The notes below the pieces were generated by a model, which had not been told where the DNA came from, did no database searches, and was given only the letters and a program-made list of their open reading frames with translations. 64,000 nt of DNA from the NCBI RefSeq assembly GCF_036365525.1, contig NC_090397.1, positions 13,252,289-13,316,288 on the forward strand. Direction: 5' to 3'. Position numbers and translations under genes: made by a program. The DNA comes from Heterodontus francisci. Its lineage: Eukaryota. Below, one piece after another: positions 1-64,000 of this stretch. Each line of letters opens with the position of its first letter. Positions within the stretch are counted from its first letter, which is position 1.

Positions 1-1194
1 CCATGTTTATGACGCCTGCACCCACCTTACAAATATGGAGGGTGAGTATAAATCCTGCTATGTTGGAGCTTCACTCCAGACAGGATTTTCCACTTGTAGT
101 GTCAATTGTTGTAATTGTTAAACAAACAGGTGCATTAAGATAGTTCCTAAATAAACACAGATCACACTTACTGATGAAGTGAGAGTTTCCTTAAGCTAAA
201 CTCATTGCTACTGAAGAATGTTTTTGATTGATTATTCATTCTCTGGATGTGGACATTGCTGGCAAGGCTACCATTTATTGTCCATCCTTATGGTACAGCG
301 GAGTGGCTCGCTGGGCCACTTCAGAGTGCAGTTAAAAGTCAACCATGTTGGTGTGGGACCAGAGTCACATTTAGGCCTGACCAGGTAAGGACGACAAGTT
401 TCCCCTCCCTAAAGAGCACTGCTGCTATCCGTGAAGTTGCTGCTGCCCATGTGTTACGTAGGTAGGGTTTCTCCATTTTGCTGCCTGGTATTTTTGCCTT
501 CCCCGTTTCAGGCGATTCTTACAAGGTATGCCCTATGTCCCAGCGGTTGATTTTTCCCCTTCTCACACATCTGGGTAAATTTATTGGGGCGGGGAGGGGT
601 GGTCTTGACCTTGGGGGACAGTGTAAAATGGGCAATATCAAATTAGCTGGTTGTTATACCCGAGAAAATGGAAGGGAAAATTGGGGTGGGTTATTAAATG
701 ATATATCGCCAATTTACACCAACACCTACGGTTAAAATGACCTCTATAGTGTGTCAAAACAAATAAAATTGGAGAACCCGTTTCAGCTTGTATCAGCTCC
801 TGACTTTATGACTGATGTCACATGATCTGCCCCACCTTCAGAATGCAGCTGACTAACAGTTCGTTTGACCTTGACTGAGGCGTCAACCATCAAACAACCT
901 CAGAGATGCGAAAGAATAAAGCTGTCTCCGACATCCCACCCTACTTCAGAGGGAGATCAGAAGAACCCGCAGAGAAACAGCATAGGTAGTGGTTTTCAGC
1001 CAATTCTGCCCTATCTCCAGGCTGGGGGGTGGGGGGGGGGGGGGTGCGTCTGCCGAAATTACCCCAGGAGATTGGAAGAACACCCATGGAAATCCAGGGC
1101 CCAAGTGAATAGCAGCAACAGTGCAACATTTAATTTCATATCTGTAGTTTAGGTTAATTAGCTCGAATGGTAAAAAAAAAGCTATTTCTATGCT

Positions 1195-2023
1195 TCTTTT
1201 GGGCCTCCTTATCTCGAGAGACAATGGATACGCGCCTGGAGGTGGTCAGTGGTTTGTGAAGCAGCGCCTGGAGTGGCTATAAAGGCCAATTCTGGAGTGA
1301 CAGGCTCTTCCACAGGTGCTGCAGAGAAATTTGTTTGTTGGGGCTGTTGCACAGTTGGCTCTCCCCTTGCGCCTCTGTCTTTTTTCCTGCCAACTACTAA
1401 GTCTCTTCGACTCGCCACAATTTAGCCCTGTCTTTATGGCTGCCCGCCAGCTCTGGCGAATGCTGGCAACTGACTCCCACGACTTGTGATCAATGTCACA
1501 CGATTTCATGTCGCGTTTGCAGACGTCTTTATAACGGAGACATGGACGGCCGGTGGGTCTGATACCAGTGGCGAGCTCGCTGTACAATGTGTCTTTGGGG
1601 ATCCTGCCATCTTCCATGCGGCTCACATGGCCAAGCCATCTCAAGCGCCGCTGACTCAGTAGTGTGTATAAGCTGGGGATGTTGGCCGCTTCAAGGACTT
1701 CTGTGTTGGAGATATAGTCCTGCCACCTGATGCCAAGTATTCTCCGAAGGCAGCGAAGATGGAATGAATTGAGACGTCGCTCTTGGCTGGCATACGTTGT
1801 CCAGGCCTCGCTGCCGTAGAGCAAGGTACTGAGGACACAGGCCTGATACACTCGGACTTTTGTGTTCCGTGTCAGTGCGCCATTTTCCCACACTCTCTTG
1901 GCCAGTCTGAACATAGCAGTGGAAGCCTTACCCATGCGCTTGTTGATTTCTGCATCTAGAGACAGGTTACTGGTGATAGTTGAGCCTAGGTAGGTGAACT
2001 CTTGAACCACTTCCAGAGCGTGG
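1195..2023 (-). mobile_element. RTE-clade LINE, 5'-truncated, relatively young
   Basis: Uninterrupted 254-aa ORF (FTYLGS, LLYGSEAW, RLRWLGHV, C-terminal CxxC…H..C); CTATGCT direct repeat at 1188-1194 and 2024-2030 as TSD. Confidence 0.92.
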
Positions 2024-2519
2024 CTATGCTACATATAAGAATATTACTCATCATAATTTGCTGAGGTAAATATGAAGCATAATATTCCTACTTAGTGATG
2101 CTTTTCTATTTTCACTGTCGAGGGGAGCTTTCCAGTCTGGTTATCTCTCTCTCCTGAGGGGATAGGCAGATCCATTCAGTTGAAAAATACAGGTGGTTAA
2201 ATACTTCCACTAAATTACCATCACCAAGCAGATTTAAAGAATGTGTCAGTTAAATTCAGGAAAAGTAACTGCCAATCAAACAAACATCTGAACAAATGCC
2301 AAATGATGTTTGTATTTGAATTGAATGCCTTGGTCTTCTGTCCCTGACAAACTGACAACTTGTTGGATCAAATTGAGATGGGACACAATTTCTGGGAGTG
2401 AAGCTGCACTGAAGTTAATATTGAGTTAAATCTTGGACATAAATGCGTGTTTTTTTATCGTATCATGTGTGCTCAGCGAGCAATTGACAGAAATTTACCA
2501 CCGGTCTGGAGTCGGGCAA

Positions 2520-2930
2520 AGCTAGAGACTTTGTGCAGTCAGAAAGTTGTAGATTGAAGTCTCATTCCTGGGCTGACATTCTAGTGAAGTACTCAGGACA
2601 TTATCAGAGGTGCCATCACAGACAAGACGTCAAACCAAGACCCCGTTTGCTCTCTCGTGTGAGTGTAAAAGATCCCATGGCATTATTTTGAAAAGGAGCT
2701 GAGGAGTTCTCCCCAATATCCTGGCCAAGATTTATCCCTCAATCGACACCTAATAGATTACCTGGTCATTAACGCATTGCTGTTTGTGGGAGCTTGCTGT
2801 GCACAAATTGACTGCCATGTTTCCTACATTACAACAGAGACTACACTTCAAAAAGGATATCATTGACTATAAAGCACTTTGAGACACTCTAAGGTCATGA
2901 CAGGTGCTATAGAAATGTGAATTCTTTCTT
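2520..2930 (+). mobile_element. Deu-domain SINE (SacSINE1/AmnSINE-like)
   Basis: gtaaaagatcccatggca…atttatccctcaa…ctgtttgtgggagcttgctgtgc core; partial copies at ~14185-14375, ~49140-49350 and ~50220-50380. Confidence 0.75.
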
Positions 2931-3011
2931 TCTTGAGCACATACAAGTAACCACATTGAGAATGGACATATTGCATTCTGGGTGGACAACAGGGATGAAC
3001 CTTGCTTTCAG

Positions 3012-3203
3012 GCAGAGTGCACCAAAGTAATTCCTTCCCTAAGTTGCTTTCTGGATCAAGCTCCACAGAATGAAAATAACTTTTACCATCTTGGTGCTCA
3101 TCCTGAGAGAAAGTGTGATATTCTGGGAAACCATTTTGAGAAGGCGGAATGTAGTCTCCAGCAGCTCAAATGTGAAGATATAAACTCCAAAGATTACAAT
3201 GTG
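3012..3203 (+). CDS. Tentative upstream exon of the LMNTD1-like gene
   Basis: ttgctttcag| acceptor, 64 open codons (AECTKV…EKAECSLQQLKCEDINSKDYNV) and GTG|gtaatg donor. Phase 0 fits the 4500 exon, but I recognise no homology. Confidence 0.35.
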
Positions 3204-3867
3204 GTAATGGCTTGACATTCAATGTTTGTAGTGTGAGAAAATAGGAAGTTAGAACTCGCTACCACAGGAAGTGGTTGATGCAAATAGCTTAGATACTTTC
3301 AAAAGGAAACTAGATGAGTATATGAGACAAAAGTGAGTAGAAAGATATGCTGAAAAGATGAGATGGGTGCCTGGAAAGGAGGGGACTCGTGAGTGTAAAC
3401 AACAGTGCAGACTAGTTGGGCTGAATGACCTGTTTCTGTGTTGTGTATTCCATATAATTCTATGTAATTTTAGAAAGGCTGTAATCTAATTTGACATCAG
3501 AAAAAAAGCATAATTTCCAGTAGCAGATTTAATAGTTGTGACACTGAGCTCCAATAGCCTACTCCTGAATCTGTGCTGAACACCTTTCAGGCTGGGTAAG
3601 ATCTCCCTTCCACTTCACACATCCACAGTTTCAGATATTTAATGTTCATATCAGCTCTTGTGCATTAATAGAGTTATTTCTGTAATTATAGCACAGAAGA
3701 ATTAATGTAGCATGTGCTCAAATGGTAACCACCCTCTCCATTGCTAAGTATTCCAATGTACCATAACAAGCCATGGGCTAGATATTTATCTTACTACCAG
3801 GTGTCAAACTGCTGATGAGGATGAGCTGCCTGTTAGGGAAACTGCCCTATTCTCAGTTTTTTTGATA

Positions 3868-4205
3868 TCAGGTGTTTACTACAACAGGCATTTTCTTTAA
3901 CAGGTGGTTTTGATAGCAAGTTTTCTTTAATGGTTGTTTTCCATAACAGGTGTTTTCTTTAACAGGTTTTTAAATAATGGGTGTTTTCTATAACGGACAT
4001 TTTCTATATTGAGCCAGTTCTATAGCGAATGTTTACTGTATATGGTAGGTTCTATAAAAGTGTTTTTGACATCCGGCAGGTGCTATAGCGGGTGTTTTCT
4101 ATAACGGCTGTTCCCTACATCAGGCCTGTTCTACAGCGAATGTTTACTATAGATGGCGGGTTCTATAACAACTGTTTCGATATCCAGCAGGTTCTGTAAT
4201 GACTG
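3868..4205. repeat. Degenerate ~15-16-bp tandem repeat
   Basis: Recurring ggtgttttctataac(a/g)g-like units. Confidence 0.7.
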
Positions 4206-4499
4206 ATTATCTGCAAACACCAGTTTTATGCCCAGGCAGGAAGTTGACCATCTCCCCACCCACCACTGCCCCTATTATCCCTCCCCGACCTAAATGCTTC
4301 ATTTAGAAACAGTCCATTTTATTTTTCAATAAAATTATGTACTGCTGTACTCAAACGTTTCTAAAACAACCAGCCTTTCCCATTGCCTCTGCTAACACCG
4401 TAATCTGTCTGGAAAGAGCTTCTATATGTAAGGTTCATTATATGGAGTTATTGCATTCCTTTTGTGGCATATTTATATTATTTCTTATTTATTGGTCAG

Positions 4500-4621
4500 G
4501 AAATGGAGGATCTCCTTTTGACTAAGATGAAGGAACTTAGTTCTAAACAGGAGATCAGCTCAGCCTCCTTACAAGGGGACATTTCGGCATTTAAATGCAT
4601 GCTTGAGGCAGAAGAAAGAAG
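4500..4621 (+). CDS. LMNTD1: LMNTD1-like exon encoding the end of an intermediate-filament coil 2B
   Basis: T-rich tract, then cag| EMEDLLLTKMKELSSKQEISSASLQGDISAFKCMLEAEERR, then AG|gtgagc. Resembles the IF helix-termination motif (EIxxYRxLLEGEExR). The phase-2 end matches the 6343 acceptor. Confidence 0.75.
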
Positions 4622-4729
4622 GTGAGCATTTACTGATCATGCACAAACGTGCTGATGGTATTGTCTTGGTCTCATCTTAAAATTTGTTTCTGTCTTTTCC
4701 ACCATCGGTGCACTAAGACTGCAGTGTGT

Positions 4730-5077
4730 CCTATCCACAGGATGCAGTGCAGCAACTCACCAAAGCTTCTTCAACAGAATCTCCCAAACCAATGATCTCT
4801 ACACACCTAGAACAAGGGAAAAACACACATTGGAATACCACCACCTGCAAGTTTCCCTCCAAACTACACACCTGACTTGGAATTATATCGCCATTCCTTC
4901 ACTGTCACTAAGTCAAAATCCTGGAACTCCCTCCCTAACGGTATTATGGGGGCACCTTTGCCACATGGACTGCAGCAGTTCAAGAAGGCTGCTCACCACC
5001 ACCTTCTCAAGGGCAACTGGGGGTGGGCAATAAATGCTGGCCTTGCCAGTGACACCCACATCCCGCAAATGAAGAAA
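4730..5077 (+). mobile_element. 3' end of a second CR1/L2-superfamily LINE family
   Basis: aaatcctggaactccctccctaac…gcagttcaagaagg…gggcaataaatgctggcc tail; related tails at ~232-420(-), ~10735-11100(-), ~16000-16270(+) and ~22130-22495(-). Confidence 0.7.
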
Positions 5078-5759
5078 AGCACAAGTTACAATGGAAACTA
5101 TTCTTGAAAATGTTCTAAACATATTTTATACTCTCCAGTGTCGACATGCTCTGTAAAGTAGACGAGGAGTTGTTGATGGAGAGGCAGGGTCTGCTATAAA
5201 TGGTTCCACAGTTCCACTTACCACAGTGTACTGTGCCATTACCCTTAGTTTTTTGAGTTGCTCCCTTTCTTCCTCTACTCTTTCTGATATCTTATAAATA
5301 AGCAAACAAAGTGGGCCCACATGTGCCACCCACCCTCACTTCACCTTTGTCTTTGCTAGTGTTCTTTCCTGTATTTCTATGTATATCTGTTGTTGCTTCT
5401 CCTCCCTCTATCATTGCCTTTACTTGCTGTTGTTTGCTTTGTCTCTTCCTATGTCTGCCACTCCTTCCCTCTACCACTGCCTGATGGTGATGCCAAACTG
5501 GCAACCAAGAAACTTTTTAGCAGTTAACCTACTGGCTAAAAAAAAGTTTTGGTGCTGCATTTTGTGGCTCTTCCCCTGATTGGAATGGTAATTTATTGTT
5601 TTTGGCATAAGGCGAGCAGCACCATGTTTATATCCATCCCCACAGAAGGTAGAGAACCTGTGGTCAGCAGGAGGCTGGTGAAAGCCTCACATCTTTCTGC
5701 TGTACTGCTTCAGTTCGTTCTAACATGATATGTACTCCTGAAGCAGCGCTTGTTCACGT

Positions 5760-6145
5760 AAATAACGCATTTATATAGCGCCTTTAACATAGAAAAATGT
5801 ACCAAGTTGCTTCACAGGAACATTAATCAGGCAACAGAACTGACACCAAGCCAAAGTAGGAGATATTAGGACAGATGACCACACAACTCTCCGAGATCTC
5901 TAAATTCCCCCAATTTCCTTCGCCCCACATGCCTTCAACTGCCAAGGCCCTAAGCTCTGGAATTCCCTCCCTAAACCTCTCTGCCTCTCTACCTGCTTCT
6001 TTTTCCTTAAAACCTACCTCTTTGACCAAGCTTTTGGTCTCTTGCCTTAATATTTCCTCATGTGGTTAGGTGTCAAATCTTGTCTGAAAACATTCCTAAG
6101 AAGTGCCATTAAAGGTGCTGTGTAAATGCAAGTTGTTGTTGTTGA
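5760..6145. mobile_element. Two L2-like 3' ends in opposite orientation
   Basis: atttatatagcgcctttaac on the left and ctctggaattccctccctaaac…aaggtgctgtgtaaatgcaag(ttg)n on the right. Confidence 0.65.
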
Positions 6146-6342
6146 AAGCAAAGCCTATTGGTATACCAGTGCCTGGCACCATGGAGTGTATCCCCCATAC
6201 CTCCAAGTTTCTTTTAGTGTTGGTGATATAAAGATTGCCCTGAGACAAAATAGTACATATTTTATGTAGCAAACGTTATGTGATAATTGGGTAAATCTAT
6301 ATAAATAGAATCAATTACAAATGTGTTCTTTCTTTTGTAAAG

Positions 6343-7067
6343 GTTGAGAGACAGTCAGTTAGACTGCTGCAAGAAGACCTCTCCATGCAAATCCTATTTC
6401 CCTCCTGCTCGGACATCATGTGCTCCTTTGAACCAGTCTACCTGTCCACGGGTACCTGCTCCATCCTCATGCCCTCCTGTGAACCTACGATCTTACCCGT
6501 CACCTCCTATTTCAAATCCCTGCAAGTCTTTGCACCAAACCTGCAGATCACCATCTCCTGCCCCAACCTGCTTGACTCCAACATTCCCACTGTGCTGTCC
6601 ACCATCTTCTGCTTTGACGACACGCCTTCCTGTATATCAGCCAACCTGTCAACTACCTTCATCTTTGTCCTCCTGCCTCTCTGCGATTCGGCCAAACTGT
6701 TTATCATCTTCTCCTTTTATGTCCTCCTGCCTTCCTGTGAATCGGTTCAGCTGCCCAATACCTTCCTCTATGATCTCCTCCTGCCTTCCTGTGAATCGGT
6801 TCAGCTGCCCAATACCTTCCTCTATGATCTCCTCCTGCCTTCCTGTGAATCGGTTCAGCTGTCCATCATCTTCCACTCTGGCCTTGTGCAGTCCTATGAC
6901 CCGACCACGGTGTCCTTCACCTCTTCCTCTGACCTCATGCCCTCCTGCAATCCCCTCAGCAAGTTGCAGACCTGCGTCAACTCGGTCATGCTCTGTGGCT
7001 CCAGTAGCGTATCCAAAACCTTGTCACAAACCTGAAGTGTCGAGGTTTAGAAATGAACAATGTATGG
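6343..7067 (+). CDS. LMNTD1: LMNTD1-like exon, Cys/Pro/Ser-rich repeat linker (~241 aa)
   Basis: ttcttttgtaaag| acceptor (phase 2), open frame of ORF 6344, G|gtaaga donor (phase 1, matches 10320). Confidence 0.75.
6722..6865 (+). repeat. Coding 54-bp tandem repeat (SSCLPVNRFSCPIPSSMI x ~2.6)
   Basis: Units start at 6722, 6776 and 6830; the first two are identical. Confidence 0.95.
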
Positions 7068-9110
7068 GTAAGATGATGAAGACTTAGTTTTCCATTACTA
7101 TGATTGTGGAATAGACTAATATCTTACAAATATGAAGTCAAAGTTTTTTTTCTTGAACTATCTTCCTCACTTTGTCTTTATAGCACACACTTGACCTGTA
7201 ACTGATCCTGAGAGATGTACAACACTCATCTCATTAACAGGGGTGGGTAACATTTGCTAGAAATGCTAACATGCTGTTTAGGATGCAGCAATTTCAGGTT
7301 GGCACCAATGCAAATTTGACCACAATGCCAATGGACAGTGCTGGGTTTTCCCATGCTGCTTTCTGCTCACTTTCCTTTGACCATTAGTGAAATTTCCAAT
7401 GTTGAGAAACAGCAGATAGGGCGGACATGTTTGACTTCATCGACCATATTGCACAGACGAGATGATCACTTGTGGCAGACTGAGTGGTTTCACTTCACAC
7501 TTTGCACTAGTTGCAGTCCACTTTTCAAAGTCTTTTCAATGGATTAGGTATTTTAAAAGCACCCCGACAGATTTGCCTCTCTCGTAAAGGCTTTAAATTG
7601 GAAACTTGTAAAGTTGGCATTGCACGGGTTTCAAGTAGACTGCAGCTGGTGCAAAGTGTGAAATGAAGCATGTCAAGTCTGTCATGTGGTGACTATCTCC
7701 TCCACCCAATATGTTCAGTGAAGGCAAATGTGATATATATCTACTATACAAATCACACTGAGGAAATCTTCCTTCATGGTAGGAGGGAGAGTCTCACACT
7801 CAGCGCAAGCTGACAACGGCAATTACACTCCTAGTTACACACACAGCTGCACTGTGCTGCCCCCAGGCGCATCGCAGCAATGTACCATCTGCAATACGGC
7901 AGAGTTGTTAGGCTTGTTCACAGTGCATTGTTATGCTGCATTGTTTCAACATTAAAATACTGTAATTTACACACCTACCAGTTCTCCTGCATTCACCCAG
8001 TGCCCTATATACCTACTGTGCAAGTCATTCCCAGGTGTTTTGTAGGTCAAAGGTATCAAGGGTTATGGAATCAAGTAGATAGTGTTAAGACACAGATCAT
8101 CTGTGATCTAATTGAATGGCAGAATAGGCCTGAGGGGCTGAACGGCCACCTCCTGCTCCAAGACAAGAGGATCGAGGGACTGAATGGCCTCCTCCTGCTC
8201 CTATGTTCTTCTTGTTGAAAAGTGAAGCAAAGCAAAAGAAAAGGGCAGGGTGATCACAACCCGCCTGGGGTAGTGAAAGCCCTCTGTTAAAGGGATTAGG
8301 CATGCGTTGGACTTTAAACAGAGATAGAGAATGAAAAAGCAGAGATAGAATAAAAAGATCGAGGTAGAGAAGAGAGAAGAAATGCTGCACAGAATTTACA
8401 ACTTAGAAACAGGACATTTGGCCCAATCAATCTGTGTTGGTGTTTATCCTCCACATGTGGTTCCTATCACCCAAAATTTTTCTTCCCTCCCCTGTCAGCC
8501 AGGTTCTGGAATAAAAACTCTGGACCTGGCTGGATTCAACTGGGGAGGGGCTCTATAAGATCTGTTTAAAGGAGGCCTGGGAGTTAAAATCTGCTCACCT
8601 TGTAGAGGATCAGACGGCTTGTCGCCCACCTTAGGCCCCTGCACGCTCTAATTTCATCATCTTGAGGTAAAATTGTCCCCTCTGTGGTCATTATGCTCAA
8701 ATGATACCCATCTGTCTATAGTTTAGAATTAGAATTAGAACATTACAGCGCAGTACAGGCCCTTCGGCCCTCGATGTTGCGCCGACCTGTGAAACCATCT
8801 GACCTACACTATTCCATTTTCATCCATATGTCTATCCAATGACCACTTAAATGCCCTTAAAGTTGGCGAGTCTACTACTGTTGCAGGCAGGGCGTCCCAC
8901 GCCCCTACTACTCTCTGAGTAAAGAAACTACCTCTAACAACTCACCTGTGTTACAACTTAGAGGAGTGTCACGGGATATGTTAGTGATTGTCCACTTACA
9001 ATGTCTATAATTTTTAATTTACCTGACAACTTAAAGAATTTTCTACACACCATCTCAGAGAGACAAGAACCAGTCTCACTGGACTGGGGCTCAGAAACGT
9101 ACTCTGAGTT

Positions 9111-9379
9111 AGGGTTGTCAACTCTGATTGGACGTATTCCTGGAGGTTTCTTCACATAACTTCCAACTTATAATCGCCTCACCCATTCAAACAGCATTTT
9201 TACCCCACTTTCAATATTTTTATAACTAAGAAACAGAGTTGTTCAAAGAAAATGAAGAAAACCCACAAATATTTAATACCTGTATGATTTGTCTCTCAGA
9301 TGTTGCTCGCAGCAGTGTCCAGGAGATTAATCTTTAACTCCTAGAGACTCCAGGCCAATCCTGGAGGGTTGGCAACCCT
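9111..9379. mobile_element. MITE-like non-autonomous DNA element
   Basis: AGGGTTGTCAAC…GTTGGCAACCCT inverted termini; an oppositely oriented related copy lies at ~12443-12696. Confidence 0.7.
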
Positions 9380-10319
9380 ATTCTACACATTAATAATACT
9401 TCCCACTTGATGACTAGATTCAACCTAGCTTCAAATTAATTGAAATTTGTGAGCTTCAAAAGAACAAAAGATATTTTACTTTGTGAGTGCCACTAAAACA
9501 TTCGTTCCTGTGAGGGAGCACTTCAAGTTAATGCAAGGGCTTCTGTACTTTTTTTTGAAAAAACAAAATACTTCACTTACTTTTTTTCAAGCAGGGTGAT
9601 ACATATTTTACTTGCATATTGTTAATTGAACACTAGAGGGCAGATCCTGATGGGAGTAAACACTTTGCAGCAATTACACTCCAAGGTCTTGTTACCAAAT
9701 GTTAAATGTTTGATGTGAATAATTCAGGGTCTACAATAAAAAAGCTACTGTTGTAATAGCCACTCCAAGTTGAGTGTTTATTACAGCATAACAGAGAAGA
9801 CTTTTTTGTTTTTAAATGGTATTTTCTATTTCCTGTCTTTCCCCTTCCTCATGATCTCCCTCTGCTGCCCACCATCCAAATGTATAATACCCTCACTGAT
9901 GTCACCCAAAATCAAGGTGAGGGTCTGAGAATAGTCTGTGAGGAGTGGGCAGTCCTTTTCGCAGGTCTTTTTCTACAGGAACACAGCTGACCTCCACCTT
10001 GCAGATTGGCATAGCGCCACACGCCCAAGACCAGGAAATAAGTGGGGATCCTGACTGCAGATCTGTGTCCCAGCATTCACCTCAATGTATATACATACTG
10101 CTCTGCCCCACTGCACCCGCCTAAATTTTAGAACAATTTCTGATGTGTGGACAGGATGGGAAAGTTCTACACATTGACCTCCCGTCTTCTGTCTACTAAA
10201 ACAATGCCCACCGAAAAAGCTCCCCCCGCAAAAAAAATAATAGTACACAGCCTTTTTATAAGGCAGCTATTTTGCTAAAGGGGCTTTGCTTATAATCTTA
10301 AGTTCACCAATGACAACAG

Positions 10320-10602
10320 CCATGTACAGAAAAAAAAGCACAGACAGCTGTTTAGGACATGAGGCTGATGGGAGCACCTACAATGACATCTCTTCTTCTA
10401 CAGCGATGGAATGTTGCAATGGTGAGCCAAAGAGGTCTTGCTCAAAGCCTCCAACCCATTCTCTAAACAGCTGCAAATTTGGCCAAGGCAGAGACTATTT
10501 CAACACCATGTTTAAGGAACTGAAGAGGAACAGCATCTCCAAAATGCTCCCTGTTTGCAAGCCACTCATGACCGCGTGCAACCTCAACACACCTATTGCC
10601 AG
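10320..10602 (+). CDS. LMNTD1: LMNTD1 exon preceding the lamin tail domain
   Basis: acag|CC-ATG… frame includes GQGRDYFNTMFKELKR, similar to human LMNTD1 GEDYFLSLFGDSKK as recalled. AG|gtaacc phase-2 donor joins 15737. Confidence 0.8.
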
Positions 10603-11117
10603 GTAACCCAGATATGTTCTATAATCAAAAGTGAAGTTGATGCTTCATATCAAACCTTGTAAGCAGATGAAAAGGCTAGGAAAATGTTAATTGTGCCATC
10701 CTATGGTACGGATTTGCAGAGTTTTTTGCCATTAAATATTCATTCTTGAGATGTGGGCGTTGTTGGCAATTATTGCCCATTCTCCTATGCCATTGATAGA
10801 TGGTATGGGTTAACACAACTGGGCTACTTTGGAGTCAACCATGTTGGTGTGGAACTAGCACAATAATGCCAGACCTAGAAAGGGCCACAGGTTTCCTTCA
10901 CCAAAGGAAACTAGTGAACCAGTGGGTTTTTACAACAAGCCGACAGCTTCAATGGTCACTTTTACTGATACTAGTTTCTTAATTTTATTTGCAGATTTTT
11001 TTTTCAAAAGTGTTGTATTTAGACTCTTATGGCTATCATAGTGGGATTATGCACTCTTCTTCTCTGGATTACTAGTTCAGCAATATGACCATTATACTAC
11101 CATACCCTTACTAGTTA

Positions 11118-11459
11118 GGGTGGCGCAGTGGTTAGCACCGCAGCCTCGCAGCTCCAGGGACCCGGGTCCGATTCCGGGTACTGCCTGTGTGGAGTTTGCA
11201 AGTTCTCCCTGTGTCTGCGTGGGTTTTCTCCGGGTGCTCCGGTTTCCTCCCACAAGCCAAAAGACTTGCAGGTTGATAGGTAAATTGGCCATTATAAATT
11301 GTCACTCGTATAGGTAGGTGGTAGGGAAAGATAGGGACAGGTGGGGATGTTTGGTAGGAATATGGGATTAGTGTAGGATTAGTATAAATGGGTGGTTGAT
11401 GTTCGGCACAGACTCGGTGGGCCGAAGGGTCTGTTTCAGTGCTGTATATCTAATCTAAT
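11118..11459 (+). mobile_element. tRNA-derived V-SINE (HE1-like)
   Basis: tRNA head ggtggcgcagtggttagc, V-domain gtggagtttgca…ggtttcctccca, CR1-like tail with (taatc)n, TSD CTAGTTA. Confidence 0.9.
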
Positions 11460-13360
11460 CTAGTTACTAGCTGACTAGAGAGACTGAAGAAGCTGGGATT
11501 GTTCTCCTTGGAGCAAGAAGGTTATTGGAGATTAAATAAAGGTGTTGAAAATTACAAAGGGTTTTGATAGCGTTGATAGATAGAAACTGTCTCCATTGAC
11601 AGGAGGGTTAAGAATGAGAGGATACTGATTTAATATTTGTAGAAGTACCGAGGATGTGTGTGGAGTGGGGTGTTGGGGTGGCAGTGCTGGTGAACTAAGA
11701 AGAATGTTTTTAATGCAGTGAGTTATTGTGATCTGGAATGTAATATTGCTTGTTCCTTTGGTCTGTGAACTATTGTAAGATTCACAAGACTGCAAGTAAT
11801 ATCCAAAGAAAATGTGGGTTTTTATTATGACTTAACTAGAACATTTTCTTCCTCCAGTGACCGTCACTTACATAGTCTTGAGGTGGTCCTCTTAAGGTTG
11901 TCCCACAACAGAATGCACTGCCTGAAAGAGTTGGGGGGGGGGGGGAGGGGGGGGGGCGCGACGGAAGCAGATTCAATCGTGACTTTCAAAAGGGAATTGG
12001 ATAAATACTTGAAAAGGGAAAAATTTGCAGGGCTGTGGGAAAAGTGCAGTGAAGTGAGATTAATTGGATCCATCTTTCAAAGAGTCTGCGCAGTCACGAC
12101 GGGCCGAATGACCTCCTTCGGTGCTGTAAGATTCTATTGTATAATGTGGTAGAGTATGAAGAGATTACACTATTAGAGGAGAACTGACACAATTTAAAGC
12201 ATTAGTAAATCTGAAATATTCTTGTATAGAGCTGATTCAGTAAGTAGACAGCGGGTGCAGGTTCATCACTGTAGATGTGATGTGTCTGTGGGTGTATTGT
12301 ATAGGCTGATGTGATGTGTTGCCTGAGGGATCTGCATGTCTTTTCAGTGTTGAAGTACAAACTGTCTTTGCTTCTCCTTCTGGTCACTGTGGTGACTGGA
12401 GTCTCAGCACTGCATGCATTGTGCCACTGTGGCCGTTAGCAATAGGTAGCCAACCCTCCAGGATTGCCCTGGAGTCTTCAGAAATTAAGGATTAATCTCC
12501 AGGACGCTGCTGTGAGCAACCCAGGGAAATATCATAGGGGCATTAAAATAATCATCTGTGGTTTTTCATTTGCATTTATCAGTTAAAATAATATTGGTAA
12601 AGGATAAAAAAGGCTGTTTCACTGGGCTGAGCAATTGGAGACGGGACACCATGTAATGAAACTTCCAGGAATATGTCCAAACATAGTTGGCAACCCGAGT
12701 GAGCAGCCACCGTTAATTGGTCAGGAGGGGTCTTCTGATTGTAACAAGCCGTGATGTTAAAAATATGACACTTAATGAGAGCTGAAGGTTTATGATAATC
12801 ACCACACGGCTCGTGGCCACCTAAGCTATTCTTCCTCGTAAACTAGAGATCAATGATATTTAAATATTAATGCTGGCATCTCCTAGCTGCTGAGGGAGCT
12901 TGCTCCCCACTGAAATCAAACATGCTTATCACAAGGAGACTTTTAAACTGACCCATTAGCGGGAAAACAATGAGGTCAGATCGGCTGCCCATTTTATACC
13001 TCGCTTCATTTGAAATCAATGGAGATTAGAATCGGGCAGCTGTAAAATTGGCGTCTGATGCCAACCTGCCTGGGTTGGTTAAAATTACTTCCTATATGCT
13101 CAGCCTAGACCTGTGTGTTTAATACCAGGCAGGTACATCTATTCCAGAATTCACTGATCCCAGTACAGCTTGTAATCACAGTCAAGGTCACTTCCTCACT
13201 GGGATATCTAGATCTAAGAAGTGAGACAGTCACTCTGTCTGCAATCTGATTGGTTTGTTTGCAGTCAATAAACTATGATCTGTTTGGCTCCATTAAGAAA
13301 ATCCACATTGGGATCCCTCTGCTGTAACTGCATTTATTTTCTTTTTAAATGTACATTCTC

Positions 13361-13780
13361 ACAGAGAGAGAGAGATAGAGAGAGGGAAAAACAGAGGAAG
13401 AGAGACACAGACTGAAACAGGCAAAGATACAGAGACAAACAGAGAGACAGACAGTGAGAAGCAGAGAGGGAAAGAGTAAGAAGGAGCAAAGAGCAACTGA
13501 TACAGAAGGGGAGACAGAGAGAGAGAGTGAGATACACCAACAGAGATACAGATAGAGGGAGAGACACACAGAGACAGAGGGAAAGAGATAGAGGAAGAAG
13601 TGTGAAAAACAAACAGGGAGAGGGAATGGGAGAGAGTTAAAGAGGGAGTAACAGAGAGAAAGAGAGAAAAAAATATGTATAGAGACAGAGATAAGAGGAG
13701 ACAGAGGAACAGGCAAAGCCAGATAGAGAGTGAGAGACAGAGACAAAGACAGACAAGGAGGCACGTTTAAAGAGAGACAT
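13361..13780. repeat. GA-rich low-complexity tract
   Basis: Degenerate (GA)n/(GACA)n. Confidence 0.9.
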
Positions 13781-15340
13781 CGAGGGGCCTTAAAGAGTGG
13801 CTGGAACCTACTCAAAAAACATGCAAGGAAATTTCTACCTTCTATTTTCCTGGGGCCAGGAGGCGCAAAAGCGCTCCCGCCAAAATAAACTCCAACCCAC
13901 TGCCTGCCTGTGCAAGCCCTGCCCCTCCCCCTCCTCCTCTGCCCCACGCAGAATCCTTCCCCTTCAGGTTGTGACTGTCAAACGGCTCATGCTTAGCTGC
14001 CTCGGAGCATGGGTTTGAAACCCGTGAATTAGAGCCAGGCCTCAAAATGGCTTAGGGCTGTAACAATATAGGGTGCACTCCTCCCACCAATCCTGGGGTA
14101 CCGAAAATTATCATCAGTCCTGTTGTCTGACTGTAATTATTTGGCTGCTTTGAGCTCATCACTCCAAAGTCTAGAACATGGTTTTCGCAGTGGTGGACGT
14201 AAAAGATTTCACGGCACTATTTGAAGAACAGCAGAGGAGTTCTCCGCAATATCCCGACCAACATTAATCCCTCAACCAACATCACTAAAAAGCAGGTCAT
14301 TATCACATCGCTGTTTGTTGGATCTATAAATTGGTTACTATGTTGCCTACAACAGTGACTACACTACAAAAGTGATCTGCAATAGGGGGCACAATATTAA
14401 AATTAGAGCTAGGCCATTGAGGATTGAAATCCAGAAATACTTTCATACAAAGGGTGGTGGAAATCTGGAACTCTTTCCCTCAAAAGGCTCTGGATGCTGG
14501 GGGTCAGTTGCAGCTTTCAAGACTGAGATTGATTGTTTCTTAGGTAAAGTGAGCAAGAGTAATGGAGCAAAGGTGGGTAAATTGAGTTTACGGTACCGAT
14601 CAGGCATGATCTAACTGAATGGTGCAACAGGATTGAGGGGCTGTTAATGATTGCTATTAATTGGCTCTTAAGCTCTTTGAATGCCCTAAGGTGCGAAAGG
14701 CACTACAAGGTCTATATTTTATGGAGCTGGGGGTGGAGGGAGTGGGGGAATCCCAACACTGGGCCTATAAGGCAGGGGAACTCTGCCTCAGACCTTTGGA
14801 GACCACCCTGGCTCTATTTAACAGCACTCAGACAATTAATTGTCTGGCGCCGTGGTCCCCGTCCCTTTAAGGTTAGGGATCCCACCTCCCAGAGTTGCTG
14901 GCCAATCAGATGGCTGGCAGGTCAGTAGTATTGGCAGCATCACGGGGAGCGGTGGCCACTGCTGGTACTACAAAAGGCCTGGGACCAGGACTATTGCTGG
15001 AGCCTTGGACCCCAGTTAAGTGTGGCAGGGTTGCTGTGCCTGGTCTGGCTGACCTGGTGGGGGAAGGGGGGGGAAGACACTGAGAGTGGGAAGGTGTTAG
15101 CACAGGGGCAGCCTTTGCCACCGGGGGCCCTTCTTAGGCCAGAAATTACCCCCCCAACCCCGCACGGAGGCCACGTGGTGGAGGCTTCCCAATGCCGCTA
15201 GTAGAATACTAGAGACGGTGGGACGAGGCCCTTAAGTGGTTATTAATCGGTCAGTTAAGGGCCTCAATTGGCCACCTGACAGGAAGGATGTCTTCAGCCT
15301 TTCCTAACCTGACAAAATCGCATGGAGATTGAAGGTTGAG

Positions 15341-15497
15341 GGGAATGAAGGGTGCGGGGAGGGAAGGGTTCAGGGAATGAAGGGTGTGGGGAGGGAAGGG
15401 TTCAGGGAATGAAGGGTGCGGGGAGGGAAGGGTTCAGGGAATGAAGGGTGCGGGGAGGGAAGGGTGAGCAGAATGAAGGGTGAGGGGAATGAAGGGC
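15341..15497. repeat. 32-bp G-rich minisatellite (~4.5 copies)
   Basis: Unit gggaatgaagggtgcggggagggaagggttca. Confidence 0.9.
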
Positions 15498-15736
15498 TGG
15501 GGCAATTTGGAGATATTAACTGATGAAAATGATGAACAAGAAAAGATTTCAGCTTAAATGTAGTTGGAAATGCATTTATATGGTGACACACATGCAACCA
15601 GCCTCAAGTTATAAGTGCCCTGAAATGTGTCCCAAAGTGGTGAAGCTTCAACAAACCTATTTGTTTTTACTTGCAACTTTGACATATTCTCCAATTTACT
15701 TGAAAAGTGAGAACATAATCTCTTTCTGTATTCCAG

Positions 15737-15923
15737 CACCATGGGGAACATCAAAATAGTTGAAGTTGCTGCAAATGGCCACTTTGCTCGACTCTTAAAT
15801 ATTTCACAGGACACAGAGGAGGACATTGGAAACTATGTTCTGCAGCAGAATATTGGTGGCCAACCTGTGACAGTGTATCGCTTCCCCCCCAGGACACGAG
15901 TGAATGCAGGATCTGGTGTAACG
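15737..15923 (+). CDS. LMNTD1: LMNTD1 exon, N-terminal half of lamin tail domain
   Basis: ttccag| TMGNIKIVEVAANGHFARLLNISQDTEEDIGNYVLQQNIGGQPVTVYRFPPRTRVNAGSGVT |gtaagt; typical LTD Ig-fold sequence. Confidence 0.92.
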
Positions 15924-16332
15924 GTAAGTAAAAATCAACAGCAGTCTCCGTTCATAATGTTTAACCCCAAACTATGTACTAAACTCCACTTCAAGTCACA
16001 TGTCATCCTCACTTGGATATAAATCGCCGTTCTTTCATTGCCTTGCTGGAATTATCCCCCAGTCTGTGCTAAATTAGTGACCTTTGCCCAATTGTTCCTG
16101 GGCCAAAGTACCACAAAAATCCTAAAACGCCCTCCCTAACAGCACCATGGGGACACCTTCACCACATGGAACTGCAGCGGTTCAAGAAGAGGGCCCACCA
16201 TGACCTATTCACAGCAACTGGGGATGGGCAATAAATGCCAGTCCTGCCAGTGACGTCCATATCCCGAGAATATCTATTTTTAAATCTCTCTGTAATTCAG
16301 ACATTAACACAGTTTAAATCATTACATTTTAG

Positions 16333-16452
16333 GTTTGGGCAGCTGGAGCAAAGGTCCCTCATAATCCTCCAAAAGACTTTTTATGGAAGGAATGTAATAA
16401 ATTTGGAACCGGTCCTGATTGTACAACAATCTTGTGTAAGCCCAATGGACAG
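16333..16452 (+). CDS. LMNTD1: LMNTD1 exon, C-terminal half of lamin tail domain (GC donor)
   Basis: tttag| [40 protein letters not shown] |gcaagt; 120 nt, phase 0/0; close to human [40 protein letters not shown] as recalled. This frame is not in the ORF track. Confidence 0.93.
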
Positions 16453-17032
16453 GCAAGTGATTTTGATTTTGCATTGAATAATTCAAGTGTCAATGGCATT
16501 AACATAGAAACATAGGAATTTACAGCACAGGAAGGACATTCAGCCCATTGAGACTGTGCTGGCCAAAAAGGAGCTATCCAGCCTAATCCCACCTTTCAGC
16601 TCTTGGTCTGTAGCCCTGTAAGTTACAACACTTCAAGTGCATATCAAAGAGTTTATTAAATTGACAGTTTCCGCCTCTGCCATTATTTCAGGCAGTGAGT
16701 TCCAAACCCCCACCATCCTCTGGGTGAAAACATTTCTCCTCAAATCCCCTCTAATCCTTCTTTAAATCTATGTCACCTGGTTATTAATGAGGCTAGCTAT
16801 TTTCATAGAATGATACGACACAGAGGGAATCCCTTCGGCCCGTCATGCCTGTTCTTTGAACCGTCCTTTCCACATAGCTCTGAAAATTTCTTAACTTCAA
16901 TTAATTACCCAATTCCTTTTGAAAGTTACTGGTGAACCTGGTTCCACTGCACTTTGAGGCAGTGCATTCCAGATCATACATAACAACTCACTGCGTGAAA
17001 AATCTCTCTTCATTTTGTCTTTGGTTATTTTG

Positions 17033-17380
17033 TTTTTTTTTAGAGATACAGCACTGAAACAGGCCCTTCAGCCCACCGAGTCTGTGCCGACCATCAACCA
17101 CCCATTTATACTAATCCTACACTAATCCCATATTCCTACCACATCCCCACCTGTCCCTATATTTCCCTACCACCTACCTATACTAGGGGCAATTTATAAT
17201 GGCCAATTTACCTATCAACCTGCAAGTCTTTGGCATGTGGGAGGAAACCGGAGCACCCGGAGGAAACCCACGCAGACACAGGGAGAACTTGCAAACTCCA
17301 CACAGGCAGTACCCAGAATTGAACCCGGGTCACTGGAGCTGTGAGGTTGCGGTGCTAACCACTGCGCCACTGTGCCACCC
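17033..17380 (-). mobile_element. tRNA-derived V-SINE (HE1-like) inside a CR1 fragment
   Basis: Near-identical reverse complement of 11118-11459. Confidence 0.9.
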
Positions 17381-17719
17381 AAAATTACCTTAAATCTCTG
17401 TCCTCTAGTTACTGACCATTCTACCGCTGGAAACAGTTTCCCCTTATCTACCCTATAAACCTTTATCATTTCTTCCCTTAACCTTCTCTGCTCTAAGGAA
17501 AACAACACCAGCTTCTCTGGTCTCTCCATATAACTGAAGTCCCACATCACTGTATTTAAGTGGATATATACACACTGCCCAAAGTGATACTCAGCCATAC
17601 AGACATTGGGAGTTACTGGATTTGCCCCCCAGTCTGTACCAAATGAGTGACAGTTGCCAGGGTTACAGTGGGGATGCTAACAATTGGCCTCACTGTTCCT
17701 GAACTCAAGGTGAGCACAA

Positions 17720-19510
17720 ATTACATAGAATTACACAGCACAGAAACAGGCCATTCAGCTCAACTAGTCTATGTTGGTGTTTATACTCCACACGAGTCTC
17801 TTCTCATTCCATCTACTATATCTCACCCTTTCAGCAAATCTTTCCATTCCCTTTCTCTCATGTACTCATCAGTTTTCCTTTGAAAGCATTTAAGCTATTT
17901 GCCTCAACCAGTTCCTGTGGTAGTGAGTTCCTCGTTCAAACCACTCTCTGAGTAAGAAATTTCCCCTTATTTGCCTATTGGATGTATTAGTATTTGTCTT
18001 GTATTTATGTCCCCTAGTTTTGGATTCTCGCACAAGTGGAAACATTCTCTCCAAATGTTGTCAACACATTCATAATTTTAAACAGCTCTATAAGTTTTCT
18101 CTTTAAAAGGCTCAAGCTGTTCAATCGTTCCCAACAGCTGTAATCTCTCAGTTCTGGTATAATCCTTGTAAATCATTTTTACATTTCTCCAGTGTAATTG
18201 ATATCATTTTTATAGTATGGCATCCAGAACTGTGCACAATACACTTGAGTGCAACCTTACCAGGTCCCATACAAGTTTCACATAGTTTCACAACTTTTGC
18301 ATTCTATACCCCTAGAACTAAATCCCAGTGCTTTGTTAGCTGTTTTAATTGTTTTTCTGGCCTGCAATGTTAATTTAATGATTTGTTCAACTGTATACCT
18401 AGATCCTTTTGCTCTTCTACCCATTCACTTTCTTATTTTCTAAGATGTAATTGATGTTTCTGTTTTTCCTAGTAAAGTGCATCACCTCACATGTGTCTGT
18501 GTTAATGTTCATTTGCCACTTAACAGCAATGTAATCCTGCAAGTTTTCTAATGTCTTCTTGTATCATGTTGCATTCTTCCTCAGTTTTAACTAAATCACA
18601 ACCCCAACTGAAGTTTGGTATTGTCTGCAAAGTTTGTATCGAGTTACTTGTTCTTATGTCCAAAACATTGATGTAAAGTATGAATAATAGTGGTTCCAGC
18701 AATGGTCATTGTGGAACAACACCCTTTCTACCTCCAATCTGCCTAACTACCCTTTATCCATGATCTCTGCTTTCTATTTTTGAGCCAATTTGCTACCCAT
18801 TCAACTATTTGTACTCTGACTCCACATGCTGTAGCCTTTTTCATAAGCCTGCCATATAGTACCTCATCAAAGGCCTTTTGAAAATTCAAGCATTTGATAT
18901 CTACTGCATTATCCATGTCTATTCTTTCCATTACCTCTTCAAAGATCTATCAGGTTAGTTAAACAAGACAGCATTTAAGAATCCATGCTGACTATTTTTA
19001 TTGTAATTCCTGTCTCTAGATGCTCTTCTATCTCTTTATTTAGTATAGATTCCAGTATATTTCCTATCATTGATGTTAAGCTAACTGGTCTATAGTTCCT
19101 AGGTTTTGTTCTATCTCTCTTTTTGTATCAACTATTCATCAGCTCTCTGACACCATCCCCTCTTCTACAGAACTTATATATAACATACATGTGTGTATGT
19201 ATATATATTATATATATGTGCCTGTANNNNNNNNNNNNNNNNNNNNNNNNNNNNNNNNNNNNNNNNNNNNNNNNNNNNNNNNNNNNNNNNNNNNNNNNNN
19301 NNNNNNNNNNNNNNNNNNNNNNNNNNNNNNNNNNNNNNNNNNNNNNNNNNNNNNNNNNNNNNNNNNNNNNNNNNNNNNNNNNNNNNNNNNNNTTTCTTCC
19401 CTAATTTCCTTGAGTATGCATACCATCTAGAGCTAGTGTTGTTCTATCCTCTTTTAAATTTGCTAGTTTGTCAATTATTTTCTCCCTTTCTGTCCCAACT
19501 GTATTGATAT
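17720..19510 (-). mobile_element. Old CR1 ORF2 fragment spanning the assembly gap
   Basis: LNFQKAFD and PLLFILYIN motifs; CR1 3' end near 17720. Confidence 0.85.
19227..19392. other. Assembly gap (166 N)
   Basis: Run of N next to a (TA)n-like tract. Confidence 1.
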
Positions 19511-20166
19511 TCATTTTAAGCTCATCCTCCAGTGAAATGTTGAACATTGTTATCAGCCTAAGAGAAGGTTGCAGATGTTCAGATGGGGTTCTCGCTCTTG
19601 ATCACCATCTAATGGTTTGTGATGGAACTGCAGTCGGTATATTTCAGGGAGGAAGGAATGTTTTCCTATGGTTCCTGCCGACAGCAACATCATAGTCAAA
19701 CGCAGGAAGATCTTCCTCTGGTTGGTCCCAGTGAAATTGTAGTCATGTTTTCAAAGAGCAGGTGTGTGATTTCACTCGAAATACTGGCCAGAGGAAATCT
19801 TGCATTTGTTCACACTGTCACTGCACCCAGCAACAAGAGGGAATCACCACCCCGCCACCCACCCCAAAAACGATGGCCCGCAGAATCAAATAGCCTGCCA
19901 AACATTTCTGTCCAGACTGACCGACAAGAAAAATGGCGACTTGTGTGGCAAACTTTGGGCTGTGGAATTGTACCCCAGCAAGATGGCATTTGAATTCTAT
20001 TAATGTTGGATTGATATGTTGTAGTGGAAAGTGTCACAGGGCCTCAGCAAATGCCAACCCACTAATGTGGGCACTTGCCAGGCTCGGCTATTTTGGATAA
20101 TCTATTGAATACCTTCTATCTGAGAACACGCCAGACACCTTTTACTGACTTGTGATCTTCCCTTAG

Positions 20167-20357
20167 GCTGTTGCTTGGTTCACTCCTGCTCCTGGAAACT
20201 CAAAATTAAAGAACCCTTGCAAAGATGGAGGACAGTTCACAGACTATGAGCATCTGCTCCCAACCAATGATTGTCAAATTAATTTTCAACTAGACAAGGG
20301 AAAGGATGAGACTTTTGCAAACGTGTGCCGCTTTTCACCAGTGGTCTTACCTATGAA
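20167..20357 (+). CDS. LMNTD1: LMNTD1 exon after the LTD
   Basis: ttcccttag| AVAWFTPAPGNSKLKNPCKDGG…SPVVLPMK, AA|gtaggt; AVAWFTP corresponds to human AIAWYTP; phases fit both neighbours. Confidence 0.88.
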
Positions 20358-21629
20358 GTAGGTATATGCAGTGACGAACATAGTGCCCTACTTATTTGGA
20401 GTGACACCAATACTGCTTACTCAAAGGTGTCTCGAAGATAAGGAGCTTATATTCATGAGACTGCAGTTTCTGGACAGTTACAAAGGCACAACTCACTAAA
20501 AACTAGAGGGCAAGTACGCAAAGTTATCAAGAAGGCAAATGTCATGTTAACCTTTATCTCGAAGGGGCTGGAATACAAAGTGGAGAAAGTTATGCTTAAG
20601 TTGTAAAAAGCCTTATTCAGGCCCATCCTGGAGTACTGTGTACAGTTTTGGACATCACATCTCAGACTTTGGAGGGAGTGCAGCGCAGGTTCACCAGAAT
20701 GTTATCAGGGCTTAAATCATGAGGACAGGTTGTATAAACATGGCCTGTATTCCCTTGAGTATAGAAGATTGAGGGAGGATCTGACCGACATGATGAAAAT
20801 GTTGAAAGGATTCGATAGTATAGTTACAGAGAAGCTATTTTCTCTGATCTGGGATTTGAGAATGAGGGGGGCATGATCTTAAAAGTAGAGTTAGACCTTT
20901 CAAAAGTGAATCAGGAAGCACCTTTTCACACACAGGGTAGTGGAATCTGGAACTCTCTCCTCTGAACGGAAATGAATGCTGGGAAGTTGAGTTTCTACCT
21001 CCCTTGACTGTGCACTGGCAACTCACGGCCTTTACAAGAATTGTCACAGATTAAAGGGTCATATAGACACTGCACCAACACTACCATCATAGAAGAGGGA
21101 ACACCATGTATCAGAACTTACAAATTTGATATATGCTACAGGCCACAAGTCAGAATCAGCTTCATGGCACTGAAAAGAAGTCATTAAAAGCAGTGTGCAC
21201 TGTTCCTCTCACTCAGCTGTACTGAGTGGTTGTGGGCCGGAGGAGTAGCTGAGAGTTATAAAGGTCTAATGCTGAAATAGGGCAGAGGATTGTAATTTAT
21301 AGTTTGCATTCTGGTGTTGATGTATCAGTGAATTCCACTCCCCCCCCACCAAAATAATTTCATCGCAGAGAAAGAACAGCTTCTTGCAAATATATATTTT
21401 TTACTATTGCTTTCTTCTAACAATCTAATAGTTTAGCCATACCTGTTTTTGGCAGCTAGCTTTACCAGTTAGCACAAACGTTGTTCTGATGTAAGGTCAT
21501 CGACCTGAAATGTTAACTTTGCTTTTCTCTCCACAGATGCTGCCTAACCCGCTGAGTATTTCCAGCATTTTCTGTTTTTGTAGCAAACGTTTCACTAGTC
21601 TGAATACTCTTTTGGCTTAAACTCATATT

Positions 21630-22085
21630 AAAGAAAAAGAAAGACTTGCATTTATATAGTGCCTTTCAGAATATCAGGATGTTCCAAAGCATTTCACAGC
21701 CAATAAAGTACTTTGGAAGTGTAGTTACTATTGCAATATAGGAAATTTGGCAGCCAATTTGCACACAGCAAGATCCCACAAACAGCAATGTAATAATGAC
21801 CAGTTAAGCAGTTCTAGTGATGTTCGTTGAGGGATAAATATTGGGCAGGACACTGCGGGAACCGCTCCTGCTCCTCTTCGAAACAGTACCATGGATATTT
21901 TACATCCATCTGAGAGGGTAGATGAGGTCTCAGTTTAACATCTCTTCCAAAAGATAGCACTTCCAACAGTGCAGCACTCCCTCAGTATTGCACTGGAGTG
22001 TCAACTTTGATTTTGTGTTCAAGTCCCTGGCGTGGGACTTGAATCTACAACCTTTGATTCAGAGAAAGAGTGGTAGCACTGACGC
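21630..22085 (-). mobile_element. Deu-domain SINE
   Basis: Reverse complement of the core at 2520-2930 with a tRNA-like head near 22020-22085. Confidence 0.75.
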
Positions 22086-22726
22086 ATGGCTGACATGCCT
22101 TCATTCATTCATTTCCTATGCAGGTTTTTAAAAAATATTCGTTTATGGGATGTGGGCGTCGCTGGCATTTATTGCCCATCCCTAATTGCCCTTGAACTGA
22201 GTAGCTTGCTAGGCCATTTCAGAGGGCATTTAAGAGTCAACCACATTGCTGTGGGTCTGGAGTCACATGTAGGCCAGACCAGGTAAGGATGGCAGATTTC
22301 CTTCCCTAAAGGACATTAGTGAACCAGATAGGTTTTTACAACAATCATTAGACAAGCTTTTTCATTCCAGATTTATAAATTTAATTCAAATTTCACCATC
22401 TGCCATGCTGGGATTCAAACCCTTGTCCCCAGAGCATTAGCCTGGGTTTCTGGATTACTAGTCCAGTGACATTACCACTATGCCACTATCTCCCCCTTAC
22501 ATAGAAACATTGTTAGAGTTCTAGGAATTGGTTACCTGTCTTCCTGATCAAATAGAATCAGAACAGAGAGAAGAAACATAAACGGAACTGAAAAATAAAG
22601 ACATATCTATCACTAGTGCCTAATGATCATGATAAGAATAACCTGTATGTTTAGAAAGTATATAGCCAGCTGGCCTTTTCTTGCTTTGGACTGTCTAATG
22701 TTCCTAAAACATCTTTACTTTTGCAG

Positions 22727-22896
22727 AGAGAGGCCTCCCTCCTTAAATTTCCCTGTACGATGTCCTTGGGGTCAGAGTACAGCTTCTGCTACACACCCGG
22801 ATTTCAGCTTGCCCAGGACTCTGTCTGTCGGTAATGATGGTAGCAGTCAGTGCAGGGACTCCCGCTCACAGTCTGCTCGGCCAGACCCTGCCCCAG
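22727..22896 (+). CDS. LMNTD1: LMNTD1 exon
   Basis: ttttgcag| ERPPSLNFPVRCPWGQSTASATHPDFSLPRTLSVGNDGSSQCRDSRSQSARPDPAP G|gtgag; similar to human EKEIPPTVFPNRSPWCQNP…SAHP…RTRSTRPNRASG. Confidence 0.9.
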
Positions 22897-23348
22897 GTGA
22901 GGCAAAAATCAAATGCTTCTGCACAAAAAACAACTACCTGCAAAAAAAATTGCATAGAGAGTTATCATAGGGTACGATATTTACTATAGACACTGGCATT
23001 GGCTAGAGCTACTGCAGTGAGCATTCCCATTCCTACGCATCTCCACTTTTCAATATATTTCTTTCCCCAATGTGGTACCCAGAGACCACCAAAAGTTTCT
23101 TATAGAATCACAGAATGGGTAGAGCGCAGAACAGGCCCTTCGGGCTATTGTGTCCATGCTGGCTTTCTGTAAGAGTTACTCAGCTTGTCCCACTCCCCCA
23201 CCTTCTCCCCACAGCCCTGCAAATGTTTTCTCTTCAGATAATTATCCAATTCCCTTTTGAAAGCCACGATTGAATCTGCCACAACCACTCTGTCAGGCAT
23301 TACATTCCAGATCCAAACCGCGAGCTGCGCAAAAAGTCTTTACTCATG

Positions 23349-24406
23349 TGTCATGCACGGAAGGAGCCATGATGAAATAAGCAATGAAATGGAAGAATTA
23401 TGAATTTAAAAAGTCAACTGCTAAATGAAATCACAAGGAATAGACACTTATACACAGTGAAAATGGAGTAGCGGCCATGTGACCGTCCTATCCTGGAAAT
23501 CCACAAACGTGTCTGAAAAGGTGAGGCTCGTTAACCCCATCTGAAATAGCTCTGGGGAGAAGCCCTTTGAAATTGAAAGGAGCTATTGCATATTAATGAC
23601 TTTGATTGACATGAATGAACTAACAGAGGATGCTAAAGACAGTCTAACTCATAGCCAAACCAAGATGAATAAGATGTGAAGCAGCAACATCATAACAGAA
23701 TGATTCCCATTCAAACATCAAATGATGGCCATGGTTATCATCCTGGCCCATTGTGTGGACACAACAGGGGAGAGGGCCACATGTCATCTAAAAGGAACTC
23801 CAATGTGATAAATTTTGACCTTAAGAAGGTGGCTATCTGGAGAGAGAGGGGAGAGATCAAGCCAACATCACAGAAAGCCTGTGAGAAGGATCCAGCAGCC
23901 AAAAGAAGAACCCTGCTGACAAAGAGCAGCCACCACAGCAGAGACATCACCATCTGTGAAGGTAACAAACTACACACCACCAGCTTTGAGCTGCATTACA
24001 ACCACTAGAGATCTACAATACATCCTCAAGTTCAGGACTGTGAATAATCAGGCCTGCAACTTTTGAAAAAAGTTTTTTCCTCCCGAGAAGATACAATAAT
24101 CTTCTGTAAACCACAAACACTTACCTCACTTGGGACTTTAAACTACCTCTTACCCTTTTTCTATCTACTCTTGAGAGTGCATGTGAGAGTGAATGCGTGC
24201 ATGAGTGGTGTGAACATTTTGGGGAATTAATATTGTTCAATCAATAGTTAATCCTCTGTTTATAAAACCAGCAAGAAAACCTGTCATTTGTCTGGTTTAT
24301 TTGACCCTAAAGACACTCAGGCTAAAGCATTTTAACAAACGATTATGGTCAGTTGGGAGGTGAACATTGGGAACCACCCACACCCCCTTACCACCTGTCC
24401 ATAACA
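23349..24406. mobile_element. Solo LTR inserted in a CR1 fragment
   Basis: TGTCATG…CATAACA termini, 4-bp TSD CATG (23345-48 and 24407-10); CR1 sequence continues on both sides. Confidence 0.85.
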
Positions 24407-24439
24407 CATGTCACTGTTGGTTCTTTTGCCAGTCACCTG

Positions 24440-25351
24440 AGGACTTGTGTTAAAACTGAAAAGATTCCATGGATATGTTTTTTTTACCAAGTTCACCGAA
24501 AGGACACGAGATTTTTTCTGGAAGTCATGTGCTTCGGTCTCAGTAAACAACAGAACCCTTGGTGACTTGGGGAAAAATGGTTACAGAGAAGCCACATGTC
24601 AAGGTTTATGGAGGTCAGGAGGTCAACTCTCTGTTTGGAGTTTGGACATTGTTTTCAGTTTAGTTGGATGTGAACTGTTTGAAGACAGTTGGTATTTTTC
24701 CTGTCAAGGAAAAAGCAACCACCCAACTCACCTCTTTCTCTACCTCTTTGAAGAAACCCTGCTAAGATCCAGTGTGGGACAGCTAAAATCCCTGGTTCTG
24801 CATATCTTCTGAGAAGCTGGTAAAAAAAATCCTGCGATTCAAGTGTGCGCTGGTAGAATAATTCTCAACATCTCCAGAGCAGACTGCTTCTACAATGATC
24901 CCAGTGACCCATCTCCGTATACCCGGATGCCAGACCAAAAAAAGGAACAACTGACATTCTTCCATATCTTTTTTTTTTAAATCAAGAATTAGCAAGTATT
25001 TGGTCACAGTAGTCTTTTTTGTCATTTTTTGCAACAGACCACGGCAGAGAGAATTTCTGTATTTTTTCCAGTGTGTGTGTGAGTGTAATTGGGGAATTTA
25101 AAAGGGGAACTTTCATATTTCAATCTGTGTTTTAATGCTTTGCTTTGTTACTGGTTAAGTCTTGTTTCATAATAAACTGATAATTTTGTTGTTTATTAAA
25201 GAAACCTGGTTGGTGTATTTTGTTCTGGGATATAAAATAGAGTACATGATTGGCTGTATTGGTAACCGGGTAAACATTTAAATATATGTTGTGACCTGTG
25301 GAGAAGTGGAACTAGAAAAGGCAGTGCATTCCTCCCGCCTCAGTTGTAACA
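24440..25351. mobile_element. Second LTR-like element, left end uncertain
   Basis: Ends …GTTGTAACA, contains AATAAA and a TG-rich tract; CR1 resumes after it. Confidence 0.55.
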
Positions 25352-25617
25352 CAAAACTCATTTCAACCTTCTCTTCTCTAAGGAGAACATCCCCAGCTTC
25401 TCCAATCCATCCATGTAACTGAAGTCCCACATCCCTGGAACCATTCTCGTAAATCTTTTCCGTGCTCTCTCTAATGCCTTCACATCCTTCCAAAAGTGTG
25501 ATGCCTAGAATTGGACACAATATTCCAGTTGAGGTTGAACCAGTGTTTTATAAAGGTTCAACAAAACTTCCTTGCTTCTGTACTCTATATCTCCATTTAT
25601 AAAGTCCAGGATCCCAT

Positions 25618-25748
25618 TAACTCTAACATGAGGTCTTACTGTAAGCAGCCATTGTTTAACTTTATACCTCCCCAAAACAGAGGGCAGCAGAGAGGGCAGT
25701 ATACAAAATGCTCAATATACAAAATGCTCATCTATTACATATATCACA
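25618..25748 (-). repeat. 3' LTR of the Gypsy element (outer ~14 bp missing)
   Basis: tctaacatgaggtct…caaaatgctca…ttacatatatcaca shared with 32498-32634; abuts the polypurine tract (ctccctccccactt on + strand). Confidence 0.85.
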
Positions 25749-26780
25749 CTCCCTCCCCACTTAAAAAAAAACATTAAAATGTATAATGGTACATGTACGT
25801 AATTTCCAAAAATACAATAGCTGAAATTTAACTGGATTGCATGCTTTTTACTGTAATCACAACTAAAACATATATGATCAATATTTCCAGAGTAATTTAC
25901 GTTACATACTTTTAATGAACCTATCTGGCTTCTTTCTCTTTCTGTCTGGGTATTTTCTTCCATTTCCATCAGCTTGGCTCTGCTCTCCCAACATCTCAGA
26001 CTGTGTCGACCCTGAACTTTGACTTTGACTACCAACAACATTTAATGGTTGGGACTGTGAAATTGATTGATTAGTCGTAACCAAAGACCCTGCTCTACTG
26101 GTGTATTCTGTGATATCGGCAAACTTTCAGTTTCTTTTTGACTTGCGCTTTCTAACTTTCACTTGGGAATATAGGAATGTTTTCCCTTTGTCAGATTTCC
26201 TCTTTCAAGCAAATGATTTACATGACCTGATGGAGTCGCTTTCCAACCTTCACTAGATATCTGAATGCACCTAGTCTTTTTACAACAGCTGCAAACACAT
26301 ACTTCTCATTATCACCTCGGTAGTTTTCCATCATGACCTGCTGACCAGCACTAAACTCTCTAAGTTTCATACCTTGTGTACCATGACTCATCTTCACTCT
26401 GTCTTGCTTTTCTCATATTTTGCTATTTTTGTCAGACGTAAGCAAACTAAACCTTGTCCTAGGAGCATGTTTAAACACTAACTCATAAGGTGAGCAACCT
26501 GTTGTAGGCTATGGGCTTATTCTGTAAAGAACAGAAAATTGGCTGGCATGTGTTGAAGAGAAACATGGAAATTACTGCCTAGCTTCTCACCTAACAAACA
26601 CTTCTGCAAAGACCTCTTCACAATTTGTACACTTTTTTCTGCAGCACCATTTGATGTTGGGTGATATTGTGGTATTTCAAACACTTCTGATGCAAACTGT
26701 GGACCATTATCTGACACCAAGCCAAAAATTGCAAACCAACTTCTCAAAACCTCAATAGTTTTGGCACTTGTGGTATTGGG

Positions 26781-27752
26781 CATAGGTTTAAGTGCTGGGA
26801 CCACTGTTTTTTTGCTAGATATAAATGACTTGGATCTTTGAATACAGAGTAGAATCTCAAAATTTGCCAATGATACTAAACTTGGAGGTGTGGCAACCCG
26901 TGAGGATGATATGAACCACCTGTAACAGGACATAGATAGGCTAGCAGGTGGCAGATGGAATTTAATACAAACAAGTGTGACATGATGCATTTTGGCAGAA
27001 GGAATAGGGAGAGGCAATGTATACTTAATGGCACAGTCCTAAAGAGGGTGCAGGGACCTGGGAGTACATGTGTATCCATCTTTGAAGGTAGCAGGACAAA
27101 CTGAGAGAGTGGTTAGTAAAGTATATGGGATCTTGGGCTTCATAAACTGAGCATTGAGTACAAAAGCAGGGAAGCTATGCTAAACTTTTATAAAGCTCTG
27201 GTTAGGTCCCAACTGGAATATTGTGTCCAGTGCTGCTCACCACACTTCAGGAAGGATGTGAGAGTCCTTGACAGGTGTAGAGGAGATTTACCAGAATGGT
27301 TCCAGGGATGGGCAATTTTTGGTACAAGGTTAGGTTGGAAAAACTGGGGTTGTTGTCCTTAGAACAAAGGAGATTGAGAGGAGATTTAAAAGAAATGTAC
27401 AAGATTATGACAGGCTTAGATATGTTAGACCAGGAGAAACTGTTCCTATTCAGTAATGGTACAAGGACTAGGGGATACAGATTGATGATTTTGGGCAGAG
27501 ATGCAGGGGTAATATGAGGAAGAACCTTTTTACGCAGCAGGTAATGACCTGGAACTTGCTGACCACAGAGTGTTGGAAGCAGGGGACCATCAATGACTTC
27601 AGAAGGAAATTGGATGGCCACTTGAAGGAAATAGACTTGCAGGGCTATGGGGATCAAGTTGGGGAGTGGGACTCACTGAAGTGCTCCGTGGAGAGCCGGC
27701 ATGGACTCGCTGGGCCGAATGACCTCCTTCTGTGCTGTATGTGACTCCATGA
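26781..27752 (+). mobile_element. CR1 3' fragment inserted in the Gypsy integrase
   Basis: ALVRSQLEYCVQ and RRLRGDL motifs with a (ATGACTCC/T)n-like tail. Confidence 0.9.
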
Positions 27753-28618
27753 CTGTATGTTATAGCTGTTGACCAAAACAAAATACTCTTTCCCGTCCAC
27801 TTCAAAGAAATTGACCTACTGGATTTCACCGAGCTCGTGACGTTGGGCTCTGTGGCAGGGGAGCGGGTGGTGCTGGAAGATCATGCTGGCAGAGGCCTGC
27901 CACGGAGCCCGACGCCAGGAAGGCCGGGCCCAATCCTGCCGGCAGCAGCGAGGTTCCGTGGTGCACCCCCCCCCACCCCCCCACCGCTGGGCAACGGGAC
28001 CTGCAACTAAATATGAAAATGAGTAAAATGAAAACATTAACATGCATTTACCTGGGGTCTGACGGACCCCCCGCCGCAATTTTCAGAACGGCGGCCGGCA
28101 CTCCCGTGCCTTCACTTCCCCATCTGAGGAAAGCTGGCATGATGCTGGTGGGGAGGGGGTTGGGAAGTTAAGATTTTTAGTCAGCGTGAGGGGAATGGGG
28201 TCAGAAATAAGCGTCATGAGTGTGGGGGATGGTGGCAACGGGTGAACTTTAAACTTTGTACAGTATTGGGGAGAAGGTCATATTTCAAAGGTAAGTGTTT
28301 TGGTGTGAAGGGCAAATACTTAATGTTGTTGGTATTGGGGGGGGGGGTGGAAAAGGGTGATTGAATTTTTATTGCAAAAGTGCGGTGGTGGGGGGTGGGG
28401 GTGGCATGACTTTAAAAATTTAAATTCACTAGCAGGGCTGGCTGCCTTTTATAAATGGTGCCAGCGCCTGCACACACAGGTAGCTGACACCATTGCTGAC
28501 ATCAGACAGCCCACCCCCTCCACGTGATTGGGGGGTTGCATGCCAACCTAGGTATTTAAATAAGCCGCCATGCGATAGATCATGGGAACTCAACGGCGCG
28601 CGGCCTGCATGTGCGGGC

Positions 28619-31266
28619 TGTTAGAGAAACTTCCAAGCCTGTTTGTGAAGAAGACACTGAGACTAGGATGCTTTGGTGGAGACTTTTTTTTTTATTTCCA
28701 AAATATACTTTATTCATAAAAATCTGTAAAAAAATACATTACAAAACAGTTCCAAAAAACACCAAGTCAAACAATATGAAGAGTGCAAAGGAGATCAGTT
28801 CCCTTCAAGACACGAGCGAGTTGCCTCACAACCCTTCCATTTCATTTTATATGCCATGTACATTTTACAGCAAACAAATATTTTCTGGATACCGTTCGAG
28901 GGGTTTCCCATGGATCCAGCCCCTCAGTTCACCTTGGTGGGGGGACCTTACACATTGGTCTTTCCCCATTGAGCCTTTGCCGCGGCTGCCCCAAGTTTTA
29001 GTGTGTCCCTCAGCACGTAGTCCTGGACCTTGGAATGTGCCAGTCTGCAACATTCAATCGTGGACAACTCTTTGCGCTGGAAGACCAGGAAGTTTCGGGC
29101 AGACCAAAGGGTGCCTTTCACCGAATTGATAGTCCTCCAGCAGCAGTTGATGTTTATCTCGGTGTGCGTCCCTGGGAACAGCCCGTAGAGCACAGACTCC
29201 TGTGTTACAGAGCTCTTTGGGATGAACCTTGACAAAAACCACTGCATTTCTTTCCACACCTGCTTTGCAAAGACACATTCCAGAAGGAGGTGGGCAACTG
29301 TCTCTTCCCCACCACAGCCACCTCAAGGGCATTGTGCGGAGGGGATGAGACTTCGGGCGTGCAGAAGGGATCTGACGGGGAGGGCTCTTCTCACCACCAG
29401 TCTTGGTGCTTGTTTAAAAGTTCTGGTGATGAGACATTGTGCCAAATGACTTTGGCAGTCTGCTCGGGGAACCATCCGACAGGATCCACCATCTCCTTTT
29501 CCCGTGGGGCCTTAAGAACATTCCGTGCAGACCACTGCCTGATGGATTGGTGGTCAAAGGTGTTTTTCCGCAGAAACTTTCCCACGAAAGATAGGTGGCA
29601 CGGCACGGTCCAACTTGATGAAGCGCTACACAGCAATGTGACCAGACTCATCCTTCGCAACACCGGGGACAGATAGAACCTCAGCACATAGTGACACTTG
29701 GAGTTTGCGTACTGGGGATCTACACACAGCTTGATGCAGCCGCACACGAAGGTGGGTCATCAGGATGAGGGCGACGTTGGGTACATTTTTCCCGCCCTTA
29801 TCCAGAGGTTTGAACATCATGTCCCTCCGGACTCGGTCCATTTTGGATCCCCAGATGAAACGGAAAATGGCTCGGGTGACCGCCACAGCGCAGGAGTGGG
29901 GTATGGGCCAGACCTGCGCCATGTACAGCAACAACGTGAGCGCCTCGCACCTGATGACCAGGTTCTTACCCATAATGGATAGAGATCGCTGCTCTTACAT
30001 GCTCAGCTCATGTTGTACCTTGGCTACTCATTCTTTCCAGGGTTTGATCCACGCCCCGGCCCTTCCGAACCATATCCCCAGCACCTTCAGGTAGTCTGAC
30101 CTAACGGTGAAGTGGACAAAGGATCGGTCAGCCCAGTTCCCAAAGAACATGGCCTCACTCTTGCCATGGTTAACTTTGGCTCCCAAGGCCAGTTCGAACT
30201 GGTCGCAGATGCTCATCAGTCTGCGCACAGACAGCGGGTCCGAGCAGAAGACAGCAACATCATCCATGTGCAGAGAGGTTTTAACCTGAGTGCTTCCACT
30301 GCCTGGGATTGTCACCCCTCTTATGCACGCATCCTTCCTAATAGACTCAGCAAAGGGTTCAATACAGCAAACAAACAGGACAGGGGAGAGAGGACAACCC
30401 TGTCTGACTCCAGATTGGATCAGGAAACTTTCTGATTCCCACCCATTGATTGAGACTGCGCTACTGATGTTTGTGTAGAGCAGTTTGATCCAATTGCAGA
30501 TTCCCTCCCCAAACCCCATTTTGGAGAGCACGTCCATCATGTAGGTGTGCGATATCCTGTCAAAAGTCTTCTCCTGGTCCAGGCTGATGAGGCAGGTGTC
30601 CACCCTCCTCTCCCGTACATAGGCGATCGTATCCCTGAGTAGCGCGAGACTATCAGAGATCTTCCTGCCGGGTACAGTACAGGTCTGATCAAGGTGAATC
30701 ACCAACTCTAGAGCAGACTTGACTCGACTGGCTATGACTTTTGACAGAATCTTGTAGTCAACATTAAGCAGTGAGATGGGCTGCCAATTTCTGATTTCTG
30801 CCCTCTCCCCCTTCCGCTTGTAGATGAGGGTGATGATGCCTTTCCTCATGGATTCTGATATGCTGCCGACCAGAAGCATACTCTCATATACTTCCAGCAG
30901 GTCTGGGCTGACCCAGTCCCACAGGGCCGAATACAACTGAACCAGTAAGCCATCGCTTCCGGGAGTTTTACTCGTCTCAAAGGACTTGACGGCCTTTGTC
31001 AGCTCATCCAGAGTTAGCGGCTTGTCCAGTCTCTCCCTCATGCTGTCATCTAAGACCTCTGTGATAGATGACAGGAAGGACTGGGAGGCTCTGCTGTCTG
31101 TGGGCTTCGCGTCTGTTTATTGCTTGCCACAGAACTTACTTGTCCACTCCTAACCACAGCCAGCCAATGCTGGCTGGCTCTTTATATATACACATTTGAG
31201 TACAGCTAACTAATCAACACCCAACATCTGTTCACCCTATTACCTTCAACTACTAGGTATTTAACA
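28619..31266. mobile_element. Probable short solo LTR split by the Tx1 insertion
   Basis: Begins TGTTAG at 28619, is interrupted at ~28684, resumes at ~31114 and ends TTTAACA at 31266; no TSD found. Confidence 0.45.
28684..31113 (-). mobile_element. Tx1/L1-clade LINE, 5'-truncated
   Basis: 337-aa RT ORF (ISLLNVDYKIL, SLDQEKTFD, GVRQGCPLSP), C-terminal Cys/His region, poly(A) tail seen as a T run at ~28684-28693. Confidence 0.92.
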
Positions 31267-32009
31267 TCCATTAACTGAACTTATGAGGCACTAATGGGGG
31301 CAGCCATTTTTTTTGCCTGTCGTTGGGAGCGGGAGGGGCAGGGGTGGTTCTTACTATCCAATCCCTTGTGTTTGACCATGGAATGAAAGGAACCTTGGTT
31401 GGATCATTTCTCATTCTGAGGCACACTTCACAACGTTTCACCAACTCTTCAATCTCTCTATCTACCTTTGGATACCAAAAATATCTTCTAGCTACTGCTT
31501 TCATAAGGACTATCCCTGTGTGCTCTTGATGAAGTTCCTCCAACAATCTCTCTCTAAACCTGGGCACAATAATGACTCTTAAATCCCATAGGAGACAATC
31601 TTGATCTACAGTCAGTTCATTTCGACACGTGAAAAACTCCTGCAATTTCTCATCATTCGCATTCTTTAGACCAGCCATTCATGACATAATTGAGTACTGA
31701 GCACCACATCCTTACGAGTTTCTTCAGAAATTTCTCTGGCACACACTGGCATGTCATTTGTGTATGGAAAGTAATTCACAGATAACTCATTGGCTAAGAA
31801 TGAATCAGTCTTACAGGAAATCTTGAAAGAACGTCCGCATTTGCAGGATCTGCTGACTTATGATATTTAATATCGATCTGATAGGCCATCAAAATCAATA
31901 CCCATCTCCGAAGCCATGCTGTCGCTAGAGATGATTACTCTTCTTTCAACCACATACGATCATAAAGTCTTGGTGGTCAGCTAACAAAGTGAATGTCCTA
32001 CTGTACAGT

Positions 32010-32480
32010 AGGCTCAGGAGGGGCAGGTGGGTTGCGGCCTAGGGCGGGGGCAACAAGGAACAATGAGGCGGCCAATAGATTAAATCCCGGAGTGCAGTCA
32101 GGAGCCTGTGGTGTGAGCGGTGGATACTAGTAATCTCGGTGCCTGGATTAGGGTGTGGTATTTGTGAACATGCCCACCCTCACATGGCAGGATCTCAATT
32201 TTAGACAAGTGGTTGCAGATGTACTGTGTGAATTTCTAGAAGTGGCTATTCACATGATCCTGTACAACCAAGAGGTTTATCTGAACGGAATCATTCAGAA
32301 GAGGAAGAATACAACGTATCTGTCCAAATGTTGTGTCACCCGGAGCTTAACCAGTATATCCGGTACACACTGCAGTGCAACAAACCTCTGATTGTGAAGA
32401 ATGAGGTGGATCGGGTGGTGGCAGTGATCCTGGATAAAGAGCATCATCCTGTGGAGCGTTTTGTCTTTGAGATATCCCAT
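32010..32480 (+). pseudogene. MAD2L2: Processed, 3'-truncated MAD2L2 (REV7) pseudogene with upstream leader
   Basis: ATG at 32170: [32 protein letters not shown]…QKRK, 1-bp frameshift near 32308, then YNV…CHPELNQYI…[18 protein letters not shown]. Matches the first ~100 aa of the REV7 HORMA domain with no introns. Confidence 0.93.
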
Positions 32481-32491
32481 CCTCATCACCA
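32474..32491 (-). promoter_or_regulatory. Primer-binding site (tRNA-Ser GCT)
   Basis: + strand ATCCCATCCTCATCACCA equals the tRNA-Ser(GCT) 3' 18-mer ATCCCATCCTCGTCGCCA (recalled) with two CpG-type G>A changes; 6 bp from the LTR end. Confidence 0.8.
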
Positions 32492-32497
32492 TCTTTC

Positions 32498-32634
32498 TGT
32501 TGTATATTCACTAAGTCTAACATGAGGTCTTTCTGTAAGTAACCATTGTTGAACTTTATTTACACCTCCCCAGTGGAGAGGGCAGTACACAAAATGCTCA
32601 ACATACAAAATGCTCAGCTATTACATATATCACA
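32498..32634 (-). repeat. 5' LTR of the Gypsy element
   Basis: TGTTGTATAT…ATATATCACA terminal inverted ends; homologous to 25618-25748; adjacent to the PBS. Confidence 0.85.
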
Positions 32635-32823
32635 CCTGTATGCTTTATTAATTGCCTTTTCAACTTTGTGCAAAAGACATGCTAAAAGAAAATTCTGCAA
32701 GACTGGGTTTAGCACATTGCCGTTTCAGCGCAAAACTTCTATGTTCAAATTCAGCCCATACCAGTGGAATTAATGCCTTGCCTCCCTATCAGCTGGGACG
32801 GTCCTGTGACAAAGTGAGACGAG

Positions 32824-33521
32824 GGGCTGGATTTTACGACGGAATTCGCGTTCCCAACGGCAGGTCCAAGTGGGGGCCCCGAGCCCACACTTGCCGGAAG
32901 CACGCCCACTGGCGCAATCATCCTGGGGGCAGCCCCCTAATTGGCCATCTCTGCATTTGCTGTCCTATTAAGGACAGTGGGCAGGCTCTTGATGCTGTCT
33001 GCCCAACCAGAGGAGAGAGATGGGTGCTGCTGAGGCAGGTCGCGGACGGCAAGGGCACCTCAACATTGAGGTGCTCTCGGAGGCATTCATGAAGTTAAAA
33101 ACTGAGGAGGATCAAAGCCAATAAGGACCCTTGGAATGGAGGGGAAACCCCTCCACAAGGATTGGTTTGGGCCGCCAGTGCAACCTTTCATTCCCGCAGC
33201 CCCATCATTGGGACACAGAGCTTCCGGTTCCAAAGACCCTTCCCCTCCATTGAGATAGCGGTCTCCATGTGTCAGGGGTAGGGCCACTCTGCTGGCAGCA
33301 AAATGTCAGCGACGCCACAAAATTGCCCCTAATTGGGGCCTTACTCATCTTAATTGGCTGCTTGCCTGCATTGTGTCGTCAGCTGATCCAGTCCCCTGCC
33401 CACCCCTGGGAAACTTCCAAGCGGGAATGGTGTTGGGAAGTTGTCCTGACATGGCTCAGCTGCATTTTCCCATCCTTGCCACCTCCAACCCCACCTCCAC
33501 AGCGCCGGGCAAATCCAGCCC
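32824..33521. mobile_element. TIR-bounded non-autonomous DNA element (Harbinger-like ends)
   Basis: Perfect 11-bp TIR GGGCTGGATTT/AAATCCAGCCC with a GC-rich interior. Confidence 0.7.
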
Positions 33522-34917
33522 TAACTGTGGGACCCACGGCATTAAATTGGTATTAACCAACGTTCATGCTCAGATGTCACAGGGAGGACTGGTGTGGGAT
33601 ATGGAAAATGTTCCATTGGTGCTGTTAGAGGCTTTAATTAAGGTAAAATGTGGGCACACAGCAGAGAAGGTTTTAGCCTGCAACTGGCTGTGGGGTGCCT
33701 GGTGTGAAAGTATTTGATACTTACTGCCTGAAATGACAGTGTTCGATTGGTCAAACATGAAAAGTTATCAGATTTTTATATAAAATAAGTTGGTGTTGCC
33801 GAGATGTGCCTCAGCCGTACAGAGGAATTTTTTGCACTTTCTCTCTTATGAGTTGTATGGGTCTGGAAATTAGTTCCATGTTAAAAATCCTGCAAGCGCC
33901 TCATGTGATTTTTCTTTGTTTGAAATGAGCTTCAAATGTAAAAAGACCTCACCAATAGTTTTTGTAATCATCATATCTTTTGTGTGAAAATCACCCTCTG
34001 AATAACTGCAAAAGCAACTTTGTGTTAGTTTGCCACATCTAGATTTCTTTATCTCTTTTAAGATAGGATTTCCTGCACAGTCCCTGATCGCTGCCCATAC
34101 CCCTCACCTCTTTGCCTCATATACCATTCCTAAATTGAAAGAGGGAGAGAAAGGACTGATCAGGGCCCTGTCTGAGAGCCTTCGATCCAGTCCCTTGGTT
34201 GATCTACAGATTTTCCTATCTTTGCTAAGATCAGGGATATGCCATGTGAGGAACAGCTGGCATCGACCTGCATCCTATTCCTCGGTGGCATAGCGCATTG
34301 AGCCTGATGCCCATGCCCCATTACAACATATTAACTTTACTGGGCACCATACCTCGGGAAGGATATATTGACCTTGGAGGAGGTGCAGTACAGATTCACC
34401 AGAATGTTACAGGAGCTAAAATGGTAAAATTATAAGGAAAGTTGTTCAGACTAGGCTTGTATTTCATTGAGTAGAGGAGATTAAGTGGTGATCTGATCAA
34501 GGTGTTTAAGATGATTGAAGGATCTGATAGGGTAGATAGACAGAAACTATTTCCTCCAGTGGGGGAGTCCAGAACAAGGGGGCAAAACCTTAAAATTAGA
34601 GTTGGGCCATTCAGGTTTGGTGTCAGGCAGGACACTCTTCACACAAACAGTAGTGGAAACCTGGAACTGTCTCTGTTGAGCTGTTGAGGCTTCAGAACTG
34701 AGACTGATAGATTTTTGTTAGGCAAGTGTATCAAGAGATATGGAATCAAGGCGGGTGAATAGAGTTAAGATACAGTTCAGCCATGATCTAATTCAGTGGC
34801 AGAACAGACTCAAGGGGCTGAATGGCCCCCTCCTGTTTCTATGTTCCTTTCTACTTCTATGTGTTTTAGCAATGTCTCATTATAATCTTCTCACATTCTT
34901 CCCATTCTTTCTTACAG

Positions 34918-35009
34918 GCGCCCTAAACTCCAGATCGAACACTTCAAACCAGTGCAGGAAAAACTCTTGCGACAAAAATGACAAAAAATCGTCAACATGC
35001 TCTACGGCA
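34918..35009 (+). CDS. LMNTD1: LMNTD1 penultimate coding exon
   Basis: Strong polypyrimidine tract and acag| (phase 1), GALNSRSNTSNQCRKNSCDKNDKKSSTCSTA, |gtaagc (phase 0). Confidence 0.7.
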
Positions 35010-37169
35010 GTAAGCAAACTAACAAATTACTAACTCTTGCCAAAGGGGAGGGTATTTTTGACATAAAGCCACAACATTAAACCATAACTACCACATTAAC
35101 AAAAGTTATATTCTTCTTCATTTACAATCATAAAATTGCTCTAATTCAAAGGGATAATCACCTGGCACTCTACCATTTAAGAACTTTGTCCCCTTGCTGC
35201 TGAGGTGATCTTCTCCCATACTAAAAGAGAAGGCCCTTGTTCTTGGGTGGAACCAAATATGGAAAAATATTTGACCAAACATTTATTGGTCACTGTTTGC
35301 TGGAAAACCAGTCAGACCCTTTCATCAGGTCTGTGGAATTTACAGAAAAGGAGGCTGCTGCTTTTAGAATTCATGTCAAGTTGCCATGACACTTATCTTC
35401 CTTCATTTCAAACTGATGCTTGCTCCAGATTCAGCTTAAGGGCTCAATGCTGGCTCAATGTTGGAAGCAGGCCATACTAAATGATGTTGATTCTTCTTGG
35501 CAAAGACATGGCCTCAGGTCCAGAAGTAGCTTCACCTCCCAAATCAAAGAATCAAGCATTGGTAGGTAACATTCAAAAGACCACACTCTCAAAGGTGGGC
35601 CAGTCAACACATACTCAGGACTGGCTGACATGGATAAGGAGATGGCATAGAGAGTCTCAAGGTCTCTTATTTCCTCCCCCAACATTGGTCTCAATTTGGG
35701 CCAACCTTTGTGTTCAAACTCCAGCCTGGTATTGACCAATGTCAGTACAGGTCAAGTGACTAGAATGTCCAGGTTAGTAACTGGAATTCACTTGTCCCAT
35801 CCTCTGGCACTGCCAAAATCAATAATCTTCCCCTCAGAATAGGTGACAAGCCAGGTTGACTCTAACACCAAACTCCAAAAAGATGTGCCCCAAATATATG
35901 TTCTTCACACACATGTTGATGGTAGAACTATTGTGCCATATCGATGAGCCAATAGGGTAGTTCTCAAGATCAATACTGTTTCTGATCCTCCTTTTCTTCT
36001 GGAAATTGCAATGCAAAATGAAACAAAAATCCACGTCCTACCACAATTATCTTCCTTCCTTTTCTGCTCCATGTGTTGACTCTTTCTGGTATTGCCAATC
36101 AGAAGCAAGAACCTTCATTGATTAACTCACTCTGTCCCAGGGATGCTGCATCCAATGGCAATTCCTAACTCCCAGATAAACTAATTTAACAGAGACCAGA
36201 AATCGATCCCGGGACCTCCTGATCTGCACACTGTAAAGTTTTATCCAGCACCTCACATTTCATTCACTGCAATGAACCATTGTTCTAGACTGTCTTGTTC
36301 AAATCAAAAGATCACTCTTGATATAAAGCTTGTATAAGGCTCTGGCTAGAAGCATCGGAAGTACTGCATTCAGTACTGGACCCCACTCCTCAGGAAGGAC
36401 ATATTGACCTTGGAGGATATACAGTGCAGATTCACCAAAATGATACAGGAGCTAAAAAGGTTAAATTATGAGGACAGGTTCCATAGACTAGGCTTATATT
36501 CCCATATATAGAAGCCTAAGGGTTGATCCAATTGAAGTGTTTAAGATGACTGGAGAATTTGATAGGGTGATAGAAAGAAAATATTTCCTCTGCCAGGGGG
36601 GTTCAGAACAAGGAGACACAACCTTAAATTGGAGTTAGGTCGTTCAGGGGTGATGTTGGGAAGCACTGCTTCACACAAAGGGTAGTGGAAATCTGGAGCT
36701 TTCCCCAAACACATTATCAAAAAGCTGTTGAGGCTGTGGGGTGGTGTTGGGCCAATAAAAATTTTCAAACTGAGACAGATAGATTTTTTGTTGGGTGAGG
36801 ATAGTAAGGCAGGTAAATGGTGTTAAGATACAGATCATGATCGAATTGAATGGCGAATTGTGAATTCATCACAATTGGGATATTCCTGTAGTTGAGCTTG
36901 TTTGCAGGCCTTCAGGAGGCTTTAAAAATTCTGAGTTCTGAAGAAGAGTCATATCTAACTCCAAACGTTAACTCTGTTTCTCTCTCCATAGATGCTGCCA
37001 GACCTGCTGAGTATTTCCAGCGCTTTGTTTTTATTTCAGATTTCCAGCATCTGCAGTGTTTTGCTTTTTAAAAAAAATTAAGTTGGTTCTTTTGGGTACA
37101 AGGACACTAAAATACATTTTAAAAGCTTTTAAATGTGATTTTTTAAATTTAATTCACTAAGAAATTGAC

Positions 37170-37740
37170 TTACAGCAGGAAGTTTTGCTGAACCTTTATA
37201 GAGCTCTGGTTAGGTCCCAACTGGGAGTATACTGTGTCTAGTTCTGGTCCTTGAGGGGGTGCAGAGGAGATTTACCAGAATGGTTCCAGGGATGGGGGAT
37301 TTTAGCTACAAAGTTATTTTGGAGAAGCTGGGGTTGTTCTCCTTGGAGAAAAGGAGATTGAGGGGAGATTTGATGGAGGTGTACAGGATTATGACAGGTT
37401 TAGAGAACGTAGATTTTTTAAAAAGCTGTTCCCATTACCTGATTTTACAAGGACCCAGGGCCACAGATTTAAGGTTTTGGGCAAGATATGCAGGTGGGAG
37501 GTGAGGAAGAACTTTTTTACGCAGCGAGTGGTAATGACCTGGAACTCATTGCCAACTCACTGGTGGAAGCAGAGACAATGAATAATTTTAAAAAGAAATT
37601 GGAGGGACACTTGAGGGAAATAAACTTGCAGAACTACGGGGATAGAGCAGGAAATGGGACTGTCTGCATTACTCAGAGAACTGACATGGACTTGATAGGC
37701 CGAATGGCCTCCTTCTGTGCCATAATGACTCTATGACTCT
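37170..37740 (+). mobile_element. CR1 3' fragment
   Basis: QRRFTRMVPGM…RRLRGDL with (ATGACTCT)n tail. Similar CR1 3' pieces at ~3225-3470, 8725-8940(-), 11480-12150, 14380-14645, 16500-17560(-), 20520-20990, 34330-34850, 36320-36850 and 46470-46955. Confidence 0.88.
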
Positions 37741-39019
37741 TTGGCGGAATAGACTTGAGAGGCTGAATGGCCCACTTGTGTTCCTATTCATTTTGCATTA
37801 TTATTTCATGATCTGAAGATGGACCAAAGCTTTTTTGGGGAGGAAGAAACATAATTCCAGCACTGTTAGTGCTGATTCTTTGACTGCTCCACCCCACTCC
37901 CTTCAATACTGCCCCACCCCACTGGGACTGCAAAGTCAATGAATTTACAATGCTGGCCCTAGGTCCTAGTATTTCACATGAGCAACTTGCCTTTCCACTG
38001 TTGAATGATGCTTTATAATAATCACCAAGTATCGGTCATTGCACATTAACCAATAGTTCACAACAGTAAACTTCATTGGGGTAGCAATTCCAGGGGCACA
38101 GAAGGCCGGAGAGTGAGTGGATCATCCGCCAGGCCTCACATCAGTAAATTTTCCATCTCCTTTAAATTTTGGCCCAAATTGTGGTCAGTGAGTTGGGGGT
38201 GGGGGGGTGGGGAAAGCGGGGAGCCTTCTGCCCACAATTACCCAACATCTTGGGGGGGACACTCCAGGATGCCAACTGTGCCATCAATAGGCCCACTAGA
38301 ACTTTTATCAGTTGAGGGCCTGACTAAAGTCCTGCTGCCAGAGGTGATTGATCTCAGACCAGGATCGATTACCTGGCTAAACATACTCTTTTCCTCCCTC
38401 AGGTGGTTTTTACACAATTTTCCACCCTGTTGTCTTCAGCAGATGCCTGGGCCTCGCTTCTGCTCTCAGAGTGCCATGGCAACTCCCTGATTTACCCACT
38501 GATATTTAAAGTGGCTTATGGGCACCTTGAGATTGTAGATGAGGGTATTGGGGTTTGGGGGCGTCCCACTCTGCCACACATCCAAAGGGAATGACAATTG
38601 GTTGTATCCTACAATGGGTGGGGGCCATTTTCAGGGCTGGGTGACTGATTAGAGCTCCTGTTTTAAAGGGTTGTATTGAGCCTAATATTGCTTCAAACAT
38701 GATCCACACAATCATTCACATAATTCAGAGACATGGCAGCAATATTCAGCACATGCTCTCTCTATCTGTACATGGGAGTGTTGTTAAGCACAACTAACAC
38801 TGCTCCAGCTGCTTAAATTTGACTCTTTAAAAAATAAAAACCTCATGCATCAGATCAAGAGACCCCCCATACCTTCTTGTTCCCTGGGAGAGCTGAAAAG
38901 CCAGGTCAAAAATCCAAGGCCAATATGGGTGAAAAAAGTCTGGAAAATTCCTCATCAATCCCATTAGTTACTTGAAACTAGATGAGATGGTCACATTGAT
39001 CAGGACTTATACTACTTAG

Positions 39020-39244
39020 TGTTAAACTCCAGAAAGCTTGTTATGGAAGGATAATGCTGGAGCCTATCTTTACTCTGATTCACATTTATTGTACAGAGTA
39101 AAAGGATTACAAACATGTAGCTCCTCACTCAAACCCTCCACCAGTCTCAGTAAGTGTCTGTTTATAAGTGCTCAAGTGAGACCCCAATTAACACCCTCCC
39201 TCTGCATATAACCAAACAATTGATACACAATTAACAGATTAACA
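39020..39244. mobile_element. Short solo LTR
   Basis: TGTTAA…TTAACA termini with 5-bp TSD CTTAG (39015-19 and 39245-49). Confidence 0.85.
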
Positions 39245-40108
39245 CTTAGCGCCTACCTCTAGCTTGCCGTAATGTCTTAAAGATATACAGTGAATCAGTA
39301 CTCACCTCACAAGCCAACAACTTGTTCTATAGTTCTACTCATCACTGAATGAACCAACACCTAATCTACACACATCACTCCATCCTCCCCAATTTATCTA
39401 ATTGAAATAATTTGTCAGTGTTCACGTAATCTAATCCCTTTGTTATTTTATAGATCACAATCAAATTCCCTTTCAGTCTATATGCTTTTCTGTAGTTTAT
39501 AGACACAGCTCTTGAAGTCTATGTGAGGACCTGACCTTCTCCCGCACCACATGCCTTTCTTCAGCTGAAACTACTTTGTTCCCCCTCTCTTGGCAATTAC
39601 AATCTGTAATCAGCACCCAGGCACTACACAAGCACAGTCTAAAACAAATTTTCCCTTCCTTTCTGAGAAATGGTGCACTCCATTGGTTCACACCTTCTAT
39701 TCCTAAAACAGAAAGTTCCTGATTTCAGCCATGTTATTGGAGGAAAACTCCCCTGAACATGATTCCTGTGAGCCAGGCTACGTTAAGGAGAACAGGGTGG
39801 CTCTTTTAAATATATGGTGGCAAGCAGGTTCCCTATCTTCCTGAGTGAAGACAGTTAAGAACTAACTCTTCTGCTTTCACCTTCATTCCAGCATTTCCAC
39901 TACCAATTTTTTAACCAAAGTCAAACATTTATTCCTCCTTTGTTGACACCAAATATGGGATGAGCCAAATGGCCTCCTCCTGTGCTGTGTCATTTTATGA
40001 TTATCTGGAAAAGCCTTCATTGCTGTGTGAGAAATTTTCAGTGATCTTATTATGTTCAGATGAATTTATGCCAGAGAGTTTTTATGAGTGTTTTCTTATT
40101 ATTTACAG

Positions 40109-40258
40109 AATAGTTCAGGGCAACAGAAAATCTTTGTCCCAGGGACGTTGCTGTCCCAAGTTCAACAAAAGTCCACAGGACTACAGCATTTAAAATCCAT
40201 GCAGAACTTGGCATTCCAGCCCCCGATGCCTCGTCCTCCCCCAGTTGCATCCTGGTGA
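40109..40258 (+). CDS. LMNTD1: LMNTD1 terminal exon A (candidate)
   Basis: ttcttattatttacag| phase 0: NSSGQQKIFVPGTLLSQVQQKSTGLQHLKSMQNLAFQPPMPRPPPVASW*; unique sequence with a motif-like C-terminus. Confidence 0.65.
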   Translation, partial: NSSGQQKIFVPGTLLSQVQQKSTGLQHLKSMQNLAFQPPMPRPPPVASW

Positions 40259-42179
40259 ACTTTGATCATTGATCCAGGTCAGGCTTTAAAATATTTAAAA
40301 TTTGTGTACATATATATGGGAGAGAGAGAGAAATATTTTATACACGTTTATGTAGCATTCATTCCAATCAGACTCCACTTAAACTGTGCAATAGGGTACA
40401 ACTGAACTCCACTTTTGGATTCTCATGTATAATTCTGAAGCAAAACCATAGAGGAAAATTTCCATCCCAGCTCTGGCATTGAGCCCTTTGCTGGTTGAAG
40501 CCAGCAGTGGTTGATCAGCATCATCTTGCTCTCAGCAAATGGGCCAAATCTTGCTGGAGCGGGGCATTCCACAGCACGGGCTGTTAGGTAGATATTTTCT
40601 GGCACTCTTCAGCTGAAACATAACTTACGTTGCAACTTGCTGGAATTGCGAGCCGCTAATGAACGAAGACAATGGGGCATCTAGTACCTGAGCAAATGAC
40701 GCAGCTAACAGTCTATCGCTTTAATCCGATAAATTAAAGGATTGAGAAAGAAACAGGAATGATGGAGAAAGAGTGAATAAGAGTCAAATGAGGTACTGAA
40801 AGGGAAATAGAAAAAGGGAAAGAGATTGGATTAAGAGAGAGAGAAAAAAAGAGACAGAAAGGAAAAGTAACAAAAAAGTAAATTTTTACTTTTTAAAATC
40901 TTTAAGAAGAACTTACTACATGCAGGAATGAGAATCAACAGTTTACATTGTTCCCTTTTTGGGCTGGAGAGATTGATTGGCATTAACAATGCCAATTGCG
41001 TGGGTACTCAGATTCTGAATTACCAGACTTAACATTCGGTGGCGAGTTTAAAGGACAATTAATGGGCAGATCCAGCAAGTTCTTAAAAATAATGGGGCAT
41101 CTGAGAGTGAGACACTGTTTGAATAAAGCAAGCAGCAGAACAGCATAAATCAACCATCAAATTCCAGAGATTCGCAACTCGCGGCATATCTCTTCATCCC
41201 CTGAAATCGCAGGCCTATTTGCACCTTAATAATGTTGTGTGTTGTTAAGATGCTGTTATTTTTCCAGGAAATTTTAGCCCATTGATCAGACTTTTCCAAT
41301 GCATTTGTCATTTTCCTGATCTTTCCCTTTATTCCAATGCCCTTCCTACATTTTTTTCCTGCGGGCACCAAGAAAATTTGTTAGCGGGAAAAGAAATGCA
41401 TTAGTTCTTTCAGGATGAGACTGACACCCCATAATAATAGTTATGGTGATTACACAACAAGACCAGAGATTGAAAATAGTTTGCTGAAGTTTGGTTTTAT
41501 CACAACAGAGAAAACAGATATCCCACCTGTTTCATGCATTCTGTTAAAATCTCTACACACACATCAAACTCTCTTTCTCTCTCTCATCTCTATAGATTAT
41601 TAGCTTTTTATTTTCCTGCCAGTCCAACAAATATTAGAACGTGTTGTGATGCATCAATATTCAACATTCTATCAAGTGAAATTCTAATATAATTAGTGGA
41701 GAACCATTAGGGAATAGTTGAATGACCAGTTTATTCTGCTGGTCATGGCCAAGGAAGGAGTGCTCACATCGCAGTCTGTCAATCAGACTGTGCATCCTTC
41801 CACTACTTTCACACTGTTCTCCAAGGGAAGAATGTGAAGAGACAAGAACAGCAACCAGTTTATTCAGTGAATAAAAACGACTGTAAATCATTAACCACAG
41901 TTACAAAACTAGATATAACCTTTCCCATAGTGGTTGAAAACTTTATACACTTGCATTTGTTTTTGGTGTAGATTATTATAAACAAATAGAGTGCTTTAGT
42001 CACAGAAGTTGCCTTTCGCCGTTCTTCCTGCGCCACCAACTTGAAATCAGCCCAGCAAGTATTCAGCATGATATTGTTTTTGTGAGCGAGCCATAAAGTC
42101 AACTTGAGTCTCTTAGCTTCACAATGGCATGAAAAGAGAGAAATCTACCAACAAGCTGCCACTTCATCAGTTTTAGAAA

Positions 42180-44058
42180 GTAGATCCCATCCTTAGTTGA
42201 TAATACAACCAAGAACCAGGCTGAATATAGAAGGTTCAGAGGGGAAGTGAAAAAACAAATTAGAGATGCAAAGAGAGTATGAAAAGAGACTGGCAGCTAA
42301 TAAAAAGGAATCCAAAAGTCTTCTATAGGCATATAGATAGTAAATGGGAGTGGGGACAATTAGGGACCATAAGAGGATTTACGCATGGAGGCAGGGGACA
42401 TGGCTAAGGTATTAAATGAATACTTGCCATTGGTCTTTACCATGGTCTTTCACCATGACCTGTGCAAGGGTTGAAGGGTTTAAAACCTATAAGGAGGAGG
42501 AATTGGATAGGCTGTCTGTACTTAAAGTTAATAAGGCACCGGGACCGGATGTGATGCATGCAAGGATACTGAGGAAAATGAGAGTGCAAATTGCGGAGGC
42601 ACTGGCCATAATTTTCCAGTCTTCCTTAAAATCAAGAGTCGTGCCAGAGGACTGGAGAATTGCAAATGTTACACCTTTGTTCAAAAAGGGTGTAAGGATA
42701 AGCCCAGAAACTACAAGTAAGTCAGTTTAACCTCAGTGGTGGGGAAGCTTCTAGAAATGATAATTCGGGACAATATTAATAGTCACTTGGGCAAATGCAG
42801 GTTAGTTAAGTAAAGGGCAAATCGTGTTTAACTAACTTGCTGGAGTTTTTGATGAGGTAACAGAGAGGATTGATGTGTGTAATGCTGTTGATCTGGCATA
42901 CATGGACTTCCAAAAGACATCTGATAAAGTGCTGCACAACAGACTTGTGAGCAAAGTTATAGCTAATTGAATATAAGGGACGGTAGCAACATGGATACAA
43001 AATTGGCTGAGTGACAGGAAACAGAGAGTAGTGGTTAATGGATGTGTTCCAGACTGGAGGAAGGTTTCTCGTGGAGTTCTCCAGGGGTCAATGTCAGGAC
43101 CCTTGGTCTTCCTGATATATATTAATGACCTAGACCTTGGTGTACAGGGCACAGTTTCAAAATCTGCGAATGATACAAAACTTGGAAGCATTGTGAACTG
43201 TGAGGAGGATAGGAAATAGACAAGTTGGTGGAGAAGTGGCAGATGAAATTTGATGCAGAGAAGTGTGAAGTGATTCATTTTGGTAGGAAGAATGCAGAGA
43301 GACAATATAAAATAAAGGGTGCAATTCTAAAGGGGATGCAGGAGCAGAGGGACCTGGGGGTATATATGCATAAATCATTGAAGGTGGCAGAACAGGTTGC
43401 GAGAGCAGTTAATAAAGCATACAGTATCCTGGGCTTTATCAATAGGGACATAGAGTACAAAATCAACAAAGTTATGTTAAACCTGTATGGAACACTGGTT
43501 CAGCCTTAACTGGAGTATTGCATTCAGTTCTGGGTGCCACACTTTAAGAAAGATGTAAAGGCATTGGAGAGAGTGCTGCAAAGATTCATGAGAATGGTTC
43601 CAGGGATCAGGAACTTCAGTTATATAGATAGATTGGAGAAATTGGGACTGTTCTCCTTGGAGAAGGTTGAGTGGAGATTTGATAGAGGTATTCAAAATCA
43701 AGAGGAGTCTGGACAGAGTAGCTAGGGGAAAGCTGTTCCCATTGGTGGAAGGATCAAGAACAGAAGGGCGTAGATTTAAGGTAATTGGCAAAAGAAGCAA
43801 TGGCAACCTGAGGAAAAACTTTTTCATGCAACGAGTGGTTAGGACCGTGAAAGCACTGCCAGAGAGTGTGGTGGAGGCAGGTTCAAGCGAGGCATTAAAG
43901 AGGAAGTTGGATTATTATCCGAAAAGGAAGAATGTGCAAGGCTATGGGGAGAAGGCGAGGGAATGGCACTAAGTAAATTGCTCCTTCAGAGATCCAGCGC
44001 AGACACAACAGGCTGAATGGCCTCCTTCTGTGCTGTAACAATTCTGTGAATTCTGTGA
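42180..44058 (+). mobile_element. CR1 ORF2 3' portion
   Basis: KAPGPD, PEDWRIANVTPLFKKG, LIYINDLD and KCEVIHFG motifs; (ATTCTGTG)n tail. Confidence 0.92.
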
Positions 44059-44239
44059 TTCTCAGCACTCAGGCAGAAAGCTATTGCTGCAATCGCCAGT
44101 CCGTTGTAGAAGCCGTCCCAATTTTTGTTTCTGTTCAAATTAGCGGTAATGCAAATCAGACAGTTTCTATAAAGGGCAGTCAATCTGCAGCATCAGCTTT
44201 ACACCCAGGCAGTGATGTTGTTGGAGCAGCACTCATCTA

Positions 44240-45490
44240 GGCAGGTGGAGAGTACTCCATCACACTCCTGACTTTTGCCTTGTGAAAGACTTTGTCGAGT
44301 CAGGAGGTGTTATTCGACACAGAATTCCGAGCCTCTGACCTGCTCTTGTAGCCACAGTATTTATGTGGCTGGTCCAGTTAAGTTTCTGGTCAATGATGAT
44401 CTCCAGGATGATAGTGGGATTCAGAGATGGTAATGCCATTGAATGTCAAAGGAATGTGATTAGAATCTCTCATGTTGGAAACAGTCATTGCCTGACACTT
44501 GTGTGGCATGAATGTTACTTGCCACTTATCAGCCCAAGCCTGAATGTTGTCCAGGTTTTGTTGCTGAGGAACACGGACTGTTCCAATATTGAAGGATATT
44601 CGAATGGTATTGAACACTGTGCAATCATCAGTGAACATCCCCACTTCTGGCCTGACATTGCAGGGAAGGTCATTGAGGAAATAAAAACAGAGAGTGCTGG
44701 AAATACTCAGCAGGTCAGGAAGCATCTGTGGGGAGAGAAGCAGAATTAACATCTCAGGTCTGTGACCTTTCATCAGATCTGTTTTTATTTCAGATTTCCA
44801 ACATCCACAATATTTTCCTTTTGATGAAGCAGCTGAAGATGGTTGGGCCTCAGAAACTACCCTGAGGAACCCCAGCAGTGGTGGCCTGGGCTTGAGATGA
44901 TTGGCCTCCAATGACCACAACCATCTTCCTTTGTGCTAGGTATAACTCCAGCCAGTGATCAGTTCTCCCTGATTCCCACTGACTTCAATTTTACTCAGGT
45001 TCCTTGATGCCACACTCAGTCAACGACTGCCTTGATGTTAAAGGTAGTCACTCTGACCTCACCTCTGGAATTCAGCTCTTTTGTCCATGTTTGGACCAAG
45101 GCTGCAATGAGGTCTGGCAATGAGTGGTCCTGTCAGAATCCAAACTGAGCATTGGTGAGCAGATTATTTGTGAGTAAGTGTTGCATTGTCGATGACATCT
45201 TCCATCACTTTGCTAATGATTAAGAGTAGGCTGACGGGGTGGTAATAGACCAGATTGGATTTATACTGCTTTTTGTGGAAAGACATACCTGTATTGGAAC
45301 AGCTTGGCTAGGCGCATGGTTAGTTCTGGAGCAAAGTCTTCAGCACTACAGCCAGAATGCTGTCAGGGCCCACAGCTTTTGCTGTATCCAGTGCGCTCAA
45401 ACATTTCCTGACCTTACATAGAATGAACCAAATTGGCTGAAGACTGGTTTCTGTGATGGTGGAGACTAAGATGGATCGTCCACTCAGCAC
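44240..45490 (-). mobile_element. Decayed LINE RT fragment (CR1/L2 superfamily)
   Basis: FLNDLP…GMFTDDCTVF, WADKWQVTF, KAVGPDSI motifs on the - strand. Confidence 0.8.
44679..44821. mobile_element. Penelope terminal-repeat fragment inserted in a LINE
   Basis: Same tgctggaaatactcagcagg…agcatctgtgg…ttaac repeat as 50470; further copies at ~21484-21580 and ~36933-37070. Confidence 0.75.
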
Positions 45491-45499
45491 TTCCAGCTG

Positions 45500-45842
45500 A
45501 AGGTGGAAGCTTTGCAGCCAATGAAGTACTTTTTGAAGTGTTGTCGCGTAGGAAGCAGGGTCAGTCTGTGCATAGGTGATCATTTTTTGTGACATTGCTT
45601 GAGGGATAAATCAGGACACTGGGGAAAGCTGCCCTGCTCTTCATTGAAAAGTGCCACGAGATCTTTTGCATCCATCTGAGAGGGAAGACAGAACTTTGGT
45701 TTAACGTCTCATCCTAATGTCGGCATCTCTGATAGTACAGCACTCCCTCAGTACTGCACTGGAGTGCCAGCTAGGATTATATGTTCAAGTCTCTGGGGTG
45801 GAACCAACAACCTTCTAACACAGAGGTGAGAGTACTACCAAG
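45500..45842 (-). mobile_element. Deu-domain SINE, degenerate
   Basis: gagggataaa…gatcttttgcatccatctgagagg…cagcactccctcagtactgcact motifs shared with 21630-22085. Confidence 0.7.
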
Positions 45843-46978
45843 TGGGCAGTGGATTGGTAGCCTGTGGGGGAGATTGGTTCTTTTAATGTCGGGTCAAGAG
45901 GAGCACTCTTGCTCCTCCCAACTCTATATTCAACTAAGTACGGACCGGGGGAGGGCGCGGTCCTTCCTACAGGTTAGCACCACATTACACTGTGCCAGTT
46001 GAACACTTGGTGAGTGAAGTACTGGAGCATTCTCAGCTCGGAATTGGGTCCGATGTAAATCACAGGAGCTGACACCTGCAGTAAGCAGCAGGATTCAGTA
46101 GTCAGATGGGAGGAATTCAGTCTTGAGTCCATTTTACAATTTAGATCAGCTGGCAGTCAAACTTGGCAGTGCTCTGAATTCCCTGACTTAGATGGATTTC
46201 ATTACTCTGTCTTGGCAAACTTGGCAGAGTAGTATTGCTGTTCAAAGGTTAGTCTCCACATTCCATTTGACTTTACAACTCAGCATCATGAACACGGCTA
46301 GACTAATGGGGATTGTGCGTGAAAGTTATATCCAGTGTTTATTTTACATTAGAGCTATATTTAAACAGCCCATTAGACAAAATGTCAAGCAACTATGAAA
46401 TGGTTAACTCCAGAATGAATCTTGTGATTGGAAGTTGCATTTGCATTGGTCAACCTTCACCTAATACAGGAAAGGATAGAGAAGCACTGAAGACGCAAAA
46501 AAGATTTACAAGGATAATACAAGAACCAAGAAGTTATAACTATCATGAAAGGTTGAACATTCTGGGGCTATTTTCTCTAGACAAGAGAAGGCTGAAGGAT
46601 GACCTGATAGAGGTCTTTAAAATTATGAAAGGGTTTAAAGAGGATATTTCCACTAATGGGAAATCCAAAACTAGGGGCCATAAATATGAGAGTCAATAAT
46701 AAATCCAATAAGGAATTCAGGAGAAACTTCTTTACCCAGAGAGTGGTGAGAATGTGGAACTTGCTACCATGTGGCAGTGGTTCAGATGAATAGCATAGAT
46801 TTAAGGGGAATAAGTACATGAGGGAGAAAGGGGTAGAATAATAAGCTGATAGGGTTAGATGAAGTAGAGTGGGAGAAGGCTTGTGTGAAGCATAAAACAC
46901 CAGCATGGACGGGTTGGGCCAAATGGCCTGTTTCTGTTTTGGAAATTCTATGTAACTGTATCTGTTGTTATTTTTCAG

Positions 46979-47116
46979 CCTCACCATCGAGGGGTGCTGT
47001 GCATGAATCCGTCTCCATCTGCCTCCCCTCTACAACAGTTTTATGCCAAGGCTTCTCGCAATATCAACGTTCCCAATCAGACCTCACCCTGTCCCACAGT
47101 CCTCTCTAACCTTTAA
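46979..47116 (+). CDS. LMNTD1: LMNTD1 terminal exon B (candidate)
   Basis: gttatttttcag| phase 0: PHHRGVLCMNPSPSASPLQQFYAKASRNINVPNQTSPCPTVLSNL*; followed by AT-rich UTR-like sequence with AATAAA near 48591. Confidence 0.55.
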   Translation, partial: PHHRGVLCMNPSPSASPLQQFYAKASRNINVPNQTSPCPTVLSNL

Positions 47117-50100
47117 ATTGAATTTCAGAGATATTGCTGTCTTGACCATTAACAATCTCTGTGAGTCTGTGCAGTTGAATCTTGAAGAATCTGTTGAAAC
47201 AGACAAACCAGTGCAGAGTTTATTTTTTCTATTGTGACTTAATTTTGATGTTTGAAATGTTTACAGAGGTTTATCCTGCAATGTCGTGGTGTGTAGTGTT
47301 CAATTGGTAGCGGGGGCAGGTGGCGGTGGGGTAGTTGGTAGTGGCAGCAGGTCAGGGGAGTTGGTAGCTGTGGGGAGGGGGTGGGGAGATTAGTAGCCTA
47401 GGGAGTGAATTGGGGGAGAGAGAGATTGGTAACTTGGGATAGGGAGTGGATTGCTAATCCAAGGGGAGGGGGAGGGGGGGATGGAATTAGCAGCTGGGGT
47501 CGGTGGGCGGTGGATTGGTAGCCTGTGGGAGGATTGGTTCTTTTAATGTCAAGTCAAGAGGAGCACTCTTGCTCCTCCCAGCTCTATATTCGAGTAAGTA
47601 CAGACGGAGGGCGAGGCAGGGGGTGGGTGGGGGCAGGAGGTCCTTCCGACTGGTTAGCACCACACTAGGCTGTGCCAGTTCAGCACTTGGTGGGTGAAGC
47701 AGTGGAGCATTCAAAGCTCAGAGATGGGTCCATGTAAATCACAAGGACCTAATTTCAATTAAATATTCTGGCCTTTAGACATTCCCAACATGCATTCCTG
47801 CGTTAGCGCATCTACCTCATCGAAAATGGTGGACAGCTCACTTCCTGTCTGCTATATTGGTAACTTAGCAGACCGGTTACCACCTGAATTTGTCAGCCAT
47901 TGTGTGACCTATCCACATCTCCCTTATGCCAAAGAATTGTGTTGGAAACACAATTTGGCTTGAAAGCTCTCCAGCCTATAAAATAGAATTCTACTTTATC
48001 ACTGGAGGGGTATTGTTACAAAACAATTCCCATTATTATTTTCAGGGATTGGATGAACTGTATTTGAATGATGAGAATTAGTGCCTTCACCAAATTGGCT
48101 CTGATGTTTTATTTGCTGGATTTGTGCTTATATGAAATCTTTAGTTGAGGGAAAGTAAAGAACTTATAAAGAAATGGACACATCTGTGCTCCTTTTTGCT
48201 TCTAATGTTGGGCTTCTTTTTCCTTCCTTCCCAGTCAGCAGAAATACCTATCTTCATAAAAATAATTGGGTTTGAAGAAACGTGACCCAGTGGCTCCAAT
48301 CGGAAGGCAGTCAAATCCTATTTAGAAATTCAGTTTCTTTCAGGGTTTTGGACCCTAACAGATGAGCTCACCTTCCCTTGCATGAGCAGATCTCGCCAGT
48401 TCTGGGACTTGCATTGCGGCAGTACATAGGGTGGCGTATTCTGTTTTCAGGAAAGGGCAGGTGATCTGCCATACCATCTTTCAATCATAGGAGTGAGATG
48501 ATCTGGGGAAGCATGATGGTGGAAATAAAAAGTATCAATTATTTTCTCAGATTCACCAATACTCTTTGCCAAATGCTGATTACTTCTGCAAATAAATGTT
48601 TGCTTTACGTTTGATCAAAGTAAAACATTAAAAAATCTTTTTTTTTTAAACTAGCATTTTACTTTTATATTTTTTATTGCTCCTGCAGGTATTATATTCA
48701 AATAATTGCTTTGCCTGTCATTGGCTTAGTGAATTCTTGTGCTATGTGATGAGACTATAAAGATACAGAAAGTGGCCTGATGTTATGTTTGCATTCATTT
48801 TATGTACCACGTAGAAAAATATAAACTTGCATTTCTATTACGCCTTTTGTTGGCAACTGCTTTCCTGTTCTATTTCATTTCATTACTTTAAACGTTAGAG
48901 CACATAGACACCAGTTTAACAACCATAAAATCAGATCTTTAATGAGCTCATGTTACACAATCCAATATGAATACTCAGTCAAATCGTATCACAGATTCCA
49001 GTATGATTACATGATTGTTTATTATTGAGTTCATGATTCACTGTAAGAACTCAGGTATCACACTTCACAATTCCAGCGTGACTACTGCAATGGTTTACTC
49101 AAAACTCTTCTACCAATTCTACCTTTCATCCCATATTCCACCAGGAGAACTCGCCTGCTCTTCTTCCAATAGCGCTTTTGGATCATGAAAGGGCAGATGG
49201 GGCCTCAGTTTAACATCCCACCTGTATGAGGCACTTCTGACAGTGCAGCACTCCCTCAGTACTAACACTGATGTGTCAGCTGGATTATGCACTCAAGCCT
49301 CTGGAGTGGGACTATGAACCCACACAGGTGCTGCCACTGAGCCACTGTGGGTAATATGTCCATTGTTATGTCCTAAATTGCCCTCTGCTGGTTATCTAAA
49401 AAACGCAAAGCACTTTGGTCTGTAAATTCAAAATGCACATCTCCTGCCACTCAATTGAAACACATTTTATTGAATTTTGAACGATTCTCTCTCTCATGCG
49501 TTTGTCTCATCCTCTTTGAGCAATAGGTCAAAGATGCAAACTGTAAACTCTCTGCCAATAGCTGATGAATGTGTGCCTGCGTTTTTGGGGAGATGGGGCA
49601 ATATTGTCATGGACCCAGCCCCTTCCCAAGGAGGTGAAATGCTTAATTTAGTCAAGGATCTCCACCTTGTGGCCAAAATAAGAATGTTGCACATATATTG
49701 AAGAAAATAAACTTAAATTTTGTCGGAGATGCTTTCATTCTGCAATTGCAGGAAGTACAGATCTCTACCCTGGGTAGGTTTGTAGAATTATCCTCTTAAA
49801 TGCAGGGATAGAATAGTACATTCAGCATTTCCTTTATAACAACATCTTTATATTTTAATCATTCTGACATCACATTACCATACAGCGTGAACAGATCTTT
49901 AACAGTAGAATGTCATAGCAAATGTCATTGGCCTTTCTTTCATTTACAACAGCCTACAGCCAACAACGATTGTTTGCTTGGTATGTGACTCAACATGATC
50001 TCTGTATCCTTGGAGACTGGTTATGTTGCCATTAAGAATACTACCGAGCCTGCCTTCTGCCTGCAGGTATGGCTTTCCTTTAAACCTAGCTTCTGGATTT

Positions 50101-50469
50101 CAGACACCATGGGGTAGAATTTCCACAGGAGTTTCTGGTGCCCTCCCGTTGAAGCTACAGCACGAGATTGGGAGAAATTGCCACCAGGAGTCATTTTTCC
50201 TGTTGTGAAAGAAGATTAGAGAAAGAACTTGCCTTTTTATGGTGCTTTCACCACCTCAGGTCATCCGAAAGCATTTTTGCAGCTAATGAATTATTTTTGA
50301 ACTACAGCCACCATTATAATGTAGGAAACCCAGCAGCCAAATCTGCGCACAGCAAGCTCCCACAAATAGCAATGAGATAATAGAGTCATAGAGATATACA
50401 GCACAGAAACAGGCTCTTCGGCCCATTGTGCCTGTGCCAGCTCTTTGAAAGAGTCCCATTCCTCTACTC

Positions 50470-51016
50470 TAATAAAAGCAAAATACTGCGGATGCTGGAA
50501 ATCTGAAATAAAAACAAGAAATGCTGGAAATACTCAGCAGGTCTGGCAGCATCTGTGGAGAGAGAAGCAGAGTTAACATTTCAGGTCAGTGACCCTTCTT
50601 CAGAACTAGCAAATATTAGAAATGTAAAAGGTTATAAGCAAGTAAAGCAGGCGTGGGGCATGAGATAACAAAGGAAAAGGTGTAAATAGGACAAAGCCAC
50701 AGAATAGCTGACCAGAAGGTCGTGGAGCAAAGGCAAACAATACGTTAATGGTGTGTTGAAAGACAAAGCATTAGTACAGATAGGGTGTTAATGGACTGAA
50801 AGTTGAACAGCTGCAAGTACAAACATGAAAAAAAAGTGGGTAAGCAAACTGAACAAACTGAGATGAAATAAAATAAAATAAACACAATATATATATATAT
50901 AAAAGAAAAGGAAAAAGAAAAAAAATAACTGAAAATAAAAGTAAAATGCTCTGAAATTATTGAACTCAATGTTCAGTCCGGCAGGCTGTAGTGTGCCTAA
51001 TCGGTAAATGAGATGC
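50470..51016 (-). mobile_element. Penelope-like element 3' fragment (endonuclease C-terminus and terminal repeat)
   Basis: [22 protein letters not shown] is a typical PLE ORF end; followed by a terminal repeat containing a hammerhead core. Confidence 0.85.
50570..50608 (-). ncRNA. Minimal type I hammerhead ribozyme motif (Penelope-associated)
   Basis: - strand: agtt CTGAAGA a gggtca-c-tgacct GAAA tgtt a act; stem I agtt/aact, hairpin stem II, near-palindromic minimal stem III. Confidence 0.6.
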
Positions 51017-51589
51017 AAGCTCAAGGAACAGTGAGCGGCAGGAAGTTTTAGTCAGGGACAGCTGGCACCGTGTGCTGGCCACTCTGAACCAGGAGAATCT
51101 CATTCTGAGCGGCGAGCAGCCCGGGGACACCGCCGCCTGGAATGGTCTCACCAACGGAGCCGGCTCACAGAGTCCTCAGCCCGGATCCCTAACTCCGAAA
51201 GCCACTGGGAACTGCAATGCCTATGCCGAGCTCCCGGAACAAATCCCCGAGACCATCAGCAACAAGAAACGAAGCATCAGGGTCATCAAGTACGAAGTCG
51301 GGGGCCTGGTGATCAGCATCAAGGGAGGCAGGGAAATTAAGATGCCAATCCTGATCTCAAAGATCTTCAAAGGTCTGGCAGCCGACAAGACCAAGGCTCT
51401 ATATGTGGGGGACGCCATCGTAACACCCTAGATATCCCTTCCCAGCTCCCCCCTCGCACCACCTTCCCCTGCACCCCCTCCCCTAACCCCCTGCAGCCCC
51501 ACTCGCACCACCTTCCCTCCACCCCTCCCCCCACCGCACCCCCATCCCCCACCTCCTCCCACCGGCATCCACCTATCCCCGAGCAGGGG

Positions 51590-53648
51590 CCCTAACAACC
51601 CCACTTCCTTGTGGGCGTCTCGGGAGAGACCAAGGCTAAGGGAGTAAACCCTAACAGAAAATCCGGAGCGGAACCCCGTAGGCGGTCATGTGTCACCTTT
51701 GGCATGTTTCTGGCAGTTCCTGCAGCCATACCGGTGCCAAACATCGTGCTCTGCACTCCTTTGGACCCCACCAGGAAGGCCGAGGGGGGTTTTTTTGATG
51801 CTTGGGCAACTCACAACCCCCATACATCTGCCCACGCATGCGCCATGGAGAGGTCACTCCATAGCCGCCTCACAGCGACCAAAACAACACGGAAGGCAGC
51901 AGTTCCGGGTTATAAGTCCAGCTCAATTGGCGTAGAGATTGAGCACCACAGGTTGCCTTTGTCGGTGGGAGAGGTTTTTGCATCTCACTGGACAGTTACC
52001 GCCCACCTCAAACCGGCCAGCCTCCGGTCAGTAAAGTTCTGTCCCACCACAGTCCACCTGTTTCAATGGGTGCTTGGAGCTCCGGGTCACTGCCCAACAA
52101 GTGGACTGTAACACCGTACCAAACAGCACGACAAAAAAGGAAAGAAGGTACCAGTCCTTAGTTTTGCAAGCTGGAACGTCAGAACTATGTGTCCTGGCCT
52201 ATCAGAAGACCTTACACAAACCAATTGTTCTTGGAAGACCACCATCATTAACAACGAGCTGCGTAGACTCAATGTGGACATTGCAGCACTTCAGGAGACA
52301 TGCCTCCCTGCGAGCAGATCTCTAAGCGAGCAAGACTACAACTTCTTCTGGCAGGGTAGGGATCCTGAAGAACCAAGACATCATGGAGTGGGCTTCGCCA
52401 TCAGAGACTCCTTGCTCAGCATGATAGAGCCAACTTCAAATGGCTCGGCACGCATACTGTCCATCCAACTGCTCACTGCCTCTGGTCCAGTACATCTACT
52501 CAGCATCTATGCTCCAACACTCTGCTCCCGACCTGAAGCTAAAGACCAATTCTGCGAGGTACTCCATAATATCATTAGTAGCATCCCCAATACCGAACAT
52601 CTGTTTCTGCTGGGGGACTTTAATGCCAGGGTTGGGGCCGACCATGACTCATGGCCCTCCTGCCTTGGGCGCTATGGCATTGGAAGGATGAATGGGAATG
52701 GACAGAGACTGCTTGAGTTGAGTACCTATCACAACCTCTGCATCACCAACTCGTTCTTTCACACTAAACCCTGTCACCATGTTTCTTGGAGGCACCCAAG
52801 ATCACGTCGTTGGCACCAGCTGGGACCTCATCGTCACAAGGCGAGCCTCTTTAAACAGCGTTCAAATCACACGCAGCTTCCACAGTGCGGACTGCGACAC
52901 CGACCACACCCTGGTGTGCAGCAAGGTTAGACTCAAACCAAAGAAGCTGCATCACTACAAGCAGAAGGGCCGCCCGCGCATCAACACTAGCAGAATTTCT
53001 TATCCACAGCTGTTACATAAGTTTCTAAATTCACTTGAAAAAGCCCTTCAAAATACTCCTACAGGGGATGCACAGACTAAGTGGGCCCACATCAGAGGCG
53101 CAATCTATGATTCAGCAATGACCACCAATGGCAAACGTGAGAAGCAGAATGCAGACTGGTTTCAATCCCACTTTGAAGAGCTGGAACCTGTCATAGCCGC
53201 TAAGCGCATTGCACTGTTGAACTACAAGAAAGCCCCCAGCGAGTTAACATCCGTAGCACTTAAAGCAGCCAGAAGCGCTGCACAAAGAACAGCCACGAGC
53301 TGTGCAAATGACTACTGGCAACACCTATGCAGTCATATTCAGCTGGCCTCCGACACCAGAGGAATGTATGATGGCATTAAGAAAGCTTTTGGGCCAACCA
53401 TCAGGAATATGGCACCCCCTCAAGTCTAAATCAGGGGACACAATCACTGACCAACAGAAACAAATGGACCGCTGGGTGGAGCACTACCTAGAACTGTACT
53501 CCAGGGAAAATGTCACTGAGACTGCCCTCAATGCAGCCCAGTCTCTGCCTGTCATGGATGAGCTGGATGAACAGCCAACAAAATTGGAACTCAGTGATGC
53601 CATTGATTCTCTCGCCAGTGGAAAAGCCCCTGGGAAGGACAGCATTAC
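51590..53648 (+). mobile_element. RTE-clade LINE, 5' half (5'UTR, APE endonuclease, linker)
   Basis: DIAALQET, GVGFAI, SIYAPT, LGDFNARVG, DTDHTLV motifs; ends at KAPGKDSI where a CR1 begins. Confidence 0.9.
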
Positions 53649-56600
53649 AGAATCACAGAATAATACAGTGCAGAAGAGGCCCTTCGGCCCATCAAGTCTG
53701 CATCAATGCATTAAAGACACCTGACCTATCTACCGAATCCCATTTGCCAGGACATGGCCCATAGCCTTGAATGTTATGACGTGCCAAGTGCTCGTCCAGG
53801 TACTTTTTAAAGGATCTGAGGCAACCTGCCTCTACCACCCTCCCAAGCAGTGCATTCCAGACCGTCACCACCCTCTGGGTAAAAAAGTTCTTCCTCAAAT
53901 GCCCCTTAAACCTCCTGTCCCTCACCTTAAAGTGTATCCCCACGTAACTGACCCTTCAACGAAGGGGAACAGCTGCTCCCTATCCACCCTGTCCATGCCC
54001 CTCATAATCTTGTACACCTCGATCAGGTCACCCCTCAGTCTTCTCTGCTCCAGCGAAAACAACCCAAACCTATCCAACCTCTCTTCATAGCTTAAATGTT
54101 CCATCCCAGGCAACATCCTGGCGAATCGCCTCTGCACGCCCTCCAGTGCAATCACATCCTTCCTATAATGTGGCAACCAGAATTGCACACAGTACTCCAG
54201 CTGTGGCCTTACCAAAGTTCTATACAACTCCAACATGCTTTTGTAATCTATGCCTCGATTGATAAAGGCAAGTGTCCCATATGCCTTTTTCCCCACCCTA
54301 TTAATCTGCCCTTCTGCCTTCAGAGATCTATGGACAAACACCCCAAGGTCCCTTTGTTCTTTGGAACTTCCCAGTGTCAGGCCATTCATTGAATACTTAC
54401 GTGTCACATTACTCCTTCCAAAGTGTATCACCTCACACTTTTCAGGGTTAAATTCCATCTGCACGTTTCTGCCCATTTGACCATCCCGTCTATATCTTCC
54501 TGCAACCCAAGACACTCAACCTCACTGTTAACCTCACTGTGAACTTACTGATCCTACCCCCCACATAGTCATCTCTGTCATTTATATAAATGACAAACAA
54601 TAGGGGACCCAGCACAGATCCCTGTGGTACGCCACTGGACACTGGCTTCCAGTCACTAAAACAGCCATCTGTCATCACTCTCTATCTCCTACAGTTAAGC
54701 CAATTTTGAAACCACCTTATCAAGTTACCCTGTATCCCATGTGCATTTGCTTTCTTGATAAGTCTCCCATGTGGGACCTTGTCAAAGGCTTTGCTGAAAT
54801 CCATGTAAACTACATCAACTGCACTACCCTCATCTACACACCTGGTCACATGCTCAAAAAATTCAATCAAATTTGTTAGGCATGACCTCCCTCTGACAAA
54901 GCCATGCTGACTATTCCTAATCAAATTTTGCCTCTCCAAGTGGAGATAGATTCTCTCCTTCAGAATTTTCTCCAATAGCTTCCCTACCACTGACGTGAGA
55001 CTCACTGGTCTGTAGTTCCCTGGCTTATCTCTACAACCTTTCTTAAATAGTGGGACCACATTAACTGTTCTCCAGTCCTCTGGCACCTCCCCCATGGCCA
55101 GAGAGGAATTAAAAATTTGGGTCAGAGCCCCTGCAATCTCCACTCTTGCCTCCCCCAACATCCTGGGACACAAATCGTCCGGACCTGGATATTTGTCCAC
55201 TGTTAAGCCTGCCAAAACCTCCAATACCTTGTCACTCCCTATAACAATTTGCTCAAGAACCTCACAGTCTCTCTCTCTGAGTTCCATATCTACATTCTCA
55301 TTCTCTTGGGTGAAGACAGATGTGAAGTATTCATTCAACACCCTACCAATGTCCTCTGGCTCCACCCACAGACTTCCCCCTTGGTCCCTAATGGGTCCTA
55401 CTCTTTCCATAATTATCCTCTTCCCATTGATATACTTATAGAATATCTTGGGATTTTCCCTACTTTTACCAGCCAGAGCTTTCTCATATCCCCTCTTTGC
55501 TCTCCTAATTGCTTTCTTAAGCTCCATCCTACACTTTCTGTACTCCACTAATGCTTCCGTTGATTTGCTCTCCTTGTATTTGCTAAAAGCCTCTCTTTTC
55601 CTTCTCATCGTACCCTCAGTGTTTCTGGTCATCCTTGGTTCTCTGGGCTTGTTGCTCCTACCTATTACCCTAGAGGGAACATGTTGGGCCTGTACCCTCC
55701 CCATTTCCTTTTTGAATGCCCCCCACTGCTCTTCTGTAGATTTCCCGACAAGTAACTCTTTCCAGTTTACCTTGGCTTGATCCTGCCTTATTTTACAAAA
55801 ATTCGCTCTCCCCGAATCCAAAACCTTTTTTTGCAACCTGTCTATTTCTTTCTCCATAACAAGCTTAAATTGTACCATGTTGTGGTCGCTATCACCAAAA
55901 TGATCCCCCACCTGTCCACATCAACCACCTGTCCGGCTTCATTCCCCAGAATTAGGTCCAGCACTGCACCCTCCCTTGTTGGATCCTCTACATATTGAGC
56001 TAAAAAGTTCTCCTGTATACATTTTAAGAACTCCACTCCATCTAAGCCGTTAACTATCCCAATTAATGTTGGGAATGTTGAAATCACCCAATATAATTAC
56101 TCTATTATTATTTTTACACACCTCTGAATTGTGCACATATTTGCTCCTCAATTTCCCGCTGACTATCTGGGGGTCTATAATAAACACCTAGCAATGTGGC
56201 TGTCCTTTTTTTCTTCCTAAACTCTACCCATAAAGCTTCATTTGATGCCCCCTCCAAGATATCATCTCTCCTTAATGCAGTAAGTGACTCCTTAACTAAA
56301 ATTGCAATGCCCCCTCCTCTTTTACCTCCTCCTCTGTCTCGCCTGAAGACTCTATATCACGGGATATTGAGCTGCCAATCCTGCCCCTCCCTCAACCATG
56401 TCTCCGTGATGGCTACTATATCACAATTCCACGTGTCAATCCTTGCCCTTAACTCATCCATTTTACCTGTAATACTCCTGGCATTAAAGTAGAGGCCATC
56501 CATCCTGGTCTTACTCCCTTGAAACTTACTTCTGCTGTATTCCCTCTGACTTGTTTGCTTTCCTGTGTTTAGCTGTGTCCCTATTCTGTTAGGAGTCTGC

Positions 56601-57365
56601 ATCCCCTCCCCCTGCCAAATTAGTTTAAACTCCTTCCAACAGCACTAGCAAACCCACCAGCAAGGATGTTAGTCCCCCTTTGGTTCAGATGTAGACCGTC
56701 CCGCTTGTACAGGTCCCACCTTCCCCAGAAACGGTCCCAGTGGTCCAGGAATCTAAAACCCTCCCTCCTGCACCAACTCTTAAGCCATGCATTCATCTGT
56801 GCTATTCTATTTCTATACTCGCTAGCACGTGGCACTGGGAATAATCCAGAGATTACAACCTGAGAGGTCCTGCTTTTTAGTCTACTGCCTAACTCCCTGA
56901 ATTCTTGATGCAAGACCTCATCCCTCTTTCTGCCTATGTCATTAGTACCAACATGTACCATGACCTCTGCCTTATCACCCTCCCCCTTCAGGATGCCCTG
57001 CAGCCGTTCAGTGACATCCCGGACCCTGGCACCAGAGAGGCAACACACCATTCTGGAGTCACGTTGACGGCCACAGTAGCGCCTATCTGTTCCCGACTAT
57101 GGAATCCCCTATTACTATTGCTCTTCCTCTCTTTCCCCCTTCCTGTACAGACAGGCTGCTTGTGATGCCAGAAGCTTGGCTCTGTCCGCACTCCCTGGAG
57201 GAACCAGCCTCATCAGCCTCTAAAATGGAATACCGATTTGCAAGCGGGACCCCAGGGGACTCCTGAACTACCTGCCTGTTTCTCTTGGACTGCCTGGTGG
57301 TCACCCATTCCCTTCCTTCCTCAAGTCCCTTCAGCTGCGGTGTGACCACCTCTCTAAACGTGCTA
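53649..57365 (-). mobile_element. Near full-length CR1 LINE (ORF1 esterase, APE, RT, 3' tail)
   Basis: IVIGDSIV/VHVGTNDIG/DGLHL SGNH ORF1; NARSI…IVAITETWL APE; NYRPVSLTS…MDFSKAFDKVPH RT; (ATTCTGTG)n tail. Confidence 0.95.
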
Positions 57366-58598
57366 AACAGTGATTCTTCCACTCCCTAATCCTGGATACT
57401 GGGATCAATTATAAAATCCTTACCGCCCAACAGGGGACTGTTCCTGGGACTTTCCTGGTTTCTATGACTCAGTTATTCACTGGGTAAATTCACTAATTGC
57501 ATTTTAGTTAAAAATAATGTTATAAATGACAGTTTGATGAAGGCTGAGGGCAGAAAGCTCCAAAGATGGAGGAAAAACAACAGTTGCTGGATGACAGATC
57601 CTCAGGACATCCCAGTACAGAAGAGCCAAATAGCATTTCAGTAAGGAGGAAGATGAGAAAGAAATTGCATTTATACAGATCTGTATCACAACTTCAGGAT
57701 GTCCAAAAGCACTATACAACCAATTGATTACTTTTGAAGTTGCTGCTAGGCAGAAATAATATTTATGTCTGCATATATTTAAAGGAACAATGATGTTTGT
57801 GATCTTTTCAGACTATTTACAATTGGTGCCCTGCTATTTATTTTCAGAGGGACTATCAATACTGCAGCTGCCCTGCATCGTGCTTTTGGCACCGCAGCTT
57901 GGATTAGGGCTGGGGGTGGGGTCGGATGAAGGTTGAGGGGGCTCAGGTTTAGGGTTTTGGAGATATGGACATTGTTTGCACTGTGCGAGATCTGCACTGT
58001 TAACTCTGCGTTGCCTGCAGAAACTGCTATTGACAACAACCATTATCACTAAATGGTATCCATTTATTTTATGCAAAATTTAACCTGGCATATACAATAC
58101 ATTCTATATGGCTGAAAATTTATGATGTAAAGTTGTAGATTAATTGATAGAGATTGATTGTCATGATTAGTCAACAACTTCATTATCTTTCTATCATACA
58201 ACTGTCAGGATAGTAGAAGGTGAACTAGATGGACCTTGGTCCTTTTTCAACTCGCAATTCCTACGTTTGTATTTAATTTTTAAAATAATCTTTGTACAAT
58301 TGTGGCTGCTGTTTAATCAGTTGATGAACAGGACAGGAAAACAACCTTTCTGTTGTGGCGTCCCTGGTTCCCTTCCTTTCTTTTTCAGAAGGGTCAGTGA
58401 AACAAACTTGCTTAAATCAACAGCACCAGGTTAATTTGTATGGAAGTTGTTTATGTAAATATTATTTGTATATGCTCAGGCAAAAAAAAATTACCTGGTG
58501 GATCTCTTCCCACTCCCTCAGTCTTCAGTTGCCACCATCCAATACTGTGCCAGGATTCAGCACTACTTCCTCCCAAACCAAAGGAAGTGAGAAAACAG

Positions 58599-58831
58599 AA
58601 ACAAGAAATGCTGGATTCACTCAGCAGCTCTGGCAGCATCTGTGGCAAGAGAAGCAGAGTTAACGTTTCGGGTCAGTGACCCTTCTTCGGAGAGTTCCGA
58701 AGAAGGGTCACTGACCCGAAACGTTAACTCTGCTTCTCTTTCCACAGATGCTGCCAGACCTGCTGAGTGAATCCAGCATTTCTTGTTTTTGTTTCAGATT
58801 TCCAGCATCCGCAGTATTTTGCTTTTATTTT
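58599..58831. mobile_element. Palindromic Penelope-derived mini-element
   Basis: ~95-bp inverted arms centred near 58693; 13-bp TSD AGTGAGAAAACAG (58586-98 and 58832-44). Confidence 0.85.
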
Positions 58832-61789
58832 AGTGAGAAAACAGGTTGGGAGAACATTATAGTCCTTTACAATGCTTGTCTCCCCTTCCTGAAGTGGCAC
58901 CCATAATCCCATCCCAGCTGAGGTCAGTCTCTGCATAGATCAGCAATTGAACCTCCAGTTACATATTGCTCAGTTACACTTTGTTTTTACCAGTTCAGGG
59001 ATTGGGGCCAGAAAGTTGTGAAGGAGCGTTATCCTCACGTCACACAGCCCAACTGGCTGATACAATGTCAGGATGCCTAATTTGGACCATGGAAGCCAGG
59101 CCACAATTTCACATGCCAATCTGCAAACAACAAGCACTGAACTGCAAGATATGCCTTACACTAGCATTCCTTAACGCATCAGGCACCCAAATTACAGGTA
59201 ATTTTTAAGAACTTGGATGATAACAAATGGTCTGGAAGTACTCTGGAGTGTTTTTGGAAGTGTTATGGTGGGTTCCTGGACTGGGCGGTGAGTGTTACTC
59301 TACCCTGACAGGAATGGCAGAGAAGTAGGTGATCTGTCCACACAAAGACTCCGACAGGTTTAGGGGTAGCAGCGACAGTGCCTCTGGGTCTGCAGCATGA
59401 CTGGGAAATGGAGCAGAGTCTGTGGAAACAGCAAGTTCTGTGTGGTGCCATCTGCCAACTTAGAACTGACTCCTCAACACTCCTTAATAGTGACAGGAGG
59501 CTGTCTGGCAGACCAGCCAATGCATCCACCCTTTCAGTGTGCATACCTGTAGATCCTCCTCTAAGTCCTCTGCAGCAGAACATGTCTGCAACCTTGCCCA
59601 TCCAGTGAGCTGGCAAACAAACCATCCTTTCCTCCTGGCCCGAATACAACCCACTCGTGCCCGATGACTAACCACATGCTGATCCCAACTCTATACTTGC
59701 CTCCAAAGCACATGAGCTGGTGGTTGTGAGTGTCAGATCAAATGATGGAGCCTCTTTATCAGTGCTGTACTATTGCTCTCTCTCTCTCCTCGTTGGGCTG
59801 CTCTGTCTAGGCAGACAGCAGTTCTTGGGTGTCTGAGAGCAGGAAATCAGAAGGGGTAGGTTGGTGTGAGGGAAGCAGGGGTGGGGTAGAAAGCAAGAGG
59901 TCTGTGGTTACACCATCTGCAGCTTGCTCATCATGCCAGATAGCAGGATGAGGGTGAGCTGGGAGTTGAGAAGGGGCATAAGGCAGGAGCATACCATCAT
60001 CCTCAATGTTCGAAGTGACACTGGATGCCACAGGCCCCATCAAAGCCGGCCCAATGATGCTGAGAGACATTCCCCTCTGTAGGACTTAAGAGATACAGGC
60101 GTCTTTGACCTCCACCACTTCTGCTCTGCTCCATTCTATTGTGCGTCACCCTGTCCTGTAAGAGAGAGGGCAGAATGTCCGTGATTGTGTGATGCTGTGC
60201 TTGGGCGATGAGCTTGCCATAGCTGAATAGCTAAAGGAATATGGAGGCTGTGAGGTGGGTGAGAGACTCTCAGCATTGGTAGCTGTGTGAAGATGAGGTG
60301 GAGTATCTGGATGTTAGGCGTAAGTCCTGAGTGCCAGGCAGTGCTGCTGGGTGAGTGACGGGGTGTGGCACATCTAACAATGTGAGAGTTTTTTGGTTCA
60401 GTGGGCAGGAGAATTCATGTGAAGAGACAGTCACTGATATTGGCCACCCGCTTCAAGTCATTCGACTTCTTCTGGCCCCTTGCAGAACCACAGCATCTCT
60501 CCTCCATCCTATCTCCACCAATAATATCTCCAATGCTGCATCCATCACTCTGGAACCCTCTCTCTGCCCTAGTGTTCTATTTTCTATGATTTGAATTCCA
60601 GCAGCATTATTCAGTACAATGTCCCTTTAAGAGGGACAGCCTGCATTTAAAAGCAGAGTGCTGGCTGCACCACATGCTATTAGCACAACACTGTTTGGCC
60701 CCCTTGCTGAGCGCAGAGATGTGAGGTAGATGTTTGGCCGCATGCTGCAATCGTGGTAATCAGGTGGGAGCACCAAACATGCGTGCTGCCCACCTCCAAC
60801 AGAACCAGCGTGAGCATGTCATGAATCACAACACCCACACCCAAAAACCAGGGCAGATGGATTTTTAGCCCTTTTCTTTCTACTTGTTATTCATTATCAT
60901 TCTGAACCTTTTTATTTGGTACTTACCGTAGATGTAACAGAGGATGATGCTTTGTTGATTCTCTAATGGAAGAACACAAGAAACTGCCATCACTTAATTA
61001 TTATGTGTCATATCAGAAGCAGCGGCTGAAATGATGAGCAAATTCACTCTGGAGTATTTTTCATACTATTAGACAACACAATTACTTGCATTTATATGAT
61101 GTCTTTAACACAGTAAACATCACCTTCCAAAGCATTGCACAAAGGAGAAAGGGACACTTATTAGCAGTATAATTGGGACAGTGGACCAAAACACGATTGA
61201 ATCTATTTTGATGAGACTTTTAAAAGCAGGATGGAGGAGGAGTTTAGAAGCGAGTTCCAGGCAGTAGTGATGCAGACCTGGGAGTCTCTGCTACCAATGG
61301 TGGGTTAAAAGCAGTGCAGGGCTGTGTAATGAGTGGAGGGATTGCACAGGATGCCAGAGTCAAAGGATGGCAGGACGGAGAGATGGAAGATGTTGCAGTG
61401 ATAGGGTGCAGCAAGACTGCCTCTGGCCGAATTGTGAATAAGCACGAAGAATCCAACTTTACAAGCAACCCCACTTTAAAGGAGCACTATAATATAACTA
61501 AAGTCACTAAAAGATATTTTGGATTAAAATAAAACTAATTCCTCAGCAGTTATATTTTGCAGGACAGCTATTTATCAGCCATATCTACTAAAGTGCACCG
61601 TCCTTACTTCACCCCTAAGCTGCCTGAATCTTTGCAGAGGAACAGGAGAGTCCGGGCGTGACAGTATTCTTGTTTAGTGGAGAGACAAAAATAAAAGATG
61701 TGATGTGACTAAACTTTCACTGGAATAAAGGCCAATCCAACCAGATAGATACTTTGAAAAATGACTGCACAAGGTGAGCACAGCAAAGT

Positions 61790-64000
61790 GTAGAATTGCA
61801 GTTATCATAGGGAATTTGATAGGCAGAGGGCCAAGCAGGCTGGCAAGAGTCCCGCATTGTGTGTTGTCTCCCTGGTCTCGGGATAAATGACACCACTGAG
61901 AGGGTGCAGAATATTTTGAGAAGGGAAGGTGAACAGCCAGAACTTGTAGACCATATGGTAACCAATGACATAGGAGGGAAAATGCTTGAGGTCCTAACAG
62001 TCAGAGTTTCAGGAGTTGGGGAGGAAGTTAAAAAACAGGGTCTCAATGATGGCAATCTCTGGATTACTTCCAGTCCACGTTCAGGCAAGTATAGGAATAG
62101 TAGGGTAAAACAGGTGCATGCGTGGCTGGAGAAATGGTGCAGAAGGGCTTCAGATTACTGGGCCATTGGGACCAGTTCTGGGGCAAAGTGCACCTCAACA
62201 GAGCTGGGATCAATATCCTTGCAGGTTAGTTAACAGGTATGTGGGGTGAGGTTTTCAGCTAATTTGACAGGAGGGTGGACCCAGGATGAAACATTAGAGA
62301 GGAAAAACAAGGTGCACAGAGAATTGTGAGAGGCACTACAGTAAAGAATAGTTCAGGTGTAGGAGAGTTCAGATGGGGGGCAAATATGAAACAGTCTAGG
62401 GTGGGTTTGAAGTGGGTTTTAATGCACGGAGTGTGGTAAATAAGTTTAGTAAGCTGCAGGCACAAGTCGCCAAATGGTGCTATGATATAGTGGCAATAAG
62501 AGACCTGGCTCAAATAAGGGGAGGATTGGAAACATAATATTCCTGGATGCAAGGAATTCAGGTAAAATAGGGAAAAACAGAAAAGGAGGGGCAGTATTGA
62601 TGAAAGAAACTGTTATAGCACTGCAAAGGGATGATTTAGTTAATAGACCAAAGACATAGTCCGCTTGTTTAGAATTAAGGATTAATAGAGGAGAAAATAG
62701 GACCCAAATAGTGGAAAAGGGATAAAGCAGCAAATTTGCAGGCAAATTACAGAAAGACGCAAGAAATAAAGTGTAGTGATAATGGGGGATTTCAATTATC
62801 CCTCGATTGGGATAGTGACAGTGCATAGAGCAAAGAGGAGGAGTTCCTGAAATATGTACAAGAGAAATTTGCTGATCAGTATATTTCAGCCCATCGAGGA
62901 AGGAAGCAGTACTAGATTTAGTTCTGGGCAATGAAGTGGGGGTGAGTGGAGCATGTTTCAGTGAGAGAGTATCTGGGGGGCAGTGATCAGAATATCATTA
63001 GGTTTACAATAGTTTTACAGAATCTACAATCAAGCATAAAACTACTTAACTGGAGAACGGGTAACTTAAATGAGTTGAAAAGGGATTTGGCCCAGGTGGA
63101 TTGGAACCAAATATTGGTAGGCAACACAGTAATTGAATAATGGGAGGCTGTTAAAGAGAGATGGTCTGCTTACAGAGTAGACACATTCCTATAAGGGGGA
63201 AAGGAAGGGCATCCAAAGGTATAGCTCCTTAGATGATTAAAGATATAAAGATTAAAATGAAATAGAAAGGAGGCTTATGACAATTGTAAGATTTATAATA
63301 GTCGAGAACCAAGTTCAATATAGAAAGTACAGAGGAAATCTAAAAAACGGAAGAAGAAGTACAAAGAAAGTGCTTGAGAATAGATAACAGTTAACATAAA
63401 AGGGAACCCAAAACTCTCTTATAAACACAAAAATAATAAAAGGGTAGTTAAAGGAGAGTCGGCCAATTAGGAACCAAACAGGGGATCTTGTGGAGGCAGA
63501 GGACATGGCTAAGGTACTAAATGAGTACTTTGCATCTGTCTTCATTAAAGAACAGGATACTGCCAATGTAGCTTTAAAGGAGGAGGCAATAGCAATATTG
63601 GATAGCGTAAAAATAAAGAGGATATACTTAAAAGATTGGCAGTCCCCAAAATAGGAAAATCACCCAGTCCGGTTAGGATGAATTCCAGGCTACGAAGGGA
63701 AATAAGGGTGGAAATTGTGCTGGCTCTGGCCACAATTTTCCAATTCCCCCTTGGATATGGGGTGGTGCTGAGGCTGGAGGAGTCCAAATGTTACAACTCT
63801 ATTCAAAGAAAAGGAGGGATAAACCCAATGATGACAGACCAAAGCTTGGTGGTGGTAAAACCAACAGAGACAACAATCTAGGACAAAATTAATTGGCATT
63901 TCAAAAAGTATGGGCTAATAAATGAAGGCCAGCATGGATTTGTTAAAGGCAAATCATGTTTGACTAACTTGATTAAATTCTTTCATGAAAAAATGGAGAG
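61790..64000 (+). mobile_element. Decayed CR1 (ORF1 esterase, APE, start of RT), runs off the window
   Basis: CCLPG…HMVTNDIG, YLGGSDQNIIRF and gcatggatttgttaaaggcaaatcatgtttgactaac. Confidence 0.88.

Follow-up and report, generated by a model that had tools for sequence, protein, structure and literature searches.

The 64,000-nt window analysed in this study (C27:13252289-13316288 of Heterodontus francisci) raises the question of which kind of intermediate filament (IF) protein combines the end of an IF rod with an LTD and terminates without a CaaX box. An earlier note on this DNA had proposed an LMNTD1 orthologue with lamin intron positions, possibly a non-prenylated rod and LTD lineage surviving in cartilaginous fish.

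The rod end recognized in that note is present, but it is only the last part of a whole rod. Mapping of orthologues onto the 200 kb of DNA before the window located seven further rod exons, the most distant 85 kb and the nearest 15 kb from its first position, with the gene start approximately 85 kb upstream. They lie on the forward strand of C27 at 13167155-13167274 (exon 1), 13178080-13178264 (exon 2), 13179390-13179578 (exon 3), 13190125-13190218 (exon 4), 13192906-13193088 (exon 5), 13202518-13202643 (exon 6), and 13236977-13237078 (exon 7). The complete model comprises 16 exons and 984 codons without an internal stop, and all exon ends are AG/GT or GC. The H. francisci protein record P0001 is identical to the last 865 residues of this model and thus lacks the first 119. 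Whether exon 11 or exon 8 served as the query, P0001 was retrieved at 100% identity, together with shark and ray orthologues, and full-length models with rod and LTD were found in seven other elasmobranch species.

Within the window, on the same strand, exon 8 (4500..4621) is the last rod exon and encodes the end of coil 2 and the IF consensus. Exon 9 (6343..7067, 725 nt) encodes a Pro/Ser/Cys-rich linker and includes a 54-nt tandem repeat of 2.7 copies (6722-6865); the linker ends in exon 10 (10404..10602) with a conserved GQGRDYF motif. The LTD is distributed over exon 11 (15737..15923, first part), exon 12 (16333..16452, second part, 120 nt with a GC donor), and exon 13 (20167..20357), in which the LTD ends and the tail starts. 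Exon 14 (22727..22896) encodes a conserved tail segment. This segment is likely part of the nematocilin tail domain described by Kollmar, as the Nem rows of the alignment in that paper contain a comparable stretch (PMC4448529). Exon 15 (34918..35009) is the last exon common to both alternative ends. Last exon A (40109..40258) ends with ...FQPPMPRPPPVASW, identically to coelacanth LacNem_A, and alternative last exon B (46979..47116) ends with ...VLSNL and matches the zebra shark isoform P0006. As the note had stated, neither last exon ends in CaaX, and a CaaX was found in 0 of 38 family members. The resulting domain order is a lamin-length IF rod, a Cys/Pro-rich linker, the LTD, and a tail from one of the two last exons.

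Splicing was explored with contigs from four sequencing runs (X1-X4), guessed to be RNA with none recorded as RNA, which were mapped to window positions 4000-11100. Clear spliced cover was obtained in one of the four runs (X1). X2 and X3 gave only small pieces in exon 9 and X4 gave none, which is uninformative on the expression level. In X1, contigs 1 and 2 cover all of exon 9 except the tandem repeat. Contig 1 (1625 nt) has 1216 nt preceding exon 9, where the coding exons of the model add up to 1121 nt. Coverage of the 122 nt of exon 8 and nothing else would give its bin a depth of 11.27; the value obtained is 11.2. From this length and depth we infer that exon 8 is joined to exon 9. In contig 2, exon 9 is followed directly by exon 10 at depth 24, with intron pieces at depth 2-3, and the remaining 760 nt of this contig correspond exactly to exons 11-15. 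The join of exons 9 and 10 is thus seen directly; the 4621-6343 junction named for a check in the note did not appear among the read matches listed. Taken with the orthologue gene models, the contig arithmetic indicates that the whole rod is spliced to the LTD.

The IF similarity predicted in the note was confirmed by profile searches. On a lamin-rod profile, the rod as a whole reaches 90.7 bits, and it retains both IF consensus ends. By themselves, the 40 residues of exon 8 are weak evidence, with no Pfam Filament match and 10.3 bits on this profile, a score reached by none of 500 shuffles (best 8.0). The Pfam scan of single exons found a relevant family in one of five, namely the LTD in exon 11 (E 1.5e-5). 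Behind the rod, the LTD is recognized above the cut-off (E 6.8e-12), so that the proposed combination of rod and LTD in a protein without a prenylation box is borne out. Filament and LTD were both present in 9 of the 16 homologues from the exon 11 search. Among 13 scanned proteins, Filament was above the cut-off in seven (best E 6e-16), below it in three, and without a match in three; the truncated record P0001 fell under the cut-off (28.1 vs 40 bits). Genome-wide profile searches did not reveal the LMNTD1 locus, either among the 133 best Filament candidates or among the best LTD candidates listed, and therefore cannot serve as a family census. Among solved chains, lamin A/C tails come nearest (E 9e-22), followed by lamin A and vimentin rods. 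A fold model of the orthologue P0004 shows near-continuous helices over residues 12-382 at a mean pLDDT of 52, with low confidence in the LTD part.

For the comparison of introns, three lamin genes (on C4, C36, and C38) were built from the same genome and aligned with the LMNTD1 model. Tandem lamin-like matches were also observed on C38. Shark LMNTD1 matches seven of the nine lamin introns in column and phase, and introns 1, 3, 4, 5, 6, and 8 are identical in both respects in all three lamins. The in-frame splice and the phase-2 intron within Arg claimed for exon 8 were found as described: the exon has 122 nt with AG/GT ends and begins in phase 0, and its 3' end falls in phase 2 within the Arg of ...EAEER[R]LRDSQ, in the column and phase of lamin intron 6 (3/3). 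The lamin-like introns seen in the LTD also held up. The VT|VW intron is lamin intron 8 in all three genes, and the intron after the 120-nt exon is lamin intron 9, for which the column was computed for the C4 lamin only (same column, 120 nt); the counterpart exon of the C36 lamin has 117 nt, and the C38 model ends before this intron. Exons 3 and 4 of LMNTD1 together span 283 nt, as do lamin exons 2 and 3, which shows that the long coil 1B is kept. In contrast to the lamins, introns 2 and 7 are missing and three additional introns split the rod. The shared introns show that shark LMNTD1 descends from a lamin-like gene. They do not make it a lamin, because lamin introns are also common to canonical cytoplasmic IF genes. 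Kollmar, in the part of the 2015 paper available, was doubtful of a wider use of intron models (PMC4448529).

The gene is the shark orthologue of LMNTD1, as the note had proposed, which is apparent from its neighbours and from the tree. On the same strand, ~70 kb beyond the final LMNTD1 exon, there is a RAS gene whose CaaX tail is polybasic, and an RA-domain (RASSF) gene lies ~117 kb upstream on the opposite strand, head to head. We take these to be KRAS (downstream) and RASSF8 (upstream), the pair suggested for a synteny check; human LMNTD1 lies in a KRAS/RASSF8 neighbourhood. The rod tree contained 37 rows, 10 of which, including shark LMNTD1, have a skewed composition. Five rows were labelled 'lamin' by us, as their database entries carried no name. 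Shark LMNTD1 grouped with other cartilaginous fish (100/100), and these with the named LMNTD1 of lungfish, salamander, toad, and turtle (91/78); this LMNTD1-only group was split off from all other rows by a branch in 92% of the bootstrap trees. LMNTD1 and LMNTD2 formed a clade (100/99), followed outward by amphioxus, hemichordate, lophotrochozoan, and coral proteins. A branch of 1.03 (100/100) separates lamins and chordate type III/IV cytoplasmic IFs. The suggested phylogeny thus placed the gene with LMNTD1/2 and apart from lamins, but on a sampling without keratins, protostome canonical IFs, Hydra, Nematostella, and ctenophores.

Based on the gene structure, domains, introns, neighbours, and tree position shown above, the window very probably contains exons 8-16 of a shark LMNTD1 of the nematocilin/cilin family, with a complete lamin-length rod, an LTD, and neither a CaaX nor a classical NLS. 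Its protein is likely cytoplasmic. It is predicted to dimerise as a coiled coil and to assemble into filaments, which would support ciliary bases and sperm flagella. A cytoplasmic location would agree with the missing nuclear signals and with the ctenophore cilin, which forms cytoplasmic, cilia-associated filaments and is also cytoplasmic when present in zebrafish embryos, according to the accessible part of a preprint (10.1101/2025.08.21.671432). With both IF consensus ends and the long coil 1B kept, the putative coiled-coil dimer should be able to polymerise. Support of ciliary bases and sperm flagella may be proposed by analogy with the ctenophore localisation and with human LMNTD1, reported in the same part of that preprint as enriched in spermatids and ciliated cells. 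For sperm longitudinal columns, the literature search showed no connection to IF proteins.

Lamin-length rod, LTD, and seven of nine lamin introns are also what a divergent nuclear lamin would have, one that joins the lamina without CaaX and prenylation, and the source database indeed uses the names prelamin-A/C-like and lamin-B2-like. We consider such a lamin highly improbable, given that a long branch with full support keeps the shark protein apart from the lamin group and that the ctenophore homologue was cytoplasmic in zebrafish embryos in the preprint cited above. Moreover, the classical NLS pattern K[KR]x[KR], the only one scanned, is absent from the 984 residues, whereas five of the six lamin matches carry it near residues 419-474. 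Vertebrate nuclear lamins share the long coil 1B, the LTD, and introns 1, 3, 4, 5, 6, 8, and 9 with shark LMNTD1, which differs in the absence of an NLS between rod and LTD and of a CaaX, in its long linker and tail, and in its separate clade. It is similarly improbable that the locus mostly yields two separate proteins, one consisting of the rod and one with the LTD but no rod, with the joined form minor or a product of annotation. Rodless models of 404-405 amino acids with a common start in three sharks (P0003, P0010, and P0011), a read-through ending after exon 9 in models of two sharks (P0017 and P0019), and the annotation of rod and LTD as split genes in some sharks point in this direction. 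However, when this genome was read directly at the site of the common start, the codon proved to be missing and the frame shifted, and both the depth of the exon 9-exon 10 join over that of the intron pieces and the full-length models of the other elasmobranchs argue for the joined protein.

The least credible of the explanations derives shark LMNTD1 from the canonical cytoplasmic IFs of the protostome type, surviving in a chordate; these IFs keep the LTD and the long coil 1B. The domain plan is identical, and the tree, without any protostome canonical IF, is not a direct test of it. Nevertheless, this origin appears extremely improbable: the shark protein groups with mollusc, annelid, hemichordate, amphioxus, and coral proteins and not with chordate type III/IV IFs, and most of the grouped invertebrate proteins carry one of its two tails. 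In addition, two papers, in the parts available, set nematocilin/cilin apart from the protostome LTD-bearing cytoplasmic IF line as a separate, older lamin duplicate (PMC4448529; 10.1101/2025.08.21.671432).

The assignment to the nematocilins/cilins connects the shark gene to a rod-bearing family that is already described, cartilaginous fish included. According to the accessible text of Kollmar (2015), in which the family received this name, nematocilin consists of rod, Ig, and conserved tail, occurs in most eumetazoans, and has lost the rod in 'fish and mammalian' members; the alignment in the supplement includes HsNem, ClmNem (rod and LTD), LacNem_A, and LacNem_B (PMC4448529). ClmNem matches the chimaera protein P0020 in the part of the alignment available. 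Kremnyov et al. (2025) identified HsNem as LMNTD1, renamed the family cilin, and stated, in the preprint text available, that rod and LTD are kept in lungfish and a cartilaginous fish and the full domain plan in turtles and frogs (10.1101/2025.08.21.671432). In our homologue searches, rod-bearing LMNTD1 was also found in lungfish, salamanders, frogs/toad, turtle, and sturgeon. Therefore, the rod and LTD lineage suggested for cartilaginous fish exists, but it is not special to them and the gene is no shark-only relic. The rod loss stated for fish in the accessible text of Kollmar does not hold for cartilaginous fish and sturgeon. Mammalian LMNTD1 (IFLTD1; koala P0057 and tamandua P0070) shares the LTD, the G(Q/E)G.DYF motif, and part of the tail with the shark protein, but has no rod.

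Rod, Ig/LTD, conserved tail, and the absence of NLS and CaaX are common to shark LMNTD1 and the nematocilins/cilins, as far as the latter are described in the parts of the sources available. In comparison to the other members measured, the Cys-rich linker is an elasmobranch feature. Among the 11 of 18 rows measured, it has 262-326 residues with 9-12% Cys in all six elasmobranchs, versus 0-0.7% Cys in all five others.

Pairs of tail A and tail B isoforms were found in sharks, sturgeon, lungfish, turtle, oyster, limpet, and Owenia; the invertebrate pairs were compared as protein isoforms, not as exons, and one snail isoform pair does not fit the pattern. The sequence of last exon A has matches in the ends of coral, hemichordate, and mollusc proteins and in the Nem rows of the Kollmar alignment. 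Invertebrate B ends score 7.5-22 bits on vertebrate tail-B profiles (0 of 300 shuffles as high). Compared pairwise, last exons A and B showed no resemblance (446 of 500 shuffles as high), and their origin by exon duplication is thus unsupported.

The paralogue LMNTD2 (C11orf35; P0071) lies on C14, also between a RAS and a RASSF gene. All 11 modelled introns share the phase with LMNTD1 and 10 share the column. Rod exons of 189, 94, 183, 126, 102, and 116 nt are kept, with phases as in LMNTD1; an exon for coil 1A was not found. Shark LMNTD2 reached E 2e-35 on a cilin-rod profile and the turtle LMNTD2 remnant E 5e-16. Relative to LMNTD1 the rod is eroded, with the rod-end consensus lost, a Filament E of 4.5e-5, and a long branch. 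The scheme in the accessible part of the preprint places the rod loss of LMNTD2 at the duplication (10.1101/2025.08.21.671432). The exon sequences fit a slow erosion, which LacNem_B with its partial rod already hints at in the part of the Kollmar alignment available (PMC4448529). A third RAS and RASSF pair, on C25, gave no LTD match, by which the absence of the gene is not established.

An LMNTD1 intron map, rod exons in shark LMNTD2, two alternative tails common with molluscs, and a Cys-rich elasmobranch linker were not found in the literature searched, mostly outside subscription papers, and the words 'intron', 'exon', and 'synteny' are absent from the available preprint text (10.1101/2025.08.21.671432). 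The intron map, the LMNTD2 rod exons, the tail pairs, and the Cys linker may thus be new details. Combined, they would make sharks representatives of the ancestral two-member cilin system of jawed vertebrates, with a tail switch of LMNTD1 inherited from the bilaterian ancestor and a Cys/Pro linker that disulfide-links the filaments of cartilaginous fish into a stiff flagellar or ciliary support. In such a system, the rod exons in both LMNTD1 and LMNTD2 would mean that the LMNTD2 rod was lost by slow erosion after the duplication. We regard this wider scenario as rather unlikely.

As a member of the nematocilins/cilins, shark LMNTD1 is an exception to the textbook rule that vertebrate cytoplasmic IFs have no LTD; it is a clean example of an exception already contained in two papers. 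Database labels that name LMNTD1 proteins lamins, or shorten them, are corrected by the gene model. Shark LMNTD1 is a full-length vertebrate cilin that evolves slowly and whose gene is mapped, which makes it suited for tests of filament assembly and ciliary location and useful for asking what the rodless human LMNTD1 still does.

The LMNTD2 paralogue of the shark LMNTD1 gene lies on the minus strand of another contig of the H. francisci genome (G000:C14:107862087-107994985, loci L065-L078), where it carries the database label lamin-B1.S-like. The majority of its rod exons are retained, with sizes and phases identical to those of LMNTD1 in the window, and its rod-end consensus is gone. The intron after exon 12 of LMNTD1 begins with a GC donor (window 16453-16454), whereas the paralogue has a GT donor at the equivalent position.

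Among the matches listed in the genome-wide Filament search, several lay in tandem at G000:C38:14.66-15.52 Mb and showed a lamin-like exon pattern. One gene built from this region had the exon sizes of lamin and grouped with lamins; the region is possibly an expanded lamin cluster. A third RAS and RASSF pair was found at G000:C25:29.00-29.27 Mb, where the search with exon 11 gave no LTD match.

LMNTD1 has two alternative last exons (window 40109-40258 and 46979-47116), and isoforms of both tail types were found in animals as far apart as sharks and oyster, limpet, and one annelid. Read-through of the exon 9 donor (window 7068-7088) yields an end in GKMMKT-stop, common to gene models of two other sharks (P0017 and P0019). 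Directly 5' of exon 10, the frame stays open over window 10307-10403 and contains two ATG codons; there is also a second AG acceptor near 10355. This extension is present in a zebra shark isoform, rodless gene models of three sharks start at its equivalent, and it was absent from the contigs of X1, a run presumed to be RNA.

The LLAKMK stretch of exon 8 (window 4500-4621) left a weak trace in several short rodless relatives (e.g., P0060, P0081, and P0134); the named koala and tamandua proteins fell outside the best 22 listed in this comparison. In the alignment of Kollmar (2015; PMC4448529), the human LMNTD1 sequence, HsNem, begins in the block of the same exon. Because of this trace and the position at which HsNem begins, rodless forms may retain the exon as a vestige close to their start.

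Follow-up and report, generated by a model that had tools for sequence, protein, structure and literature searches.

The window, a stretch of 64,000 nucleotides on contig C27 of the 6.0-Gb Heterodontus francisci genome, is a nest of decayed repeats in which no host gene was seen among the open reading frames of at least 150 aa. Its minus strand carries a Gypsy element whose parts follow the order 5' LTR, primer-binding site (PBS), antisense MAD2L2, RNase H, integrase, polypurine tract (PPT) and 3' LTR (Table 1), and every part that the initial annotation had named in that order was present. The annotation held as to the order but had been silent on the later insertions, about 4.6 kb in all, that split the integrase (31364-26790), and on the CR1-like fragment that cuts the 3' LTR. 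RNase H precedes integrase, as required of Ty3/Gypsy, and the element has a TG..CA LTR pair, a PBS and a PPT, the end of the 3' LTR being cut.

Table 1. Parts of the chimeric Gypsy element and of its MAD2L2 insert, in positions of the window.
Feature	Position	Strand	
5' LTR, 137 nt, TG...CA	32498..32634	-	
LTR-to-PBS spacer, 6 nt, as in other family copies	32492..32497	-	
PBS for tRNA-Ser(GCU), 18 nt, two CpG-type changes	32474..32491	-	
MAD2L2 (REV7) coding part, codons 1-102, exons 2-5 spliced, one 1-nt deletion	32170..32473	+	
MAD2L2 5' leader, 161 nt, exon 1 spliced to exon 2	32009..32169	+	
Second junction, leader to RNase H, TAC/TACC common to both sides; tentative	32005..32012	-	
C-terminal RNase H, linker, integrase zinc-binding domain (PF17921, E 9e-12), decayed	31365..32008	-	
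Later nested insertions: LINE with poly(A), other repeats, CR1-like fragment	26790..31364	-	
Integrase remnant, 54 nt, among nested insertions	near 27810-27758		
Remaining integrase and 3' internal region, colinear with family copy L173	25763..26784	-	
Polypurine tract (PPT)	25749..25762	-	
3' LTR, interrupted ~11 nt short of its end by CR1-like fragment	about 25616..25748	-	

The PBS is complementary to genomic tRNA-Ser(GCT) genes at their 3' end, with CCA added. Compared with family copy L173, the MAD2L2 insert stands in place of about 2,570 nt (gag-PR-RT) between PBS and RNase H, in agreement with the earlier observation that gag, PR and RT are absent, and the remaining pieces of the element are colinear with this copy down to the PPT and the 3' LTR. 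The two LTRs show 11 differences per 122 aligned nt, and the element's own 3' LTR ranks second of 29 LTR matches to the 5' LTR (91.8% vs 93.5%). A displaced 3' LTR end and a target-site duplication (TSD) were searched for and not found, the 3' end having been destroyed by the CR1-like fragment. Going by colinearity, both LTRs likely come from one insertion, the proof by TSD having been lost with the 3' end, and the chimera is probably a single Gypsy insertion, now dead. Nested in the integrase at about 31116-28690 is a LINE with a 362-aa RT frame (PF00078) and poly(A), which we take to be Tx1-like; about 250 nt of unlabelled sequence precede it (window 28690-31364). Some 3' LTRs of the family keep 5-6 nt of the LTR-PBS spacer past the terminal CA and others stop at CA (seen in L012, L026 and L175), and end processing may vary between copies.

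The parental copy of MAD2L2, a DNA-repair gene, lies on contig C37, where a nine-exon model (1,660-nt mRNA) encodes an intact 211-codon protein; its exon 3 corresponds to MAD2B/REV7 (E 3e-20). The retrocopy (32009-32473 on the plus strand, ATG at 32170) is antisense to the element and aligns to five parental exons with 79-93% identity, four introns being gone. It ends in codon 102, codons 103-211 and the 3' UTR are missing, and a 161-nt leader is kept, values close to the codon ~101 and ~160 nt first estimated for an intronless copy. It carries no poly(A) (a tail may have been deleted later), and its exon-5 end abuts the PBS. The truncation is at the 3' and not the 5' side, unlike that of a LINE-made processed pseudogene, as the initial annotation had remarked. 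On its two sides the retrocopy meets the PBS and RNase H, which in L173 are separated by 2.6 kb; no duplication was seen there, but a two-step history would erase one side.

The distal ~45 nt of the leader align to the parent only through gaps. A 17-nt piece of the leader is absent from the parental locus in this assembly (exon 1, L007:2220-2232) and was not found in parental intron 1, where it was also looked for. Because the same piece occurs in an RNA contig of organism B (run X4), the insert retains an older leader state, and the piece was presumably lost from this assembly's allele between short repeats. The leader holds 16 further nt without explanation from the parent. A genome search returned neither further copies of the chimera nor other MAD2L2 retrocopies (4 candidates scored; a lower bound), and by the same search the locus is single-copy. 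Four sequencing runs (2 samples, RNA status assumed) gave only the parental spliced MAD2L2 transcript and other copies of the element, with no contig across either junction, a result uninformative on expression. Between retrocopy and parent 15 of 195 non-degenerate sites differ (7.7% per lineage), compared with 11 of 122 in the LTR pair (4.5% per lineage); the two ages do not differ significantly (p = 0.22), and the retrocopy does not appear younger than the LTR pair. The MAD2L2 fragment is a decayed single copy.

At the PBS junction, the parental mRNA reads ATCCCAGCCTCCTC and the tRNA end ATCCCATCCTCGTC, with 6 exact nt and 12 of 14 nt in common. Among the ~1,640 positions of the mRNA model, this site is the best 3'-anchored match to the PBS both by run and by duplex energy, a ranking that used RNA parameters and is approximate. 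Parental codons 102-106 (I-S-Q-P-P) overlap the PBS sequence, as had been claimed for the REV7 codons at the junction. The window PBS carries the tRNA-type base at both positions where tRNA and mRNA differ, which places the crossover in its final 6 nt. After the PBS, the family leader follows in all 12 other copies with an exact LTR-end/PBS pattern; the join is therefore specific. On the far side, Gypsy homology restarts inside RNase H, at 32008-32010 in 25 of 29 family copies and at 32000-31986 in the remaining 4. At this position 3-4 nt (TAC or TACC) are common to parent and element, TACC being found in 14 of the 23 family copies scored; this second junction is tentative because the leader end aligns with gaps. 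The intron loss and microhomology anticipated by the initial annotation were thus both found in the comparison with the parental mRNA, and alignment to the family placed both junctions.

The same annotation had suggested a search for other chimeras of LTR, PBS and antisense mRNA, and a second one was found on contig C13 (L191 / L212; G000:C13:100013670-100014958, minus strand). At C13:100014658, a 300-nt LTR of another family and its 18-nt PBS abut an antisense GSK3B piece of ~990 nt. This piece joins at least 8 exons without introns, shares 87-97% identity with a gene on C10 and is present as a single copy. The GSK3B parent reads ATCCC-TCCTC at the join, which is tRNA-like over 10 of 11 nt with one bulge. 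Within the 813 nt of exons examined it is the best 3'-anchored site by energy; elsewhere the GSK3B mRNA has an exact run that is longer (6 nt) and an unanchored site of lower energy. A repeat has overwritten the far end, and there is no 3' LTR less than 18 kb away, so that this case supports only the first three of the steps proposed below.

A genome census with the exact 18-nt PBS as pattern gave 120 matches (66 + 54), against 1 and 0 for the reversed control; the classification covered 115 sites, the window and 4 others examined separately. Eleven sites were tRNA genes, 3 were apparently due to chance and 106 lay behind an LTR-like end. Among these LTR-linked sites, 90 run on into the leader of their own family, a call made by eye for 2 singletons, and at the other 16 different sequence begins exactly at the PBS end, a share inflated by short-PBS families, where only rearranged products match the pattern. 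The sequence joined was antisense spliced host mRNA in 2 cases (the window and GSK3B), antisense own element in 6 (L177, L180, L187, L189, L192, L253), sense own element in 3 (L137, L209, L245), a tRNA read-through followed by sense element in 3 (L088, L185, L203) and other sequence in 2 (L138, L252); Pfam left 7 of the 16 pieces unlabelled, and the labels there come from blast to family copies or from translation reading. The census is biased toward copies with a well-preserved PBS and toward one tRNA. PBS-end joining is real and recurrent in this genome. Eight of the 16 joins continue antisense to a plus-sense template and 6 are sense; with half of the joins antisense, plus-sense templates are thus common acceptors. 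The acceptors for antisense element pieces could be RNA or plus-strand DNA, and for spliced host sequence an mRNA would be the simple template.

Relaxed patterns added nine sites (L089, L146, L325, L332, L333, L335, L343, L344, L355). Little or no homology was present at some PBS-end joins (L187, L253, L335), and the inserts of L252 and L325 matched nothing recognisable, that of L252 being unique. A search specific to the window's family for a second host insert at the PBS end returned the window only; with 2 mismatches allowed, it gave 24 matches and two more PBS-end joins, neither of them to host mRNA. One site, L344 (G000:C13:65295857-65296201, minus strand), consists of an LTR, a PBS and ~300 nt of C2H2 zinc-finger sequence in antisense; the relatives of this sequence form clusters on C34 and C22 and hold a tRNA-like site. 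Because it is of single-exon type and its PBS has 2 mismatches, L344 is only a candidate for a third host capture.

The origin of the 18 nt can be followed in families with a short PBS. In the family of the GSK3B case, the ordinary genomic PBS matches the tRNA over just 12-13 nt (6 clear cases among 30 LTR matches), and in another family over about 14-15 nt. Among the census copies with an 18-nt PBS, 3 of 3 in the first of these families and 8 of 9 in the second carried a rearrangement. In L180 and L332, the donor has an exact match to bases 13-18 of the tRNA, which the element wholly or partly lacks and which strong-stop DNA alone carries, having acquired them from 18 nt of primer; bases from the tRNA that are not in the element's own genome were seen in L180, L185, L332 and L088. 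In several copies the tRNA-derived sequence extends 9-35 nt past the PBS, and one such read-through copy of the window's family re-enters RNase H 87 nt downstream of the window junction. A PBS lengthened by 16-35 nt of tRNA-Ser copy was observed in L088/L170, L185, L333, L146 and L355; these extended-PBS copies are fossils of read-through past the usual stop and unambiguous tRNA copies. It should be noted that the genomic PBS of the window's family is already 18 nt long, so that the PBS at this locus does not alone establish that a tRNA was copied.

Plus-strand strong-stop DNA ends 18 nt into the primer tRNA (PMC8599865), which agrees with the statement of the initial annotation, and retroviral particles are described as packaging cellular RNA (PMC5086612). 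What is seen directly at the locus is the anatomy, the intron loss, a junction confined to the final 6 PBS nt and a tRNA-like mRNA site matching at 12 of 14 nt. We consider it most likely that these features arose when plus-strand strong-stop DNA mis-primed on a co-packaged MAD2L2 mRNA, an interpretation first made from the window itself and now favoured with good confidence by the microhomology, the junction, the lack of poly(A), the GSK3B case and the recurrence of PBS-end joins onto plus-sense templates. Spliced MAD2L2 mRNA would have been enclosed in the element particle (step 1), where strong-stop DNA, made of the LTR and an 18-nt tRNA copy, would have paired with the tRNA-like site of the mRNA and not with the minus-strand copy of the PBS (step 2). 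Reverse transcriptase would then have copied the mRNA toward its 5' end (step 3), which would yield the antisense orientation, the 3' truncation and the absence of poly(A). The new 3' end would have annealed over 3-4 nt to the RNase H part of the minus strand, both strands being completed (step 4), and the two-LTR product would have integrated, to be broken later by other repeats (step 5). We propose more tentatively, as a possibility that falls a little short of probable, that host RNAs packaged with an LTR element are primed by its plus-strand strong-stop DNA, guided by the tRNA copy, and that this priming forms a second general capture route, whose products would always be antisense, end at tRNA-like sites and lie directly behind an LTR promoter.

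An identical final structure would result from two steps if a LINE had put a full antisense MAD2L2 retrocopy into the RNase H of a transcribed copy, and if strong-stop DNA had later annealed to the tRNA-like site in minus-strand DNA, deleting what lay between. PBS-end deletions onto the element's own minus strand occur in this genome (L137, L245), and so do poly(A)-tailed retrocopies of LINE type (RPL21: 1 of 2 matches). This history, however, requires a rare retrocopy to land in a transcribed element and would have to occur twice, given GSK3B; no intermediate or second MAD2L2 retrocopy was found among the 4 candidates scored, and direct joins to plus-sense templates (8 of 16) are no rarer than sense deletions (6 of 16). 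A TT/AAAA-like site is absent beside the 5' end of the retrocopy as well, a motif termed unreliable in the main text of PMC5131818. Such a sequence of events is therefore unlikely. A deletion at the DNA level, in which a LINE retrocopy in a resident element was followed by microhomology-mediated loss between the PBS and exon 5, fares worse. Although the 12/14 similarity could steer repair and the locus underwent many later insertions and deletions, 1,118-1,487 other pairs of at least 6 exact nt and 5-13 pairs of 12/14 were available between element and antisense mRNA in the 3 family copies compared, and nothing favours the PBS end. Such repair cannot produce tRNA copies of 18 nt or longer in short-PBS families, and the retrocopy seems no younger than the LTR pair (p = 0.22); we thus regard it as clearly improbable.

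A broken MAD2L2 mRNA ending at the 6-nt match, had it primed instead of the tRNA, would presumably also account for the antisense orientation, the 3' truncation and a join among the final 6 nt of the PBS, the plus strand copying through the primer without an m1A stop. Both diagnostic PBS positions, however, are of tRNA type, so that the pairing could have been only 6 bp, and priming of this kind is impossible for GSK3B and L180, where the family's genomic PBS is without those bases, which makes it a very improbable origin. Minus-strand switching is the usual capture route in the main text of PMC5131818, and an ordinary switch onto a spliced antisense MAD2L2 transcript of an older retrocopy would be its equivalent here. 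But no source retrocopy was found among the 4 candidates scored, and the PBS-end position and the tRNA-like site are left unexplained, so that we give this origin the least credence of all.

Errors of the retroviral second (plus-strand) transfer were reportedly studied by Pulsinelli and Temin in 1991 and by Dunn, Olsen and Swanstrom in 1992, and are said to have included deletions starting at the PBS, tRNA read-through inserts and, in one unintegrated DNA, a U5-bounded gag-pol deletion holding cell-derived RNA sequence. These errors were reportedly cell-culture products, whereas the window and its sister cases are germline-fixed Gypsy fossils of several families; they are a probable retroviral precedent, in cell culture, for PBS-end capture.

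LTR-mediated retroposition is established in animals, where Tan et al. (2016, PMC5131818) modelled it as switching in the course of first-strand synthesis. Like the retrocopies presented in the main text of that study, the one in the window is a partial, 3'-truncated, intron-less mRNA copy without poly(A) that replaces internal sequence, with microsimilarity at both joins (6 exact/12 of 14; 3-4 nt, the second tentative). By contrast with the model given there, the insert is antisense and begins at the PBS end, while first-strand switching would, on our reading of the model, put the mRNA in the element's own orientation. This main text contains none of the terms 'primer binding', 'PBS', 'plus-strand', 'orientation' and 'inverted', and Supplemental Table 8 of the study may list antisense cases. 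The accessible text on Pxyfem of the diamondback moth describes a piece of spliced host mRNA beside LTR-element fragments, in reverse complement and with a 4-nt switch homology (bioRxiv 10.1101/2022.04.04.486979). There, the flanks are gag fragments, LTR and PBS were not recovered and the orientation is unaccounted for, whereas the window has an LTR and a PBS; Pxyfem is moreover amplified and makes silencing RNAs, and the window locus is single-copy. Mosquito Ty3/gypsy elements captured co-packaged viral RNA, and for 543 of 614 viral inserts the nearest LTR element has the same polarity, which was read as copy-choice (bioRxiv 10.1101/127498, in the part accessible). The window insert is opposite in polarity to its element, and the opposite-polarity minority in mosquitoes is without explanation in that part of the text. 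A literature search that left most subscription papers outside its reach found no description of antisense mRNA capture at the PBS in a germline, and word matches on such capture were absent from the accessible text of PMC6797480, PMC10753076, PMC3187697, PMC2645402, PMC5086612, PMC2175372 and PMC12115494. Strand-transfer errors and LTR retroposition are thus already known, and antisense germline capture at the PBS is little described.

Under the usual capture model inserts are sense, which leaves antisense retrocopies within LTR elements without explanation. With priming by strong-stop DNA, the primer tRNA is enough to predict the orientation, the truncation and the precise junction, so that this route is testable by a simple scan of any genome. 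Failed second-strand transfers were often fixed in the germline, the count of 16 in 106 exact-PBS element sites being an inflated share. If strong-stop priming were a general route, it would readily supply antisense fragments of genes, as precursors of piRNAs or siRNAs; candidate products would include moth feminizers and opposite-polarity viral inserts, and the signature could be searched for in any genome.

Several further observations concern rearranged copies and repeats elsewhere in the genome. Five rearranged copies (L332, L187, L138, L146, L203) end in the inverted start of their own LTR, and molecules with two U3 ends seem to have integrated in these cases; in L138, a 100-nt zinc-finger piece lies between ends of this kind. 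At G000:C14:88397423 (L089/L171), a 3' LTR is followed by the spacer, a full PBS and then a repeat of the last 36 nt of the LTR. A young, 5'-truncated RPL21 processed pseudogene with a short poly(A) and an open reading frame lies at G000:C1:268220541 (L084). The 3' motif of tRNA-Ser(GCT) has 364 matches, mostly in large arrays (contigs C28, C35, C50, C334 and others).
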